A DNA stretch of 64,000 nt from an uncultured Bacillota bacterium (GCA_905205665.1 CAJLEF010000002.1:13788-77787); one strand, 5' to 3'; positions 1-64,000 are shown, numbered from the stretch's first letter. The notes: generated by a model not told the origin, from the sequence alone. Translations and numbers: made by a program.

Positions 1-1
1 T

Positions 2-850
2 ATTATTACTTTGACATTTCCAAAGGCCCATGACGATTTAGAAAATATCACGATTACTTATCAAAAAAGTGATACTTCCTCCATTTATCTTATGAATGAA
101 GATAACTTGGTAGCAAGAACTAACGTTTCTTTAAAAAATATAGACACTTTAGAACAAGCCAAGGAAATTATCACCTACTTAACGATTAATAGTTCTAAAG
201 CCAATTACTTGCCTATTTATTTTAAAGCTATCTTGCCTTCAAAAACCAAATTACTATCCATTGATTTGCAAGAAGATATTTTAAAATTAAATTTCAACAA
301 AAATTTATTAGATGTCGAAGAAAAAGACAGTGAAAAAATGTTAGAATGTTTAGTCTTTTCTTTAACAGAAATAAAAGGTGTCCGTGGTATTCTTATTTAT
401 GTTGAAAATGAATTACTAGATAAAATACCTCATACCAATAAAGCTCTACCCTATATTTTAACGAGAGATATAGGTGTTAATAAAGTATATAATTTGACTT
501 CTTTAAAAAATGTTAGTAAAACAACAACTTATTATATTGCGAAAGAAGAGGAAAATATCTATTATATTCCAGTGACAATTTTAGAAAATAATGATAAAAG
601 TAAGATTGAAATCGTGATTGAACATTTAAAGTCTAGTCCTCTTACTGAGACTAATTTAATAAGTTATTTAAATGCCTCGACAGAATTATCAAACTACGAA
701 GTTTTAGAACAAACGGTTTATCTATCTTTTTCTCCTCTTTTGTATGAAGGCATAAAAGAAGAAGATATTTTAGAAACCGTGAAATATGCGATTTCCTTAT
801 CTATGCAAGATACTTTAAATGTTCAAAATGTTGTTTTCACAGAAGAATAA
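2..850 (+). CDS. GerM-like sporulation/germination protein (two GerMN-type modules); 5' end runs off the window
   Basis: The frame stays open back to the left edge, with no stop in codons at 2-10. There are two tandem modules with a GerMN-like pattern (LPSKTKLLSIDLQEDILKLNF ... LVFSLTEIKGVRGILIYVENE, and a second copy around YYIPVTILENN ... VYLSFSPLL). Confidence 0.5.
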   Translation: MITLTFPKAHDDLENITITYQKSDTSSIYLMNEDNLVARTNVSLKNIDTLEQAKEIITYLTINSSKANYLPIYFKAILPSKTKLLSIDLQEDILKLNFNKNLLDVEEKDSEKMLECLVFSLTEIKGVRGILIYVENELLDKIPHTNKALPYILTRDIGVNKVYNLTSLKNVSKTTTYYIAKEEENIYYIPVTILENNDKSKIEIVIEHLKSSPLTETNLISYLNASTELSNYEVLEQTVYLSFSPLLYEGIKEEDILETVKYAISLSMQDTLNVQNVVFTEE

Positions 851-868
851 AGTTATCTGTTAATTTGT

Positions 869-943
869 GAAAGTACTTTCGGAGTAATTTTGAGAGTAAT
901 TTTTAAAAAAGGTATGAAAAAAGCCCTTAAATAAAGGGCTTTT
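869..943. repeat. tRNA-linked composite repeat, copy A. Palindrome GAAAGTACTTTC, tandem GGAGTAATTTT/GAGAGTAATTTT units, then a terminator hairpin
   Basis: Near-identical sequence recurs at 2613-2684, 54570-54643 and 57191-57248, with partial copies at 2352-2380 and 52965-53011. The hairpin AGCCCTT/AAGGGCT (922-940) is followed on the minus strand by a T-run, so it acts as the intrinsic terminator for tRNA-Arg. Confidence 0.8.
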
Positions 944-953
944 AAGTCATACA

Positions 954-1030
954 TGGTGTCCTGGGCGAGATTCGAACTCACGACCGATCGCTTAGAAGGC
1001 GATTGCTCTATCCAGCTGAGCTACCAGGAC
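954..1030 (-). tRNA. tRNA-Arg (anticodon TCT)
   Basis: The reverse complement GTCCTGGTAGCTCAGCTGGATAGAGCAATCGCCTTCTAAGCGATCGG...GTTCGAATC...CACCA folds as a cloverleaf. The anticodon loop is CTTCTAA and CCA is encoded. Confidence 0.9.
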
Positions 1031-1049
1031 ATAAGTAGCTAACAAAAAG

Positions 1050-1078
1050 ATTATAATATAAATCCAATTTATTTTCAA
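1050..1078 (-). promoter_or_regulatory. sigma-A type promoter for tRNA-Arg(TCT)
   Basis: On the minus strand: TTGAAA, a 17-nt spacer, then TATAAT. It ends about 20 nt upstream of the tRNA 5' end. Confidence 0.6.
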
Positions 1079-1098
1079 CCTTTTTGTAGCAAATTAAA

Positions 1099-1458
1099 TT
1101 AAGCTTCTTTAACAGAATCGTTTCTTTCTTTAACTTTATATTCTTTACGCATTCCTTTAATGAAGTTAAGTTTAGCACGGCGTACCATACCTTTTTTAAC
1201 AACAGTAATCTTGTCAATAGTAGGTGCATTAATTGGGAAAATACGAACAACACCAACACCACTTGATTTTTTACGAACAGTAATTGTTTCAGAAACACTA
1301 CCGCCCTTTTTAGCAATAACTAATCCTTCAAATGCTTGAATACGTTCTTTCTTACCTTCTTTAACCCATACATCAACACGTACAGTGTCACCTACACGAA
1401 TTTCAGGAACATCTTTACGAATATGTTTAGCATTAATTTTATCAACTAAATTTGCCAT
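1099..1458 (-). CDS. rplS: 50S ribosomal protein L19
   Basis: 119 aa. VGDTVRVDVWVKEGKKERIQAFEGLVIAKKG...RKISSGVGVERIFP-type sequence is typical of L19. Confidence 0.95.
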   Translation of the reverse strand: MANLVDKINAKHIRKDVPEIRVGDTVRVDVWVKEGKKERIQAFEGLVIAKKGGSVSETITVRKKSSGVGVVRIFPINAPTIDKITVVKKGMVRRAKLNFIKGMRKEYKVKERNDSVKEA

Positions 1459-1595
1459 ATCTTTCTTCCTTTCTATCTTAATTACATATTATCATAATTT
1501 TTATCAGCGGATAATACATCACTTTTCACAAGCAAAGATATTATAGCATAAAAAAAAGAAAACATTCAACTATAAATGAACATTTTGATGATTTT

Positions 1596-1775
1596 TTAAG
1601 CATTTTCTTTCTTGATATCATTTGAATTTTTTTTAATCGTTTGCTGATTTTCAAGCTCTTCTTCTGTAACAATGAGTTTATCATTTTTATTTTCAATCTT
1701 TAAACAAGCAAATGACGTTTCAATTATTATACTTTCATTTTCTGATAAAACAATTTTCTTCGTTTCTTTTTCCAT
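1596..1775 (-). CDS. hypothetical small acidic protein (59 aa)
   Basis: The internal ATG at 1775 lies 1 nt after the TAA of the upstream XRE gene. The start is chosen from this tight coupling. No recognisable family. Confidence 0.35.
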   Translation of the reverse strand: MEKETKKIVLSENESIIIETSFACLKIENKNDKLIVTEEELENQQTIKKNSNDIKKENA

Positions 1776-1776
1776 A

Positions 1777-2016
1777 TTAAAACTCACTTTCAATGCCTTC
1801 AAAAATTTCATCATCAAAAAATTCTTCAAGTGAAATATTAAGACCATCACAAATATGAATTATTGTTAAAAGTTTTGGATTGTTTGATGTTCCCGCGATA
1901 AGATTTTGCACTGTACTTTGCGTAAGACAGGACATAGCTGCTAATTTATTAGGGGTAACGTTTTTTTCTTTACATAATTTTGTTAATTTAATTGATATTG
2001 CCTCTGACAGTTTCAT
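1777..2016 (-). CDS. XRE-family helix-turn-helix transcriptional regulator (79 aa)
   Basis: MKLSEAISIKLTKLCKEKNVTPNKLAAMSCLTQSTVQNLIAG is a Cro/C1-type HTH. The ATG at 2016 is preceded by AAGGTGG. The longer ORF-track start lacks an RBS. Confidence 0.75.
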   Translation of the reverse strand: MKLSEAISIKLTKLCKEKNVTPNKLAAMSCLTQSTVQNLIAGTSNNPKLLTIIHICDGLNISLEEFFDDEIFEGIESEF

Positions 2017-2248
2017 ATTTACCACCTTACAAAAAAAGTATATCAATAAATTGGGCAAAACTACTAACCACGCACCGTTAATATTGATGTTTTTTGCTTT
2101 TTTTTGCAAGTTCCTTTCTATACAAAGTTAGTATAGCAACTGAAAGAAGCAAATATTGTCGAAATAGCATTTATAGTCTTTATATTATTTTAAACCACAT
2201 ATATTTATCAAACTTAATATTATTAAAATACTTTTTAACATAGAAAGA

Positions 2249-2263
2249 GGTGGCTCGCCCGGG
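2249..2263 (-). repeat. orphan copy of the tRNA-Lys 3' end (att-like fragment)
   Basis: GGTGGCTCGCCCGGG is identical over 15 nt, and in the same orientation, to the 3' acceptor/T-arm of tRNA-Lys at 2699-2713. Confidence 0.6.
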
Positions 2264-2351
2264 GTCAGAACAAATATCAAAAAAGCCCTTATTCTAAGGC
2301 TTTTGCCCTATCCACTTTTGTTAATTATATGCAAAATTAATCTTATTTTAT

Positions 2352-2380
2352 GTACTTCGGAGTAATTTTGGAGTAATTTT
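2352..2380. repeat. solo partial copy of the tRNA-linked repeat (GTACTTCGGAGTAATTTTGGAGTAATTTT)
   Basis: It matches the tandem AGTAATTTT part of copies A, C and D but has no hairpin or tRNA next to it. Confidence 0.6.
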
Positions 2381-2612
2381 ATTTAATGAAACATAAATTA
2401 TGACCGTAATAAATCTACATATCTTTTAAATTTTAAAAATAAGTACACCAAATATTTTAGATAAATCTTAATCCACTTTTATTAAATGTAATTATTCCCG
2501 ACACCTTATGATAATCAAATAATTCTTTTTTAGATTCAGTTTGAAATCATTATTCAAAGAAACATGTTTTGCAAATATATTTAAAATGCTGAATAATAAA
2601 GATTATATTTCA

Positions 2613-2684
2613 AAAAGTACTTTCGGAGTAATTTTAAGAGTAATTTTAAAAAAGTGCATGAAAAAAGCCTTTAAATAAAGGCTT
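2613..2684. repeat. tRNA-linked composite repeat, copy C (includes the terminator of the Val-Thr-Tyr-Gln-Lys tRNA operon)
   Basis: AAAAGTACTTTCGGAGTAATTTTAAGAGTAATTTT ... CATGAAAAAAGCCTTTAAATAAAGGCTT lies immediately 3' of tRNA-Lys. Confidence 0.8.
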
Positions 2685-2697
2685 CATTAACATAAAA

Positions 2698-2773
2698 TGG
2701 TGGCTCGCCCGGGATTCGAACCCGGGACCCTTTGATTAAAAGTCAAATGCTCTACCAACTGAGCTAGCGAACC
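2698..2773 (-). tRNA. tRNA-Lys (anticodon TTT)
   Basis: The reverse complement is GGTTCGCTAGCTCAGTTGGTAGAGCATTTGACTTTTAATCAAAGGGTCCCGGGTTCGAATCCCGGGCGAGCCACCA. The anticodon loop is CTTTTAA. Confidence 0.9.
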
Positions 2774-2791
2774 GAATATCGTTATTAAAAA

Positions 2792-2867
2792 TGGCTGCCT
2801 CGGATGGACTCGAACCATCGAAATGTCAGAGTCAAAGTCTGATGCCTTACCGCTTGGCTACGAGGCA
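2792..2867 (-). tRNA. tRNA-Gln (anticodon TTG)
   Basis: The reverse complement is TGCCTCGTAGCCAAGCGGTAAGGCATCAGACTTTGACTCTGA...GGTTCGAGTCC...GCCA. The anticodon loop is CTTTGAC. Confidence 0.9.
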
Positions 2868-2880
2868 ATATTTTAAGAAA

Positions 2881-2964
2881 TGGTGGAGGGACATGGATTT
2901 GAACCATGGAACCCGAAGGAACAGATTTACAGTCTGCCGCGTTTGACCACTTCGCTATCCCTCC
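2881..2964 (-). tRNA. tRNA-Tyr (anticodon GTA), long variable arm
   Basis: The reverse complement is GGAGGGATAGCGAAGTGGTCAAACGCGGCAGACTGTAAATCTGTTCCTTCGGGTTCCATGGTTCAAATCC...CACCA. Confidence 0.9.
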
Positions 2965-2975
2965 ATAACAAGAAA

Positions 2976-3051
2976 TGGTGCCGACAGAGGGAATCGAACC
3001 CCCAACCTACTGATTACAAGTCAGTTGCGCTACCTATTACGCTATGTCGGC
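2976..3051 (-). tRNA. tRNA-Thr (anticodon TGT)
   Basis: The reverse complement is GCCGACATAGCGTAATAGGTAGCGCAACTGACTTGTAATCAGTAGG...GGTTCGATTCC...CACCA. Confidence 0.9.
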
Positions 3052-3061
3052 AAAAAAATAA

Positions 3062-3138
3062 TGGTGGGCGTTTACGGACTCGAACCGCAGACCCTCTGCT
3101 TGTAAGGCAGATGCTCTAACCAACTGAGCTAAACGCCC
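3062..3138 (-). tRNA. tRNA-Val (anticodon TAC)
   Basis: The reverse complement is GGGCGTTTAGCTCAGTTGGTTAGAGCATCTGCCTTACAAGCAGAGGGTCTGCGGTTCGAGTCC...CACCA. Confidence 0.9.
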
Positions 3139-3160
3139 TTGTCTTCAACTGACACTTAAA

Positions 3161-3189
3161 ATATTACCAAAAAGAATATCTCTTGTCAA
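3161..3189 (-). promoter_or_regulatory. sigma-A type promoter of the five-tRNA operon
   Basis: On the minus strand: TTGACA, a 17-nt spacer, then TAATAT, about 22 nt upstream of tRNA-Val. Confidence 0.6.
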
Positions 3190-3359
3190 TTGAATTTTGC
3201 ATTTTTTTTGCTTTTTTTTCATTTTGTGCCAATATCTTTAAAATATTTAATTTTTAATCCTATTTTTCCTGCTTAAAATCTATAAATTGTGATTTTGTAC
3301 ATAACTATATTTGCCTAAAAATTAAAAATTAATATCCTATAAAATCATAAAATTTTAAA

Positions 3360-3578
3360 CTATATTTTTCTAATGTTTTCAAATTCAGGTACTATATCAA
3401 ATTTATCAGCAATATTTTCCATTTCAACTTGATTACCATAGACATCTATTTTATATCTTTTAGGAAAAGATTTTTTCTGGCGTTCACAATTATCCTTTAT
3501 TATTTTTTCTAAAGTTTGATTTAAAGCTTCTCCTTCTAAATGGTAAACGTTTATATACACTGATTTAACTGCTTTCAT
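3360..3578 (-). CDS. hypothetical protein (72 aa), last gene of the racemase/ligase/AsnB operon
   Basis: Its start overlaps the upstream stop by 4 nt, which suggests translational coupling. No recognisable family. Confidence 0.4.
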   Translation of the reverse strand: MKAVKSVYINVYHLEGEALNQTLEKIIKDNCERQKKSFPKRYKIDVYGNQVEMENIADKFDIVPEFENIRKI

Positions 3579-5182
3579 AATTTTTCACCAGATAATGGTT
3601 TGTTTACTTTGGATAAAATATAATTCCCTATTTCTTCTATAATTTTATCTTCGTTCGGCCATGATAAATGACTATTTAGTTCGGGATATTTAGATAATAA
3701 ATACTCACAATAAGAAGGTGTTAATTTTTTTAAATGCGTAAGTAGTAATCTTATAATCCAAGAAAGTGTCATGCCTATATCAGATTGTCGTTTTAAAAGA
3801 ACATTCAGTTTTTGGTAAAATTCATTCATGGAATTTACATTAAAAAGTTCTGAAACATCCATAGTCATGAAATTATAACGTTTTGTCATAGCTTCCTCTT
3901 CATTTGTTAAAATGAGATGATTATACAAATCTTTATCCATATCGTTATCCCAAGTAGGATCTGTCACATAGAAGCCATCAATATCATATTTAGGATCGTT
4001 TATATATACATACCGTCTAGCGTGCCCAGCTGATGAGGCAACCACTTGTTCATTTTCACCTTTTGTATCATAAGAAATATCGACAGAAACACCATGATCT
4101 ATAGATGGTATGCCTTCTTTATCAAGTAAATCACCTAGTAAATTAGAATATCCTACACAAACCATATATTCATTATCTAAAATACTATAAAGATTTCTTG
4201 AAGCTAATAAATCCTCACTGTTTTCACGATATTGTTTATATTTTTTAGTAGTATTATAGTCATAAATAAATTTTTCAAAAGGACTTAAATTTTTAGTATT
4301 ACCTACTAACTGCCAAAGTTTCTTTTCTGATTCAAAAAAATTATCTAGAGTTATCAATTCCAAATCAAATGACGCTTTAATATTTCTTCTTAAATATTCG
4401 CTGTTTTGGAAAATTTTTTCTAAAACATTTTTTTTGTTTTTAACTTCTATTACCACAATATTTTTTTTACCAAGTTCAGCAAGTCTATCAAATATAGCTA
4501 TAGCAGATTCCATATTTTCTTCAGTCACACTAAATGTCAAATTATCATTTTGTAAATATTTTAAATTTGAAAGCTCTTCTGCAGTGACTTTATCACAGAG
4601 AGGGAAAGAAAAATTATTTGCATCTTCTAGACCTGCTAAATCCTTATAAGTATATTTTCCAAATAATTTCTTTTCGTAATTAAAAACTATTAAAGGATCA
4701 AAATTTTCTTTTAGTTCTTCGCATACCCCGTATGTATCAACTTTCTCAAGAAATGAATTTTTCAATATTTTATAATGTTCTAAAGTCAAGCAATATTTAG
4801 TAAGAGTAAGTTCTTTTAAATTTTGATTTTTTGCTAGAGCCTGAAGCAAACGTGTTGTCATAAATGCATTTGAGCCAATAATAAGAGAAGAAGCGAGATT
4901 TTGGGTAAAAAACTCTTCTAAAAAAGCATTCATTTTATCCGTATTTTTTAAGTAATAATCAGGATTAATACGTAAACGCATGTTTCCTTCAATACAAAAA
5001 GGATAATCTTCTGTGTTATAAATATTTTTCATGCAAAAATTATCATCAAATTGCAGAATTTCACTTTCTGTCAATGAGATGGCTTTTATAGATACCCTAC
5101 CTAAAAAAGAATACATCTCCTGTAAAGTATATACTTTGTATATTTCAGGTTTTGTTTCAAAATAATTTTCAATACGCTCCAT
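3575..5182 (-). CDS. hypothetical protein with a C-terminal transglutaminase-like (papain-fold Cys-His-Asp) core
   Basis: MVCVGYSNLLGDLLDKEGIP (Cys), AGHARRYVYI (His) and FYVTDPTWDND (Asp) appear in the order and spacing typical of the transglutaminase core. The N-terminal ~330 aa has no recognised family. The ATG lies 5 nt after the asnB stop and is preceded by GAAGGAG. Confidence 0.55.
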   Translation of the reverse strand: MERIENYFETKPEIYKVYTLQEMYSFLGRVSIKAISLTESEILQFDDNFCMKNIYNTEDYPFCIEGNMRLRINPDYYLKNTDKMNAFLEEFFTQNLASSLIIGSNAFMTTRLLQALAKNQNLKELTLTKYCLTLEHYKILKNSFLEKVDTYGVCEELKENFDPLIVFNYEKKLFGKYTYKDLAGLEDANNFSFPLCDKVTAEELSNLKYLQNDNLTFSVTEENMESAIAIFDRLAELGKKNIVVIEVKNKKNVLEKIFQNSEYLRRNIKASFDLELITLDNFFESEKKLWQLVGNTKNLSPFEKFIYDYNTTKKYKQYRENSEDLLASRNLYSILDNEYMVCVGYSNLLGDLLDKEGIPSIDHGVSVDISYDTKGENEQVVASSAGHARRYVYINDPKYDIDGFYVTDPTWDNDMDKDLYNHLILTNEEEAMTKRYNFMTMDVSELFNVNSMNEFYQKLNVLLKRQSDIGMTLSWIIRLLLTHLKKLTPSYCEYLLSKYPELNSHLSWPNEDKIIEEIGNYILSKVNKPLSGEKL

Positions 5183-5187
5183 TTAAA

Positions 5188-7032
5188 TTATACTCCTTCA
5201 TTAAAATACTGTTCATACCATATACAAAAGCAATAAATATTGTATATTTTTCGACCATTATTTTCTTTATTATGATAATGATTTTCTAATAAATTAAGGA
5301 TATACTCTTGATCAAAAAACTTTGAAACATAGTCTTTTTGAAAAGCTTCTTTTACCATTTTATAATATTTTTCTTCTCTCAACCATTTTGAAAAAGGCAC
5401 AGGAAAACCGCATTTTCTTCTTTTAGCCCAATCTAGAGGAATTGTTTCTTTAGCTAAATCACGAAATAAAAATTTTGTTTCTTTATTTTTTAACAAATAT
5501 TTTGATGGAATCGTTCTAGCAAAATTGAAAACATCAATATCCATAAGAGGTGTTCTTAACTCCACAGAATGTGCCATGCTCATACGATCTGCCTTCACTA
5601 AGATATCTTTTGGAAGCCAAAAATTAAAATCAATATACATTTTTTGGGTAAGAACATCTTCATCTTTTACTTTGTCATAATAAGGCTTGATGATATCAGA
5701 TATTTTCTCATCATTTTTTATAGAGTCCGCTAAAATCTTATTGGCCTCATCACTTTCCATATAGCTTCCATGCCCAATATATCTTTCATAAAAAGGTTGT
5801 CCATATAAAATTAAGGTGTTTCGCCCTGGGAAATGTGGTAAATGCTTACAGATGTTACGATTAAACTTTCTTAAAAATAAGGGCAAATGAAGGTACAAAC
5901 GTAGTAAGAAAGGATCATTATACTCATTATATCCCCCAAACATTTCATCGGCTCCTTCGCCCGCTAGAGCTACCTTCACATCTTTACATGTTAAATCACT
6001 TAAAAAATATAAAGGCACCGTAGATAAATTAGCATGAGGTTCATCCGTATGCCACTCTACTTTTGGTAAAGCATCGAAAAAATCGTCAGCGCTTACTTTT
6101 TCTCGTTTATTTTTGATTTTCAAATTTTTAGATAATTCCTTCGCATAATCGGTTTCATCAAAACCTTCATAAGAAAAACCAACTGAATAAGTTTTATCAG
6201 GTTTGGCGACACTTACCACATAAGATGAGTCTACTCCTCCAGATAAATAAGCCCCTACTTCGACATCACTTGTTGTTTGATGATAGTAAATAGAGTCTTT
6301 TAAGACATCCCTTAGTTCTTCTTTCATTTCTTCAAAACTTTTTTTCGTATTTTTACGGTCAAAGGAAAGTTCAAAATAAGGTTTAATATCTAACTTATTA
6401 TTTTTGTAATGGAAATAATGTCCGGGACGTAATTTCATAATACCTTTAAAGAAACTTTCATCTTTGACAGAATATTGGAAAATCAAATACATTTTTAACG
6501 CATCTGTATTTACTTCTTTATGATAATCTGGATGTTCTAAAATTGATTTTATTTCTGAGCCGAAAATAAAATCTCCATCTTTTTCATAATAATAAAAAGG
6601 TTTGATGCCAAAGTGATCCCTTGCTCCCACAAGTTCATGCGTTTCTAAATCATAAATCACAAAAGCAAACATACCACGTAGTTTATTAAATAAATCATCT
6701 TGCCATTCGATATAACCATTTAAAACGACTTCGGTATCTGTCTTTGTTTTAAACTTGTAGCCTTTTTCTTCTAGTTCTTCTTTTAATTTTTGATAATTAT
6801 AAATTTCTCCATTAAAAATAATAGCCTTCTTGCCATCTAAAGAAAAAATAGGTTGAGCACCGCCTTCCACATCAATAATAGATAATCTTCTTTGACCTAA
6901 AGCAATCACGTCATCTGTGAAAAATCCTTCGCCATCTGGTCCACGGTGGGCAATGACATCCCCCATTTTTTTAATAATAACATCTTTTTCTTTTTTCTTT
7001 CTTTTATCAATAAATCCTACAATTCCACACAT
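5188..7032 (-). CDS. asnB: asparagine synthetase B family glutamine-hydrolysing amidotransferase
   Basis: MCGIVGF N-terminal nucleophile Cys2, with the start set at the ATG preceded by AGGAGG. The SGGVDSS PP-loop is present, and the length is ~614 aa. Confidence 0.9.
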   Translation of the reverse strand: MCGIVGFIDKRKKKEKDVIIKKMGDVIAHRGPDGEGFFTDDVIALGQRRLSIIDVEGGAQPIFSLDGKKAIIFNGEIYNYQKLKEELEEKGYKFKTKTDTEVVLNGYIEWQDDLFNKLRGMFAFVIYDLETHELVGARDHFGIKPFYYYEKDGDFIFGSEIKSILEHPDYHKEVNTDALKMYLIFQYSVKDESFFKGIMKLRPGHYFHYKNNKLDIKPYFELSFDRKNTKKSFEEMKEELRDVLKDSIYYHQTTSDVEVGAYLSGGVDSSYVVSVAKPDKTYSVGFSYEGFDETDYAKELSKNLKIKNKREKVSADDFFDALPKVEWHTDEPHANLSTVPLYFLSDLTCKDVKVALAGEGADEMFGGYNEYNDPFLLRLYLHLPLFLRKFNRNICKHLPHFPGRNTLILYGQPFYERYIGHGSYMESDEANKILADSIKNDEKISDIIKPYYDKVKDEDVLTQKMYIDFNFWLPKDILVKADRMSMAHSVELRTPLMDIDVFNFARTIPSKYLLKNKETKFLFRDLAKETIPLDWAKRRKCGFPVPFSKWLREEKYYKMVKEAFQKDYVSKFFDQEYILNLLENHYHNKENNGRKIYNIYCFCIWYEQYFNEGV

Positions 7033-7046
7033 AAATATCTCTCCTC

Positions 7047-8258
7047 CTATGCTTTCCAATAACTATTTTGGTATTCTTTTTTATAATGCCATAATCTTTT
7101 TTTCATCATTAAAAAGCGCTTAAAATTTTTATCTTTTGGGCATTCCATAGGGCTTACCCTTTTTTTCCATAGTCTTAAAGCTTCTTTTTTAAAATCTTCA
7201 TTTGTAATATAAGTTTTAACAATATTTTTAGGGACAAATGATAGTAAACATTCTTCTTTTAAATCTCTAAAAGGAAGTTCTTCTTGCAAAATAAGATCTT
7301 TTAACATAATTTCCACTAAATTAGCCTTTAAAGGGGTTAAATAATAGCTACACCGACCTTGTCTGGCATTAATCTCTAAAACTTTAAATGTATTACTTTT
7401 TTTATCATATTTCATATCGAATTCAAAAAAGCCATTCATACCTAAAGTTTCCATAAAAGTAATAATATTTTCTTTCATATTCGAAGTGTCTACCTTAAAG
7501 GTATTAAACCCATTAATAAGACAAGCGGCATTACCAACCATCGATTTACTTCTTTCTTGAAGTCCTATCTGGGCAAAACTAATCACTTTTACTTTACCAC
7601 TTTTTGAAACGTAAACAACACTGTCAAAAAGATAAGAATCATCTCCTGGAATATATTCTTGCAAAATAAGTTTTTCTTGGTATCCAGCACTTTTAATGCG
7701 ATTAATAGTATTTAAAAGTTCTTCTTCACTTTCAATTTTATATATTTTGTTTTTACCAGGAAAACTTAAATGATTATAAGAAACAACATCCGCTGGTTTT
7801 AAAATCATAGGATACGTCATTGTTGGAATAAGACTATCTTTTGTCACATCAAAATAATATGTTATAGGAAAACTTAAAGAGGATGTTTTATAAGTCTTAT
7901 AAAATTTTTCTTTATTTGTTAATGTTTCTAATACTTTGGCAGATTGTTTAAAATAGACTAAGTTATGTTCTAATATTTTTTGATTACGGGCTAAAAATAA
8001 CGAATACGTTTCATTTGTACTAATAACTAAAACCCTATTCTCAATATTTTTTAGAGCATAACGGTTTAATATTCTAACAAATTCTTGTTCATTCCATAAA
8101 TTAGGCTCATATTCTATTGTTAAGATATTAGAAAACTTAGTAAAGGCTAATCTGTCCTTTCCTATTAAATGGGCCTTTTTATGAGTATATTCATAAGCAC
8201 AACGAGCCATATAATAAGCATTCGCGTCACTTCCTAATATTAATATCTTTGTATCCAT
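7047..8258 (-). CDS. ATP-grasp carboxylate-amine ligase, D-aspartate-ligase (Asl)-like
   Basis: ILILGSDANAYYMARCAYE at the N terminus, LQEYIPGDDS, and EINARQGRCSYY are ATP-grasp motifs of the COG3919/Asl type. The start could be 8258 or 8264; the GGAAG RBS favours 8258. Confidence 0.6.
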   Translation of the reverse strand: MDTKILILGSDANAYYMARCAYEYTHKKAHLIGKDRLAFTKFSNILTIEYEPNLWNEQEFVRILNRYALKNIENRVLVISTNETYSLFLARNQKILEHNLVYFKQSAKVLETLTNKEKFYKTYKTSSLSFPITYYFDVTKDSLIPTMTYPMILKPADVVSYNHLSFPGKNKIYKIESEEELLNTINRIKSAGYQEKLILQEYIPGDDSYLFDSVVYVSKSGKVKVISFAQIGLQERSKSMVGNAACLINGFNTFKVDTSNMKENIITFMETLGMNGFFEFDMKYDKKSNTFKVLEINARQGRCSYYLTPLKANLVEIMLKDLILQEELPFRDLKEECLLSFVPKNIVKTYITNEDFKKEALRLWKKRVSPMECPKDKNFKRFLMMKKRLWHYKKEYQNSYWKA

Positions 8259-8274
8259 AATCATCTTCCTTTTC

Positions 8275-9453
8275 TTAATATTTTATTTCTTTTATTTTAC
8301 CATCTTTTTCGTAAAGATATGTTACTCTTGGGGATATATCATTAAATAAATGATAAGCATTTTTATGTGTTCTGCCACATAGCATTTTGATAGACATATG
8401 AGGTCCAATAATCTCAACTTCGGTATGAAGAGGTATTTTTTCTTTACTATATATCATTATCATGTCCATACAGTCAGAAACTATTTTATAAAAATTGCCT
8501 TTTATCCAAACGCTTTTAAAGGCTTTAGTCACCCCATCTGCATAGCCTATTGGTAACGTTAAAATATAGCCGTCTTCTTCTACTTTGTATGTGTTATATC
8601 CCACAACTTCACCTTTTTTAACCGGTCTTACACTCATTACTTCTGAAAATAAAGTAAAGGCTTGTTTTACCCTTAAATCATTTTCTAAAATTGTTGGACT
8701 ACAATGATTTTTCTTTTGCAAATATTTAAGTTTTAACATTCTTAATTTGCCTTTAAAACTAGTATCTTTGATTCTACTTTGATTAAAACCATAAAGAACA
8801 ATACCAAGACGAATGCCTGTTGCAAAAGAAAGTTTTTCATGTTCTACTAAAGTAAGACTTCTTCCTAAATGAACGATAGGGATTTCTTTTAAATCTATTA
8901 AACTTGTAATATTTAGGAAACTTACCACTTGTTTATCATAATAAGGGTCCGTGACTCCACTGGTTGCAAAATGCGTATAAATGCCTTCTAAGACAATATT
9001 TTCATTTTGTTTTAAAGTATCATAAGCTTCTTTTAAATTTTCTTTATTCATAAAGCCAAGACGGTGCATACCCGAATCCACTTTTAAATGGACTTTAATT
9101 TTTTTAGGAAGATTTTTTAGGGAAAGCTCTTTGGCTTCTTCTAAATTTTCCAACGTAAGAGTGACATCATAGTCTAAAATATCTTCTAAATAAGTAAGAG
9201 AAATAGGCTCTAAAGAAAGAATTGGCGTTTCTTTATCATACTTACGAACTTCTTTAGCTTCTTCTAAAGAGGAAACAGCAAAATAGTTAATACCTCCCTC
9301 TTTTAAAGATTTCACTGTATAAAATCCGTGATGATAGGCGTTATTTTTAACGACTCCAATATAATACTTATAGCCCTGGTATTTCTCTTTTATGGCTATA
9401 ACATTATCTTTTAAAATATTTTCAGCAATTTTAACATAACTTTTTCTTTGCAA
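8275..9453 (-). CDS. alr: PLP-dependent alanine-racemase-family protein
   Basis: GVVKNNAYHHG supplies the PLP lysine, and PIGYADGV is an Alr signature. TTG start with AAGGA upstream. Actual substrate specificity is unknown. Confidence 0.75.
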   Translation of the reverse strand: MQRKSYVKIAENILKDNVIAIKEKYQGYKYYIGVVKNNAYHHGFYTVKSLKEGGINYFAVSSLEEAKEVRKYDKETPILSLEPISLTYLEDILDYDVTLTLENLEEAKELSLKNLPKKIKVHLKVDSGMHRLGFMNKENLKEAYDTLKQNENIVLEGIYTHFATSGVTDPYYDKQVVSFLNITSLIDLKEIPIVHLGRSLTLVEHEKLSFATGIRLGIVLYGFNQSRIKDTSFKGKLRMLKLKYLQKKNHCSPTILENDLRVKQAFTLFSEVMSVRPVKKGEVVGYNTYKVEEDGYILTLPIGYADGVTKAFKSVWIKGNFYKIVSDCMDMIMIYSKEKIPLHTEVEIIGPHMSIKMLCGRTHKNAYHLFNDISPRVTYLYEKDGKIKEIKY

Positions 9454-9517
9454 ATGACATCATCCTTTTGCAAAATTATAACACGAAAAGAAAGACAATA
9501 TGAAAAAAATGACCTTT

Positions 9518-10744
9518 CTAGTCATTTTTATGCAAAACTAAATAATATTTTTTCTTACCACGACGAATGATATTGTATTTACGCTTTTCATCTAATAAGT
9601 AATTTTCATCGTTTACAAGTGTACCATTAACACTTATGGCATTACCGCTTAAAAATTCTCTAGCTTCTCTTTTAGATGTGGCCACTTTTTCTTGAACTAA
9701 AAATTCAATAAGGGGTAACTTTTCATAATTTAAAACAGGAACTCCTTTAAAAACCATTTCAATTTCTTTATCTGTAAGATCACTTACCTTACCTGTGAAA
9801 AGACATTCCGATACTTCTTTGGCATGGAGGTATTCTTCTTCACCATGTAAATCCGTAATGATTTCTTTAGCTAATGTTTTTTGGGCTAAACGAAGTTCAG
9901 GACGGGCTAAATGTTCTTTTTCTATTTCTAAGATTTCTTCCTTACTTAAGAAAGTAAAGACTTTTAAATAACTTATAACCATTTCATCATCGGTATTGAC
10001 AAGGTATTGATATAGTTCATAGCTACTTGTTTTGTCTTTATTAAGCCATAAAGCATTGCCTTCACTTTTGCCAAATTTTTTACCCATTTTATCAACGATT
10101 AAAGGCATTGTAAAGCCATAAGCTTCTTTACCTGTTTTCTTTTTAATAAGTTCAATACCAGTGGTAATATTTCCCCATTGATCAGACCCAGCGGCTTGTA
10201 AAACACAGTTTTCATGTTCAAATAAATGAAGGAAATCATAACCTTGTAATAAGGTATAAGAAAATTCAGCATAAGTGATACCTGTTTCTAAACGTCTGGC
10301 GATAATATCTTTATTTAACATATAGTGAACATTAATATACTTACCAATATCTCTTAAAAAGCCAAGGAAGGTTACATCTTTTGTCCAATCATAATTATTA
10401 ACGATTTGGACATTACCTTTAAAGATTTCATTTACTTGTTTTTGAATGCCTTTCGTATTTTCTAAAACTTTTTCATAAGAGATGATTTCTCTTTCAGCTG
10501 TTGGTCTAGGGTCTCCAATAAGGCCAGTAGAACCACCCATTAATAAAATAGGATGATGACCATATAAAGCAAGTCTTTTGGCTGTTACTAAAGAACTATA
10601 ATGCCCTAGATGTAGGCTATCTGCAGAAGGGTCTGTTCCCCAGTAAAAAGTGATTTTTTCATTATCGAGTAAATTTTTTAAATCAGGTGTCGAAGTATCT
10701 TTAATTAAACCACGCCACATTAAATCTTCATATAAACTTTGCAT
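9518..10744 (-). CDS. tyrS: tyrosyl-tRNA synthetase
   Basis: HLGHY (HIGH) and KFGKS (KMSKS) motifs, a C-terminal S4-like domain, and a T-box upstream. Confidence 0.95.
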   Translation of the reverse strand: MQSLYEDLMWRGLIKDTSTPDLKNLLDNEKITFYWGTDPSADSLHLGHYSSLVTAKRLALYGHHPILLMGGSTGLIGDPRPTAEREIISYEKVLENTKGIQKQVNEIFKGNVQIVNNYDWTKDVTFLGFLRDIGKYINVHYMLNKDIIARRLETGITYAEFSYTLLQGYDFLHLFEHENCVLQAAGSDQWGNITTGIELIKKKTGKEAYGFTMPLIVDKMGKKFGKSEGNALWLNKDKTSSYELYQYLVNTDDEMVISYLKVFTFLSKEEILEIEKEHLARPELRLAQKTLAKEIITDLHGEEEYLHAKEVSECLFTGKVSDLTDKEIEMVFKGVPVLNYEKLPLIEFLVQEKVATSKREAREFLSGNAISVNGTLVNDENYLLDEKRKYNIIRRGKKKYYLVLHKND

Positions 10745-10764
10745 ATTTTTTTTCCTCTTTCTAA

Positions 10765-10900
10765 AATTAAAAAAATTCTACGACTAAAGGACGAGTTTAC
10801 CCCGCGGTACCACCTTTATTCATAGAATAATCTATCTTTCTTTAATTAACGCTTAATAACGATTTGACTCCACTGGTTGTAAGTCAGTATCTTCATCAAC
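10765..10900 (-). promoter_or_regulatory. T-box leader (Tyr) controlling tyrS
   Basis: The minus strand contains the conserved T-box sequence AAAGGTGGTACCGCGGGG, followed by a terminator with a T-run. A candidate specifier UAC sits in GACUUACAACC. Confidence 0.8.
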
Positions 10901-10906
10901 AAGGTT

Positions 10907-10935
10907 ATTTTAACAAATATTTTAAGGGGTTTCAA
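10907..10935 (-). promoter_or_regulatory. sigma-A type promoter of the tyrS T-box leader
   Basis: On the minus strand: TTGAAA, a 17-nt spacer, then TAAAAT. The -35 element overlaps the 3' end of mutM. Confidence 0.55.
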
Positions 10936-11755
10936 CTACTTTTTGACACGTTTCACAGTAATAAGTACTTCTGCCCCCGATAAAAGAAACTTTAATCGGT
11001 GTTCCACAGATTTTACAAGGCTGTTTAGCCATTTTATGAACCATTAAGCATTGTTGGAAACGACCAGTGACACCTAAAGAACTTGTATAACTTCGAATGG
11101 TTGTTCCACCCATTTCAATGGCTGCTTTAATAATATAATTTGCTTTATTTTTTATTTCTTCACATTCTTCTAAAGTGATTTCACTTCCTTTTTTAAAAGG
11201 TGAAATACGGGCGGCAAACAAAACTTCATTGGCATAAATATTACCAAGACCACTAATGATAGTTTGGTCAAGTAAAAGAGTTTTGATAGGCAAATTATGT
11301 TTATGAAACTTTTCATATAAATATTCTTTGGTTAAAGCTTCATCCATAGGTTCAATACCTTGTTTTTTAATTCCTTCAAATTCATTTACTTTGTCTTTTA
11401 AAACTAGTTTCATACGACCAAATTTACGCGTGTCGTGATAACGAAGAGTCGTATTATCTTCGAATGTAATCATGACATGTTCATGTTTTTCTATAGGTTC
11501 CATACTATTTTTAAGGAAATATTTTCCTTCCATTCTTAAGTGACTTAATAGAAAATATTTTTCTGTTTCAAATAGTAACCACTTACCTCTTCTTTTAATA
11601 TCTATAAAACTTTGATTTATTAAAGAAGAGCAAAAATAATCTTTATCATCTAAAAGCATTGGTTCATAGTAAACATCTACTTTTTTAATTTTTTTACCTA
11701 AAATACGTTTCTTTAAAGTATTACGAACGGTTTCTACTTCCGCAATTTCTGGCAT
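10922..11755 (-). CDS. mutM: formamidopyrimidine-DNA glycosylase
   Basis: MPEIAEVETV N terminus (catalytic Pro2) and a C-terminal CxxC...CxxC zinc finger. Confidence 0.9.
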   Translation of the reverse strand: MPEIAEVETVRNTLKKRILGKKIKKVDVYYEPMLLDDKDYFCSSLINQSFIDIKRRGKWLLFETEKYFLLSHLRMEGKYFLKNSMEPIEKHEHVMITFEDNTTLRYHDTRKFGRMKLVLKDKVNEFEGIKKQGIEPMDEALTKEYLYEKFHKHNLPIKTLLLDQTIISGLGNIYANEVLFAARISPFKKGSEITLEECEEIKNKANYIIKAAIEMGGTTIRSYTSSLGVTGRFQQCLMVHKMAKQPCKICGTPIKVSFIGGRSTYYCETCQKVVETP

Positions 11756-11757
11756 AA

Positions 11758-12510
11758 CTACATTCCTTTCATTTTAATATCTTTTTTGTTTTCTAAAGCC
11801 TTATCTACTAGCCATTTAAATATTGTCGCATCTTTTTCAATTTCCGGATGAAACTGCACCCCTAAAATAAAGTCTTTATATTCTACTGCCTCCACCACAT
11901 TATCTTCTGTTTTGGCTGTTACTTGTAAAATTTTAGGTGTTCTTTTAACGATATAACCGTGAAGACTTACGACTTCTTTTGTATCTACTTCATAAATACT
12001 TTTCAAAGTACTTCCGTCTTTTATCTTTATTTCATGACGGGCCTTGTTAATCGTTTCTTCTTCCTTAGTAACATAATGAGAATGAAAAGACACATTATCC
12101 GCAAGTCCTAAATAAGGATTTTCTTCTTTTCCTTTATCATAAACTTCTTTAAAACTTAGTTCTGGAAATTTCTCCTTATCTTCTAAAACATTAAAGAATG
12201 TTGTAATAGCTTGCATGCCTAAGCACACACCCAGTAAAGGTTTATGGTTTTTCATCGCATCTTCAATAATAGGATAAAATTCTTTTAAAATTTTATTTCC
12301 CCCTGGCCAAATATAGGCGTCACAGATTGGTAAATAATCCCAAACATTTTTATCTAAAAGGCCAATAGCTACTCCGCCACACCCAGTGATTTTAGAAACA
12401 TACATGGATACAAAAGAGGCTCTATCTTGATAAGGATCATTTTCCTCATTTGTTAAATTATAAGTTGGAACAATACCAACAACGGGTTTATTTAAAATCA
12501 TTTTTAACAC
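11758..12510 (-). CDS. class I glutamine amidotransferase-like / peptidase C26 (gamma-glutamyl hydrolase family)
   Basis: GVCLGMQ nucleophile elbow and a GVQFHPE His-Glu motif. Confidence 0.7.
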   Translation of the reverse strand: MLKMILNKPVVGIVPTYNLTNEENDPYQDRASFVSMYVSKITGCGGVAIGLLDKNVWDYLPICDAYIWPGGNKILKEFYPIIEDAMKNHKPLLGVCLGMQAITTFFNVLEDKEKFPELSFKEVYDKGKEENPYLGLADNVSFHSHYVTKEEETINKARHEIKIKDGSTLKSIYEVDTKEVVSLHGYIVKRTPKILQVTAKTEDNVVEAVEYKDFILGVQFHPEIEKDATIFKWLVDKALENKKDIKMKGM

Positions 12511-12522
12511 TTCTTTTCTATA

Positions 12523-15099
12523 TTACTTAGTATCGTACCAATTTACCCCATAATCGGCACTTACTTTTAAAGGAACATCTAAAGAAATAGTATGTGTCAT
12601 CTTATCTTTAACAATTTTTTCTACTCGTTCTTTTTCCTCTTCAACAAGATCAAAAATAAGTTCATCGTGGACTTGTAAAATCATTTTACTTTTCAAATTT
12701 TGTTTCTTTAATTCATCATAAATTTCCACCATAGCTTTTTTGATAATATCTGCACTTGTTCCTTGAATAGGTGTATTAAGAGCTATTCTTTCCCCCATTT
12801 GCCTTACCATATACTGTGGACTATTAAGTTCTGGAATAATTCTTCTCCGTTTTAAAAGCGTTCTTACTGAACCATTTAAAACGGCTTCTTTGACAATTTC
12901 ATCCATGTATTTTTTTACACCTGGATAAAGTTCATAGTATTTTTCTATGAATTCTTTTGCTTCTTTAGAACTAATTTCTAAGTTTTCACCAAGACCATAG
13001 CCACTGATACCATAGACAATTCCAAAAATAACTGCTTTAGCCGTACTACGCATTTTTTTAGAAACTTCTTTTTCAGGAATACCATAAATATCACTAGCCA
13101 CTTTGGTATGAATATCTTGGTCATTAATAAATGCTTCTTGTAATTCTTTAGAACCAGAAATATGGGCTAAAATACGGAGTTCAATTTGGCTATAATCGGC
13201 ACTTAAAAATAAGTCATTGACAGGTAAGAAAGCCCTTCTGATTTTTTTTCCTTCTTCATCACGAACAGGTATATTTTGTAAGTTTGGTTCCGTTGAAGAA
13301 AGACGTCCTGTTCTAGCAAAATTTTGTTTAAAAATAGTATGTATTTTACCATCTTCCATTATATAATTTTGCATACCTTCTAAATAAGTATCATAAAGTT
13401 TTCGCACATTTCTATATTCTAAAACCTTAGCAATAATAGGATGAACACCTAAAAGTTTATGAAGAACTTTTACATCTGTTTTATAACCTTTTTCTGTTTT
13501 TTTACCGCCTGGCAAACCAAGTTTAATAAAAAGAATCTCTCCTAATTGTTTAGGACTAGCAATATTAAATTCTTCGCCGGCTAGTTCATGTATTTCTTTA
13601 GTCAAAATGTTAATTTTCTCTTTGGCTTCTTTTTTCATTTCCTCTAAAACAGACTTATCTACCTTAACACCTGTGATTTCCATATCAGCTAAAACAGGCG
13701 CTAAAGGCATTTCAATGTTTTTAAAAAGTTCATACATGTCATCTCTTTTAATATCTAAAATAGCTCGGTCTCGTGTATCATAAATGAAACGGGCTTTTAA
13801 AACAATTTCTTTTTCTAAAGTTTCATCTAAAATAATATCTTTTTTCCATAAATTTTCTAAGAAATTTACATTATAACCATTTGGCACCATGTAAAAAGCA
13901 ATATCATCTTTACTGCTATCATCTAAAAGAGCTTTTAAAATCATTAAATCAGTATTACAAGAAGGCATTTTTATATTTAATCGATTCAAGGCCACGATGT
14001 TTTTCTTTAAATCATAAGTATATAAAACTTTGTCAGTTATTTTGGTAAGAACCGAAGAAATTTGTTCTTTAGAAACAAAATAATTTTTTTCTTTAGAAGA
14101 TAAACCCATACCAATAATGTTTGCTTGATGATAATTATTTCCATCAAGTTCTAAATAAAGAGCGTATTCTTTTTCATCTAAAAGAGTTTTATCTGTCACT
14201 TTTTCAAAAGCAAATTCTTTGGCGGCCACTTCCCCTTGGCGAAGAGTTTTCAAAAAAGAATAAAATTCTAACTCTTCATATAAACCTTCTAATTCTTTTC
14301 CATCTAAAGGAGTATAACGAATATTTTCTAAATCTTTAATATCTAAAGGAACTTCTCTATAAATGGTGGCGATTTCTTTACTCATGAAAGCCTTATCTTT
14401 ATCATTTTCTAGCTTTTCCTTTGTTTTTCCCTTAATTTTATCAATATTTTCATAAATGCCTTCTAAAGTACCATATTCATGGAGTAAATTTAATGCTGTT
14501 TTTTCGCCGATTCCTGATACTCCCGGAATGTTGTCACTCGCATCACCTGCTAAAGCTTTTAAATCAATGATATGAATAGGATCCATACCATAATCTTTTT
14601 GGAATGTTTCCATATTATAACGAATATAGTCTTTTTGTTTTAAAAGTTTCATCTCTAATTGAGGGCTTACAAGTTGCAATAAATCACGGTCAGAGCTTAT
14701 AATACATCCCTCAAAATCATCATTCTCTAAAACCATCTGGGCAAATGTGCCAATAATATCATCAGCCTCATAAGGAGCCAGTTCAAAATAAGGAACACCC
14801 ATAGCCTTTAATATTTTTCGGGCATAAGGTTCTTGCATGTGCAACTCTTCTGGGGTTTTCTTTCTTCCTTCTTTATAAAATGGATACTTTTCTTTACGAA
14901 AGTTTTTTCCTATATCAAAAGCAACTGCGATATATTCTGGCTTTTCTTCATGAATGATTTTATTCATCATTCCTATAAAACCATATAAAGCGTTTGTTGG
15001 AAATCCTTTTGAATTTCTTAGCAAAGAGCCTGAGTAGGCAGTTGCGTAATAACTACGATAAAGCAAATTGTTACCATCTACAAGAATTATTTTTTTCAT
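12523..15099 (-). CDS. polA: DNA polymerase I
   Basis: 5'-3' exonuclease N terminus (MKKIILVDGNNLLYRSYYA) and polymerase motifs DYSQIELR and QVHDEL. The start at 15099 is preferred over 15126 from homologue N termini. Confidence 0.95.
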   Translation of the reverse strand: MKKIILVDGNNLLYRSYYATAYSGSLLRNSKGFPTNALYGFIGMMNKIIHEEKPEYIAVAFDIGKNFRKEKYPFYKEGRKKTPEELHMQEPYARKILKAMGVPYFELAPYEADDIIGTFAQMVLENDDFEGCIISSDRDLLQLVSPQLEMKLLKQKDYIRYNMETFQKDYGMDPIHIIDLKALAGDASDNIPGVSGIGEKTALNLLHEYGTLEGIYENIDKIKGKTKEKLENDKDKAFMSKEIATIYREVPLDIKDLENIRYTPLDGKELEGLYEELEFYSFLKTLRQGEVAAKEFAFEKVTDKTLLDEKEYALYLELDGNNYHQANIIGMGLSSKEKNYFVSKEQISSVLTKITDKVLYTYDLKKNIVALNRLNIKMPSCNTDLMILKALLDDSSKDDIAFYMVPNGYNVNFLENLWKKDIILDETLEKEIVLKARFIYDTRDRAILDIKRDDMYELFKNIEMPLAPVLADMEITGVKVDKSVLEEMKKEAKEKINILTKEIHELAGEEFNIASPKQLGEILFIKLGLPGGKKTEKGYKTDVKVLHKLLGVHPIIAKVLEYRNVRKLYDTYLEGMQNYIMEDGKIHTIFKQNFARTGRLSSTEPNLQNIPVRDEEGKKIRRAFLPVNDLFLSADYSQIELRILAHISGSKELQEAFINDQDIHTKVASDIYGIPEKEVSKKMRSTAKAVIFGIVYGISGYGLGENLEISSKEAKEFIEKYYELYPGVKKYMDEIVKEAVLNGSVRTLLKRRRIIPELNSPQYMVRQMGERIALNTPIQGTSADIIKKAMVEIYDELKKQNLKSKMILQVHDELIFDLVEEEKERVEKIVKDKMTHTISLDVPLKVSADYGVNWYDTK

Positions 15100-15167
15100 T
15101 TCTTCACCAATACTTTCTCTGTTCATTATACCATATAAAAAGAAGAATTTATGTATTCTTCCCTCTT

Positions 15168-15881
15168 TTAAGCATTAATTTTTTTAATTTCTTTAAAAAC
15201 AAATGATTCGCCGTCAAACTCAAATTTATATTCGTAAGTCTCAGCTTCTTCTAAATAATCATCCATTTTAATATCTTTTTCTTCTACAGTAGTTATCTTA
15301 TCATTTTTATTAATATCTTTATATACATTTATTAAATTTATCGTTTCATCATCTGATTTAACTTTTTCTGTCACAATAATTTTTTCTTGAACGTACAAGA
15401 CAGTCGCAGTTTTATAGGCTTTGGTTCTCTTTTTTAAAATGTTAGTCGAGTCGTTATGATTGCATTCTGTATTTATCTTGTAGGAATGCATTCCTTTGTC
15501 ATAAGTAAATTTACATAAACTTGAAGTTAGAAAATAACCAGATTCATGAGCGTAAGTAATCTTGCCAAATATCTTTTTTACATAAGCGTCAATGATTGAT
15601 TCATTTACATCTTTAGTAGTTGGATTATCTAAATAATAACGGGAGATAGCAAGTCCTAAAATATATTGATTTGAGAAAGTACCTTTTTTATAAGTTTCAT
15701 TTTGAAAATCATAATTACTACCTGCATCAACACTTTTAAAAACCTCATCAACAAGAACATCATTAACAGAAATTTCTTCAAAAGATTCTTTTTTTTCTTC
15801 AGGTTTATTAAATACTAAATAAGCAATAAAACTTACTATAATAAGAACCATAATACCTATAAAGGCGATTGTTTTTTTCAT
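15168..15881 (-). CDS. hypothetical membrane-anchored protein
   Basis: A single N-terminal TM helix (IAFIGIMVLIIVSFIAYLVF). The rest has no recognised family. Confidence 0.5.
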   Translation of the reverse strand: MKKTIAFIGIMVLIIVSFIAYLVFNKPEEKKESFEEISVNDVLVDEVFKSVDAGSNYDFQNETYKKGTFSNQYILGLAISRYYLDNPTTKDVNESIIDAYVKKIFGKITYAHESGYFLTSSLCKFTYDKGMHSYKINTECNHNDSTNILKKRTKAYKTATVLYVQEKIIVTEKVKSDDETINLINVYKDINKNDKITTVEEKDIKMDDYLEEAETYEYKFEFDGESFVFKEIKKINA

Positions 15882-15952
15882 AATTTACTACCTTCTTCAA
15901 TTAATATTTTATCATATTTTTATTTTAAAAAAAGTGCCTTTTATAAGACACT

Positions 15953-16198
15953 TTAGAAAGATTCGACATTTACTTCAACTTTAGGAAGATTTTCTTTATA
16001 AGCATATAAAGAAATAAGTGTTCTAATGGCATGAATAGTTCGGCCATTTTTACCAATAACACTGCCCATGACATCTTGAGGCACTAAAATATCTAATTTG
16101 ATAGTTCCATCGATATCATGTGTCGAAACTTTTAATAAGTCAGGTTTCTTAATAATACTTTTAACAAGTATTTCAGTATACTCTTCTAATGATTTCAT
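15953..16198 (-). CDS. KH-domain RNA-binding protein (YlqC-like)
   Basis: VIGKNGRTIHAIRTL is a GXXG KH motif. It sits in the conserved position directly after rpsP, with a 1-nt overlap. Confidence 0.85.
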   Translation of the reverse strand: MKSLEEYTEILVKSIIKKPDLLKVSTHDIDGTIKLDILVPQDVMGSVIGKNGRTIHAIRTLISLYAYKENLPKVEVNVESF

Positions 16199-16473
16199 TA
16201 TTTACCTGCTTTTTTAGATTCAGCAAATTTCTTCATAATTCCTTGTTTGCTTAAAATACTACGAACAGTATCAGTAGGAATAGCTCCATTAGAAAGCCAA
16301 TACATTGCTTTTTCTTCGTTAACAGTAACAACTTCTTGTCCTTTAACAGGATTGTATGTTCCAACAACTTCTAGAAATCTACCATCTCTTGGGCTTCTTG
16401 AATCAGCCGCAACGATACGATAGAAAGGTTTAGCTTTAGAACCCATTCTTTTAAGTCTTAATTTAACAGCCAT
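16198..16473 (-). CDS. rpsP: 30S ribosomal protein S16
   Basis: [33 protein letters not shown] is canonical S16. Confidence 0.95.
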
Positions 16474-16497
16474 GATAATACCTCCTTTGATATAAGT

Positions 16498-16526
16498 ATT
16501 TTAGCAAAGAAAAAAAAAGCTGTCAA
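16498..16526 (-). promoter_or_regulatory. sigma-A promoter of rpsP, with its -35 embedded in the upstream terminator stem
   Basis: On the minus strand: TTGACA, a 17-nt spacer, then TAAAAT. The TTGACA is the 3' arm of the hairpin at 16519-16544. Confidence 0.6.
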
Positions 16527-16544
16527 CATAAATTTATTGACAGC
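16510..16544 (-). terminator. intrinsic terminator after the Mrr-like gene
   Basis: 8-bp stem GCTGTCAA/TTGACAGC with a 10-nt loop, followed on the minus strand by T9. Confidence 0.7.
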
Positions 16545-16655
16545 GTGGTATTTTGTCTTCATAAATTATTAAGCTTTTTTAACACTTTCTCTTTATGTTT
16601 ATTAATACTTGTTTAAAAAAAGTCACGGATTATAAAGACATCGTGCTGTTGATTA

Positions 16656-17474
16656 TCAAACCACATCTATATATATTATATTACCATCGTAATTCCACAC
16701 AGATTTCCTAGGACAAAAATCACCATTCTCTTTTAATAAAGAATATTTTCTATACATTTCACTAATGCCTCGGGAAAAATATCTTCTATCTGTACTAATT
16801 TTCACCTCACCTAATTTATTACCATTAAATACTATATTAAATTTTTCTTTATCTTTGGGTAACTTTTCTAATATCATTCTAGGAATACTAATTATTCGTG
16901 CTCTTATATCATTAGCAGTAATATTTTTTTCAATATTACTAACTAACATATTAGGTCTTTCACTTAATGTTAGAGATTCTGCGTGATAAAACTTTTGAAG
17001 TTCGTTTCTAGAAAATATAGGATCATATACAAAACCTATATTTTTTTCAATGCAAATATTAATCAAAGAATTACCATCAATTAATAAAATAGGGCGTTCT
17101 GTTTCAGAAGTAGCCGATCTTATAGCCGGCTCGCTAAACTTGGCAGTCGTAATAATAATTCCTCTCTCGCCATTTTTCATTATGCCACGATGCCTATCTA
17201 TAACATCAACACTGATAGAAGAATTAGGCTTGTATCTTTTAGCTTGAACTTTATATTTTACAGAATCACCATTCGTATCAATAATACCGTATCTTACACA
17301 TTCTAAATCTATTCCGCCATCATTTGTCCTTTTAGTAACTTTTACCTCATCTAAACCTAATTTTTCTAAAAAAGGTTTTAAAAATTCTTCAAATTCATAG
17401 CCCGTATTAAAACTTTCATAAAATTTTTTTAATATATTTTTTCTCTTTTCATTATTTAGTTCACTTATAATCAT
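16656..17474 (-). CDS. Mrr-type restriction endonuclease domain protein with an uncharacterised C-terminal domain
   Basis: YEFEEFLKPFLEKLGLDEV...NDGGIDLECV...KVQAKRY...GIIITTAKFS matches the Mrr_cat (PD-(D/E)XK) pattern. No methyltransferase gene is adjacent. Confidence 0.7.
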   Translation of the reverse strand: MIISELNNEKRKNILKKFYESFNTGYEFEEFLKPFLEKLGLDEVKVTKRTNDGGIDLECVRYGIIDTNGDSVKYKVQAKRYKPNSSISVDVIDRHRGIMKNGERGIIITTAKFSEPAIRSATSETERPILLIDGNSLINICIEKNIGFVYDPIFSRNELQKFYHAESLTLSERPNMLVSNIEKNITANDIRARIISIPRMILEKLPKDKEKFNIVFNGNKLGEVKISTDRRYFSRGISEMYRKYSLLKENGDFCPRKSVWNYDGNIIYIDVV

Positions 17475-17573
17475 TTTAGAAATCCTTCCATACTATTACT
17501 TTTGTTCAAAACCTTTAGATGTATATAATGCGTTTATTCTAACATATTATTTACATAATTTATAGACTTATAT

Positions 17574-17597
17574 AAAAAAGAACACTTTTAAGTGCTC
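17574..17597 (-). terminator. intrinsic terminator after cotE
   Basis: On the minus strand: GAGCACTT-AA-AAGTGTTC hairpin (one G-U pair), then T6. Confidence 0.6.
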
Positions 17598-18118
17598 TAT
17601 TCTAAATAATTTTCATTTACATCGTCTATACTTGTAACTTCTTCTTCATCCATGATTTCATCATAATCGTCATCTACATCTTCGATAGGTACTTTTATCT
17701 TAGTATCCCCAACAATTTCTACACCTAACTCTTTTTCAATATCCAAAACAATATTACCATCTTTAACTTCTACATTCGTCACAGTAGGTTGTTTAAGACT
17801 TCTCACAATGATTTCAGAATTATTCGTTAAAGTACCAGAATCTTTTAAAGGAACATTAAGAAGTTCATTATATGCAAATTTTTTAGTATTTACCTTTGTC
17901 TTAGTATCATTATCATAAGAATACCAAACATTGACATCAAAAGAGCCATTAACACCTACTTTTCCACTCATATTTGATCCTGAAAAATTATGATTAATAA
18001 CCCAACAACCTAAAACGGTATCACAGGCTTCATCAGGAGTAAAAGAAAAATGCATACTATTTGTTTTTTTGGCTTTACCTATCACGGCTTTCGTTACAAT
18101 CTCTTTAAAACTTGCCAC
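17597..18118 (-). CDS. cotE: outer spore coat morphogenetic protein CotE
   Basis: FKEIVTKAVIGKAKK...LGCWVINHNF...DVNVWYSYDNDTKT and the acidic C-terminal tail parallel B. subtilis CotE. GTG start with a GAGGTGA RBS. Confidence 0.85.
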   Translation of the reverse strand: MASFKEIVTKAVIGKAKKTNSMHFSFTPDEACDTVLGCWVINHNFSGSNMSGKVGVNGSFDVNVWYSYDNDTKTKVNTKKFAYNELLNVPLKDSGTLTNNSEIIVRSLKQPTVTNVEVKDGNIVLDIEKELGVEIVGDTKIKVPIEDVDDDYDEIMDEEEVTSIDDVNENYLE

Positions 18119-18134
18119 TTTATCACCTCTAATG

Positions 18135-18162
18135 TAATTTATGCATTTATCTGTGTTTTTGT
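18135..18162 (-). promoter_or_regulatory. candidate mother-cell (sigma-K/E type) promoter of cotE
   Basis: On the minus strand: AC, 17 nt, then CATAAATTA. This matches the sigma-K consensus AC-N16-17-CATANNNTA. Confidence 0.4.
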
Positions 18163-18178
18163 ACTCATTTTTAAGCTT

Positions 18179-18913
18179 TTAATCAAAAAGTAGCTCATTA
18201 AAAGCCGAAGCTACAACTTCTGACATAATATTTAAATCTTTTTCTAATCTAAAATGATTTAAATAAGTTTTATGCATTTTAAACATTGTCGGATACCCAA
18301 TAGAAAGAAGTGGTATATTAAAGGTTTTTCTCGTAATTTCTTTATTACTTCTTAATTGATTGGCAAAACAAATACCACAATCATTAACTTCTAATGTTCG
18401 ATTTAAATTTTTAAAATGATTTGTTGTAAAAGAGTCGACAAGAATAATTAAATCTGGTTTTAAATGATTAACAACCATCTCAATAAGTTTATAAGATGAA
18501 ATACCTGTTTTGTTGGTCGTATCCGGTGTAAAAAGAGCGACTTTAGGTAAAACTAAAAAATCATTATAAGCATTCGTGGAAATTAAATTATTTAAAACTT
18601 TAGGTCCAAAACTGTCCCCTAAAATATTTTTAGAACCTAAACCAATAAATAAGATGGTTCCTCCCTTATGATATTTTTTTAAAAAGGTTTTCAGTGTCTT
18701 TTTAAGCACTTTTTTTAAACTTTCTTTTTCTTCATAAAGTACCATATCATCAAAAGAAAAAACAAAATAATCTCCTGCTTCTTCATGGATAGTTTTTTTA
18801 TCATTTTCTGTAATTAAATAATGTCTTATCATAACATCTTTTTCTTTTGTTTCTGCAATAAGTTTTTCTTTTTCTAAAGACTCCGCTACATCTAAAAGAA
18901 TATTTCGATTCAT
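18179..18913 (-). CDS. gpr: GPR germination protease (short form)
   Basis: ILFIGLGSKNILGDSFGPKV and PDLIILVDSFTT align with the two catalytic-Asp regions of B. subtilis GPR (VGLGNWNVTPDALGP; FVIAIDALAAR). At 244 aa it lacks the C-terminal ~120 aa. Confidence 0.7.
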   Translation of the reverse strand: MNRNILLDVAESLEKEKLIAETKEKDVMIRHYLITENDKKTIHEEAGDYFVFSFDDMVLYEEKESLKKVLKKTLKTFLKKYHKGGTILFIGLGSKNILGDSFGPKVLNNLISTNAYNDFLVLPKVALFTPDTTNKTGISSYKLIEMVVNHLKPDLIILVDSFTTNHFKNLNRTLEVNDCGICFANQLRSNKEITRKTFNIPLLSIGYPTMFKMHKTYLNHFRLEKDLNIMSEVVASAFNELLFD

Positions 18914-18956
18914 AATATCACCTTTATTAATATGAACTATGAACCTTAAAAATATG

Positions 18957-19190
18957 TTAACGAATTAAAAATTCACCCGTATAACGAGAAGCATAATTTT
19001 GTTTCATTTGCCTTAAAAATTGTCGGTTATGAAAAACTTGGTTATGATTTTTGATAACGATTCTTTCAACGCCATAATCATCAATGATTCGAAATATTTT
19101 TGCTTCGATTTTAGAATAATCATTCGTATCTAAAGAATCAACAATATCCACATAAAGAGTTTCATTTTGATAATATAAATCCATAGACAT
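18957..19190 (-). CDS. hypothetical small protein
   Basis: ORF directly upstream of gpr. The start is ambiguous (19184, 19190 or 19202). No recognised family. Confidence 0.35.
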   Translation of the reverse strand: MSMDLYYQNETLYVDIVDSLDTNDYSKIEAKIFRIIDDYGVERIVIKNHNQVFHNRQFLRQMKQNYASRYTGEFLIR

Positions 19191-19249
19191 CACCAGTAAC
19201 AATGTATCAAATTAAAGACTTAGAAAAAAGGCTTTCGACATAATAAGCT

Positions 19250-19271
19250 AAAAAAAAGACCTCTTGGTCTT
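19250..19271 (-). terminator. intrinsic terminator after the yqeY-like gene
   Basis: On the minus strand: AAGACC-AAGA-GGTCTT, then T8. The hairpin overlaps the stop codon. Confidence 0.55.
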
Positions 19272-19710
19272 AAAATTTACTTTTAACAAGTTTGCTTACT
19301 AAAGACATATCCGCTTGAGTACCAATTTTATCCGTTAAATATTTCATAACTTTACCCATATCTTTAATACTTTCTGGTTTTAAATTTTGGAAAGCTTCTT
19401 CTACTTCCTCTTTGATTTTTTCTTCACTTAATTCTTCTGGTAAATAAACTTTCAAAACATCGATTTCTTTTTGCAAGTCAGCAATTTCTTCTGTTTTACC
19501 ATATTTTTCAAATTCTACTATAGAATCTTTTCTTTGCTTGACGGCTTTTTTAATGACACTCATGACTTCCTTATCATCTAAATCTTTTTTTAAATTTATT
19601 TTTTCTAATTGTAAGGAACTTTTTAACATTCTTAAAACAGATAATTTAAATTTGTCTCCTGTTTTCATAGCTCCTTTCATATCTTCAGATATACGTTCAT
19701 TTAAATTCAT
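19270..19710 (-). CDS. yqeY: GatB/YqeY domain protein
   Basis: MNLNERISEDMKGAMKTGDKFKLSVLRMLKS... is typical YqeY. It sits in the conserved position after rpsU. Confidence 0.8.
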   Translation of the reverse strand: MNLNERISEDMKGAMKTGDKFKLSVLRMLKSSLQLEKINLKKDLDDKEVMSVIKKAVKQRKDSIVEFEKYGKTEEIADLQKEIDVLKVYLPEELSEEKIKEEVEEAFQNLKPESIKDMGKVMKYLTDKIGTQADMSLVSKLVKSKF

Positions 19711-19777
19711 GTTATTTCCTCTTTTCTTTCTAATATTTTACTACAGACAAAAGAAAAAATACAGTTCAAACTGTATT

Positions 19778-19969
19778 TTAGTAACTACGATGTTTACGAG
19801 AATTACGAATATTTTTCTTCTTTTCTTCTCTTTTCTTTACTCCTGGTTTTTCGTAATGTTTTCTTTTTTTAACTTCTGAAGGGACACCACTTTTTGCAAC
19901 AACGACTTTCCATCTTTTTAATGCTTTATCAATATCGCCATCTTTAACTATAACTTTATTGGAATTCAT
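19778..19969 (-). CDS. rpsU: 30S ribosomal protein S21
   Basis: DIDKALKRWKVVVAKSGVPSEVKKRKHYEKPGVKKR matches the S21 pattern. Confidence 0.9.
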   Translation of the reverse strand: MNSNKVIVKDGDIDKALKRWKVVVAKSGVPSEVKKRKHYEKPGVKKREEKKKNIRNSRKHRSY

Positions 19970-20070
19970 GCTATTTCACCCTCCCTTCGTAATTTCTACA
20001 ATAGATTATAACACTTGAATTTTCTATATGCAAGAAAAAAAGCGCATATTAGCGCGTAAAAACTCGAATT

Positions 20071-20598
20071 TTAAACACTCATAAGTTCTTTTTCTTTTTC
20101 TTTAAATTTTTCATCAACAATTTTGTTGTATTTATTAATTAATTCTTGAATACTGTCTAATTCCTTTTTCTCTTGATCTTCTGGTAATTCTAGTAATCTA
20201 ATTTCTTCATTGGCATCTTGGCGAATGTTTCTTAAAGCAATTTTGGCTTCTTCACATTCTTTTTTAGCATCTTTAACATATTCTCTTCTTCTGTCTTCTG
20301 TTAATTCAGGAACGGTTAAAATAATCATTTCGCCATTATTAGTTGGAGTGATACCAATATTTGCTTCATGAATAGCGTGTTCAATATCTTTTAAAACACC
20401 TCTATCAAAAGGTTTAATCATTAATTGTCTAGCTTCTGGAACGGTAATATTGGCAAGACTTTGTAAAGGAGTTAAGGCTCCATAGTAAGAAACCATGATT
20501 CCACTTACCATTCCTGGATTAGCTCTTCCTGCTCTGATATTTAAAAGTCTATTGTCTAAACTTTCCATTGCTTTTTGCATTTGTTTTTCTGTATTCAT
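20071..20598 (-). CDS. frr: ribosome recycling factor
   Basis: LLNIRAGRANPGMVSGIMVSYYG...ITPTNNGEMI...LTEDRRREYVK is canonical Frr. Confidence 0.95.
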   Translation of the reverse strand: MNTEKQMQKAMESLDNRLLNIRAGRANPGMVSGIMVSYYGALTPLQSLANITVPEARQLMIKPFDRGVLKDIEHAIHEANIGITPTNNGEMIILTVPELTEDRRREYVKDAKKECEEAKIALRNIRQDANEEIRLLELPEDQEKKELDSIQELINKYNKIVDEKFKEKEKELMSV

Positions 20599-20612
20599 AT
20601 TTATCCTCTTTC

Positions 20613-21173
20613 TTAATTTTTTTCTATTTTATTATTTTCTAAAAATGTTTTTAATTCATTTTTTATATTATCTCCGATGATTTCACCTTTTAAAGTACCA
20701 TCTTCAAAATACATAAGATATGGGGTATAAGCAAAATGATTTTTGATATTTTCATCTAAATTGGTAAAATCTTGCACAATCGTCATGGAATTATCATATA
20801 AATCTTTATTAAAATAATAAAAACTTATTTGGCTTTGCTCATATTCTTTTTTTAAATCCGGAAGTAATCTTTCACAAACTACACAGTCATTTTTAGAAGA
20901 AAGTAAAAGAAAACTTTCCTTATTATTTATTTTATCCATCACTTGTTCTAAACTTAACTCTGTTAAAAAATCTATCTTATATTCTTCCTTAGAAGCCCCA
21001 CCAAAAACACGGTCATTAGGGTTAGGATTACTTTTGATAAAATGTAAGGCAATCTGATCTCCCATGGCAATAAAAATAATGACAACAACAATAAAAGTAC
21101 AATACCAAAATTCACTTTGTTTTTGATTATCATCTATCTTCTCATCATTCTTGTGTTTTTTCATCATCTTCAC
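20613..21173 (-). CDS. membrane-anchored thioredoxin-fold protein (CxxC)
   Basis: One N-terminal TM helix and a CVVC motif in a thioredoxin-like context (FLLLSSKNDCVVCERLLPDL). Confidence 0.5.
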   Translation of the reverse strand: MKMMKKHKNDEKIDDNQKQSEFWYCTFIVVVIIFIAMGDQIALHFIKSNPNPNDRVFGGASKEEYKIDFLTELSLEQVMDKINNKESFLLLSSKNDCVVCERLLPDLKKEYEQSQISFYYFNKDLYDNSMTIVQDFTNLDENIKNHFAYTPYLMYFEDGTLKGEIIGDNIKNELKTFLENNKIEKN

Positions 21174-21768
21174 CTAAATATTTTTGTAATAAAATACCTA
21201 AATTAACCATTTTAGAAGCAATTTTATCATTTGTCCAATAATCATCGATAGAAACATCACCATGAATAATACTTGTTTCATCATCATAGAAAACAATATT
21301 GCCATCTTTTACACCGATTAAAGTAGGAGCATAAATATCACTATTATCATTGTCCAAATAAGGAACATAACTAGATAATTCTTTAACTATATTTTCATAA
21401 TAGTGATTATTATTACTACGATCATTTTTAAAATTGTAATAGTAAATCTCTTTAATGCCGAGTCTTTCGGCGGTATCATTTAAAATTTCAGCATATTTAC
21501 TACTCCATTTATTTTCCGGAAAAGCCATAAAAATTAAAGCTTCTTTGGTATTCATCATTTCTAAGACTTCTTTAGCTGTTGTATATTTAAAAACGTTTTG
21601 ACTAGTTATACCATACTCCTTGGTAAAAGATTCACTATCAGTAAGTTCTCTTTGAGGAGCATTATAGTTTTTGGTTCCTAAATAGATAAAAGCCCAGATT
21701 AAGAAAATAAAACTTATTACATAAAATATTTTTTGCCACATTGGCATTGGTTTTTTCTTTACTTTCAT
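21145..21768 (-). CDS. membrane-anchored thioredoxin-fold-like protein lacking CxxC
   Basis: One N-terminal TM helix. Its architecture parallels the downstream gene (ALIFMAFPENKWSSKYAEILND). It overlaps that gene by 29 nt. Confidence 0.4.
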   Translation of the reverse strand: MKVKKKPMPMWQKIFYVISFIFLIWAFIYLGTKNYNAPQRELTDSESFTKEYGITSQNVFKYTTAKEVLEMMNTKEALIFMAFPENKWSSKYAEILNDTAERLGIKEIYYYNFKNDRSNNNHYYENIVKELSSYVPYLDNDNSDIYAPTLIGVKDGNIVFYDDETSIIHGDVSIDDYWTNDKIASKMVNLGILLQKYLGEDDEKTQE

Positions 21769-21849
21769 AGTTTTCTCTCCTTAAACCCTATTATATCAAG
21801 GAAAAAGGGATAAAAAAAGACACTTTACTCAAAAAAGTGTCTAAATTTG

Positions 21850-22725
21850 TTAATTTCCTTTAACTTGATTCATTACTTCAGAAGCAAAGTCATCGTTTCT
21901 TTTTTCCATGCCTTCACCAACTTCATAACGAATGGCTGTTTTTAGTTCTCCACCATTATTTTTGATATATTGGTTTACTGATAAACCACCATCTTTAATA
22001 AAGGCTTGTTCTACTAAGCAAATTTCTTTATAGAATTTATGCATTCTACCTTCTACCATTTTTTCAGCAATTTCAGCTGGTTTTCCTTCACCCATAGCAA
22101 GTTCTTTTTGAACTTCTTTTTCATGATTCACAACATCTTCAGGTACATCAGAAATAAAGACATAGCTAGGACGCATAGCAGCTTGTTGCATAGCAACATC
22201 TTTAGCTACTTCTTCGTTAGCTCCTTTTAAAACGACTAAACTAGCAATTTTTCCGCCCATATGAATATATGAACCAAATACTTCGCCGTCTTCTAATGTA
22301 AGAATTTGGAAACGACGTAAAGAAAGTTTTTCACCAATTTTAGTTGTTTTAGCAACAATTAAATCTTTAATAGTGCCATTTTCTGTATTAACTTCCATAG
22401 CTTCTTCTAAAGTTTTAGCGTTGCTTTTTAATAAAGCCATACCGATTTCTTTAATCATATCAGTAAATTCTTCATTTTTACTAACGAAATCTGTTTCAGA
22501 ATTCACTTCTAAAATAACAGCTTTATTACCATCAACAAAAATATTAGCTAAACCCTCAGCCGCAATACGGCTTTCTTTTTTATTAGCTTTAGCAATACCT
22601 TTTTCTCTTAGGTAATCTTCAGCAGCAGCCATATCTCCGTTTGTTTCTGCAAGAGCTTTTTTACAGTCCATCATGCCAGCTCCTGTTTTTTCTCTTAAAT
22701 TTTTAACCATTTCAGCGGTTACCAT
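21850..22725 (-). CDS. tsf: elongation factor Ts
   Basis: MVKNLREKTGAGMMDCKKAL. The ATG at 22725 is preferred, with a GAAAGGA RBS. Confidence 0.95.
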   Translation of the reverse strand: MVTAEMVKNLREKTGAGMMDCKKALAETNGDMAAAEDYLREKGIAKANKKESRIAAEGLANIFVDGNKAVILEVNSETDFVSKNEEFTDMIKEIGMALLKSNAKTLEEAMEVNTENGTIKDLIVAKTTKIGEKLSLRRFQILTLEDGEVFGSYIHMGGKIASLVVLKGANEEVAKDVAMQQAAMRPSYVFISDVPEDVVNHEKEVQKELAMGEGKPAEIAEKMVEGRMHKFYKEICLVEQAFIKDGGLSVNQYIKNNGGELKTAIRYEVGEGMEKRNDDFASEVMNQVKGN

Positions 22726-22752
22726 AAAATTCAAATCCTTTCCAATATAATT

Positions 22753-23526
22753 TTATTCAGCACTTTTTTTAGTATCTTCTTTTTTTCTGTCGTCTTTGCT
22801 TTTCATTTCTTTAGCAACTTCTTCAGAAGAATAATCTACTAATTCAAGATTGTTAGCTTCACAAATAGCATTGTTTAAAGCACCCATAACAACTTTGATA
22901 GCTTTAACAGCATCATCATTTCCTGGAATAACAAAATCAACATCATCAGGATCACAGTTTGTATCAATTAAACCAAATACAGGAATATTTAATTTTCTAG
23001 CTTCATGAATAGCATTAGCTTCCTTCTTAGAATCAATAATAATGATAGCTTGTGGAAGTTTATTCATACCACGAATACCAGAAAGTAAACGATTTAATTT
23101 ATCATATTCTTTTTTAAGACCAATAACTTCTTTTTTAGGTAAAACTTCAAAAGTTCCATCAGCTTCCATTTTTTCGATTTCTTCAAGTCTATTAACACGA
23201 CGACGAATTGTGCGGAAGTTTGTTAATGTACCACCTAACCAACGTTCAGTTACATAAAAAGATTTACTTCTTAAAGCTTCTTCTTTAACAACTTCACCAG
23301 CTTGTTTTTTAGTACCTACAAATAAGAAAGTACCACCATTTTCAGCTATAGATTTCATTTCAGCATAAGCTTTTTCCATACCTTCAACTGTTTTGTCTAG
23401 ATCGATAATATAAATATCATCTCTAGCTCCATAAATATAAGGTTTCATTTTTGGATTCCATCTTTTTGTTTGATGTCCAAAATGAACACCAGCTTCTAAT
23501 AAAACATTCTTAGAAACAACGCTCAT
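22753..23526 (-). CDS. rpsB: 30S ribosomal protein S2
   Basis: [23 protein letters not shown] is canonical S2. Confidence 0.95.
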
Positions 23527-23686
23527 AAAAACATCCTCCTTCGTTTTTTCTTCTGCCTAGATCTTCTCAAAATTTTCACTCAACGCCGTGAGCACTCGAA
23601 AACCTTAATCCCTAGTGCATGTTTATTTGCTTTTATTAAGCACGTTTATTGTACCAAAATATTTTTAGAATAACAAGTAAATTTGA

Positions 23687-23983
23687 CTATTCATGCTCTT
23701 TTACAAAGGCTACTACTTCACTTTTACTCATTAAGCCAATTTTTTTGCCCATTTCTTGACCATCTTTAAATAAAATAAGGGTGGGAATGGACATAACTCC
23801 AAAAGAAATAGCTAAGTCTTGATGTTCATCTGTGTTTACTTTCAAAACATTCAAGTTTTCACATTCTTCTAAAATAGCTCCCATTCGTTGACAAGGTCCA
23901 CACCAATCGGCATAAAAATCAACTAAAGTGATGCCCTCTTTTATTTCATCATTAAAATTCTCATTTTTTAAATATTTTATCAT
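23687..23983 (-). CDS. trxA: thioredoxin
   Basis: WCGPC active site, 98 aa. Confidence 0.9.
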   Translation of the reverse strand: MIKYLKNENFNDEIKEGITLVDFYADWCGPCQRMGAILEECENLNVLKVNTDEHQDLAISFGVMSIPTLILFKDGQEMGKKIGLMSKSEVVAFVKEHE

Positions 23984-24073
23984 AATTTTTTCCTTTCTTT
24001 TTCTTTCTTATTTTAACATACTTTCTTTAATTTTATGCAAAATAAAAAAGACATTTCATCTTATAAATGCCTT

Positions 24074-24748
24074 TTAAAAAGTAAGTTTGCCTTTTTCTAT
24101 TAATTCGTCTACTGCCTCTTGCTTTACAATATCATATTTAAGTAAAATATCTAAGCACTTTTTATTATATTCTTTTTTGTTATGAATGTTTTGATCCTTA
24201 ATACTAATGATTTCTTTAACAGCTGCTACAGATTCTTCGGTTAAATTAGATAAACCTGGACTAGATTCGGTAATAACTCCCCCTAATCTACTTTCTAAAA
24301 TAAGTTCGTTAGTAGTGGGAAGCATAGAAAGTAAAAATAATGCAATAAAAACAAATAAATAACTTTCTAAGAAACCAAATAAAGCTCCTAATAATTTGGA
24401 AGGAATTCCTAAAATAATGGTGAAATCTAAAATTTTTTCAATTCCTCCCGTTATTTTTATAACAATTTGTAAAACACTCATAAGAACGATATAAACCAAA
24501 ATAAAGGCAATTGCTTCATAAATAATTATGTTTAAAACCGTTAATCCTTCAAAATCACCTGCAAAGTTGAAAAAAGGACAAACAGAATACAATATTTTTG
24601 AAACGGGATTTTTAAGCCAAAAAGAAAGAATTAATACCACAATAGCGCCTACAAACATAGTAGCACTTTTAATAACCCCTCTTTTAAAGCCAACCACAGC
24701 TCCCATAAGTAAAAATAAAATAATAATACTATCCACAATACTCGTCAT
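24074..24748 (-). CDS. CvpA-family membrane protein
   Basis: IVDSIIILFLLMGAVVGFKRGVIKS at the N terminus and 4-5 TM helices. Divergent from rnhC, as in Bacillus. Confidence 0.7.
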   Translation of the reverse strand: MTSIVDSIIILFLLMGAVVGFKRGVIKSATMFVGAIVVLILSFWLKNPVSKILYSVCPFFNFAGDFEGLTVLNIIIYEAIAFILVYIVLMSVLQIVIKITGGIEKILDFTIILGIPSKLLGALFGFLESYLFVFIALFLLSMLPTTNELILESRLGGVITESSPGLSNLTEESVAAVKEIISIKDQNIHNKKEYNKKCLDILLKYDIVKQEAVDELIEKGKLTF

Positions 24749-24834
24749 ACACCAAGCTCCTTATCTTTTTTCATTATAAAATATTTTATTTTCATAAGCA
24801 AGTATTTATGTTAAACTAAAAACGGTGATGGAAA

Positions 24835-25767
24835 ATGACGATTGTTTTTAAAGTGAGTGAACCATTAAAACAAAAAATGGCAAAATATTATGAAGATAAA
24901 AAAAGAGATAAAACACCTCCTTATGCTATTTTTCAAGCCGAAGAAGGTGGCACAATTATTACTTTATATGAATCTGGAAAAGCCATGTTTCAAGGCATTA
25001 GCGCGGATATTGACGCTAATATGTGGAAAGATATTGAAAGAAATTTAACAGGTAATGTTATCGAAGTAAAGGATACCAAAGAAATGAAAAAAGAAGAAAA
25101 AGAAACCAGAAAGAACTTTTATTCTTTAAGTACTATTGGGTCTGATGAAGTGGGTACAGGAGATTTTTTCGGTCCTATTGTTGTCACAGGTGCTTATATT
25201 TCTAAAGAACAAGTTTCAAAAATGGAAGAACTTGGTGTGAAAGATTCCAAAAAATTAACAGATGAGAAAATTTTAGAAATTGGTCCTACTCTTATTAAAG
25301 AAGTAAATCATTGTACTTTTATTTTAAATAACACATCTTATAATGAGTATCAAAAAAAAGGTTACAATATGAATAAAATTAAAGCAATCTTGCATAACAA
25401 AGTTTTAGTAGAAATGAAAAAAAGACAACCTTCTTATGATAAAATTGTTGTCGACCAATTTGTTTATCCCCGAAAATATTTTGAACACATTAATGAAGCT
25501 ACCGAAAAAGTAACTGACATTACTTTTGTCACAAAAGCCGAAAGCATTTGTGCATCTGTGGCAGCTGCAAGTTGTATTAGTCGTTACGTTTTTTTGAAGA
25601 AAATGGATGAAATCAGTGATGAAATTCATTTACCTTTACTAAAAGGAGCTGGTACTTTAGTCGATAAACAAGCTAGTGAAATTGTTAAGAATTATGGAAT
25701 GGATAAATTAAAAGAAATTGCTAAATTAAATTTTAAAAATACAGAAAAATTAAAGGAATATCTATAA
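24835..25767 (+). CDS. rnhC: ribonuclease HIII
   Basis: N-terminal TBP-like domain (AIFQAEEGGTIITLYESGKAMFQG) plus the GSDEVGTGDFFGPIVV catalytic motif. Confidence 0.9.
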   Translation: MTIVFKVSEPLKQKMAKYYEDKKRDKTPPYAIFQAEEGGTIITLYESGKAMFQGISADIDANMWKDIERNLTGNVIEVKDTKEMKKEEKETRKNFYSLSTIGSDEVGTGDFFGPIVVTGAYISKEQVSKMEELGVKDSKKLTDEKILEIGPTLIKEVNHCTFILNNTSYNEYQKKGYNMNKIKAILHNKVLVEMKKRQPSYDKIVVDQFVYPRKYFEHINEATEKVTDITFVTKAESICASVAAASCISRYVFLKKMDEISDEIHLPLLKGAGTLVDKQASEIVKNYGMDKLKEIAKLNFKNTEKLKEYL

Positions 25768-25784
25768 GCGAAGATATTCCTTTT

Positions 25785-26816
25785 TTAATAAATAGTGATG
25801 GATACTAATTCACTGTGATAAGTCGTTTTAATAGGCATACCCCATTCTCCATAACCAGAAGATATAATAGATTTACTATAACCATTATCATAATAACCAT
25901 ATTTAACAAAATAGTTAGCTGGCCAAATTTGACCACCATGAGTATGCCCAGAAATACTTAAATCTACTTTATTTTCTTCTAGTTCTTTAACGCTCGTTGG
26001 CTGATGTTCTAAGACAATAATAGGCAGTGTCATATCCACATTTTTTAGCATTTGTTCTAAACCTTGAACTTCTCTTGTCATTCTGTCTTTTCGCCCTACT
26101 AAATAATATTTATTATCAATTAATAAAACATCATTTTGTAAAACACGAACCCCACTACTTGTATATTTATGATAAGTTTCTTCATTTAAAACATCATGAT
26201 TTCCCTCAATATAATAACTACCATTTTTGGTTTTGATTTCTTTTAAAATTTCAAAGAAATGTTCTTTTTCTTTTTCGGTTGTCCATTCATCAAAAATGTC
26301 ACCACCTAAAACAAAGATATCATAATTTCCCTCATTGACAATTTTTATTAAATTTTGAAAATTTTCATTTAAATAAGGCGTTCCTAAATGTAAATCACTT
26401 ATAAAAGCTATTTTAATAGGTTCATCAACTTGTTTATCTACTTTAACATTATAAGAAGTTACTACTGGGTGCATGGCATTTAATACTCCATACAAAGTAA
26501 ATAAAATAGATATTACCAGAATGGGATATTCTTTGTAATTTAATTTTTTTAAAAAATTATTAACTTTCTTAAAAGGATAAGATAACAGCCTTAATAAATC
26601 ATATATCATATGAAATAAAGTAAAATAAATTAAAAAGCCCATGAGAGGTGTTCTAAGATAGATATTGAAGCCAATCAGGATAATCAAGCTTATCCAGTAA
26701 ATTAAAGGATAATTTTTCACCTTAGTCGGTAAAACTTTTAACATAATTTTACCAAAATAAAAAACAAATAATAAAATAATAACTAAAAATGGTAAAGACC
26801 AAAAAAGATAATTCAT
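25785..26816 (-). CDS. membrane-bound metallophosphoesterase (YkuE/YaeI-like)
   Basis: N-terminal TM helices, then the calcineurin-like motifs SDLHLG, GGDIFD, GNHD and GHTHGGQ. Confidence 0.8.
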   Translation of the reverse strand: MNYLFWSLPFLVIILLFVFYFGKIMLKVLPTKVKNYPLIYWISLIILIGFNIYLRTPLMGFLIYFTLFHMIYDLLRLLSYPFKKVNNFLKKLNYKEYPILVISILFTLYGVLNAMHPVVTSYNVKVDKQVDEPIKIAFISDLHLGTPYLNENFQNLIKIVNEGNYDIFVLGGDIFDEWTTEKEKEHFFEILKEIKTKNGSYYIEGNHDVLNEETYHKYTSSGVRVLQNDVLLIDNKYYLVGRKDRMTREVQGLEQMLKNVDMTLPIIVLEHQPTSVKELEENKVDLSISGHTHGGQIWPANYFVKYGYYDNGYSKSIISSGYGEWGMPIKTTYHSELVSITIY

Positions 26817-26881
26817 AACGTCAACTCATTTCCTTTATTATAGTAATACATTTCATTAAAAATATTAATATTTATCTTTTA

Positions 26882-27302
26882 TCATTTTTTAGCTTGCAAA
26901 TACTGAATAATAAAAGCAATACTATTTTCAAAAATTTCATCTAAAACGTTTTCATTCAAAATTTGATATAAAGAATCATCGACAATTCAACAGTGTGGCA
27001 AATCTAAATATTTTCTAACTGTATAAATATCTTTTTTGTTTAATCTTAGTTCATCAATTGGTTTAAAATCATCTTTATATTTTTGATACATTTTTTCGCA
27101 ATCCGGAAGATTTATTCCTATACGGTAATCTTTTAGAAAAATAAAGTGTGTCAAATTTCTAGGAACATTTTTTGAAATAGTCGGTAAGTTTATATTTATC
27201 TTGATCCGGAAGCAAGTTACCAATCATAAAATATTTTTTATTAACCTTTAGATATTTACTTATTTCATTTCCAATTTTTGCATGGATTTTCTAACTTGAC
27301 AT
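26882..27302 (-). pseudogene. disrupted small gene (in-frame TAG at codon 4, +1 frameshift in an A-run, in-frame TGA)
   Basis: GAAAGGAAA RBS plus an ATG at 27302. The coding signal continues across three lesions: MSS*KIHAKIGNEISKYLKVNKKYFMIGNLLPDQ...FKK / NVPRNLTHF...LDLPHC*IVDDSLYQILNENVLDEIFENS... Confidence 0.55.
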
Positions 27303-27322
27303 AACTACGATTTCCTTTCAAA

Positions 27323-28261
27323 TTAACACTCTAGTACTTGGATTAAAAAAGCGTAAAAAGAAACGACTTTATCAACACGACCACTTTTAATATTTAAATC
27401 TAACTTAAAAATATCCACTAGGATGGTTTTCAAATCATCTTTATGGTAAAGACTCGCTTCTTTTCTTAGTTTATTCACTTGCCATTCTTGAAGTTTTAAC
27501 TCACTTGCCATTTCTCTAGGACTATATTTTTTTTCTTCAAATAATTTATAACAATATAAAAGACGATATTCTCTTCCTAAAAGATTTAAAAGTTGTAAAG
27601 GGTCAGTTTTAATAGTTAAAAAGTTTTCATATAAATTAATCGCGTTAAAGCTATCTTTCGATACAACAGCATCCACAAACTTAAACACATTATCAGATAA
27701 ATTCATCGGTGTAATTTTTTTTAAATCTTCTAAACTAATGATATCTTTTTCTTTATAATATAAAGATAATTTTTCAATTTCATTTAAAATGATATCATAG
27801 TTATTTAAAGAAGCTTCGATTAAATATTTTAAAGCCTCATCCTTTATTTGATATTTACTCATTTTATTTCTGACAACATTTAATAATTCGTAATTTTTAG
27901 GAGCTTTTATTTCAATGTAAGCATTTTGATTGATAAGACTTTTTGTAATGTTTTTACGACTATCAACATCCTCGTAAGTCGTAAAAATAAGAGTGGTTAA
28001 TGAATTGGGATTATTAAAATATTTGAGTAATTTTTCAGTATCTTTATCTGTTAATTTCATTGTCCCAAAAAAAGAAGCATTTTTAACTAAAACACATTTT
28101 TTATCACCAAACATCGATACAAAAGAAGCTTCTTCTAAAATATCATCTATCGTATTTTCTGGATAAGAAAGGATTGTTTTTTCTAAAATATCTTTAGAAA
28201 ACTCGGCTATTTTTTCATCCATTAAACTTTTAGAATCACTTTTTATTAAAATAACTTGCAT
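27323..28261 (-). CDS. holA: DNA polymerase III delta subunit
   Basis: The size (312 aa) and overall pattern match Firmicute HolA (YqeN). No sharp motif, so this is a moderate call. Confidence 0.6.
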   Translation of the reverse strand: MQVILIKSDSKSLMDEKIAEFSKDILEKTILSYPENTIDDILEEASFVSMFGDKKCVLVKNASFFGTMKLTDKDTEKLLKYFNNPNSLTTLIFTTYEDVDSRKNITKSLINQNAYIEIKAPKNYELLNVVRNKMSKYQIKDEALKYLIEASLNNYDIILNEIEKLSLYYKEKDIISLEDLKKITPMNLSDNVFKFVDAVVSKDSFNAINLYENFLTIKTDPLQLLNLLGREYRLLYCYKLFEEKKYSPREMASELKLQEWQVNKLRKEASLYHKDDLKTILVDIFKLDLNIKSGRVDKVVSFYAFLIQVLEC

Positions 28262-28315
28262 ATTATCACCTGTACTGCAACTTATTATAACATAAATTAA
28301 GATGAAATTTCTTTA

Positions 28316-28666
28316 TTAGTTTTTAGGTTTGAAAATAAAAGATAATATAAAAGCAAAGATAACTGCACTAGAAATAGCTGCCGAACTTTTAACGAGTAAA
28401 CCACTAAATAATCCTAAAACGCCCATTTCATGATATCCTTCGATAACACTTTGATATAACATATTGCCAAAATTTGAAATTATAATGGTCGCCCCTGCTC
28501 CACCATAAGAAATGAGTTTAGGATAAAGTCCAAAAAAAGATAAAATCGCACCTAAAACGGTATACAATGAAGTAATATGTCCTGGTGTAAGTTTCGTGTT
28601 ATCTAATATTAACTGAGCACTTAAGCAAAACAAACCAGCTACTAAAAAAGCATTAAAATAAATCAT
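28316..28666 (-). CDS. spoVAE: stage V sporulation protein AE (SpoVAEB-type)
   Basis: 116-aa polytopic membrane protein, third gene after spoVAC and spoVAD, with a 4-nt overlap. Confidence 0.8.
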   Translation of the reverse strand: MIYFNAFLVAGLFCLSAQLILDNTKLTPGHITSLYTVLGAILSFFGLYPKLISYGGAGATIIISNFGNMLYQSVIEGYHEMGVLGLFSGLLVKSSAAISSAVIFAFILSFIFKPKN

Positions 28667-29643
28667 TCTGAAACCTCCAAACTAACAGCATGAGCAATGG
28701 CTGGAATTGATATTTTTTGATTGACCAAAAAAGGATTATGTAAAGAACCTGTACCAATAAGTAAAATATGATGGTATTTATGTGATTTTAGGATTTTACC
28801 AAAAAGATACAATGGTAAAGCTACTGGTCCACTGGCTCCCGAAGCTGTCTGTTCTTGGCTTTTCAAATAAAGTTCACATCCCGCATCAAAATGTTTAGGC
28901 ATTTTTAGCGCATAAACTTGTTTTAAATATTCTTGTAATATCTTGGAACCGACACATCCTAAGTCACCCGTTAAAATTAAATCATAATAATCAATAGGCC
29001 TTTTCAATTCTTTTAAATGATCTGCTAAAACTTTAGCCGCGGCTGGAGCCATTATTGCTCCCATATTATTCGCGTCTTTCTGCCCCATATCAACGACTGT
29101 TCCTACTGTATAACTTTCCAATTTAATAGGTGTTTTATTTTTAGTTAGTAAAACCGCTACACTTCCTGTTGCTGTAAAGGTTGAAGTTTTTGGTCTTGGT
29201 GCCCCGTATTCAATTGGGTAGCGAAATTGCTTTTCAGCCGCTAAATTATGTGATGAAGTCACGCAAAGAGCATTGGCTTTAGTCTTACTTTCTATAAAAG
29301 TTGCTGCCGTAAAAAGACTTTCTATAAAAGATGCACAAGCAGAATAAACTCCTAAATAAGGAAAATCATAAAAACTTGCCGCATAACTAGAGGTACCTAT
29401 TTGATTTGATAAATCTCCGGAAACTAAAAGAGAAATATCTTTCGCAAGCAAATGATTTTTAGCTAAAAGATTATCAATCGCTACTTTTTGCATTTTTATT
29501 TCTGATTGTTCAAACGTATGAGCCTTAAAATAAAAATCTTCTAAAGTCATATCAAAATCTTTGACACTTCCCTCTTTTTCAAAAGGTCCCGCGATGGTAA
29601 AAGAATCCGCAATATAAACATTATTGATTTTTTTACTAGCCAT
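28663..29643 (-). CDS. spoVAD: stage V sporulation protein AD
   Basis: 326 aa with a thiolase-like fold pattern (GVYSACASF, GTGSL). Sits in the conserved spoVAC-AD-AE order. Confidence 0.85.
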   Translation of the reverse strand: MASKKINNVYIADSFTIAGPFEKEGSVKDFDMTLEDFYFKAHTFEQSEIKMQKVAIDNLLAKNHLLAKDISLLVSGDLSNQIGTSSYAASFYDFPYLGVYSACASFIESLFTAATFIESKTKANALCVTSSHNLAAEKQFRYPIEYGAPRPKTSTFTATGSVAVLLTKNKTPIKLESYTVGTVVDMGQKDANNMGAIMAPAAAKVLADHLKELKRPIDYYDLILTGDLGCVGSKILQEYLKQVYALKMPKHFDAGCELYLKSQEQTASGASGPVALPLYLFGKILKSHKYHHILLIGTGSLHNPFLVNQKISIPAIAHAVSLEVSE

Positions 29644-30073
29644 AAATAATCACCCCTAAAATACCTAAGAAAAAGGCACTTACCATTCCATATAATAAAA
29701 CACTGCCGGCAAGGCTAAAGAAGTTGGAACCTAAACCTGTAATCAAGCCATCTCTTCTATAATCTAAGGCAGCCGATGTAACAGAATGAGCAAAACCAGT
29801 TGTTGGTAAAAAAAGTCCGGCTTGACAAGTACTCACCCAATTATCAAAGAAGCCAAGAGATGTTAAAAAACTAGACAAAAATATCATCGTAATACAAAGC
29901 CATATAAAGGCTTCTTTCATAGGAATGCCAAAACTATTTTCTAAGACAAAAACAAATATTTGGCTAACAAGACCAAGACATCCTCCTACTACAAAAGACA
30001 CAATAGCTCTTTTTAACTTTGGTTCTTTTGGTTTTAATTCATCTACCAATTTTTGATATTCATCTTTGTTCAT
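29636..30073 (-). CDS. spoVAC: stage V sporulation protein AC
   Basis: ~145-aa four-TM protein (VVGGCLGLVSQIF...TGFAHSV). The ATG at 30073 has a GGGTGA RBS. Confidence 0.85.
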   Translation of the reverse strand: MNKDEYQKLVDELKPKEPKLKRAIVSFVVGGCLGLVSQIFVFVLENSFGIPMKEAFIWLCITMIFLSSFLTSLGFFDNWVSTCQAGLFLPTTGFAHSVTSAALDYRRDGLITGLGSNFFSLAGSVLLYGMVSAFFLGILGVIIYG

Positions 30074-30089
30074 AAAATTCACCCAACCA

Positions 30090-30118
30090 TAGTATGATAT
30101 GTTTTTTTATTTTTATGC
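30090..30118 (-). promoter_or_regulatory. forespore sigma-G/F type promoter of the spoVA operon
   Basis: On the minus strand: GCATA, a 17-nt spacer, then CATACTA. This matches the sigma-G consensus; spoVA is sigma-G dependent in B. subtilis. Confidence 0.6.
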
Positions 30119-30179
30119 TTAAAGTTTCAAGGTTTGACAGGCAATCAAATGTATGGTACTCTTTTAAAGAGGTGTAGAA

Positions 30180-30806
30180 ATGGAAGAAAGTGTAAAGTTA
30201 ACAGCTAAGCAAGAAAAAGTTTTGGATTGTATCAAAAAATACCAAGCTGAACATGGATTTCCTCCAGCAGTCAGGGAAATTTGTGAAATATTAGGATTAT
30301 CTAGTCCGGCGACAGTCCAATCGCATATTAACAATTTAAAAAAAGCAGGTGTTATTAGAAACTCCAGTAATAAATTTAGAACAATTGAACTATTAGTAGA
30401 AAATGAATATTTAAATGAACAAGAAGGAATCATTAAAGTCCCTTTACTTGGCAAAGTAACCGCTGGTAATCCAATTGAAGCTATCGAAAAACCAAATGAA
30501 TTTTTTGAACTTCCTGCTTGTCTTGTTCCTTTAAATAAAACCGTATTTACTTTAAAAGTAAGTGGCGAATCGATGATAAATAAAGGTATTCATGATGGTG
30601 ACATTGTTATTTTAGAAAAGCAAAATACCGCGAACAATGGTGATATTGTGGTAGCCATGACAGACGAAAATGAAGTTACCTTAAAAACTTTTTACAAAGA
30701 AGATGGACATATTAGACTTCAACCAGAAAATGATACCATGAGTCCATTTATCTTTAATAACGTGACTATTTTAGGAAAAGCTATTGGTTTATTTCATCAA
30801 TTTTAA
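30180..30806 (+). CDS. lexA: LexA repressor
   Basis: Winged-helix N terminus, a VTAGNP cleavage site, and the GESM...K Ser-Lys dyad. Confidence 0.9.
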   Translation: MEESVKLTAKQEKVLDCIKKYQAEHGFPPAVREICEILGLSSPATVQSHINNLKKAGVIRNSSNKFRTIELLVENEYLNEQEGIIKVPLLGKVTAGNPIEAIEKPNEFFELPACLVPLNKTVFTLKVSGESMINKGIHDGDIVILEKQNTANNGDIVVAMTDENEVTLKTFYKEDGHIRLQPENDTMSPFIFNNVTILGKAIGLFHQF

Positions 30807-30872
30807 AAAGCACTCTTAACTAAAGGGTGTTTTTTTGTATAAAAAAAGCACTTGCTTCACTAACAAATGCTT

Positions 30873-33221
30873 TTATATATTCCAATGCCAATTAATAATT
30901 TCTTCCAAATCTTTACCATATTCTTTAATATAAGCAGCATGTTTTTTTAATTGTTCATTACAATACTCTTCTAGGGCTTTCGTATCAAATTCTGGTAAAT
31001 ATTTTAAAGCTAATAAAATCAAATGATAACGGTCTAATTTATTTTGAACTCGCATATCAAAAGGTGTCGTAATAGTGCCTTCTTCAATATATCCCCGAAC
31101 ATGAATATTTTGGTTTGTTCTTTTATAAGTTAATTCATGAACAACATTAGGGTAACCATGGAAAGCAAAAACAACCGGTTTATTTTTAGTAAAAATGGCA
31201 TCAAATTCTTTATCTGTTAAACCATGTGGATGATCTTCATGACTTTCTAATTTCATCAAGTCTACCACATTTACAACACGTACTTTCAAATTAGGTAACC
31301 AACTACGTAAAATACTTGTTGCTGCCATGACTTCTAAAGTAGGCGTATCCCCGGCACAGGCTAAAACAAGGTCAGGATTATTATCTAAGTCATTACTTGC
31401 AAAACCAAAGATACCAATTCCTTTTTCGCAATGTCTAATGGCTTCTTTCATACTTAACCACTCAGGACGTGGATGTTTACTGGCAATAATTAAATTAATA
31501 TAATTTTCACTTTGTAAACAATGATCCATTACAGATATTAAAGTATTCGCATCACATGGTAAATAAATGCGAGCAATAGACGATTTTTTAGTTAAGATAT
31601 GGTTAATCATTCCAGGATCTTGATGCGTATAGCCATTATGATCTTGTTGCCAACAATGACTAGTAACTAGAAGATTTAAACTAGCAATTGGTTTACGCCA
31701 ATTAAGTTCTTTAGATACCTTTAACCATTTCGCATGTTGACTAATCATAGAATCTACAATTCGCATGAAAGATTCGTAACTATGGAAAATACCATGTCTT
31801 CCTGTTAAAAGATAACCTTCTAATAATCCTTCACAAACATGTTCAGATAGCATAGAGTCAATAATACGTCCTTCGGTACTTAATAACTCATCATCTTCAT
31901 AGATTTTACCTTCAAATTGCCTTTTCGTCACTTCAAAGACAGAATATAAACGATTCGATAAGGCTTCATCAGGTCCAAAAATCCGGAAATTAGTAGGGTT
32001 TAAAGCTACAACATCTTTTAAATAACGGCCTAAAACTTTCATATCTTCTTTTTCATCATTACCAGGATATGGAATACGGATACCATATTTTAAAATATTT
32101 GGTAATTTCAAAGGCTCTTTTAAAAGACCACCGTTGGCATTTTTATTAGCACTCATGCACCTTTCTTTAACAGGTATCATGCGATATTTATCTTTTAATC
32201 TTCCCTTTTCATCAAAAAGTTCTTCAGGATGATAACTCTTAAGCCATCTTTCAAGTTCTTCAAGACTTTCAGGATGTTCTTTAGTAACTTCAATTGGAAC
32301 TTGATGAGATCTAAAAGAGTCTTCGATTTTTTTGCCATCAATTTCCTTAGGCCCTGTAAATCCTTTAGGTGTCTTTAAAATTATCATAGGCCAAATAGGT
32401 CTTTTCGTTATGCCTTTTTCCCTAGCAGCCTCTTGGATCATTTTAATTCTTTCAACGACTTCATCCATGACAGTAGCCATTTGTTCATGAATATTTTCTT
32501 TATTTTGATAATCAACAATATAAGGTTCCCAACCACAGCCTTTAAAGAAAGATATTAATTCTTCTTCACTAATACGAGCAAAAATAGTAGGATTGGCAAT
32601 CTTATAGCCATTTAAATGTAAGATAGGTAAAACTACTCCATCGTTTTTAGCATTTAAAAGTTTATTACAATGCCAACTCGTAGCTAAAGGTCCTGTCTCT
32701 GCTTCGCCATCTCCCACGATAACGGTGGCAATTAAATCTGGATTATCTAAAACAGCCCCGAAAGCATGAACTAAGCTATAGCCAAGTTCTCCACCCTCAT
32801 TAATACTTCCTGGCACTTCTGGAGCAACATGACTAGAAGTACCACCTGGAAAACTAAAATGTTTTAAAAATTTTCTTAAACCCTCTTCGTCTTCCGTGAA
32901 TTCTTTATACACATCGGCATAAGTTCCTTCAAAATAAGAATTAGCCATCGCAGATTGCCCAGCATGACCAGGTCCTACAATCCACATCATATTTAAATTA
33001 TATTTTTCAATGACACGATTACAATGAACATAACATAAATTTTGTCCAGGAGCACTGCCCCAGTGACCTACTAATTTACTTTTTATATCATCAAATGTTA
33101 AAGGTCTTCTTAAAAGGGGATTATCCTTTAAATAAAGTGCCGCGGCAGATACATAATTTGTCGCCCTAAAATAGCCGTCTATTCTTTTTAATTCTTCTTC
33201 ACTTAACGTAACTTTTTGCAT
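30873..33221 (-). CDS. xfp: xylulose-5-phosphate/fructose-6-phosphate phosphoketolase
   Basis: 782 aa. IDGYFRATNYVSAAALYLKDNPLL and GHWGSAPGQN are signature-like XFP motifs. Confidence 0.9.
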   Translation of the reverse strand: MQKVTLSEEELKRIDGYFRATNYVSAAALYLKDNPLLRRPLTFDDIKSKLVGHWGSAPGQNLCYVHCNRVIEKYNLNMMWIVGPGHAGQSAMANSYFEGTYADVYKEFTEDEEGLRKFLKHFSFPGGTSSHVAPEVPGSINEGGELGYSLVHAFGAVLDNPDLIATVIVGDGEAETGPLATSWHCNKLLNAKNDGVVLPILHLNGYKIANPTIFARISEEELISFFKGCGWEPYIVDYQNKENIHEQMATVMDEVVERIKMIQEAAREKGITKRPIWPMIILKTPKGFTGPKEIDGKKIEDSFRSHQVPIEVTKEHPESLEELERWLKSYHPEELFDEKGRLKDKYRMIPVKERCMSANKNANGGLLKEPLKLPNILKYGIRIPYPGNDEKEDMKVLGRYLKDVVALNPTNFRIFGPDEALSNRLYSVFEVTKRQFEGKIYEDDELLSTEGRIIDSMLSEHVCEGLLEGYLLTGRHGIFHSYESFMRIVDSMISQHAKWLKVSKELNWRKPIASLNLLVTSHCWQQDHNGYTHQDPGMINHILTKKSSIARIYLPCDANTLISVMDHCLQSENYINLIIASKHPRPEWLSMKEAIRHCEKGIGIFGFASNDLDNNPDLVLACAGDTPTLEVMAATSILRSWLPNLKVRVVNVVDLMKLESHEDHPHGLTDKEFDAIFTKNKPVVFAFHGYPNVVHELTYKRTNQNIHVRGYIEEGTITTPFDMRVQNKLDRYHLILLALKYLPEFDTKALEEYCNEQLKKHAAYIKEYGKDLEEIINWHWNI

Positions 33222-33316
33222 ATGATTACCCTCTCTATTCTATAATCAGTATACAATAATTATGAAAAAAACACTAGTCCAATTTAGTGTTTTTAGTTTT
33301 TAAAAATTTTCTTTTC

Positions 33317-33703
33317 TTACTTATTTTGTTCTTTTAGTAAATCTCTAATGTCTTCTAAAAGTTTAACTTCTGCACTTTTTTTAGGAGCTTCTTTTTTAGC
33401 TTCTTCTTTCTTTTCTAAATGAGTAATCTTATTAATAAATTTAACTAATAAGAAAATACAGAAAGAAACAATCAAAAAGTCAATAACACTTTGAATAAAC
33501 ATACCATATTGGATATTTGCATCTTTAATGGTAATAGATAATCCAGAAAAATCAATACCACCTAAAATAATTCCTAAAATGGGTGATAAAATGTTATTCA
33601 CAAGAGAACTGACAATACTAGAAAAAGCACCTCCAACAATAACGCCGACAGCTAAATCTAAAACATTTCCTCTTTTGATAAACTCTTTAAATTCTTTAAT
33701 CAT
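33317..33703 (-). CDS. mscL: large-conductance mechanosensitive channel
   Basis: MIKEFKEFIKRGNVLDLAVGVIVGGAF. The ATG at 33703 has a GAGAGGAAG RBS. Confidence 0.9.
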   Translation of the reverse strand: MIKEFKEFIKRGNVLDLAVGVIVGGAFSSIVSSLVNNILSPILGIILGGIDFSGLSITIKDANIQYGMFIQSVIDFLIVSFCIFLLVKFINKITHLEKKEEAKKEAPKKSAEVKLLEDIRDLLKEQNK

Positions 33704-33753
33704 TATTACTACTTCCTCTCTTGTTAAGAATAACACATTTAGAAGGTAAAGTG

Positions 33754-33779
33754 CAAAAAAAAGTCCTTTAAAGGGACTT
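33754..33779 (-). terminator. intrinsic terminator after tRNA-Pro
   Basis: On the minus strand: AGTCCC-TTTAAA-GGACT hairpin, then T8. Confidence 0.55.
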
Positions 33780-33791
33780 TAATAAACAAAA

Positions 33792-33868
33792 TGGTCGAGA
33801 AGACAGGACTCGAACCTGCGACCCCTTGGTCCCAAACCAAGTGCACTACCAAATTGTGCTACTTCTCG
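33792..33868 (-). tRNA. tRNA-Pro (anticodon TGG)
   Basis: The reverse complement is CGAGAAGTAGCACAATTTGGTAGTGCACTTGGTTTGGGACCAAGGGGTCGCAGGTTCGAGTCCTGTCTTCTCGACCA. Confidence 0.85.
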
Positions 33869-33877
33869 ACATATAAA

Positions 33878-33954
33878 TGGTGTACCCAAAGGGAGTCGAA
33901 CCCCTAACCTTTAGATCCGTAGTCTAACGCTCTATCCAATTGAGCTATGGGTAC
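33878..33954 (-). tRNA. tRNA-Arg (anticodon ACG)
   Basis: The reverse complement is GTACCCATAGCTCAATTGGATAGAGCGTTAGACTACGGATCTAAAGG...GGTTCGACTCC...CACCA. Confidence 0.9.
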
Positions 33955-33973
33955 ATTTTTCACTTGCATATTG

Positions 33974-34002
33974 ATTATAAACGATATCAATCAAAATTAC
34001 AA
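33974..34002 (-). promoter_or_regulatory. sigma-A type promoter of the tRNA-Arg/Pro operon
   Basis: On the minus strand: TTGTAA, a 17-nt spacer, then TATAAT. Confidence 0.55.
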
Positions 34003-34012
34003 GTGATTTTTT

Positions 34013-34222
34013 CTAATTTTCTTCTTTTTGAATATGTAAAACATCTTCATTTTTGTAGAAGCCACATTTAGCGCATGCACGGTGTGGTCTTAAAGCTGCA
34101 CCACATTTAGGGCAAGTTGCAATAGTTCCAACTTCCTTTTTTAAATGTGTACGACGCATTCTTTTCTTTGTTTTACTAGTTCTTCTAAAAGGAACAGCAA
34201 ATAATTGAAGGTTTAGTTTCAT
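34013..34222 (-). CDS. rpmF: 50S ribosomal protein L32 with an 8-residue N-terminal extension
   Basis: AVPFRRTSKTKKRMRRTH plus CPKCG...CAKCG is L32. The only start with an RBS (AAAGGAGTG) gives MKLNLQLF ahead of the canonical AVP. Confidence 0.9.
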   Translation of the reverse strand: MKLNLQLFAVPFRRTSKTKKRMRRTHLKKEVGTIATCPKCGAALRPHRACAKCGFYKNEDVLHIQKEEN

Positions 34223-34226
34223 AGTT

Positions 34227-34727
34227 TCACTCCTTTTCCTTATCCAATAACTCCAATAGAGGAGCTAGCCTTGGATCGACATTTTCTCCACTCTCATTCC
34301 CATTTACTTGATAACCTTCCTCTTTAAGATTTAACTCATCAGATTCGGTATAACTAATTGGAATTTCCAGTACAATATTTTCCCATAAAATACTCAGAAT
34401 ATCAAGTGTATTTTGTGAATTTTCCAAAAATCTGCCACATATTTCACTGTCTTCTTCAATTTTTTCTTCAAAATCAAGATGAACAGGATAAGACACTGGT
34501 TTACAAGTTCTCGCGTCACTTAAAGTAAGAGTTAAATCTGCTTTTAAAACTAAATGATAATCTTGATTAGCATCCAAAAGAATATCAATAGATAAATTAA
34601 AAGGAGGAACATCTAAAATGCCGGTAGGCTCATAAAGTTCTTTATCTAAATGAACAGAAACATCCTCATGTAAAGGACGGACAAATACTTTTTGTAAATC
34701 CACATTTATCACCTTTCTTCTGTACAT
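34227..34727 (-). CDS. yceD: YceD/DUF177 family protein
   Basis: Conserved position upstream of rpmF. Acidic C terminus with VDPRLAPLLELL. Confidence 0.8.
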   Translation of the reverse strand: MYRRKVINVDLQKVFVRPLHEDVSVHLDKELYEPTGILDVPPFNLSIDILLDANQDYHLVLKADLTLTLSDARTCKPVSYPVHLDFEEKIEEDSEICGRFLENSQNTLDILSILWENIVLEIPISYTESDELNLKEEGYQVNGNESGENVDPRLAPLLELLDKEKE

Positions 34728-34796
34728 GTATTATACCTTTAAAAATAATTTTACACAAGTAGGAGTTCATGATAAACTAAAAAAAGAGGTGAAAAT

Positions 34797-35906
34797 ATGC
34801 AAATTATTGGTATTATCTGTGAATACTCCCCTTTTCATAATGGTCATATCTATCATATAGAAGAAATAAAAAAGAAATATCCTTCTTCTTTAATTATTTT
34901 ATGTTTAAATGGTTATTTTTTAGAAAGAGGTCAAATAAGTCTTTTAAGTAAGGAAGATAAAACAAAGATTGCTCTTATGAATAAGGTAGATATTGTTATG
35001 GAACTTCCCACTTTATTTGGAACACAATCAGCAGATACTTTTGCTAATATAAGTGTTTCTTTATTACATCACTTAGGTGTTAAAAAAATCATTTTTGGTA
35101 GTGAAACCGAAGATGCTTTGAAACTTCACCATTTAGCCTCATTACAATTAGAAGAAAATTTCCAACTTAAAAAAAGTCCTCTTTCTTATCCCGAACGATT
35201 AAATGAAGCTTTAAAGGAAGAAGAAAAAATCGGACCTAATGACATTTTAGCAATTTCTTATATTAAGGCTATTTTAAAAAATAATTATGATATGACCTAT
35301 GAAACTATTTTAAGAACCAATGATTTTCATGATATTAAAGCAAAAGAAAAAATTATCTCTGCTTCTAATATCCGTCATAAACTAGAAAAAAAAGAAGATG
35401 TTTCTTTCTATATGCCAAAAGAATCTTTAGAAGCCTTAAATAAAATTAATGAATCTTTGCTTTTTGAACTTCTTCGCTTTAAGATACTTACCGAAAACAA
35501 TTTAAATGCTTATTTAGACGTAACGGAAGGCTTAGATAACAAATTAAAAAAAGAAATACTAAATGTTCAAACATTAAAAGAACTTTTAGAGCATTTAAAA
35601 AGCAAACGATATACTTACAACCGATTAAATAGAATGCTTATTCATATCTTACTTGGTATTACTAAAGAAGATGTTAAAACGCCTTTAACTTATGTAAAAA
35701 TTTTAGGTTTTAACAAACGTGGTCAAGACTACTTAAAAAATAATAAGCCTTCTTTAAGGACTTCAATAGATTATAGTAGTCGTGTTTATGAAATTGAAAA
35801 AAGAGCATCTTATTTATATCAGATTTTATCTTCTAAAAATACCATGATTTTTGATAATTTAAATCAACCTATCATTGTAAAAGATAAAGAATCTAACCAA
35901 AAATAA
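34797..35906 (+). CDS. tmcAL: tRNA(Met) cytidine acetate ligase (YlbM/TmcAL family nucleotidyltransferase)
   Basis: GIICEYSPFHNGHIYHI matches the (V)EYNPFHNGH motif. Confidence 0.8.
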   Translation: MQIIGIICEYSPFHNGHIYHIEEIKKKYPSSLIILCLNGYFLERGQISLLSKEDKTKIALMNKVDIVMELPTLFGTQSADTFANISVSLLHHLGVKKIIFGSETEDALKLHHLASLQLEENFQLKKSPLSYPERLNEALKEEEKIGPNDILAISYIKAILKNNYDMTYETILRTNDFHDIKAKEKIISASNIRHKLEKKEDVSFYMPKESLEALNKINESLLFELLRFKILTENNLNAYLDVTEGLDNKLKKEILNVQTLKELLEHLKSKRYTYNRLNRMLIHILLGITKEDVKTPLTYVKILGFNKRGQDYLKNNKPSLRTSIDYSSRVYEIEKRASYLYQILSSKNTMIFDNLNQPIIVKDKESNQK

Positions 35907-36289
35907 TCTTTTTCCTTAAAATCACAAACAAAAAAGTTGTGATTTTTTTGTAGTTCTTCAAAAAATTTAGGTTTAACTACATTTGTTTCCATTTTTAAAT
36001 AAGTTTTATATAATTTTAAAATAGTATTTTCTTTTCTAAAAACATCATGTAAAGAATGAACATTTTTATATTTAGTATAAAAATAATTTTCTTTATACTT
36101 TTTAAATAAAGATATATCTAAATTTTTAATAGGAATAGGATTAATAAGTTGTCTAATAAATTGATAACTGGTTTCTAAATCTAAATTTTGATAATAAATC
36201 GTTTCTAATGTTTTAAATAACTCATAAGGATTGTCTTTTAATAAAGCTACTAACTCTGGTTTAATTTCAAAAAAATAAAATGTTCTCAT
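35864..36289 (-). CDS. SirA-like sporulation inhibitor of replication (candidate)
   Basis: ~140 aa, directly downstream of tkt, which is where sirA (yneE) sits in B. subtilis. Sequence similarity is weak and judged by eye only. Confidence 0.4.
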   Translation of the reverse strand: MRTFYFFEIKPELVALLKDNPYELFKTLETIYYQNLDLETSYQFIRQLINPIPIKNLDISLFKKYKENYFYTKYKNVHSLHDVFRKENTILKLYKTYLKMETNVVKPKFFEELQKNHNFFVCDFKEKDYFWLDSLSFTMIG

Positions 36290-36344
36290 ACTCTTTCACC
36301 CTCTTTAGAATAGCAAAAAAGTTGAAAACATTTTGTCGAATTAA

Positions 36345-38324
36345 CTACTTAGAAAGCAAAGCTTCTACTTTTAATTTTAAACTATCATAATCAAAACTCA
36401 TTTGTTGTAAAACTTCAATAGGAAGACCATTGTTTGGATAATCTGCGATATTTAAAAGATAATCCTCATTTGTCGCGTATTCTTTTAAAGATAAACCTAA
36501 AGATGATTCTATAACGACTGTTTTAACATGAGGAGGTAAAACACTTTCTTTGTATGTTTTATCTTGAAGTTTAAAAAGTTCTAATGATGGCATGGAAACA
36601 ACCCGAATATCTAAGCCTTTCATTTCTAAGTCATAAGCTATTTGCATAGCACTGATAAGTTCACTACCACTAGAAATAATAATCCCGTCTAAGTTTGTTT
36701 TTTCACTTTTAATAATATAAGCTCCCCCGATTACCTTTTTAGCACTAGAATTAGGTAATTTAGGACTATCATTTTTAGTAATGAGTAAAGCACATGGCTT
36801 TTTTATTTTTAAAATAGTTTCCCAAGACCCCATAACCTCTTCAATATCACTAGGTCTAAAGACATATAAATTAGGAATAGACCTTAACATATCTAACTGT
36901 TCTACTGGAATATTTAGACTACTTTCTTCGCTGTTATACAAAGAATCATGAGTAAATATGTACGTTACAGGAAGGCTCATAATAGCGCCTTGTCTAAGAG
37001 AAGATTTCATTTCATCTGCGTAGCTAAGTAAAGTAGAAGAAAACACGCGTAAACCTAGTAAAGCCATACCATTTACAATATACCCCATGGCTCTTTCTCT
37101 GACCCCAAAGCGAATATTTTTAGCTTTAGGACTATTTTCATTCATATATTGAAAACCATTTAAATTAGTACGGCAATAAAGACTTAAACCAGCACTTCCT
37201 CCTAAAAACAAATTACTTTTAGGACTTATTAAATTCATAACTTTATTATTAGTTTCAATTAATGGTTCGCGATAAGCATCATTAATTTTATAATTTTCAC
37301 TGGCAAAAGAAATATCCGTAGTACCGTTTTCTAATAAATACAAAATATTATTTAAATTTTCATTATTAATATTTTTAGCTCGAGCATAACTTTCATTCCA
37401 TTTTTCTTTTATTTTTTGCATATGAGTTGTCATTTGAGATTCAATAAAAATCAAAGAATCTTTGGATACTTCAAAAGGTGGTAAAAATAAATTGTACTTT
37501 CTTCTTAAGTTATTTGCGTCATCAAAAGAAAGAACGCCTGAATGTAAAATATTTTTACCTTCATTAAATGAATCTTTACCAATGACCGTATTAAAAATGA
37601 GTAAAGCTGGTTTATTAAGAGAACGAGCATTTAAAATAGCTTTTTCAATATCTTTTATAGTAACGTCACCTTTTAAAGTGTCGACATAGAATCCCTTAGC
37701 TTCAAATGATTTCGTTAAATTTTCATCAAAAACAGTATCTAAGCTTCCTTCCATACCAATTCTATTATTGTCGTATAAAAAGACGAGATGGCCTAATTTT
37801 TGACTACCAGCAAAAGAAAAGGCTTCAAGGCTTGCCCCACTCATCATATCTGCGTCACTTAAAAAGCAATAAGTGGTAAAATCATATAAATTAATTTTAT
37901 TATCTTCTTCTTTAATTAAAGATTCAATATATCTTCTTCCTAAAGCGAGCCCAGTACTTACACCTACTCCGTCTCCTGCGTTTCCAGTAGTTGCATCCAT
38001 AAATAAGGGGTTATGAAGTTCTGGGGTAGCAGGTAGTCCATTTAAACGGCGATAGTTCATAAGATTTTCTTTAGTAAGAGGATAACCTGCCATATAACAC
38101 ATAGCGTAATATAAAGGTGCAAGTCCACTAGAAGAAAGAATAACTCTATCACGATTGAAATAATTATTATTTTTACTATCAACCCTTAAAACACGCGTAA
38201 AAAGAGTGTACATCACAGGTGCCATGGATAAAACCGTTCCTGGATGTCCTCCTTTGGCATTATTTATCATATCAATACTTAACATTTTTAATTCATTTAA
38301 GGCCTTAATATCACTTTGATTCAT
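36345..38324 (-). CDS. tkt: transketolase
   Basis: MINNAKGGHPGTVLSMAP and the GDG TPP-binding region; 659 aa. Confidence 0.9.
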   Translation of the reverse strand: MNQSDIKALNELKMLSIDMINNAKGGHPGTVLSMAPVMYTLFTRVLRVDSKNNNYFNRDRVILSSSGLAPLYYAMCYMAGYPLTKENLMNYRRLNGLPATPELHNPLFMDATTGNAGDGVGVSTGLALGRRYIESLIKEEDNKINLYDFTTYCFLSDADMMSGASLEAFSFAGSQKLGHLVFLYDNNRIGMEGSLDTVFDENLTKSFEAKGFYVDTLKGDVTIKDIEKAILNARSLNKPALLIFNTVIGKDSFNEGKNILHSGVLSFDDANNLRRKYNLFLPPFEVSKDSLIFIESQMTTHMQKIKEKWNESYARAKNINNENLNNILYLLENGTTDISFASENYKINDAYREPLIETNNKVMNLISPKSNLFLGGSAGLSLYCRTNLNGFQYMNENSPKAKNIRFGVRERAMGYIVNGMALLGLRVFSSTLLSYADEMKSSLRQGAIMSLPVTYIFTHDSLYNSEESSLNIPVEQLDMLRSIPNLYVFRPSDIEEVMGSWETILKIKKPCALLITKNDSPKLPNSSAKKVIGGAYIIKSEKTNLDGIIISSGSELISAMQIAYDLEMKGLDIRVVSMPSLELFKLQDKTYKESVLPPHVKTVVIESSLGLSLKEYATNEDYLLNIADYPNNGLPIEVLQQMSFDYDSLKLKVEALLSK

Positions 38325-38434
38325 TTTGTCCTCTCCTTTTATTCTCTATTATTAGTATAACAAAAAATTAAAATACAGTAAATACAAGAACTTTTAAAAA
38401 AAAGAAGAAGACCATTAATTAAGTCTTCAATTTT

Positions 38435-39718
38435 CTATTTTCTTTTAATAACTTCTAAACCACCCATGTATGGTTGTAATACTTTTGGAATTTTAACAGA
38501 GCCATCTTCTTGATAGTTATTTTCAATAACGGCAATTAAACCTCTTGGAGTTGCGACAACTGTATTGTTAAGTGTATTTAGGTAATAAGTGCCCTTTTCA
38601 CCTTTTTTACGAATACCAAGACGTCTTGCTTGAGCATCTCCTAAATTAGAACAACTTCCAACTTCAAAATATTTTTGCTGTCTTGGACTCCATGCTTCAA
38701 TATCACAAGATTTCACTTTTAAATCTGCTAAATCACCAGAACAACATTCTAATTGTCTAACAGGAACATCTAGGCTTCTAAAAAATTCGACAGTTAAACG
38801 CCACATCTTGTTATACCAGTCCATAGCTTCTTCTGGTTCACAAATAACAATCATTTCTTGTTTTTCAAATTGGTGAACACGGTACAAACCTCTTTCTTCT
38901 AGGCCATGTGACCCACCTTCTTTTCTAAAGCAAGGAGAATAACTTGTCATGCTAATAGGAAGTTCACTGTCTTTAATAATTTGGTCTTTAAATTTACCAA
39001 TCATACTATGTTCACTGGTACCAATTAAATATAAATCTTCGCCTTCAATTTTATACATCATAGCTTCCATTTCTGGAAAAGACATAACGCCAGTTACGAC
39101 ATCACTATGAATCATAAAAGGAGGAATAGCATACGTAAATCCAGCCTTAATCATAAAATCTCTGGCATAAGCAAGCATGGCTTCGTGAAGTCTAGCAATA
39201 TCGCCAATTAAATAATAAAAGCCTTGTCCACTTGTACGTCCTGCTGCTTCTTTATCCATGCCTCCAAAAGATTCGATAATATCAGCGTGATAAGGAATTT
39301 CATAACTTGGAACAGCTGGATCACCAAATCTTTGAACTTCCACATTCTCAGAATCATCTTTACCAATTGGCACAGATGGATCCATTATTTGAGGAATCAC
39401 CATCATTCTTTTCTTGATTTCAGCTTCACAAGTAGTTTGACGAGTTTCTAGTTCCTCGATTTCTTCACTCATTTGATTAATTTCTTCTTTTATTTTATTA
39501 GCTTCCTCAATTTTCTTATCTTTCATAAGAAGACCTATTTCACCACTAAGTTTATTTTTCTTAGCTTTTAAAGCATCTTTTTTAGTTTGCGTTTCTCTCA
39601 TAGTAACATCTAAATCATAAACTTCATCCACAAGACCTAATTTTTCATCTTGAAATTTTTTCTTTATATTTTCTTTTACTAAATCACGATTTTCTCTTAT
39701 TAATTTTATATCTATCAT
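38435..39718 (-). CDS. serS: seryl-tRNA synthetase
   Basis: MIDIKLIRENRDLV plus a coiled-coil arm and class II motifs (FRKE, GSCSN...RR). Confidence 0.95.
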   Translation of the reverse strand: MIDIKLIRENRDLVKENIKKKFQDEKLGLVDEVYDLDVTMRETQTKKDALKAKKNKLSGEIGLLMKDKKIEEANKIKEEINQMSEEIEELETRQTTCEAEIKKRMMVIPQIMDPSVPIGKDDSENVEVQRFGDPAVPSYEIPYHADIIESFGGMDKEAAGRTSGQGFYYLIGDIARLHEAMLAYARDFMIKAGFTYAIPPFMIHSDVVTGVMSFPEMEAMMYKIEGEDLYLIGTSEHSMIGKFKDQIIKDSELPISMTSYSPCFRKEGGSHGLEERGLYRVHQFEKQEMIVICEPEEAMDWYNKMWRLTVEFFRSLDVPVRQLECCSGDLADLKVKSCDIEAWSPRQQKYFEVGSCSNLGDAQARRLGIRKKGEKGTYYLNTLNNTVVATPRGLIAVIENNYQEDGSVKIPKVLQPYMGGLEVIKRK

Positions 39719-40194
39719 ATTATTTCACCTTCCATTTTATTAATTATTTTTAAGTAAGCTTTTATATACCTTTTCGATCGATTGATATCCTTCTCACTTA
39801 CCATTTGAAGTCTGGTTAAATCCATGTTATCAAGTAAATCTTTTAATTTTATTACAAAAGCATCTTTATTATTACTTTTTATGAGATTATCTATGTATTC
39901 ATCATAAGAAGGATAAGTGTTTGTAAGAAGCTTTACAACTGTAATAAATTCATCATTATATCCTAGTTTTTTCATTTCTTCGGGTGTCATATCAGTATCT
40001 TCTAACACATCATGCATAAGCCCCATAGCCTTTAACTTTTCACCTTTTAAATCTCTACTGACATGTCTTAAATGATTTATGTAAGAATGACCACCTTTAT
40101 CTTTTTTATTTTTAAATAATACTTTAACTAAAATTAAAGATCTCTCATAAATAGGCATTTGTTTGTATAAAAGATACTCTTCTTCTTGAAACAT
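39715..40194 (-). CDS. HD-domain protein resembling the RelA/SpoT (p)ppGpp hydrolase domain (small alarmone hydrolase-like)
   Basis: HSYINHLRHV...GLMHDVLEDTDMTPEEMKKLGYNDEFITVVKLLT parallels the RSH hydrolase LHDVvEDT motif. AGGAGG RBS. ATGA overlap with serS. Confidence 0.55.
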   Translation of the reverse strand: MFQEEEYLLYKQMPIYERSLILVKVLFKNKKDKGGHSYINHLRHVSRDLKGEKLKAMGLMHDVLEDTDMTPEEMKKLGYNDEFITVVKLLTNTYPSYDEYIDNLIKSNNKDAFVIKLKDLLDNMDLTRLQMVSEKDINRSKRYIKAYLKIINKMEGEII

Positions 40195-40204
40195 ATTATT
40201 TCCT

Positions 40205-40420
40205 CCTAATAAAAAAAGAATGGCCCCTTAAAAAGGAGTCATAATGACGGTGCCATCCTTTAATTTACTTAATTTAAGATAACGGCTTAAAGCCGGGAGA
40301 GATTAACTCCACTAAGAAAGGAGATTCCTAAAAGCTTTTGAACTGTTCACATCAACCACAGTCTTTCTTTAACAAATAACTTTTATTACTAGTCTTTCTT
40401 TAACGATTTACATTAACTAG
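40205..40420 (-). promoter_or_regulatory. T-box leader (presumably Ser) controlling the HD-hydrolase-serS operon
   Basis: On the minus strand: AAAGGATGGCACCGTC T-box sequence, then a terminator ending in T7 just before the AGGAGG RBS. Confidence 0.75.
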
Positions 40421-40463
40421 TGTAGCATAAGAAAGTCAAAGAATTCAAGAATTATTTCAAAAT

Positions 40464-41207
40464 TTATCTTTTTTTATAAGTAAGTATGGCATCCATAATT
40501 TCATTATTTGGATGAATAGATGGAATTCCTTCAATATAAAGTGATTTATCTTCAAGACATTCATAAATTTTTCTTAAGTTATAAATAGGTAAAGAAGAAT
40601 CTAAAACAAGCTTACGATTTTGAAAAATAGAATATAAATAACATAATTCCAAAATACCTTCATCGTTCAAATGCTTTTCTATTTCTAAAAATTTTTCTCT
40701 AAAAAAAGAATATACTTCTTTTTTATTAGGAGCAAAATAATCTATATATTGCATAACATTAGAAAGAAGGATACAATCATATTTTTTAGTTTTGTCTAAA
40801 TAACTATCAATATCAAAAATATCTCCGGTAACAAAAGAAACAGAAGCACTTTCTGATTTTTTCTTTAATAATTTATAAGATTCATCACTTTCTAAATATT
40901 TACAGTTTCTATAAACCATGCTTTTTTCTGTAACAGCATCATATATAAAATCCTTTTTCAAGATCTCATCGTAAAATTGTCTACGTGACACCTCAGTTAA
41001 AAGTTCTTTTTTTGCTTCATAAAACTTCTTAACATTTGCATTAATATCAAAAACAGTAACATGAGAGGCTCCATATAAAACAGCATCAAAGGTTTGATCT
41101 AAAGAAGATCCTACTGTTAAAACATTTTTGCCTTTCAAATCCAATTTTTCTAATGAATCTTTCACATTTTCTGTTGCAAATGGATATACTTTTTGAAATA
41201 CTGACAT
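40464..41207 (-). CDS. SAM-dependent methyltransferase-like protein (uncertain)
   Basis: VLTVGSSLDQTFDAVLYGASHVTVFDIN resembles a Rossmann SAM-binding motif I. Confidence 0.35.
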   Translation of the reverse strand: MSVFQKVYPFATENVKDSLEKLDLKGKNVLTVGSSLDQTFDAVLYGASHVTVFDINANVKKFYEAKKELLTEVSRRQFYDEILKKDFIYDAVTEKSMVYRNCKYLESDESYKLLKKKSESASVSFVTGDIFDIDSYLDKTKKYDCILLSNVMQYIDYFAPNKKEVYSFFREKFLEIEKHLNDEGILELCYLYSIFQNRKLVLDSSLPIYNLRKIYECLEDKSLYIEGIPSIHPNNEIMDAILTYKKR

Positions 41208-41279
41208 TGCAAACTCCCCCTTTAAATTGCCTTATATTCTAACCTAAAAAAAAGAATTCGTCAACTAAGACGTAATTCT

Positions 41280-43031
41280 TTATTTTTTACTTTCTATTCT
41301 ATTTTTTAAATAAGAAACGAATTCTTCATAACTTAATGTATGAGTTTCTTCACTACCATATTCACGATAACTAATAAGATTTTCATCAACTTCTTTTTGA
41401 CCTAAAATTAAAGTAACAGGTATTTTTTTCATAACAGATTCACGCATTTTATAACCTAATTTTTCGTTTCTACTATCCACTTCCACACGAATGTGATCTT
41501 TTAATAAGAGACTTTCAATTTTTTTTGCGTAATTTAAATGATAATCAATATTGACTGGAATAACATTAACCATAACTGGAGCAAGCCATAATGGTAAAAC
41601 ACCTTTTGTTTCTTCAAGTAAGAAAGCAATAAAACGATCTAGGGAACCAAGTATGGCTCTATGAATAACAACTGGTCTTTGTTTTTCACCATTTTCATCA
41701 ACATAAGTTAAATCAAATCTTTCTGGTAATTGATAATCAAGTTGGACGGTTGATAAAGTAACATCATGACCAATAGCACTTTTAACTTGAACGTCTAACT
41801 TAGGACCGTAAAAAGCAGCCTCTCCTTCAGCTTCATAATAATCTGCATGAATTTCTTCTAATACTTCTCTAAGTTCTTGTTCACTTTTTGCCCATAATTC
41901 ATCATTTCCAAAATATTTTTCAGTGTCATTTTTATCTCTTAAAGATAAACGGAAACGATAATCTTTAAAGCCGAAATCTTTATAGACATCTAAAATCAAA
42001 TCAATAACAGCTTTAAATTCTGTTTTGATTTGATCTTTGGTACAGAAAATATGGGAATCATTTTGGGTAAAGGCTCTCGTTCTTTCAATACCACATACTG
42101 CCCCACTGGCTTCATATCTAAAATCATTTGCTATTTCGGCAATACGAAGTGGAAGATCACGATAAGAATGTAAAGAATTTTTAAACATCATCATATGATG
42201 AGGGCAATTCATAGGTCTTAAAACATAAGATTCATTATCAAGTTCCATAGCTGGGAACATATCTTCTTTATAATGATCCCAATGACCGCTTGTTTTATAA
42301 AGTTCTACGCTACCTAAAGATGGTGTCATAACATGTTTATAGCCATGTAAAAGTTCTTTATCCGTAATATAATCAACAAGACTGCGACGAACGATAAAGC
42401 CATTAGGTAGCCACATAGGAAGTCCTTTACCGACTAAATCAGAAAACATGAAAATGCCTAAATCTTTACCTAATTTACGATGATCACGTTGTTTAGCTTC
42501 TTCAAGCATTGCTAAATGTTCATTTAGGTCTTCTTCATTAGCGAAACATACGCCGTAGATTCTTTGTAACATTTTATTTTTCGCATCACCTTTATAGTAG
42601 GCACCAGAAAATTTTAATAATTTAAAATACTTACATTCTTTTACGGTATCAGCATGAGGTCCACGACAAAGATCTGTAAAATCTCCTTGAGAATAACAAG
42701 TAATAGTTTCTCCCTCAGGCATATTTTCAATTAAATCTATTTTGTAAGAATCATCTTTAAACATTTCTAAAGCTTCTTCTTTAGAGATTTCATGACGAAT
42801 AATTCTTTTACCATCTTTAATGATTTTTTTCATTTCTTTAGCAATTTTATCTAAATCTTCATCGGTTAAGGTAATATCTCCTAAATCCATATCATAATAA
42901 AAACCTTCTTCAATAACTGGTCCTACCCAAAATTTAGCATTAGGATATAAACGTTTTACCGCCTGGGCTAAAACATGGGCACAACTATGATTAATTTTAC
43001 TTAAATACTCATCTTCTTTAATATTTTTCAC
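41280..43031 (-). CDS. thrS: threonyl-tRNA synthetase lacking the N-terminal TGS domain
   Basis: It begins near the HSCAHVLAQAVKRLY editing-domain motif, and the class II core and anticodon-binding domain are present. GTG start. 583 aa, against ~640 for typical ThrS. Confidence 0.9.
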   Translation of the reverse strand: MKNIKEDEYLSKINHSCAHVLAQAVKRLYPNAKFWVGPVIEEGFYYDMDLGDITLTDEDLDKIAKEMKKIIKDGKRIIRHEISKEEALEMFKDDSYKIDLIENMPEGETITCYSQGDFTDLCRGPHADTVKECKYFKLLKFSGAYYKGDAKNKMLQRIYGVCFANEEDLNEHLAMLEEAKQRDHRKLGKDLGIFMFSDLVGKGLPMWLPNGFIVRRSLVDYITDKELLHGYKHVMTPSLGSVELYKTSGHWDHYKEDMFPAMELDNESYVLRPMNCPHHMMMFKNSLHSYRDLPLRIAEIANDFRYEASGAVCGIERTRAFTQNDSHIFCTKDQIKTEFKAVIDLILDVYKDFGFKDYRFRLSLRDKNDTEKYFGNDELWAKSEQELREVLEEIHADYYEAEGEAAFYGPKLDVQVKSAIGHDVTLSTVQLDYQLPERFDLTYVDENGEKQRPVVIHRAILGSLDRFIAFLLEETKGVLPLWLAPVMVNVIPVNIDYHLNYAKKIESLLLKDHIRVEVDSRNEKLGYKMRESVMKKIPVTLILGQKEVDENLISYREYGSEETHTLSYEEFVSYLKNRIESKK

Positions 43032-43037
43032 TTCAAT

Positions 43038-43508
43038 CTACTCTCTTTCTTTTATTAATTTTAATTGACTTTCTTTAGGATTTCTTCTTTTTCCTTCTTC
43101 TAGAAGCTTTCTTTTTTTACGTTCCAAATATCTTTTTTCTCCTAAAGAAAGACAGGGTTCTTTTTCTTCTAATTGACTTAGAATTTCTTGTCTTCGCCGG
43201 CTCAATTCTTCTTTCGAAACTTTAGGCAAAGTAAAGTCTTTGCGCGGTGTGTAATAAGGAAGTTTCTCACCATAATCATCTTCTACTAAAACAATTGCCC
43301 CCGTCTTAATGAGGTCATTTTTAACATTTTCCCGACAAGCCCTACGTGGCAATAGACACTTATCTGGCATTTTAGAATGTCTAAGTGATAGTTTACGCAT
43401 CATAATTTTATGCGACAATAAAACATTTTCTTTTTTATCACACTCCAAACCACAAATTTGCATAAACCGATAAACGGATACAACATAACTGTAATATTTT
43501 TTTCCCAT
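43038..43508 (-). CDS. hypothetical basic protein (156 aa) between the Thr T-box and thrS
   Basis: AGGAG RBS right after the T-box terminator. It ends in a TAG that is in frame with thrS, 2 codons upstream of the thrS start. Confidence 0.5.
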   Translation of the reverse strand: MGKKYYSYVVSVYRFMQICGLECDKKENVLLSHKIMMRKLSLRHSKMPDKCLLPRRACRENVKNDLIKTGAIVLVEDDYGEKLPYYTPRKDFTLPKVSKEELSRRRQEILSQLEEKEPCLSLGEKRYLERKKRKLLEEGKRRNPKESQLKLIKERE

Positions 43509-43511
43509 AGT

Positions 43512-43725
43512 CTTTTCTCCTAAAAAAAGAATGATACCGTATTTTATAGGAGTCTGTTTGACGGTACCATCCTTTTTTTCACTTAATTATCTTTAACGGA
43601 ATTACCCGTACCTTATTAGGTCTCATACAAAAGGAGTAATCAAAGAAGCTTTTTATCTAGTTTCCATCTTCCTAGACTCTCTTTAAAAAAGTATTTCTTC
43701 GTCTTGTCTTTTGATAATTGATTTA
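43512..43725 (-). promoter_or_regulatory. T-box leader (Thr)
   Basis: On the minus strand: an AGAGA stem I element, ACU candidate specifiers (GGAAACUAG or GAUUACUCC), the T-box AAAGGATGGTACCGTC, and a terminator GGATGGTACCGT/ACGGTATCATTC followed by T7. Confidence 0.8.
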
Positions 43726-43732
43726 TGCATTA

Positions 43733-43761
43733 ATATTAACACGTTTTTTTTAGGCTTGCAA
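43733..43761 (-). promoter_or_regulatory. sigma-A type promoter of the Thr T-box operon
   Basis: On the minus strand: TTGCAA, a 17-nt spacer, then TAATAT. Confidence 0.5.
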
Positions 43762-43778
43762 GCACATTGTTTGTCATA

Positions 43779-44333
43779 TTATGGATTTTCTAAGACCTTT
43801 TTTAAAATGTTAACTTCTTTTTGGCTTTCTTTTTCATCTAATAGAAAAAGATGAGGATAATATTTCGTATTACCCATTTCTTTAAGAAGGTGAAAGGCAC
43901 CTGTTTCATCATAAAAACCAAAATGGGTGACTCTTTTACCATCCTCATCTTCTGTACTTGCAAAAGAAAAAGTTTCTAAAGAAGGCATTAAGATACCTTC
44001 TTCTTTTAATAGGTTTGTCAACTTTCTTTCATAGCTATCAAAATTCATTTTACCCGCCCCATACTCTAAATAGGTATGAATAGATTTTCGAATTCCATTT
44101 ATTTGCCATAAATACCATAAAAGAAAAGCGGGAGTCATTTCTATATTTTTAGAAAATAACTCGTTATGAAAAGCACAAGCACAAGCTAAAGGAGTAAGTG
44201 CTGGCCTTATTATACTTAAATAATTTTTTAAAGCTATTAACATATTCTTTTCATTTTTATAATCGTACTTTTCTTTTTTTAGTAAAGTTTCGTATAAAGA
44301 ACATATTTCATCTGTTAAAAGTGGTTTCATCAT
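43779..44333 (-). CDS. hypothetical protein (184 aa)
   Basis: Its ATG abuts the queA stop. No recognised family. Confidence 0.45.
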   Translation of the reverse strand: MMKPLLTDEICSLYETLLKKEKYDYKNEKNMLIALKNYLSIIRPALTPLACACAFHNELFSKNIEMTPAFLLWYLWQINGIRKSIHTYLEYGAGKMNFDSYERKLTNLLKEEGILMPSLETFSFASTEDEDGKRVTHFGFYDETGAFHLLKEMGNTKYYPHLFLLDEKESQKEVNILKKVLENP

Positions 44334-45371
44334 TTAATCTTTCCAAATAAACATCGCATCCCCAAAGGAAAAGAAGCGATATTTTTCTTTCACAGCTTCT
44401 TCGTAGGCGTGTAAAATATATTCCTTCTTAGAAAAAGCACTAACTAACATAACAAGAGTACTTTTAGGAAGGTGAAAATTGGTAATTAAACAATCAATAG
44501 CTTTAAATTCAAAGCCCGGATAAATAAAGATTTCGGTATTACCATGACATTCTTTAAACTTTCCATAAAGACTCATGATAGTTTCTAAAGTTCTTGTGGA
44601 AGTAGTACCAACAGCAATAATTCTTCCGCCTTCTTTTTTAGCTTGATTTAATATATCAGCTGTTTCTTTGCTCATTTCATAGTATTCACTATGCATATGA
44701 TGTTTGGTAACATCCTCTACTTCAACAGGTCTAAAAGTACCAAGACCAACATGTAAAGTAACATTGGTAATGATAATTCCTTTTTCTTTTATTTTTTCTA
44801 AAAGTTCTTTTGTAAAATGTAGTCCTGCCGTAGGAGCAGCAGCACTACCAAGATTTTTAGCATACACGGTTTGATAACGATCTTTATCTTGTAATTTTTC
44901 GTGAATATAAGGTGGTAAAGGCATTTCTCCTAATTTGTCTAGGATTTCCAAAAAAATTCCTTCATAAGAAAATTGCACTTCAACAATACCTTCTTCTTTT
45001 TTAGTAATAACGGTTGCTTCTAAAAGCCCTCCAAAATTCACTTTTGTTCCTACATGTAATCTTTTAAATGGTCTTGATAAACATTCCCATGTATTATTAC
45101 CTAAATCTTTTAAAAGTAATAATTCAATAGTTGCTTTTGTATCTACTTTTTCCCCAATTAATCTGGCAGGAATTACTTTAGTATCATTAATAACTAAGAC
45201 GTCTCCTTTGTGAAGATAATCAATAATATCAGTAAAATGTTTATTAGAAATTTCACCCGTTTCACGATTTAAAGTCATTAATCTTGAAGAAGAACGATTC
45301 TTTAAAGGTGTTTGAGCAATTAACTCTTCTGGTAAATAATAATCAAATTCTTCTGTACTCATAAATATCAC
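44334..45371 (-). CDS. queA: S-adenosylmethionine:tRNA ribosyltransferase-isomerase
   Basis: [24 protein letters not shown] and PPYI motifs. The start may be the ATG at 45362. Confidence 0.95.
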
Positions 45372-45426
45372 ATCCAGAGGTTATTTTATCACAAGATAAA
45401 AAAGAAAAGAAGAGCTTTTCACTCTT

Positions 45427-46677
45427 CTAATTGTTTTCTTCTAAGAATTTTAATGTTTTACGCATTTTTGAATCGTAAGCTAAAACTTCTTTACCACCAA
45501 AAGCATCCACTAATTCTTCTTTAGAAATACCATAGTTAGTAGCCATTTCTTCAATATCTTTTTCTACTTCTTCATCAGTAACTTCAATTTTTTCAGCTTC
45601 ACTAACAGCTTCTAACATATAACGATATTTAACACGACGTAGAGCTTCCGGTTCCATTTGCTTATGCATATCTTCATGAGTTGTACCAGTAAATTCCATA
45701 TATTGATCAAGAGTTAAACCTTGAGATTTCAATTGTTCTTCCCATTGATGGATCATACGATGAACTTCATCATCAATAATTTCTTCTGGAACATCTACTT
45801 CCATTTTTTCAGAAACTTGTTTTAAAACTTCTTCTAAGAAGCGATTTTTTTCTTCGTTTTCTTTTTCTTCTTTAATTGTATTTTCTACTTCTTTAGCAAG
45901 TTCTTCAGCATTAGTTACTTTGTCATAACCTAAATCTTCAAAGAAATTTTCATCAATGTCTGGTAAAATTCTAGATTTGATTTCTCTTAAAGTAACATGG
46001 AAAACAACTTCTTTACCTGCTAATTCTTTAGTGTAATTTTCAGGGAATTTTAAGTGTAAGTCTTTTGTTTCATCAACTTTCATACCTAAAACACCATCTT
46101 CAAAACCAGGAATAAAGGTATTTGTGCCGATTTCAAGAGGATAATTTTCCCCACTACCACCATCTAAAGGTTTACCATCAACTTCACCAACAAAATCAAT
46201 AACAGCCGTGTCGCCAGTTTCAACAACGCCACCGTCTTTTACAGTAATATCAGCAAATTGTTCACGTAATTCATTTATCTTAGCGTCTACTTCTTCTTTA
46301 GTAACCGCTACTTTTTCTTTTTTAACTTTTAAATCTTTGTATTGACCTAATTTAACTTCTGGTTTACCAATGAATGTAAATTCAAAAGTAATGCCATCTT
46401 TATCAATTTTTTTGATATCAACACTTGGTTGAATTTCTGCTTTTACTTTTGCTTTATCTTGAGCTTCTTTAAATGCATCATCGACTACAGCAAGGTAAGC
46501 ATCTTCAAATAAAGATTCCATACCATAATTTTTTAAATAAATATCTTTTGGAACATTTCCTTTTCTAAAACCATCAATATTTGCTTTTTTAACATTTTTC
46601 TTGAATGATTTATCTAAAGCTTTTTCCCAAGCTTCTCCTTTAATTTCAATTGTGATTTTTTCTGTATTTTTTGCCAT
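45427..46677 (-). CDS. tig: trigger factor
   Basis: GFRKGNVPKDIYLKNYG ribosome-binding motif and a central FKBP-like domain. Confidence 0.95.
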   Translation of the reverse strand: MAKNTEKITIEIKGEAWEKALDKSFKKNVKKANIDGFRKGNVPKDIYLKNYGMESLFEDAYLAVVDDAFKEAQDKAKVKAEIQPSVDIKKIDKDGITFEFTFIGKPEVKLGQYKDLKVKKEKVAVTKEEVDAKINELREQFADITVKDGGVVETGDTAVIDFVGEVDGKPLDGGSGENYPLEIGTNTFIPGFEDGVLGMKVDETKDLHLKFPENYTKELAGKEVVFHVTLREIKSRILPDIDENFFEDLGYDKVTNAEELAKEVENTIKEEKENEEKNRFLEEVLKQVSEKMEVDVPEEIIDDEVHRMIHQWEEQLKSQGLTLDQYMEFTGTTHEDMHKQMEPEALRRVKYRYMLEAVSEAEKIEVTDEEVEKDIEEMATNYGISKEELVDAFGGKEVLAYDSKMRKTLKFLEENN

Positions 46678-46758
46678 ATAAAAATACTCCTTTCGTACGT
46701 GTCTTATTATACATAAGTTTTTTTAAGAAAGCAAGCCTATAAATTCTTAAAAAAAGCT

Positions 46759-48660
46759 TTAATTAAGGATGTTTTTTGTTCTTTTTAAAGTTAATTCATC
46801 CGTGATAAATTCAGATATTTTTTGCATTTTTTTCTTATGTTCAATTAACTTATGAGTTAAAAATGTCAATATTTGTTTTTGGGTATAAGAACTATTAAAT
46901 TCGCTTTTACAAACAGTTTTAGCCATTTGCATAAAATAAGAAACAAAAGCATTGTTAATGATATCTTCTGGTGTCTCTATTTTCTCATAAAATTCTTTTG
47001 ATACTATAGTTGCATCAATCATGTAAAATAATTTATTTAAATCAACATTTTTAGATAAATCAACTTGTTCACATTCAAATAAAATACCATAAGAATGAAA
47101 ACAATCTACTATTTTTTGGACGTTTGAGGCTCCCACTCCAGGAATATTATAAAGGCTATTAGGGGCTGTTGGAGACAAATTCTTTTTTAATAATTCCCCA
47201 ACTGTTTTGTCGAGTAATGATCTACTTAATCCTCTAATTGATTTCAATTCAAAAACTTTTGTATCTAAGCTTAAGATGGTTTCTTCTTCACATTTAAAAC
47301 GATATCCTAAGTTATGAACGTGATCAATGATTTCTTTTTCCATTTTTACACTAGCATCTAAAAATCTAATCATTCTTCGATCAAGACTTACTAGAAGAAG
47401 TTCATCTAAATTTTTTATATTATAACGAGAATTTAATAAATTTATACTTTTTTCTGTAAAGCCATAATTTTTTAGATCGCCTTTTTCACTTTCTAAATCA
47501 ATCGTTTCTTTTTCCTCTTTGAATAGGAAACCTATTTCATGAATATAGCTAATTAAACCGTCTATTTTTTTGACTCCTAAACCTTGAATATGATAAAGAT
47601 TATTTTCAGCTAAAGAAGTTTTGTCTTTAATGGATAAAGAAAGTAATTTTCCTATTTTTTTTATACCCCATAGATTTAATTTGCTTAATATTTTGATATC
47701 ATAATTTAAATCAAAAATACTGCTTTCTTCACTTAAAATTCTTACCTTATTTGGTTCTTCTATGATAGCCGAAGATGCGATTGGCTGTTTTTCAAATTCG
47801 AAAACAAAACCATGAGCATGAATCATATCTATTACTTTTTGAACTCTTTTTTCACTAGCATGTGCTATCTTAAAAATACCGTGTGGATTTTCAGGATCTA
47901 AACTTAGTTTTAAAACTTCTCTTATTGTTTTATAATATAACCCTTCACCAACTACGTTGCCTTCATCAAGTTCATGAATTTTTGTGTCTAAATTGATCGT
48001 TTTTTCTTTTTCACAATTAAATTCAAAACCACATTCATGAAAATAAGAAATAATTTCTTCAGCAGTTTTTTCTCCTATACCTTTCATCTTATAAATACTG
48101 TGTGGGACTTTAGGATTTGTGCTTAAGTCTAACAATTCTTCAACTGTTCTATTAACTAATAAGCGTTTCACAATTAATGGTACAGGCTCTTTTAAAAGAC
48201 CAGTTAAATTTTCCCCGTGATTTTTAGTTTTTTTCTCACTAATAAATTCAAAGCCGCTATCATGAACAGCCTTAATAATTACTTTATCTAGTTTGAGACG
48301 AGAATCTAAAGCACCATCTCTACTACCATCAATAGGAAGGTTTAATAATTCATTTAAAGTACTAACCTTGTATTTAAAAACAAGAAAATTTAAATATTTT
48401 GATGGTAAATGTAAAATTTCTAATTCACTATAATCTTTCATTATGTTAATGTTACAAATATCATATAAAGCTTGCTCTATTCTTTTTAGTTTTTTAAAAG
48501 AAATCGCATCTAATTTGTATAAGCCTCTTGTATCATTATAACGTAATAATTGACCGACTGTACGAATCTTTTTATCTTTCAATGCCTTTAAAATAGATGG
48601 TGGCAAACAAAGACATTCTATTTTTTTAGAAAGTTCTTCTTTTGGATATTTTGGTATCAT
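46759..48660 (-). CDS. protein made of seven tandem RNA polymerase alpha-CTD-like helix-hairpin-helix modules plus a C-terminal ~100-aa domain
   Basis: Seven ~65-75-aa repeats each carry an L..LL.LS...P..LY.I.G.G.K....I....H..GF.F..E pattern, e.g. TVEELLDLSTNPKVPHSIYKMKGIGEKTAEEIISYFHECGFEFNCEKE. The start is set at the ATG at 48660, with an AAGGGGGAA RBS. Confidence 0.6.
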   Translation of the reverse strand: MIPKYPKEELSKKIECLCLPPSILKALKDKKIRTVGQLLRYNDTRGLYKLDAISFKKLKRIEQALYDICNINIMKDYSELEILHLPSKYLNFLVFKYKVSTLNELLNLPIDGSRDGALDSRLKLDKVIIKAVHDSGFEFISEKKTKNHGENLTGLLKEPVPLIVKRLLVNRTVEELLDLSTNPKVPHSIYKMKGIGEKTAEEIISYFHECGFEFNCEKEKTINLDTKIHELDEGNVVGEGLYYKTIREVLKLSLDPENPHGIFKIAHASEKRVQKVIDMIHAHGFVFEFEKQPIASSAIIEEPNKVRILSEESSIFDLNYDIKILSKLNLWGIKKIGKLLSLSIKDKTSLAENNLYHIQGLGVKKIDGLISYIHEIGFLFKEEKETIDLESEKGDLKNYGFTEKSINLLNSRYNIKNLDELLLVSLDRRMIRFLDASVKMEKEIIDHVHNLGYRFKCEEETILSLDTKVFELKSIRGLSRSLLDKTVGELLKKNLSPTAPNSLYNIPGVGASNVQKIVDCFHSYGILFECEQVDLSKNVDLNKLFYMIDATIVSKEFYEKIETPEDIINNAFVSYFMQMAKTVCKSEFNSSYTQKQILTFLTHKLIEHKKKMQKISEFITDELTLKRTKNILN

Positions 48661-48752
48661 AAACTTTTCCCCCTTTAAAACATTGCGTTTTATTATATAA
48701 TATTTTTTTAATTTTGTAAAATCCATCAAAAAAACTACCCTATTAGGCAGTT

Positions 48753-49265
48753 TTATGACCATTTTTGAATAGATATCACATTAAAAAGAAAAATCATCCA
48801 AATTCCTAAAGTAGCTGCTAATTTATAACGATACATTTCATGTGTAGCAACTACTTTATCTGCAATCGTTAACGCAACACTTTCCTTATATTTAGGTCTT
48901 TCTAAAAAAACAGGAAACATATGCGATCTAATCATATTTTGTTGCATATCATCAATATCAAAATATAGCATCGCATTTTGGCAGGCATACAAAGGATGTA
49001 TTTGTAAAGTTTTCTTAGCATTGTACTCTTTAACGTCTTCATTAAAGAAAAAATCATGTAAAAGAGCCGCACGAGTAGCCCTTTCATAATCCAAATTTAG
49101 TTTTTTAGTCATTTGATAGACCATTTTAGAAACCCTTAATGAATGCTCATAACGGCTTATTCCATGATGAAATTCATCTTTTAATTTTAAAAACTCTGGA
49201 TGATTTTTTATATCATTTATAATAGAATCAAACTCACACGTTTCAATGATTCCCAATTTCTTCAC
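48753..49265 (-). CDS. HD-domain phosphohydrolase with a C-terminal TM helix
   Basis: ISRYEHSLRVSKM...ALLHDFF gives the H...HD motif. Confidence 0.65.
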   Translation of the reverse strand: MKKLGIIETCEFDSIINDIKNHPEFLKLKDEFHHGISRYEHSLRVSKMVYQMTKKLNLDYERATRAALLHDFFFNEDVKEYNAKKTLQIHPLYACQNAMLYFDIDDMQQNMIRSHMFPVFLERPKYKESVALTIADKVVATHEMYRYKLAATLGIWMIFLFNVISIQKWS

Positions 49266-49313
49266 CTCGAACTATCCCATTATAGCATATTTTAAATCAT
49301 TTGCAAACAGTAC

Positions 49314-50888
49314 CTATTTTGTGTATTTTTTGATAATTTCTTCAGCGCATTTTAAACCATCCATTGCACTAGTTGTGATACCACCGGCATAACCAGAGCC
49401 TTCCCCACAAACATAGACACCTGAAATATTACTTTCTAAAGTTTCGCTCCTTTTCATCCTAATAGGACTAGAAGAACGTGTTTCAATGCCAAAAAGTAAA
49501 GCGTCATCGCGGTCATAACCTTTTATTTTCTTACCAAAAGCTGGTAAAGCTTCCTTCAAAGCTTCCTTTATAAAATCCGGTAATATTTCATTTAGATTAG
49601 CCATTTTTACATTACCTTTTGTAATAGGCTCGACATCATCTAAGGTAGTTGTTTCTTTATTATCTAAGAAGTCTTTTACTTTTTGCATCGGAATAAAGCC
49701 TTTTTTTAAGTCATAGGCTTGTTTTTCTAACTCTTCTTGAAACTTAACGCCATCAAAAGTATCAAAGCCAAAATCTTTCGGACCAACTGTGACAATTAAA
49801 GCTGCGCTTGCATTTTTTGAATCTCTTTTGTGTTCACTCATACCATTTATTACTAAGTGATTCTGACAAGAACTTGCATTGACAACATAACCACCTGGGC
49901 ACATACAAAAAGAATAAACACCACGTTTTTCTTTTGTTTGATAAGTTAATTTATAACTAGCTGGTGGTAAAAAGACAGGGTAATTTTGACCATATTGGCT
50001 TTCATTAATCATTTTTTGAGGATGTTCAATCCGAAGTCCAACCGCAAAAGGTTTGTTTTCTAATAACAAGCCTCGCTTAAAAAGCATTTGAAAAGTATCT
50101 CTAGCACTATGACCTAAGGCAAGAACAAGACAATCACATGGATAAGTTTGATTATTGTTAATCACAATTTCTTCTATTTTATTATTTTTTACATGCATAT
50201 CAGTTAAGCAAGAAGAATAATGAATCTCACCACCCATTTGTTTTATTTTTTCCCGCATATTTTTAATGACATTTTGTAATAAATCCGTGCCAATATGAGG
50301 ATGAGATTCATATAAAATATCCGCTGGAGCACCACATTCCACAAAGGTTTCAAAAACTTTTTTGCCGCGACAAGCTTTATCTTTAACCATCGTATTTAAT
50401 TTTCCATCTGAAAAAGTGCCGGCACCGCCTTCCCCAAATTGAACGTTGGTTTGTTCATCTAACTTTCCTGTTTGCCAAAACATTTCAATTTTTTCTTTTC
50501 TTTTTTCAACACACTCGCCTCTTTCAAATAAAATTGGACGATATCCTGCTTCAGAAAGTAAATAAGTAGCAAACAAACCTGCCGGTCCACTGCCAATAAT
50601 TATGGGGCGATTTTGTAATTTAATAGTACCAAAAGATGGTATTTCATACTTTTCAATAGGCGCTAAAAAGATATCCTCATTTTTTGAAAATCTTTTAAGT
50701 ACTTTCTTTTCATTCAAAACAGAAACATCAACTTCATAAATATAATAAAGTTCTGGTTTCTTTCTAGCATCTAAAGATTTTTTTATAAGAGAATAACTTT
50801 CTACTTTAGTTTTTAAAATACTTTCGATTTTTGACAATAATTTATCTTCTTCATAGATTGATACTTTAACTTGTCTTAGACGAATCAT
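49314..50888 (-). CDS. FAD-dependent oxidoreductase (COG2509-type)
   Basis: IIIGSGPAGLFATYLLSEAGYRPILFERG is a dinucleotide-binding motif. ~524 aa. Confidence 0.7.
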   Translation of the reverse strand: MIRLRQVKVSIYEEDKLLSKIESILKTKVESYSLIKKSLDARKKPELYYIYEVDVSVLNEKKVLKRFSKNEDIFLAPIEKYEIPSFGTIKLQNRPIIIGSGPAGLFATYLLSEAGYRPILFERGECVEKRKEKIEMFWQTGKLDEQTNVQFGEGGAGTFSDGKLNTMVKDKACRGKKVFETFVECGAPADILYESHPHIGTDLLQNVIKNMREKIKQMGGEIHYSSCLTDMHVKNNKIEEIVINNNQTYPCDCLVLALGHSARDTFQMLFKRGLLLENKPFAVGLRIEHPQKMINESQYGQNYPVFLPPASYKLTYQTKEKRGVYSFCMCPGGYVVNASSCQNHLVINGMSEHKRDSKNASAALIVTVGPKDFGFDTFDGVKFQEELEKQAYDLKKGFIPMQKVKDFLDNKETTTLDDVEPITKGNVKMANLNEILPDFIKEALKEALPAFGKKIKGYDRDDALLFGIETRSSSPIRMKRSETLESNISGVYVCGEGSGYAGGITTSAMDGLKCAEEIIKKYTK

Positions 50889-52074
50889 TTTTGATACTCC
50901 TTCCTACTACTAAACCACTTAAAATGGCAAAAGTTAGATTATATCCTCCACAGTCACCAAAGACATCTAAAATCTCACCTGTAAAATATAAATGAGGATA
51001 ATCTAAAGAACATAATTTTTTGATATCAACACTTTTTAAAGATATCCCACCTTGACAAACTTGAGATGAAGAAAAATCACCGGTACCAGTAATAGAAAGA
51101 GGATAATCCGTTAAATTGGAAAGCAATTTATTTATTCTTTCTGAGCTTAAATCAGCAAAAGTATCTTCTTCTTTTATTTTACTTTGCTTCATAATCATTT
51201 TAATTAAAGGCTCTTGTAAAAAGCCTGCTAATGTTTCTTTAATATTTTTTTCTTCTGACCATTTTTGTAAAAAACTTAAAATGTCATCTGTAAAAGGCGT
51301 AAAATCGAGATGAACTTGCACATTTTTATTTTGAGAGATAGCCAAAGCAGCACTTCCACTTAAATTAAAAACGCATATTCCACTTAAGCCTTTTTCAGTA
51401 AATTGTAATTCTCCTGTTTCTTTTTTTGCCATTTCATTATCAATATATAATTTAACTGTTACTTGAGAACGAATGCCTTTCCACAACTTGTTATAAGATG
51501 TTTGACATTCTAAATATGTTAAAGCAGGTAAAACAGGAATCATCATATCTTTCAAAAAAGGCAAAAGACTATAGCCAGAACCATCACTTCCTGTTAGCGG
51601 ATAAGCCTTAGAACCAGTGGCTAAAACAACATCAGTATAAAATTCATTGTTAATAAAAAAGCCATTATTTCTTAATTCAATATCTTTTACTTTATGATTT
51701 AACAAAACCTTTACATTGGTTTTAGAAAGTCTCTCTAAGAAAGCCTCATAAACTGTACTAGCTTTATTTGTAAATGGATAGTAATAGCCATTTTTAACAA
51801 GAGGAACAATACCTAAATTTTCGATAAAATTTAAAGCATGAAGAGGATTTTCTTCTGTCAAAAATTGCTGCAAAAGTTCTTGATGAGTCGAATGATAATG
51901 CTTGGAACTTTGGTCTTCATTATAAAAGTTACAACGACCGTTCCCTGTTATTAAAAGTTTTTTTAAAAGTTTATCGTTTCCTTCCATCAAGGTCACTTTG
52001 ACTTTTTCACTAGCTAATACGATGGCTGTAGTAACCCCACTTACTCCTCCACCGATAATTAAAATATTTTTCAT
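50866..52074 (-). CDS. NAD(P)/FAD-dependent oxidoreductase, HI0933/BaiN-like family
   Basis: ILIIGGGVSGVTTAIVLA and GNGRCNF motifs. The ATG at 52074 has an AAGGTGG RBS. Confidence 0.7.
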   Translation of the reverse strand: MKNILIIGGGVSGVTTAIVLASEKVKVTLMEGNDKLLKKLLITGNGRCNFYNEDQSSKHYHSTHQELLQQFLTEENPLHALNFIENLGIVPLVKNGYYYPFTNKASTVYEAFLERLSKTNVKVLLNHKVKDIELRNNGFFINNEFYTDVVLATGSKAYPLTGSDGSGYSLLPFLKDMMIPVLPALTYLECQTSYNKLWKGIRSQVTVKLYIDNEMAKKETGELQFTEKGLSGICVFNLSGSAALAISQNKNVQVHLDFTPFTDDILSFLQKWSEEKNIKETLAGFLQEPLIKMIMKQSKIKEEDTFADLSSERINKLLSNLTDYPLSITGTGDFSSSQVCQGGISLKSVDIKKLCSLDYPHLYFTGEILDVFGDCGGYNLTFAILSGLVVGRSIKNDSSKTS

Positions 52075-52264
52075 AAAATACCACCTTTGCTCTTTAATTG
52101 CTAACAAAATAAGATGACATCATTATATCACAAAAGAAGAACCATTCAAAAAGGCTCTTCTTATTTTTCTAAAAAATAATGGTTATAAAAAATTTAATTG
52201 ATAATTTAGATTATGATTTCATGAAAAATCTTATTGTTAAAGCCATTTTAAATATCTTAGTTTC

Positions 52265-52903
52265 TTAGGCTATTTGATAAGAATAGCTACATTTTATGAT
52301 ACCACGAGCATAAGGGGCGATTTGATATTCTTGAAAAATAAATAAAATTTCATTTTCTTTTATTACAAAATTTTGATAATTTTCTTTAAAAGGACGTGTA
52401 CCTTCCATCATCCAAGTCGTATCTGTTACTTCCAAAGAAAGTAATAAATCCATACGAATACTATCACTTACTTTCTGTAAAAATTTCTCATCTAGGTTAA
52501 TAAAATCATCTAAAGTTATAATCTTACTAGTTCTTTTATCAACAACAAATGTTTTAACAAAATGTGTGGGATGAGCGCCACCTAAATAGGTTTCAAATAA
52601 AAGATAAACAGATTCATAATTTTCCGTATCAAAAGATGTCCCTTCTACATAAAAGGAAAGGATGTCTTTTTTTTCTTCTTTTAAAGCTTGATTTAAAAAA
52701 TTATTTTTTTGAAGCAAAATTTCTTCTGATACTAAATTGTTAAGTAAAGTATTATTAATAGTTGGTTTTCTTACCACAATATTCTTCTTTAAAGAAACAT
52801 TCTTTGGCACTTCAAATGTTCCAGCATTTGTATTTAACCAAGATAACATAGAAATAAGAATTATTAAAAATATTAAAATTAAAGAAAAGCATTTTAGTTT
52901 CAT
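52265..52903 (-). CDS. secreted/anchored DUF3298-like (RsiV/PdaC C-terminal type) protein
   Basis: N-terminal signal/anchor, then LFETYLGGAHPTHFVKTFVVDKRTSKIITLDD, which is typical of DUF3298. Confidence 0.5.
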   Translation of the reverse strand: MKLKCFSLILIFLIILISMLSWLNTNAGTFEVPKNVSLKKNIVVRKPTINNTLLNNLVSEEILLQKNNFLNQALKEEKKDILSFYVEGTSFDTENYESVYLLFETYLGGAHPTHFVKTFVVDKRTSKIITLDDFINLDEKFLQKVSDSIRMDLLLSLEVTDTTWMMEGTRPFKENYQNFVIKENEILFIFQEYQIAPYARGIIKCSYSYQIA

Positions 52904-52964
52904 ACCAATATATATGAAGTCACCATGATATTATGTTACCTATTTTAAAAGAAAATAAAAAACA

Positions 52965-53011
52965 GCATGAAAAAAGCCCTTAAACAAAGGACTTTTCGAA
53001 CATATTTGGTG
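52965..53011. repeat. decayed copy of the tRNA-proximal part of the repeat, ending in the first 5 nt of a tRNA 3' end (TGGTG) with no tRNA attached
   Basis: 40 of 47 positions are identical to 54613-54659, the hairpin plus spacer plus TGGTG of tRNA-Leu. Confidence 0.6.
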
Positions 53012-53192
53012 TTGTTGACAAAGTTATCTACAACTTTTACCAAAGATAATTGATGTAAGAATCAATCACTAACTAAATTATAGCATCATTTTCGAGTGTG
53101 TAAGAAATTCTGGTTCTTCTCAAAGTTACATTTATTTTAATATTTCTATTAAATTATCCCAGTTGCCTGCAATAATATCTTGTGATTATAAA

Positions 53193-54425
53193 CTACATCA
53201 TTCTTTTTCCAGAATGTTTAGCATTTTCAGTCATTTCAGTTTCTTCTGTGATATCATCAAGCAAATTATCATCAATACCAATTTCACTTATTCTTCTTTT
53301 ATAAATCATTTCACGAAAACTTTTTTCTATGGTTTGCTGCCTTTCTGGCTCCAATTCATCATAATCATATTTTTCTTTAATCATTTCCCATTCTTGATCT
53401 TCTCTTGTTTTATTTTCATTAATAGAAGTATTTGCTTGTGACTGTTCTTGTTTATATTGATTATCTTTTTTTCGACGAAGAAGTACCATAGACATAAGAC
53501 CATCTAATCTTTTTTCTTGCTTATCAAACTTACTTGTTACATAAGAAACTCCTTCTTGCTTTTTTCTTTCTTCAAACGAAACTTTATCTTGCATATTTTT
53601 AATTTTATCATTTTTTAAAATTTCAATAATTGAATCAACACTTATTGCTTGTCCTTTTAAACCATTTATATATCTTATTGTCTGAAAATCTATATCTGAT
53701 TCATTTTTTCTAAATGTCTTTGCCACTAAATATCTTAACATACCATCTACATCACTTGTAATTAAGCTATCTTCATTAATATACTTTAAACCATTTTGAC
53801 CATAAATAGATTTTAAAATATTTAATTCATCTCTACCAATAGCATTTCTTTTTATTGGCGACATTCTTTCCATAGCATTGGCAAATGTTTCTAGTCTATA
53901 TTTACGCATTTCTAATTTTTGTTTCACTCGTTCTGAAATATCATCTTTTTTTGATAAATCAATATCCTCTGCATCATGTAAAATATCCGCACCAATTCTA
54001 ACACGATATAATTCGTAATTACTAGCTGGGACAATATCAGCTATCCATTCGTCACCTTGGAAACCATTATTGTAATGTCCCTTTAGGTAATCTACAATAA
54101 AAGGTTTTCTAACATCTAAGCCATTTGTGTTAATTCGATATATTACTGCAACGGATGGTATCATTATTCGTTCGTTGTAAATGGATAAATTATTATGAAT
54201 TGGTATCCCATCATGATGTAAATCACCATATGCTGATGTTACCATACTCAAATTATCAGACATATAAACACCATACTCATTTCCATCGGTAACGGTTTTT
54301 CTGCCATACTGATCAATAATAGGAGCATAGTTAACTTTTAAATCAACACCAGAAAATTCAAAATTTTGTAAACTATTATAATCAACTTTTAGTCCTCTAT
54401 ATAAGACACTAGGTTTATTTTCCAT
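53193..54425 (-). CDS. hypothetical protein (410 aa): N-terminal globular domain plus a highly charged C-terminal half
   Basis: Sole ORF in a ~1.6-kb tRNA-flanked islet. The N terminus has LYRG ... GVYMSDNLS ... FQGDEW, loosely reminiscent of an R-S-E ADP-ribosyltransferase layout. That reading is speculative. Confidence 0.5.
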   Translation of the reverse strand: MENKPSVLYRGLKVDYNSLQNFEFSGVDLKVNYAPIIDQYGRKTVTDGNEYGVYMSDNLSMVTSAYGDLHHDGIPIHNNLSIYNERIMIPSVAVIYRINTNGLDVRKPFIVDYLKGHYNNGFQGDEWIADIVPASNYELYRVRIGADILHDAEDIDLSKKDDISERVKQKLEMRKYRLETFANAMERMSPIKRNAIGRDELNILKSIYGQNGLKYINEDSLITSDVDGMLRYLVAKTFRKNESDIDFQTIRYINGLKGQAISVDSIIEILKNDKIKNMQDKVSFEERKKQEGVSYVTSKFDKQEKRLDGLMSMVLLRRKKDNQYKQEQSQANTSINENKTREDQEWEMIKEKYDYDELEPERQQTIEKSFREMIYKRRISEIGIDDNLLDDITEETEMTENAKHSGKRMM

Positions 54426-54569
54426 TTTGCACCTCGTACTTTCAATTCAATTATATCATTTACTTTAATAATTTACTATATTCCAAAATCAAACTAACCT
54501 TTCTCTACTATATCCTTAAAGTGAAAGAAGAAATAAACAACTGATAAATATTACTAAATTTTAATTTGA

Positions 54570-54643
54570 GAAAGTACTTTCGGAGTAATTTTGGGAGTAA
54601 TTTTATAAAAATGCATGAAAAAAGCCCATAAATAAAGGGCTTG
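54570..54643. repeat. tRNA-linked composite repeat, copy D (includes the terminator of the tRNA-CAT/Leu operon)
   Basis: GAAAGTACTTTCGGAGTAATTTTGGGAGTAATTTT...CATGAAAAAAGCCCATAAATAAAGGGCTT lies immediately 3' of tRNA-Leu. Confidence 0.8.
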
Positions 54644-54654
54644 TGAAGCATATT

Positions 54655-54739
54655 TGGTGCAGGCGAAGGGACTTGAACCCCCATGAATTGCTTCGCTAGA
54701 TCCTAAGTCTAGTGCGTCTACCAATTTCGCCACGCCTGC
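54655..54739 (-). tRNA. tRNA-Leu (anticodon TAG), long variable arm
   Basis: The reverse complement is GCAGGCGTGGCGAAATTGGTAGACGCACTAGACTTAGGATCTAGCGAAGCAATTCATGGGGGTTCAAGTCC...CACCA. Confidence 0.9.
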
Positions 54740-54753
54740 AAGTTTTAAAAAGA

Positions 54754-54830
54754 TGGTGGACCTTGTAGGACTCGAACCTACGACCGATCGGTTATGAGCC
54801 GAGTGCTCTAACCAACTGAGCTAAAGGTCC
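54754..54830 (-). tRNA. tRNA with a CAT anticodon (elongator Met or lysidine-dependent Ile2; the body resembles Ile)
   Basis: The reverse complement is GGACCTTTAGCTCAGTTGGTTAGAGCACTCGGCTCATAACCGATCGG...GGTTCGAGTCC...CACCA. Confidence 0.85.
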
Positions 54831-54842
54831 AACAACTACTTA

Positions 54843-54871
54843 ATTATATAATATTAAATATTAAAATTCAA
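54843..54871 (-). promoter_or_regulatory. sigma-A type promoter of the tRNA-CAT/Leu operon
   Basis: On the minus strand: TTGAAT, a 17-nt spacer, then TATAAT. Confidence 0.55.
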
Positions 54872-55061
54872 GTACCTATTGTGCTATTTCAAGAAAAAAT
54901 TGTTGTGCAAGATTGCAAAACAAATGGTATTCATTAATATTTTATATTTAATTTCTTACTTCAAGTACTATTTATAATAATATTTTATAATATTTTGAGC
55001 CGTTGATTTCATTTATAAATATTCCATTGTTATTTTGAATGACTTTTGAACTACCAATGTT

Positions 55062-55472
55062 TCATTTAGAAGATTGACCATAAACTTCTGTAAAACCTAA
55101 TTCTTTTAACTTTTCTAAAGCTAACGCTAACATTTTTGTGGCATATCCTTTTCTTCTTTCTGTTGTTCTAATTTGGTAATAGAAATTTCCCGACCATTTC
55201 AACCAATTATCATCTATTTTGGTTCTTAAACAAATGAATCCGACTGGATAACCATTCACATACATAATATAAGTTATTGTGGGAGTATCATAAAAAGTCA
55301 CTTGATTATATTTTCTTTTTATTTGCGTTAGTACATATTGTTTAAATTCTTTTTTTGTTAAACCATATGCTTTATTCGTTTGACCATTCTCACCACTTGG
55401 AATATCTTGATACATTTCATATAAAAAAGTATCAATCAAATTTAATGACAATTCTTTTAATTTATATTTCAT
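55062..55472 (-). CDS. GNAT-family N-acetyltransferase
   Basis: RRKGYATKMLALALEKLKELG is the acetyl-CoA-binding motif A. Confidence 0.8.
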   Translation of the reverse strand: MKYKLKELSLNLIDTFLYEMYQDIPSGENGQTNKAYGLTKKEFKQYVLTQIKRKYNQVTFYDTPTITYIMYVNGYPVGFICLRTKIDDNWLKWSGNFYYQIRTTERRKGYATKMLALALEKLKELGFTEVYGQSSK

Positions 55473-55553
55473 AGATTATTACCATCCTTTTTACATTCAT
55501 AACATAAAACATATATATATTATTAGGACTTAGTCCAAAATCTTAATATTTTT

Positions 55554-57101
55554 TTAATTTTCATTCATAAAATCCGCAACATTAATAATTTTCATCTCAA
55601 GAGATTTATAAAAGTCTTCATCATGTGAAACCAGTATTAAGGCGCCTTCATAATTTTTAATAGCTTCTTGTAAAGATTCTTTGGCAAGTTCATCTAAATG
55701 ATTGGTAGGTTCATCTAGTATTAATAAATTAGATGGCTTAAGCATTAACTCAGCTATTTTAATTTTAGCTTGCTCTCCTCCACTTAACGTTTTTATATTC
55801 TGCATTTGATGTTCACTTTTAAGAGCAGATTTGGCAAGTACACTACGGATTTCTTTATTATTTTTAGTAGGATACTTTCTTTCTAAATATTTTATAGGAG
55901 TCAGACTATCATCATCCCACTTTAAATCTTGTTCAAAATAATTTATTTGTAAATGTGGGGATAAAGTAACACTGCCACCTAAACTTGGAATATAACCTAA
56001 GATAGTTTTAATAAGAGTTGATTTTCCTAAACCATTAAAACCAATTAAAACTATTTTTTCTTGTTTTCTTATTTTAAAGCAAACATTTTTTAAAAGAGGA
56101 TAATAATATCCAACAGTTAAATTGGATATTTCTAAAACATCGGTATCGTTTAGTTCCTTATAAGAAAAAGCAAAATTTGGTTTAGCTAACTTAACTTGTT
56201 TGTCTAATTTTTCTATTTTAGCCAACTTTTTTTCTCTACTTTTAGCCATCTTAGCCGTAGAAGCACGGGCTTTATTCTTTTCAATGTAGATTTCTAGTTT
56301 CTTAATTTCTTTTTGTTGAGAGACATACGCCCTTTCGTACTCTTCACTCTTCATTTGTTTTTGCTTCAAGAAATTTTGAAAGTTTCCCTTATATTTATTA
56401 AGTTGTTGATGGGCAATGTCACAAACGGAAGTACATATTTCTTCTAAAAAAGAGGTGTCATGAGATACTACTAAGAAAGTATGGGGATAGCTTTTTAAAA
56501 AATTAGTTAGCCATAGAATATGTTCTTTATCTAAAAAATTAGTAGGTTCATCTAAAATAAGTACTTCTGGATTTTGCAATAAAAGACGAGCTAAGATAAC
56601 TTTAGCACGTTGTCCTCCACTTAAATTTTTAATTTGGTTATCAAGTCCTAAGGCACTAAGACCAAGACCAGAAGCTGTTTTTAATATAATAGTATTTAAA
56701 GAATAAAAATCACGTTGTTGTAATTCATTTTGATAATAGCTAATTTGTCTTAAAATGTCTTCATGATAGTTTTTAGAAAGATCATCATATAGCTTTGTTA
56801 ATTTTTTATCCATTTCATATAAATCATTAAAAGCCGTATTTAAGTAATCATATATGGTTAGATTTTCATCTATTTGAGCATATTGATCTAAAATACCTAA
56901 AGAAACATTTCTTTGCCACTTAATCTCACCACGGTCAGGGATAACCTCATTAGTAATAATTTTTAAAAAAGTACTTTTACCCGCGCCATTTGGTCCGACT
57001 ATGCCAACATGTTCTCCTTTAAAAATTTCTAAAGAGGCATTTTTATATAAAACTTTATCATCATATGAGTGACTTAAATTATTTATTTCTAGTAAAGCCA
57101 T
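55554..57101 (-). CDS. ABC-F family ATPase (two ABC domains, no TM domain)
   Basis: Two Walker A motifs (GPNGAGKST; GFNGLGKST), two LSGG signatures, and an inter-domain charged linker. The ATG at 57101 has an AAGGAAG RBS. Confidence 0.85.
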   Translation of the reverse strand: MALLEINNLSHSYDDKVLYKNASLEIFKGEHVGIVGPNGAGKSTFLKIITNEVIPDRGEIKWQRNVSLGILDQYAQIDENLTIYDYLNTAFNDLYEMDKKLTKLYDDLSKNYHEDILRQISYYQNELQQRDFYSLNTIILKTASGLGLSALGLDNQIKNLSGGQRAKVILARLLLQNPEVLILDEPTNFLDKEHILWLTNFLKSYPHTFLVVSHDTSFLEEICTSVCDIAHQQLNKYKGNFQNFLKQKQMKSEEYERAYVSQQKEIKKLEIYIEKNKARASTAKMAKSREKKLAKIEKLDKQVKLAKPNFAFSYKELNDTDVLEISNLTVGYYYPLLKNVCFKIRKQEKIVLIGFNGLGKSTLIKTILGYIPSLGGSVTLSPHLQINYFEQDLKWDDDSLTPIKYLERKYPTKNNKEIRSVLAKSALKSEHQMQNIKTLSGGEQAKIKIAELMLKPSNLLILDEPTNHLDELAKESLQEAIKNYEGALILVSHDEDFYKSLEMKIINVADFMNEN

Positions 57102-57190
57102 ATTATCTTCCTTTCTTTTAAACAAATAATAATTTGTTAAATATTTAGCTATTTTTTTTCTTTTTTAAGAGCAAAATTTTTTCATTTTTA

Positions 57191-57248
57191 TACTTTGGAG
57201 TAATTTTTATAAAAAGGTATGAAAAAAGCCCTTAAATAAAGAGCTTTT
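57191..57248. repeat. tRNA-linked composite repeat, copy E (shortened: one AGTAATTTT unit plus the terminator hairpin)
   Basis: TACTTTGGAGTAATTTTTATAAAAAGGTATGAAAAAAGCCCTTAAATAAAGAGCTTTT lies immediately 3' of tRNA-Glu. Confidence 0.75.
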
Positions 57249-57260
57249 CAATAACAAATT

Positions 57261-57337
57261 TGGTGACCCGTACGGGATTTGAACCCATGAATGCATGCGT
57301 GAAAGGCATGTGTGTTCAACCACTTCACCAACGGGCC
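57261..57337 (-). tRNA. tRNA-Glu (anticodon TTC)
   Basis: The reverse complement is GGCCCGTTGGTGAAGTGGTTGAACACACATGCCTTTCACGCATGCATTCATGGGTTCAAATCCCGTACGGGTCACCA. Confidence 0.9.
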
Positions 57338-57347
57338 ATAAACAAAA

Positions 57348-57424
<77 letters not shown>

Positions 57425-57444
57425 ATTTCATAAACGACTACTAT

Positions 57445-57473
57445 ATTTTAACTTATAAATTAACTTTTGGCAA
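57445..57473 (-). promoter_or_regulatory. sigma-A type promoter of the tRNA-Ile/Glu pair
   Basis: On the minus strand: TTGCCA, a 17-nt spacer, then TAAAAT. Confidence 0.5.
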
Positions 57474-57526
57474 GTCTTTTTTTATAAATTAATTAATAAT
57501 CAGCCTTTTATTGAAAACAATAAAAA

Positions 57527-57617
57527 TGGCGGAGCAGGAGAGATTTGAACTCTCGCGCCAGTTTCCCGACCTACACCCTTAGCAGGGGCGCCTCTTCAGC
57601 CTCTTGAGTACTACTCC
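57527..57617 (-). tRNA. tRNA-Ser (anticodon GCT), long variable arm
   Basis: The reverse complement is GGAGTAGTACTCAAGAGGCTGAAGAGGCGCCCCTGCTAAGGGTGTAGGTCGGGAAACTGGCGCGAGAGTTCAAATCTCTCCTGCTCCGCCA. Confidence 0.9.
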
Positions 57618-57639
57618 ATAACCAAGTGATTACTAGTAA

Positions 57640-57668
57640 ATTTTACTATATTTAATTTAGCTAGTCAA
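57640..57668 (-). promoter_or_regulatory. sigma-A type promoter of tRNA-Ser
   Basis: On the minus strand: TTGACT, a 17-nt spacer, then TAAAAT. Confidence 0.55.
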
Positions 57669-57690
57669 TCACAAATTTGCAATTTATTTA

Positions 57691-57990
57691 TTATTTTATG
57701 TTTTTTATGGCAAAATCATTCAATATTTTCCCTTTTATAGTAAAAGAGCCAATAAAATAAACGCATGAGCAAAGCATTAAGATAATACTCATTGTCCAAG
57801 TAGCCCAATTAAGTTCTTTAGAAAGATAACCACTAATCACAAGAAAAACAGAAAACAAAATACCTATTAAACCAATTATCCTTAATCTTAAAAGTCTTTT
57901 TTTCATTTCTTTTCCTTTAGTTGTTTCATAAAATTTTCGCTTTAATTCTTTTTTTTCTGTCTTGGTCATTCTTTGATATTTATTTTTCAC
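57691..57990 (-). CDS. hypothetical small membrane protein (2 TM helices)
   Basis: Basic N terminus, then two hydrophobic helices. No recognised family. Confidence 0.45.
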   Translation of the reverse strand: MKNKYQRMTKTEKKELKRKFYETTKGKEMKKRLLRLRIIGLIGILFSVFLVISGYLSKELNWATWTMSIILMLCSCVYFIGSFTIKGKILNDFAIKNIK

Positions 57991-58053
57991 AAGATACTCC
58001 TTTCCTTCCTTGATTATAACATACTTTAAATTTAAATATCATAAAATTTAGAA

Positions 58054-58422
58054 ATGAAAGATATTAGTGAGAATTTAAAGGAATTAGAAATTGAAGATTT
58101 TATTTGGGTTATTTCTCTTTTCTCTGCTTGTTTTGCTTTATTATCTAATAAACTAGAAAAAGATTATCTTTATACTCATAATCTTTCTAAAGAAAAAGAA
58201 TATAAAACAATTAATATCACTCTTTTAGTCATCGCCTTTTTTATTTATCTTTATTTTATGATGTTAAATTATAAACGTATTAAAAGAAACACCCATCAAT
58301 CATTTAAACAAATGAGAATCAATAATGCAAACTTTCTAGCTGCTACTCTAATTGTCCTAGCTACCATTATTTATATTATGACTTCTATCCTTAGTACTAA
58401 CGAATTAGAAATTTTGCCGTAA
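58054..58422 (+). CDS. hypothetical membrane protein (3 TM helices)
   Basis: Hydrophobic segments FIWVISLFSACFALL, ITLLVIAFFIYLYFMML and FLAATLIVLATIIYIM. Divergent from the previous gene. Confidence 0.45.
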   Translation: MKDISENLKELEIEDFIWVISLFSACFALLSNKLEKDYLYTHNLSKEKEYKTINITLLVIAFFIYLYFMMLNYKRIKRNTHQSFKQMRINNANFLAATLIVLATIIYIMTSILSTNELEILP

Positions 58423-58437
58423 AAAAAAAGAAAAGAA

Positions 58438-58860
58438 TTACTCTTTTCCTTGTAACATATTAAGTAAGTCAATTTTAAAGATATCTTTAGAAGCATTTGT
58501 TTTACTAATCATGATACCTTTATAAGTTCCAAGTTCTGAACGATGACCTTCAAGTAAAATATCTTTTGGTGTAATTTCTTTTAACATAACAGTTTCTTCT
58601 TTCGTATAAACCGTATAAATAAGTTTAACTTCGCCATGAACTTGAGCAAACATTGCATCACTTGGTAATTTAAGCTCATACGTTACTGTTCCAGCTTTTT
58701 TATTTTGACTGATCACTTCACCGTCAAATTTTCCTTCTTTTAAATCTGGATAATATTCAAAGCTTAATTTTTTAAAAGCTCTCATATTATAACGTTTCAA
58801 AGCTCTTTCTAGTTTACGAAACTCATTTTCGTTCACATAATCCAATACATAATTTTTCAT
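58438..58860 (-). CDS. hypothetical cytoplasmic protein (140 aa)
   Basis: A clean ORF with a perfect upstream promoter. No recognised family. Confidence 0.5.
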   Translation of the reverse strand: MKNYVLDYVNENEFRKLERALKRYNMRAFKKLSFEYYPDLKEGKFDGEVISQNKKAGTVTYELKLPSDAMFAQVHGEVKLIYTVYTKEETVMLKEITPKDILLEGHRSELGTYKGIMISKTNASKDIFKIDLLNMLQGKE

Positions 58861-58893
58861 TTTTTACCCCCTATAAACCCTTTTCGTACTTTA

Positions 58894-58922
58894 AGTATAG
58901 CACAAAAGCTTTAAAATGTCAA
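58894..58922 (-). promoter_or_regulatory. sigma-A promoter (consensus -35, near-consensus -10) with a duplicated -35 box
   Basis: On the minus strand: TTGACA, a 17-nt spacer, then TATACT. The -35 lies in the tandem repeat CAAATTTGACA-CAAATTTGACA (58917-58938 on the plus strand). Confidence 0.6.
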
Positions 58923-59004
58923 ATTTGTGTCAAATTTGCATTTTCTTCTTGCATTTCTATTTTCTCCTATTGGGGCTATATCATACCACAATCGACAATA
59001 CTTG

Positions 59005-59253
59005 TCAAATTTTTTTCGTATTTAAGTGAACAATCGTTTGTCCTATGTTCCAAGGATCTAAATAAAATTCTTTAACACGTTTATCTTTTTTTAATATTTC
59101 ATGGACTTCTTTTTTTAATTTGCCAGAGCCTTTGCCATGAATAAAGATAATCACCGGATGACCTAGTTTAACGTTATCAGATATAAATTCATGAACGACT
59201 GTATAAGCCGTAACAGCTAGTTCACCATGTAAATCTTTAGTTGGAACCGTCAT
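59005..59253 (-). CDS. stand-alone Smr (small MutS-related) domain protein
   Basis: DLHG...IIFIHGKGSGKLKKEV gives the Smr DLHG and HGxG motifs. 4-nt overlap with the upstream kinase gene. Confidence 0.7.
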   Translation of the reverse strand: MTVPTKDLHGELAVTAYTVVHEFISDNVKLGHPVIIFIHGKGSGKLKKEVHEILKKDKRVKEFYLDPWNIGQTIVHLNTKKI

Positions 59254-60221
59254 GCTTGTTCCTTAGCTTGAGGCATTTCTGGGCTAGTATTTATTGAAGG
59301 TTCTACAGGTCCAAACTTACTTTCATATTCATGAATCACATCAGATAATAATGGAATAGAGTTTTTAGCTCCGTATTTTGTTGTTGATAATGCAGCAGCA
59401 ATATTAGCAAGACGAATACATTTTTCTAAATCATATTTTTTAAGTAAGCCATAGATGAAGGCTCCATCAAAGATATCTCCTGCGCCTGTTCTATCTACTT
59501 CGCCTACATTTATAGTTGGCATAACTCTTACGTTACCATCAATACTATATAAAACACCTTTATTATGTAATGTGACAATGTTATTACTATTAGGGAAAAG
59601 ATCTTTTAATTCTTTATATAAGTTAAATAAATGTTCTCCGTTATCTGGATCCACCTTCATTTTTGTAACCATACAAGCAAATTCTAAAGAAAAAATAACG
59701 TATTTAGCATATTTAGCTAAAGCAATAACTTCTTTCGTGTCCGCATAATTTAAACCAGCTCCCAAAACAGAAATACTTTGTGGAAATTTATTAAAGGCAC
59801 TCAAAGTAGCTGAATACTCAAATCCATCTGTGTAAATTGCATCAGGAATCACATCATAATCACTTTTTTTCAAATGATATACCTCAGGTTCTACCATTAG
59901 TTGTGTTCTACTCGTTGTTTCTTTATTAGCTAAAATAAATGTTGAAGTTGTTTTCTTTTCATAATTGACTTCCATAAATTGGGTATGAACATTGTGGGAC
60001 TCTAATTCTTTTTTGACATTATTGCCAAGTTCGTCATAACCAACAACTCCAGCAAAATAAGAATCTACATTCCATTTACCAAGCAAGGCGGCAACATTGG
60101 AAGAAGAACCACCACTCGCTTCTAATTTTTCTTTTAAAATAATTTTACTATTTTCCACAGGATATTTATCCATAGGAATTGTTATGTCATATGTAATTTT
60201 TCCTATATTTAGGGCTAACAT
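59250..60221 (-). CDS. PfkB-family carbohydrate kinase (ribokinase-like)
   Basis: GGSSSNVA N-terminal motif and DRTGAGDIFDGAFIYGLL, the PfkB signature 2. Confidence 0.8.
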   Translation of the reverse strand: MLALNIGKITYDITIPMDKYPVENSKIILKEKLEASGGSSSNVAALLGKWNVDSYFAGVVGYDELGNNVKKELESHNVHTQFMEVNYEKKTTSTFILANKETTSRTQLMVEPEVYHLKKSDYDVIPDAIYTDGFEYSATLSAFNKFPQSISVLGAGLNYADTKEVIALAKYAKYVIFSLEFACMVTKMKVDPDNGEHLFNLYKELKDLFPNSNNIVTLHNKGVLYSIDGNVRVMPTINVGEVDRTGAGDIFDGAFIYGLLKKYDLEKCIRLANIAAALSTTKYGAKNSIPLLSDVIHEYESKFGPVEPSINTSPEMPQAKEQA

Positions 60222-60304
60222 AATATCACCTAATCTTTCTATCCATCAACATTATACTATAAAAGAAAGAAAACCTCATAATTAAATGAAATTTTCTTTA
60301 AATA

Positions 60305-62929
60305 TTATTTTTTCTTTTCTTTAAGAGCCGCTTGAGCACAAGCAAGTCTACTAATCAAAACCCGATATAAAGAGCATGATACATAAGAGGCTTTAATAGA
60401 TGTGAAAAAGGAAATACTTTGTGGATCTCCACCTTGTTCACCACAAATACCAATAGACATATTTTTCTTTACTTTTCTTGCTTCTTTAATAGCGTATTTC
60501 ATAAGTTCGCCGACACCATTTTCATCTATTTTTTGGAATGGGTCTAATTTTAAAATATTATTTTCTTCATAACATTTTAAGAATTTACCGGCATCATCAC
60601 GAGAAAAGCCAAAAGTCATTTGGGTTAAGTCATTTGTACCAAAAGAGAAAAAGTTAGCTTTTTTAGCAATTTCACCAGCCATCAAGCATGTCCTTGGTAA
60701 CTCAATCATCGTACCCACTTCATATTTTAAATGACTATCCGTTTCTTTAATTAAATCATCAGCCGTTTTACAAATCACATTTTTAACATAAGTAAATTCT
60801 TTTACATCTGACACAAGAGGAATCATTATTTCTGGGGTTACTTTTATATTTTCTTTTTCCAAGCGAAGAGCAGATTTTATAATCGCGGTCGTTTGCATAA
60901 CAGTAATCTCAGGATAAGTAATTAAAAGTCTACAACCACGGTGACCCATCATCGGATTAAACTCTTTTAAATCTGCTATTCTTAAAGAAAGATTTTCCAT
61001 AGAAATACCAAGTTCACTTGCTAAAGAGGCTTTATCTTCATCTGTCTTTGGTAAAAATTCATGAAGAGGAGGATCTAATAAACGAATCACTACAGCTTTA
61101 TGATTGCATATTTTAAATAGTTCATAAAAATCTTCTTCTTGATAAGGTAAGATTTCCTTTAAATATTTTTGTCTTTCTTCTTTTGATTGAGCCAAAATCA
61201 TTTTTCTAAAGTTTTTAATTCGGGTGGTTTCAAAAAACATATGTTCTGTACGGCATAAGCCTATACCATCGGCCCCAAATTTCATTGCTTCTAAAGCATC
61301 ATGAGGCGTATCTGCATTAACTCTTACTTTTAAAGATTTCACTTCATCTGCCCAACTCATGAAAAGTTGTAATTCAGGGGTTAGCTCAGGATCTTTTTTT
61401 GGTAAAATTCCTTGATAAATAAGTCCTGTCGCACCATCTAAACTTAATTCATCTTTTTCTTTTAAAGTAAGACCTTCTTTAGTTATTAAAATTTTCTTTT
61501 CTTCATCTATATAAATATCTTCACAACCCGCCACACAACAAGTACCCATACCTCTTGCTACTACCGCCGCATGACTTGTCATACCACCATGAATTGTTAA
61601 AACGCCATTAGCGTGGTGCATACCTTCGATATCTTCCGGTGAAGTTTCACTTCGTGCCAAAATAACTTCTTCCCCATTTTGATGGGCTAAAATGGCTTCT
61701 TTGGCATTAAAATAAAGATGACCAGAAGCCGCGCCAGGACTTGCCGCTAAACCATGAGCGATAGGCTTTGTTTTCGAAAGTACATCACTATCAAAAGTTT
61801 TATGTAAAAAACTATCTAGAGATTTAGCCTCCACACTAAGAATAGCTTCTTGTTTACTCATTAAACCTTCTTTAACCATATCAACAGCTATTTTTACAGC
61901 CGCCCGACCTGTTCTTTTACCTACTCTCGTTTGTAAAAGATAAAGTTTATTATCTTGAACAGTAAATTCCATATCTTGCATGTTATGGTAATGAGCTTCT
62001 AATATTTTCGCGTCCTTTTTAAATTCTTCATAAATTAATGGCATTGTTCTTTTTAAAGTATCCATTTTTAAAGGAGTTCGAACACCTGAAACGACATCTT
62101 CCCCTTGGGCATTCATTAAATATTCACCATAAATTTCATTTTCGCCAGTAGCAGGATTTCTTGTAAAAGCAACACCGGTAAGAGAATTATCTCCCCAGTT
62201 GCCATAAACCATTTCTTGAATGTTTACTGCTGTTTTATATTCTTCAGGAATATTATTTAACTTACGGTAATAAATAGCTCTTTCATTTTCCCAACTGTTA
62301 AAGACAGCTTTAATCGCATTAAATAATTGTTCATAAACATCACTTGGAAATTCTTCTTTTGTTTTATACGTATAGATTTGTTTATACATTTTAACAATTG
62401 TTTTTAAGTCTTCACCTGTTAAATCTAAATCAGATTGATAACCTTTTTTCGTCTTAAATTCTGCTAAAACTTCTTCGCATTCTTTTCTGCCACAACCTTT
62501 AACAACATCTAAATACATCATAATAAGACGACGGTAAGAATCATAAGCAAATCTATCACTTGTTTTTAAAGCCAATGATTCTACTACCTCATCATTTAAA
62601 CCTAAATTTAAAATCGTATCCATCATACCAGGCATACTAACCACAGAACCACTTCTAACACTTAAAAGAAGAGGATTTTCTTTAGAACCTAAAACTTTTC
62701 CTGTTTCTTGTTCTATTTTTTTAATACCCTCGCAAACTTCTTCCTTTAAATTCTCATTTAAAGTTTTGTTTTCATTGTAATAAAGATTACAAGCCTCAGT
62801 AGTAACCGTAAGTCCCTTAGGAACTGGTAAGCCTAAATTTGTCATCTCCGCTAAATTAGCACCTTTACCACCTAAAAGCATCTTCATATCTTTGTTACCT
62901 TCATTAAATAGATAAACATATTTTTTCAT
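60305..62929 (-). CDS. ppdK: pyruvate, phosphate dikinase
   Basis: 874 aa. LLGGKGANLAEM, GGMTSHAAVVARGMG (phospho-His) and a PEP-utilising C-terminal domain. Confidence 0.95.
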   Translation of the reverse strand: MKKYVYLFNEGNKDMKMLLGGKGANLAEMTNLGLPVPKGLTVTTEACNLYYNENKTLNENLKEEVCEGIKKIEQETGKVLGSKENPLLLSVRSGSVVSMPGMMDTILNLGLNDEVVESLALKTSDRFAYDSYRRLIMMYLDVVKGCGRKECEEVLAEFKTKKGYQSDLDLTGEDLKTIVKMYKQIYTYKTKEEFPSDVYEQLFNAIKAVFNSWENERAIYYRKLNNIPEEYKTAVNIQEMVYGNWGDNSLTGVAFTRNPATGENEIYGEYLMNAQGEDVVSGVRTPLKMDTLKRTMPLIYEEFKKDAKILEAHYHNMQDMEFTVQDNKLYLLQTRVGKRTGRAAVKIAVDMVKEGLMSKQEAILSVEAKSLDSFLHKTFDSDVLSKTKPIAHGLAASPGAASGHLYFNAKEAILAHQNGEEVILARSETSPEDIEGMHHANGVLTIHGGMTSHAAVVARGMGTCCVAGCEDIYIDEEKKILITKEGLTLKEKDELSLDGATGLIYQGILPKKDPELTPELQLFMSWADEVKSLKVRVNADTPHDALEAMKFGADGIGLCRTEHMFFETTRIKNFRKMILAQSKEERQKYLKEILPYQEEDFYELFKICNHKAVVIRLLDPPLHEFLPKTDEDKASLASELGISMENLSLRIADLKEFNPMMGHRGCRLLITYPEITVMQTTAIIKSALRLEKENIKVTPEIMIPLVSDVKEFTYVKNVICKTADDLIKETDSHLKYEVGTMIELPRTCLMAGEIAKKANFFSFGTNDLTQMTFGFSRDDAGKFLKCYEENNILKLDPFQKIDENGVGELMKYAIKEARKVKKNMSIGICGEQGGDPQSISFFTSIKASYVSCSLYRVLISRLACAQAALKEKKK

Positions 62930-62969
62930 ATCCTTGTCCTCCTATTCTTTTATTATAAGGGAAAAGTGA

Positions 62970-63002
62970 TAAAAAAAGTCAGCAAATTTTACTTTGTTGA
63001 CT
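62970..63002 (-). terminator. intrinsic terminator upstream of ppdK (ends the 63015+ gene)
   Basis: On the minus strand: AGTCAACAAA-gtaaaa-TTTGCTGACT hairpin, then T7. Confidence 0.65.
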
Positions 63003-63014
63003 AAACTTTACTTT

Positions 63015-64000
63015 TTAATAAGAGATTACTTTAAATGTATTAGTGCATGAACTACTACGACAATAACTACCATAAGCTAAAACAGAGTTATTACCCATGG
63101 TTGTTAAAGAATCAATATTTTTAATATCATTAAAAGTTTTTACATTTTTCCAAACATTATTAATTTTCTCAAATATAATGATTTGATTACTCAACGGTTT
63201 ATAATAAACGAAACTATTATCAGTCAAACGAGCGATTTTGTTGTAACTATTCGCATTCGCATCAATTGTAACTCCCGTGGAGGATTTTAGAGTTTCTTCA
63301 TACCACTGTCTAGAACTTCCTTGATGATTAACCGTATATAAATATATATATTCTCCTGAGTTAAAAGAAATAAAAGGTGTATTCATCCAAGCACTACTAT
63401 ATTCACTCCAGAAAAGAAGATTATGGCGGTTTTCTACATCACCAGCTATATAAAGACCTCTTTTAGAACTATTTACACGTTTTAACGCATTATAATTAAA
63501 ATCAGTGCCGATACCATTACCATTTAATGGCACTTTAATTACTTCATAACAATTTCCGGTATTACTGCATGTATTCAGATAATAGCATGTATATCCTTGA
63601 CAATAAAAGTCATTAAATTCGTCATAATAACCCTTAGGACCACGTCTCATGACATAAGAACGACCCGAAGCCCAAGCAGAAAATCCAGAAACTTCAACTG
63701 TCGTTAAAGTAGGACTGCCACAATAGAATCGGCTACTAGTTTCCCTATAAGTACTATTACCCCCAACAACCACTTTAGAATCAGTTAGTCTAGCTCCTAC
63801 AATATCACAAAATCCACCACCTTTTTCAACCATAGATGTTGCACTTCCAGAAATGTTTTGTTTTGGACCTATAGTTAATTTACCATTACTATACTGTAAA
63901 ACCCATGCTTCTAAAAAAGATTTATTATATTCACTATCAGAACCTTTTCCATAAAAACCAATTACTTTACCATTTCCTAAAGGAATTATATAATCAAGAC
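63015..64000 (-). CDS. hypothetical Cys/Tyr/Asn-rich protein, probably extracytoplasmic; 5' end runs off the window
   Basis: The frame is open from 63833 to the right edge (no in-frame tta/cta/tca triplets), so the ORF-track start is internal. No recognised family. Confidence 0.5.
   Translation of the reverse strand, partial: LDYIIPLGNGKVIGFYGKGSDSEYNKSFLEAWVLQYSNGKLTIGPKQNISGSATSMVEKGGGFCDIVGARLTDSKVVVGGNSTYRETSSRFYCGSPTLTTVEVSGFSAWASGRSYVMRRGPKGYYDEFNDFYCQGYTCYYLNTCSNTGNCYEVIKVPLNGNGIGTDFNYNALKRVNSSKRGLYIAGDVENRHNLLFWSEYSSAWMNTPFISFNSGEYIYLYTVNHQGSSRQWYEETLKSSTGVTIDANANSYNKIARLTDNSFVYYKPLSNQIIIFEKINNVWKNVKTFNDIKNIDSLTTMGNNSVLAYGSYCRSSSCTNTFKVISY

Follow-up and report, generated by a model that had tools for sequence, protein, structure and literature searches.

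A racemase, the ligase Asl and the amidotransferase AsnH form the enzyme set that makes and amidates the D-Asx cross-bridge in Enterococcus faecium and Lactococcus lactis. The set reportedly consists of Aslfm and a racemase in E. faecium, and of RacD, AslA and AsnH in L. lactis. Peptidoglycan meso-diaminopimelate, in turn, is amidated by L. plantarum AsnB1, B. subtilis AsnB and C. glutamicum LtsA. These are class II glutamine amidotransferases like the AsnB described below, and they act on a stem-peptide carboxylate; unlike it, however, they are not known to be linked to a racemase or an ATP-grasp ligase. The work on the D-Asx cross-bridge in E. faecium and L. lactis goes back to Bellais 2006 and Veiga 2006/2009, and PMC13631041 gives a summary of it.

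Five ORFs, all on the minus strand, were found between positions 3360 and 9453 of the window (the whole stretch of 64,000 nucleotides that was analysed). They amount to two separate things, a three-gene module and one accessory gene, and not to a five-gene unit:

9475..9504, minus strand: promoter-like site in the tyrS-alr spacer, TTCATA-18-TATAAT with an upstream TG, by consensus match only
8275..9453, minus strand: predicted Alr-fold PLP racemase (hereafter Alr*), 392 aa, TTG start, from Pfam, TIGR00492 and conserved catalytic residues
7047..8264, minus strand: predicted Asl-family ATP-grasp ligase, 405-aa ORF, from Asl homology, an AF2 model and Foldseek
5188..7032, minus strand: predicted AsnB/AsnH-type glutamine-dependent amidotransferase, 614 aa, from TIGR01536, GATase_7 and Asn_synthase
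3575..5182, minus strand: codons 1-535 of an accessory gene whose full product is 607 aa, from homologue comparison and structure search
3581..3585, minus strand: A5 run, A6 in intact alleles, from DNA alignment to relatives
3360..3578, minus strand: "72-aa ORF", the 607-aa gene's last 72 codons, out of frame, from homologue comparison

The original prediction of five co-directional genes with tiny gaps was accurate in its coordinates and spacing (about 10 nt between alr and the ligase gene, 14 nt between the latter and asnB, 5 nt between asnB and the fourth ORF, and an ATGA overlap of the fourth and fifth ORFs at 3575-3578) but not in its gene count, as the 72-aa ORF is a frameshift fragment. 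It also rightly noted that no terminator-like hairpin separates the genes: none was detected in 2600-11000, against 3.3 ± 2.2 expected in shuffles. The shared strand is weak evidence for an operon: of the 45 ORFs that reach 120 aa or more in 15-64 kb, 41 likewise lie on the minus strand. A AAGGATGA ribosome-binding site is present 5′ of alr. A weak hairpin with a T7 tract overlaps the tyrS stop, just upstream of the promoter-like site.

The trio loci that we compared come from 56 species-level genomes of gut Bacilli and Clostridia, all of them metagenome-assembled, with ligase identity down to 50%. An Alr-type racemase precedes the ligase in 50 of 52 loci, and AsnB follows the ligase in 41 of 45, the remaining four having no AsnB at that place; the median gaps are 11 nt (alr-ligase) and 3 nt (ligase-asnB). 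The Alr-ligase pairing is still present at 42%, 40% and 34% ligase identity and is held across two classes, the stop and start codons of the pair can overlap, and the identities of Alr* and the ligase drop in parallel across loci. Genes for MurE, FemAB, class A PBPs and flippases are found repeatedly beside the trio. Particularly, one locus (L077) has MurE, an EctB-like transaminase and M23 and S41 peptidases nearby, another (L079) has FemAB, in a third (L080) MurE sits between the ligase and AsnB, and the Clostridia loci carry a SpoVB/MurJ-like flippase and a second, canonical alr near the trio. Apart from L074 and L076, no RacD-type gene was found in the window or the 85 loci examined, and RacD-linked and Alr-linked ligases were never mixed at any of them. 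On this comparative evidence, alr, the ligase gene and asnB are a real and widely conserved module, probably one of the cell wall.

The module shares three kinds of enzyme with the D-Asx pathway of E. faecium and L. lactis: racemase, Asl-family ATP-grasp ligase and AsnB-type amidotransferase. It differs in that its racemase is of PLP fold-type III (Alr) whereas theirs is of the cofactor-independent Asp/Glu-racemase type, in that its ligase lies in a separate clade, and in that the three genes make up one tight cassette. The asl-racD-asnB cluster of the gut Clostridium Subdoligranulum variabile (L076) is likewise a three-gene cassette, with the same AsnB family and an Asl-family ligase, but its racemase is of the TIGR00035/RacD type and located after the ligase, which is 37% identical to lactic-acid-bacterial Asl and 26% to the window ligase. 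That an Alr-type enzyme takes the place of the cofactor-independent Asp racemase, as already proposed from the window, is confirmed, and dozens of species share this arrangement.

Alr* contains both alanine racemase domains (Ala_racemase_N, PF01168, at 4.9e-47 and Ala_racemase_C, PF00842, at 4e-21 in Pfam) and scores 219 bits against TIGR00492, whose cut-off is 168 bits, in agreement with the PLP-dependent Alr type first assigned to it. Residues are numbered on what we take to be the G. stearothermophilus sequence, the only check being that ten known positions show the residues they should. The window protein keeps K39, R136, H166, R219, Y265, Y284, M312, D313 and Y354, and at least 46 of the 49 trio racemases conserve Lys39, Tyr265, Arg136, His166, Arg219, Met312, Asp313 and Tyr354. 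The entryway is changed in the trio racemases (Asp171 to G, Arg290 to K, Arg309 to D/E, Ile352 to N), with further changes at N203 (to R) and E355 (to H/K/R) and an insertion of about 25 aa; nine canonical second alr copies keep all four of the middle-layer entryway residues that are altered in Alr*. In the Clostridia loci the second, more canonical alr lies 1.6 kb away and scores 382 bits against TIGR00492, versus 257 for Alr*. Alr* has the catalytic residues of alanine racemase and a remodelled entryway, and it represents a specialised subfamily whose place is always directly upstream of the ligase (50/52 loci). Nevertheless, since every catalytic and pocket residue of alanine racemase is kept, Alr* could be just the D-Ala supplier of the cell, and in loci that also have a canonical alr, the second copy may be mere redundancy.

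The ligase probably starts at the ATG at 8258, giving a protein of 403 aa that matches the called homologues. It aligns over its full length with an Asl of Latilactobacillus curvatus whose gene adjoins aspS and racD (30% identity over 406 columns, E 3e-58), its relatives are named "D-aspartate ligase" by JGI, and residues E297, N299 and R301 of the Mg/ATP motif (E-x-N-x-R) are invariant or nearly so among 122 relatives. Its AF2 model has a pLDDT of 96.3, and the best Foldseek matches of the model are ATP-grasp amino-acid ligases, namely L-amino-acid ligases, and PylC. The latter (PDB 4ffl, 4ffm), second in the structural search, is like the predicted ligase an ATP-grasp enzyme that joins a D-amino acid carboxylate to a lysine epsilon-amine, but it is 13% identical to it, uses free lysine in pyrrolysine synthesis and has no cell-wall context. 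No curated family model covers the ligase in a Pfam/NCBIfam profile search, and its own profile matches carbamoyl-phosphate synthetase (3e-14) and VanA. In a neighbour-joining tree, which is crude and carries no support values, the window ligase groups with the Alr-linked ligases, apart from the Asl of L. curvatus, L. fermentum and S. variabile. The ligase is Asl-like, as the original prediction had it, and a full-length homologue of the racD-adjacent lactic-acid-bacterial enzyme, but in a clade of its own.

The asnB ORF spans 5188-7059, the real start being the ATG at 7032, from which the protein begins MCGIVG with the N-terminal Cys nucleophile. With a SGGVDS PP-loop, GATase_7 and Asn_synthase domains and 502.6 bits against TIGR01536 (cut-off 267 bits), it can be classed from its sequence as a class II amidotransferase, as anticipated. 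It shares 46% identity with AsnB from the asl-racD-asnB cluster of Subdoligranulum, and its tie to cross-bridge amidation is its genetic link to Asl-family ligases only.

Homologues of the 535-aa protein encoded behind asnB are 598-625 aa long. One of them (P0121, 607 aa, 99% identical) corresponds to the 535-aa and 72-aa products fused, reading ...KPLSGEKIMKAVKSVY..., and in two further loci (L001, L002) one part runs on into the other without a break in the reading frame. The DNA of two relatives (L084, L085) has GGTGAAAAAATTATG, with A6, where the window has A5, and encodes one 607-aa protein; apart from this site, the 6.2-kb alignment (98% identity) has no gap. A one-base deletion in the A6 run accounts for the TGA at 3575-3577 and for the apparent ATGA overlap. 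The 72-aa ORF is thus the C-terminal fragment of the fourth gene, and the two translationally coupled genes once proposed here are a single gene split by a 1-nt deletion. In the 607-aa protein, a transglutaminase-like core is flanked by a beta/alpha-repeat (LRR-like) domain at the N-terminus and a helical domain at the C-terminus; the protein appears to be cytoplasmic, no signal peptide being evident in it. The Cys-His-Asp core foreseen for the fourth protein is borne out: the triad Cys342-His387-Asp408 is invariant in 40 homologues, hhalign (E 3.3e-5) aligns C342, H387 and D408 to the triad of a Transglut_core protein, and the core matches 9crn, 4xz7 and 3isr with a Foldseek probability of 1.00. 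A direct profile match failed, as neither Transglut_core nor any other Pfam/NCBIfam model was matched at E <= 0.01. The core resembles transglutaminase-like cysteine proteases (9crn TglA, 4xz7 TGase, 3isr and PeiP 8z4f, with probability up to 1.00), the LRR-like and helical domains being additions relative to that superfamily.

The gene is patchily distributed. It is absent from two loci at 94% DNA identity (L016, L017), leaves a remnant in a third (L019) and follows asnB in 1 of the 56 trio loci (L018), while L069 has no more than a partial match, some 5.6 kb further downstream and on the other strand. In the lineage of the window the gene lies between asnB and a tRNA cluster; in other genomes it sits in unrelated housekeeping contexts, with alr, ligase or asnB near it in 0 of 15. 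Co-occurrence of all five genes, which the original prediction proposed to check, thus holds for the first three and fails for the fourth and fifth. By this comparison the 607-aa gene is a strain-variable passenger and not part of the module.

These data bear on the reading that the five ORFs function together as a single operon, with a cross-linking or peptidase step contributed by the transglutaminase-fold protein and a 72-aa partner. The tiny gaps, the lack of a terminator-like site between the genes, the transglutaminase-like core itself and, in three Clostridia loci, a different Transglut_core protein encoded some 4 kb downstream of the trio would fit it; the frameshift, the absence of the gene from the nearest genomes and its unrelated surroundings elsewhere contradict both it and any conserved extension of the module by such a step, and we regard it as very improbable. 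A sporulation-specific role, modifying cortex or germ-cell-wall peptidoglycan and not the vegetative wall, seems improbable as well. The organism was correctly taken for a spore former, sporulation genes being present in the window and on related contigs, and the gene after asnB in the Clostridia fits the SpoVB model best, but with 150 bits, far under the 372-bit cut-off. Moreover, no sporulation gene consistently adjoins the trio in the loci compared, the promoter-like site before alr resembles a housekeeping extended -10 promoter, and for the suggested action on spore cortex or coat we found nothing that favours either over the vegetative wall.

We give equally little probability to a module that acts away from peptidoglycan, either making a small amidated D-amino-acid dipeptide or metabolite, as L-amino-acid ligases would, or decorating another polymer. 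The structural matches to L-amino-acid ligases and PylC, and the position of the ligase outside all curated family models, are in its favour, but the recurrent MurE, FemAB, class A PBP and flippase neighbours, the full-length homology to a racD-linked Asl and the housekeeping setting, with no transporter or resistance gene attached to the trio, argue otherwise. Unlikely, though deserving more weight, is an ordinary D-Asx bridge made by a true D-aspartate ligase and AsnH, with a housekeeping alr and D-Asp from an unlinked racemase or D-amino-acid transaminase. Alr* passes the curated alr model with K39, Y265, R136, R219 and Y354 in place, JGI's name for the ligase relatives agrees, and the canonical cluster of Subdoligranulum shows the same link between AsnB and ligase. 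Such a bridge is hard to square with an Alr-ligase pair that stays together in both classes, even where ligase identity has dropped to 34%, with the second canonical alr of the Clostridia (382 versus 257 bits, 1.6 kb off), which keeps the four entryway residues altered in Alr*, or with RacD-linked and Alr-linked ligases remaining unmixed.

In our judgement, then, the first three genes probably form a peptidoglycan-precursor-modifying module, and the last two ORFs are one truncated accessory gene outside it. Next to the homology, fold, catalytic residues, synteny and cell-wall neighbourhoods observed, we infer the following substrates and order of reactions. Alr* would make a D-amino acid; the ligase would activate a carboxylate as an acyl-phosphate and join this D-amino acid to the UDP-MurNAc-peptide stem, by analogy with Asl at the side-chain amine of the position-3 residue; and the AsnB/AsnH-type enzyme would then amidate a free carboxylate that remains, with glutamine as donor. 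The logic would be that of the racemase, Asl and AsnH of E. faecium and L. lactis, but the racemase is not homologous to theirs and the ligase is of a distinct clade. As to the D-amino acid, the AsnB linkage and the Asl homology would favour D-Asx, and the alanine pocket that the racemase has kept intact (Tyr354) would favour D-Ala or another small residue.

Finally, we tentatively suggest that Alr* may have been recruited to supply a D-amino acid specifically to the Asl-family ligases of a distinct clade, in which case many uncultured gut Bacilli and Clostridia would build an undescribed peptidoglycan side chain or cross-bridge. If this is true, either Alr* would be the first aspartate racemase with an alanine-racemase fold, or the ligase would attach D-Ala or another small D-residue, which AsnB would then amidate.

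The original prediction read five minus-strand ORFs as one operon. Their coordinates match ours exactly, but what stands of the operon is a cassette of three genes (racemase, ligase, and amidotransferase), while the fourth and fifth genes are a single decaying accessory gene; the observation is partly confirmed and its interpretation partly supported. The ORFs are as follows:

8275-9453, minus strand, ORF for an Alr-type PLP racemase (Alr*)
7047-8264, minus strand, ORF for an Asl-like ATP-grasp ligase
5188-7059, minus strand, ORF for an AsnB amidotransferase (ATG at 7032)
3575-5182, minus strand, ORF of 535 aa for a transglutaminase-like protein
3360-3578, minus strand, ORF of 72 aa

They are spaced by about 10, 14, and 5 nt and then by an ATGA overlap, and a terminator scan of 2600-11000 returned no terminator-like hairpin (3.3 expected by chance), in agreement with the predicted absence of such hairpins between the genes. 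The shared strand is itself little evidence: of the larger ORFs elsewhere in the window, 41 of 45 also lie on the minus strand. The window as a whole has a G+C content of about 29%. In the tyrS-alr spacer, a weak hairpin and T-run at the tyrS stop are followed by a promoter-like site of the extended −10 kind and then a ribosome-binding site. This hairpin (ATGAC-N7-GTCAT plus T7, 9502-9526, minus strand) overlaps the tyrS stop codon, was missed by the scan because its stem holds only two G-C pairs, and may partly insulate alr against tyrS transcription. An Rfam search matched tRNAs only and found neither a T-box nor a riboswitch close to the cluster. Calling the organism a spore former was fair, given the genes for GerM-like, GPR, and SpoVAD proteins in the window; a gene for a protein with an Mrr_cat restriction-endonuclease domain (16656-17474) lies amid the housekeeping and sporulation genes.

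Using the ligase as query and one genome per species, we collected 56 loci from uncultured Bacilli and Clostridia. Where the sequence reaches far enough, an Alr-type gene lies immediately upstream of the ligase (50 of 52 loci), and in the two exceptions the ligase ORF is split and alr is still found upstream by tblastn. AsnB follows the ligase immediately in 41/45 loci, and the median gaps within the trio are 11 and 3 nt. The Alr-ligase pairing persists in more distant relatives, down to a ligase identity of 34%:

L077 (Lachnospiraceae), ligase 42% identical: M23 – S41 – Alr – ligase – AsnB – EctB-like diaminobutyrate transaminase – MurE
L078, ligase 40% identical: Alr – ligase
L079, ligase 34% identical: FemAB, then Alr – ligase
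L080, ligase 33% identical: ligase – MurE – AsnB, racemase absent

These loci indicate that genes one to three form a genuine module, and a widespread one. In the clostridial loci there is additionally a gene for a SpoVB/MurJ-like flippase, as well as a second alr of canonical type, and because of neighbors such as MurE, FemAB, and the flippase we assign the module to peptidoglycan precursor synthesis. In the Lachnospiraceae locus, the genes after the trio (7479-10263) encode MurE and an EctB-like diaminobutyrate-2-oxoglutarate transaminase (609 bits), which hints at a diaminobutyrate-containing stem peptide in that organism. At three other loci (L048, L053, and L054) the trio is flanked by a second AsnB paralogue, 43-45% identical, which may mean two distinct amidations in these organisms. 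In Clostridia such as that of locus L062 (11065-16752), asnB is followed by a SpoVB-like flippase, the canonical alr, and an S33-type hydrolase; three such loci also encode, downstream, a 446-aa Transglut_core protein that shares a WD(N/D)...Y..(L)T..E motif with the fourth protein of our window.

The original prediction also took the 72-aa ORF for a separate, translationally coupled fifth gene; it proved instead to be the end of a 607-aa gene interrupted by a one-base deletion. Nearly all homologues of the 535-aa protein are 598-625 aa long, and one of them (P0121, 607 aa, 99% identical) contains ...KPLSGEKIMKAVKSVY..., in which the 72-aa product continues directly from the 535-aa product. 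The DNA of the two loci encoding it (L084 and L085) carries GGTGAAAAAATTATG, where the window is one A shorter at 3581-3585, the sole gap in a 6.2-kb alignment at 98% identity, and more distant genomes join the two parts in one continuous frame. This comparison points to the 72-aa ORF as a frameshift scar. The broken allele was also found in other assemblies, so it is probably real, and a read error is an unlikely source. We also considered programmed frameshifting or phase variation at the A-run, since −1 slippage on AAA would return translation to frame; nevertheless, the A5/A6 tract is short, sister genomes are losing the gene, and nothing else supports such a mechanism, so that a plain mutation is preferred. 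As a caution for annotation, a 4-nt overlap suggestive of translational coupling can be what a one-base deletion leaves behind.

Nor does the 607-aa gene belong with the trio as the five-gene unit had implied. The two closest genomes (about 94% DNA identity) lack the 2-kb segment 3218-5203, and their tRNA cluster comes directly after asnB; in a third genome, a 99-bp remnant is all that is left of the segment. Among 15 other genomes with a homologue, none has alr, ligase, or asnB nearby; the gene sits after engA or rpsD, or near a U32 peptidase. It is a passenger, apart from the trio. In one genome group (L003-L009), where it follows engA, a conserved set lies downstream: a 444-aa protein, a 767-aa AAA_5 ATPase, a DUF7192 protein, and sometimes a serpin. 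On the far side of the accessory gene, the tRNA Val-Thr-Tyr-Gln-Lys cluster would have its own promoter, because a strong promoter-like site lies directly 5′ of it (3161-3189, minus strand; TTGACA-17-TAATAT, with TG upstream). About 450 nt downstream of the real tRNA-Lys gene there is a 16-nt copy of its 3′ end, accompanied by a second copy of a terminator-like hairpin and GGAGTAATTTT repeats:

2245-2268, 2276-2302, and 2355-2381 versus 2698-2713, 2658-2684, and 2616-2648: possible duplicated tRNA-Lys flank

This region looks like a duplicated tRNA flank or an attachment-site remnant; L016, a close relative without the 607-aa gene, lacks segment 2198-2636.

The transglutaminase fold predicted for the fourth protein is right, despite the lack of any match in a Pfam search of the 607-aa protein. 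Its AF2 model is confident (pLDDT 90), and the core resembles TglA (9crn), a TGase (4xz7), a cysteine protease (3isr), and PeiP; C342, H387, and D408 are invariant among 40 homologues and align to the corresponding triad of a Transglut_core protein that Pfam does recognize (hhalign E 3.3e-5). A beta/alpha repeat makes up the N-terminal 290 residues, and the frameshift cuts off the last part of a C-terminal helical domain. A PADLOC defense-system search matched neither this protein nor the racemase, and gave for the ligase only a negligible RdrB match (12 bits, E 0.008). A literature search on S. pyogenes TglA returned no relevant papers.

We compared the trio with lactic-acid-bacterial Asl loci, obtained from large annotated "plasmid" records. 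In Latilactobacillus curvatus the order is aspS – amino-acid racemase (RacD type) – carboxylate-amine ligase, which is the RacD/AslA arrangement of the literature (PMC13631041). The L. curvatus ligase aligns with that of the window over its whole length (30% identity, E 3e-58), and Subdoligranulum variabile has asl – racD – asnB, with an AsnB 46% identical to ours. A RacD-type gene is absent from every Alr-linked locus examined. The Alr-linked ligases form a separate clade in a neighbor-joining tree, and no sampled member of its sister clade has an adjacent racemase. The ligase is modeled confidently as an ATP-grasp fold, and among its best structural matches are L-amino-acid ligases and PylC, an enzyme that couples a D-amino acid to the epsilon-amine of lysine. 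We infer that the cassette is a variant of the known D-Asx cross-bridge pathway in which the racemase is non-orthologous; no description of the three-gene combination was found in the searchable literature.

Alr* passes the curated alr model and, aligned with G. stearothermophilus Alr (a reference sequence confirmed at ten known positions only), keeps K39, R136, H166, R219, Y265, Y284, M312, D313, and Y354. Compared with the canonical second copies, it has an insertion of about 25 aa, the consistent changes D171G, R290K, R309D/E, and I352N, at the four positions of the "middle layer" of the Alr entryway, and also N203R and E355H/K/R. We rejected the idea that a more positive entryway admits Asp: R309D/E and R290K offset D171G, N203R, and E355H/K/R, leaving no clear shift in net charge. 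Retention of Tyr354 favors a small substrate such as alanine; a dedicated role is favored by the remodeled entryway, by inheritance together with the ligase, and by the presence of an additional canonical alr.

Cross-bridge chemistry determines how sensitive a bacterium is to lysozyme, beta-lactams and L,D-transpeptidase routes, and bacteriocins, as well as which muropeptides are seen by host immunity. The trio is carried by abundant gut Firmicutes, all uncultured, and with RacD replaced by a non-homologous racemase in a conserved cassette, it is their choice of D-amino acid that is at stake. The cassette might bring to light a specificity new to the alanine-racemase fold.
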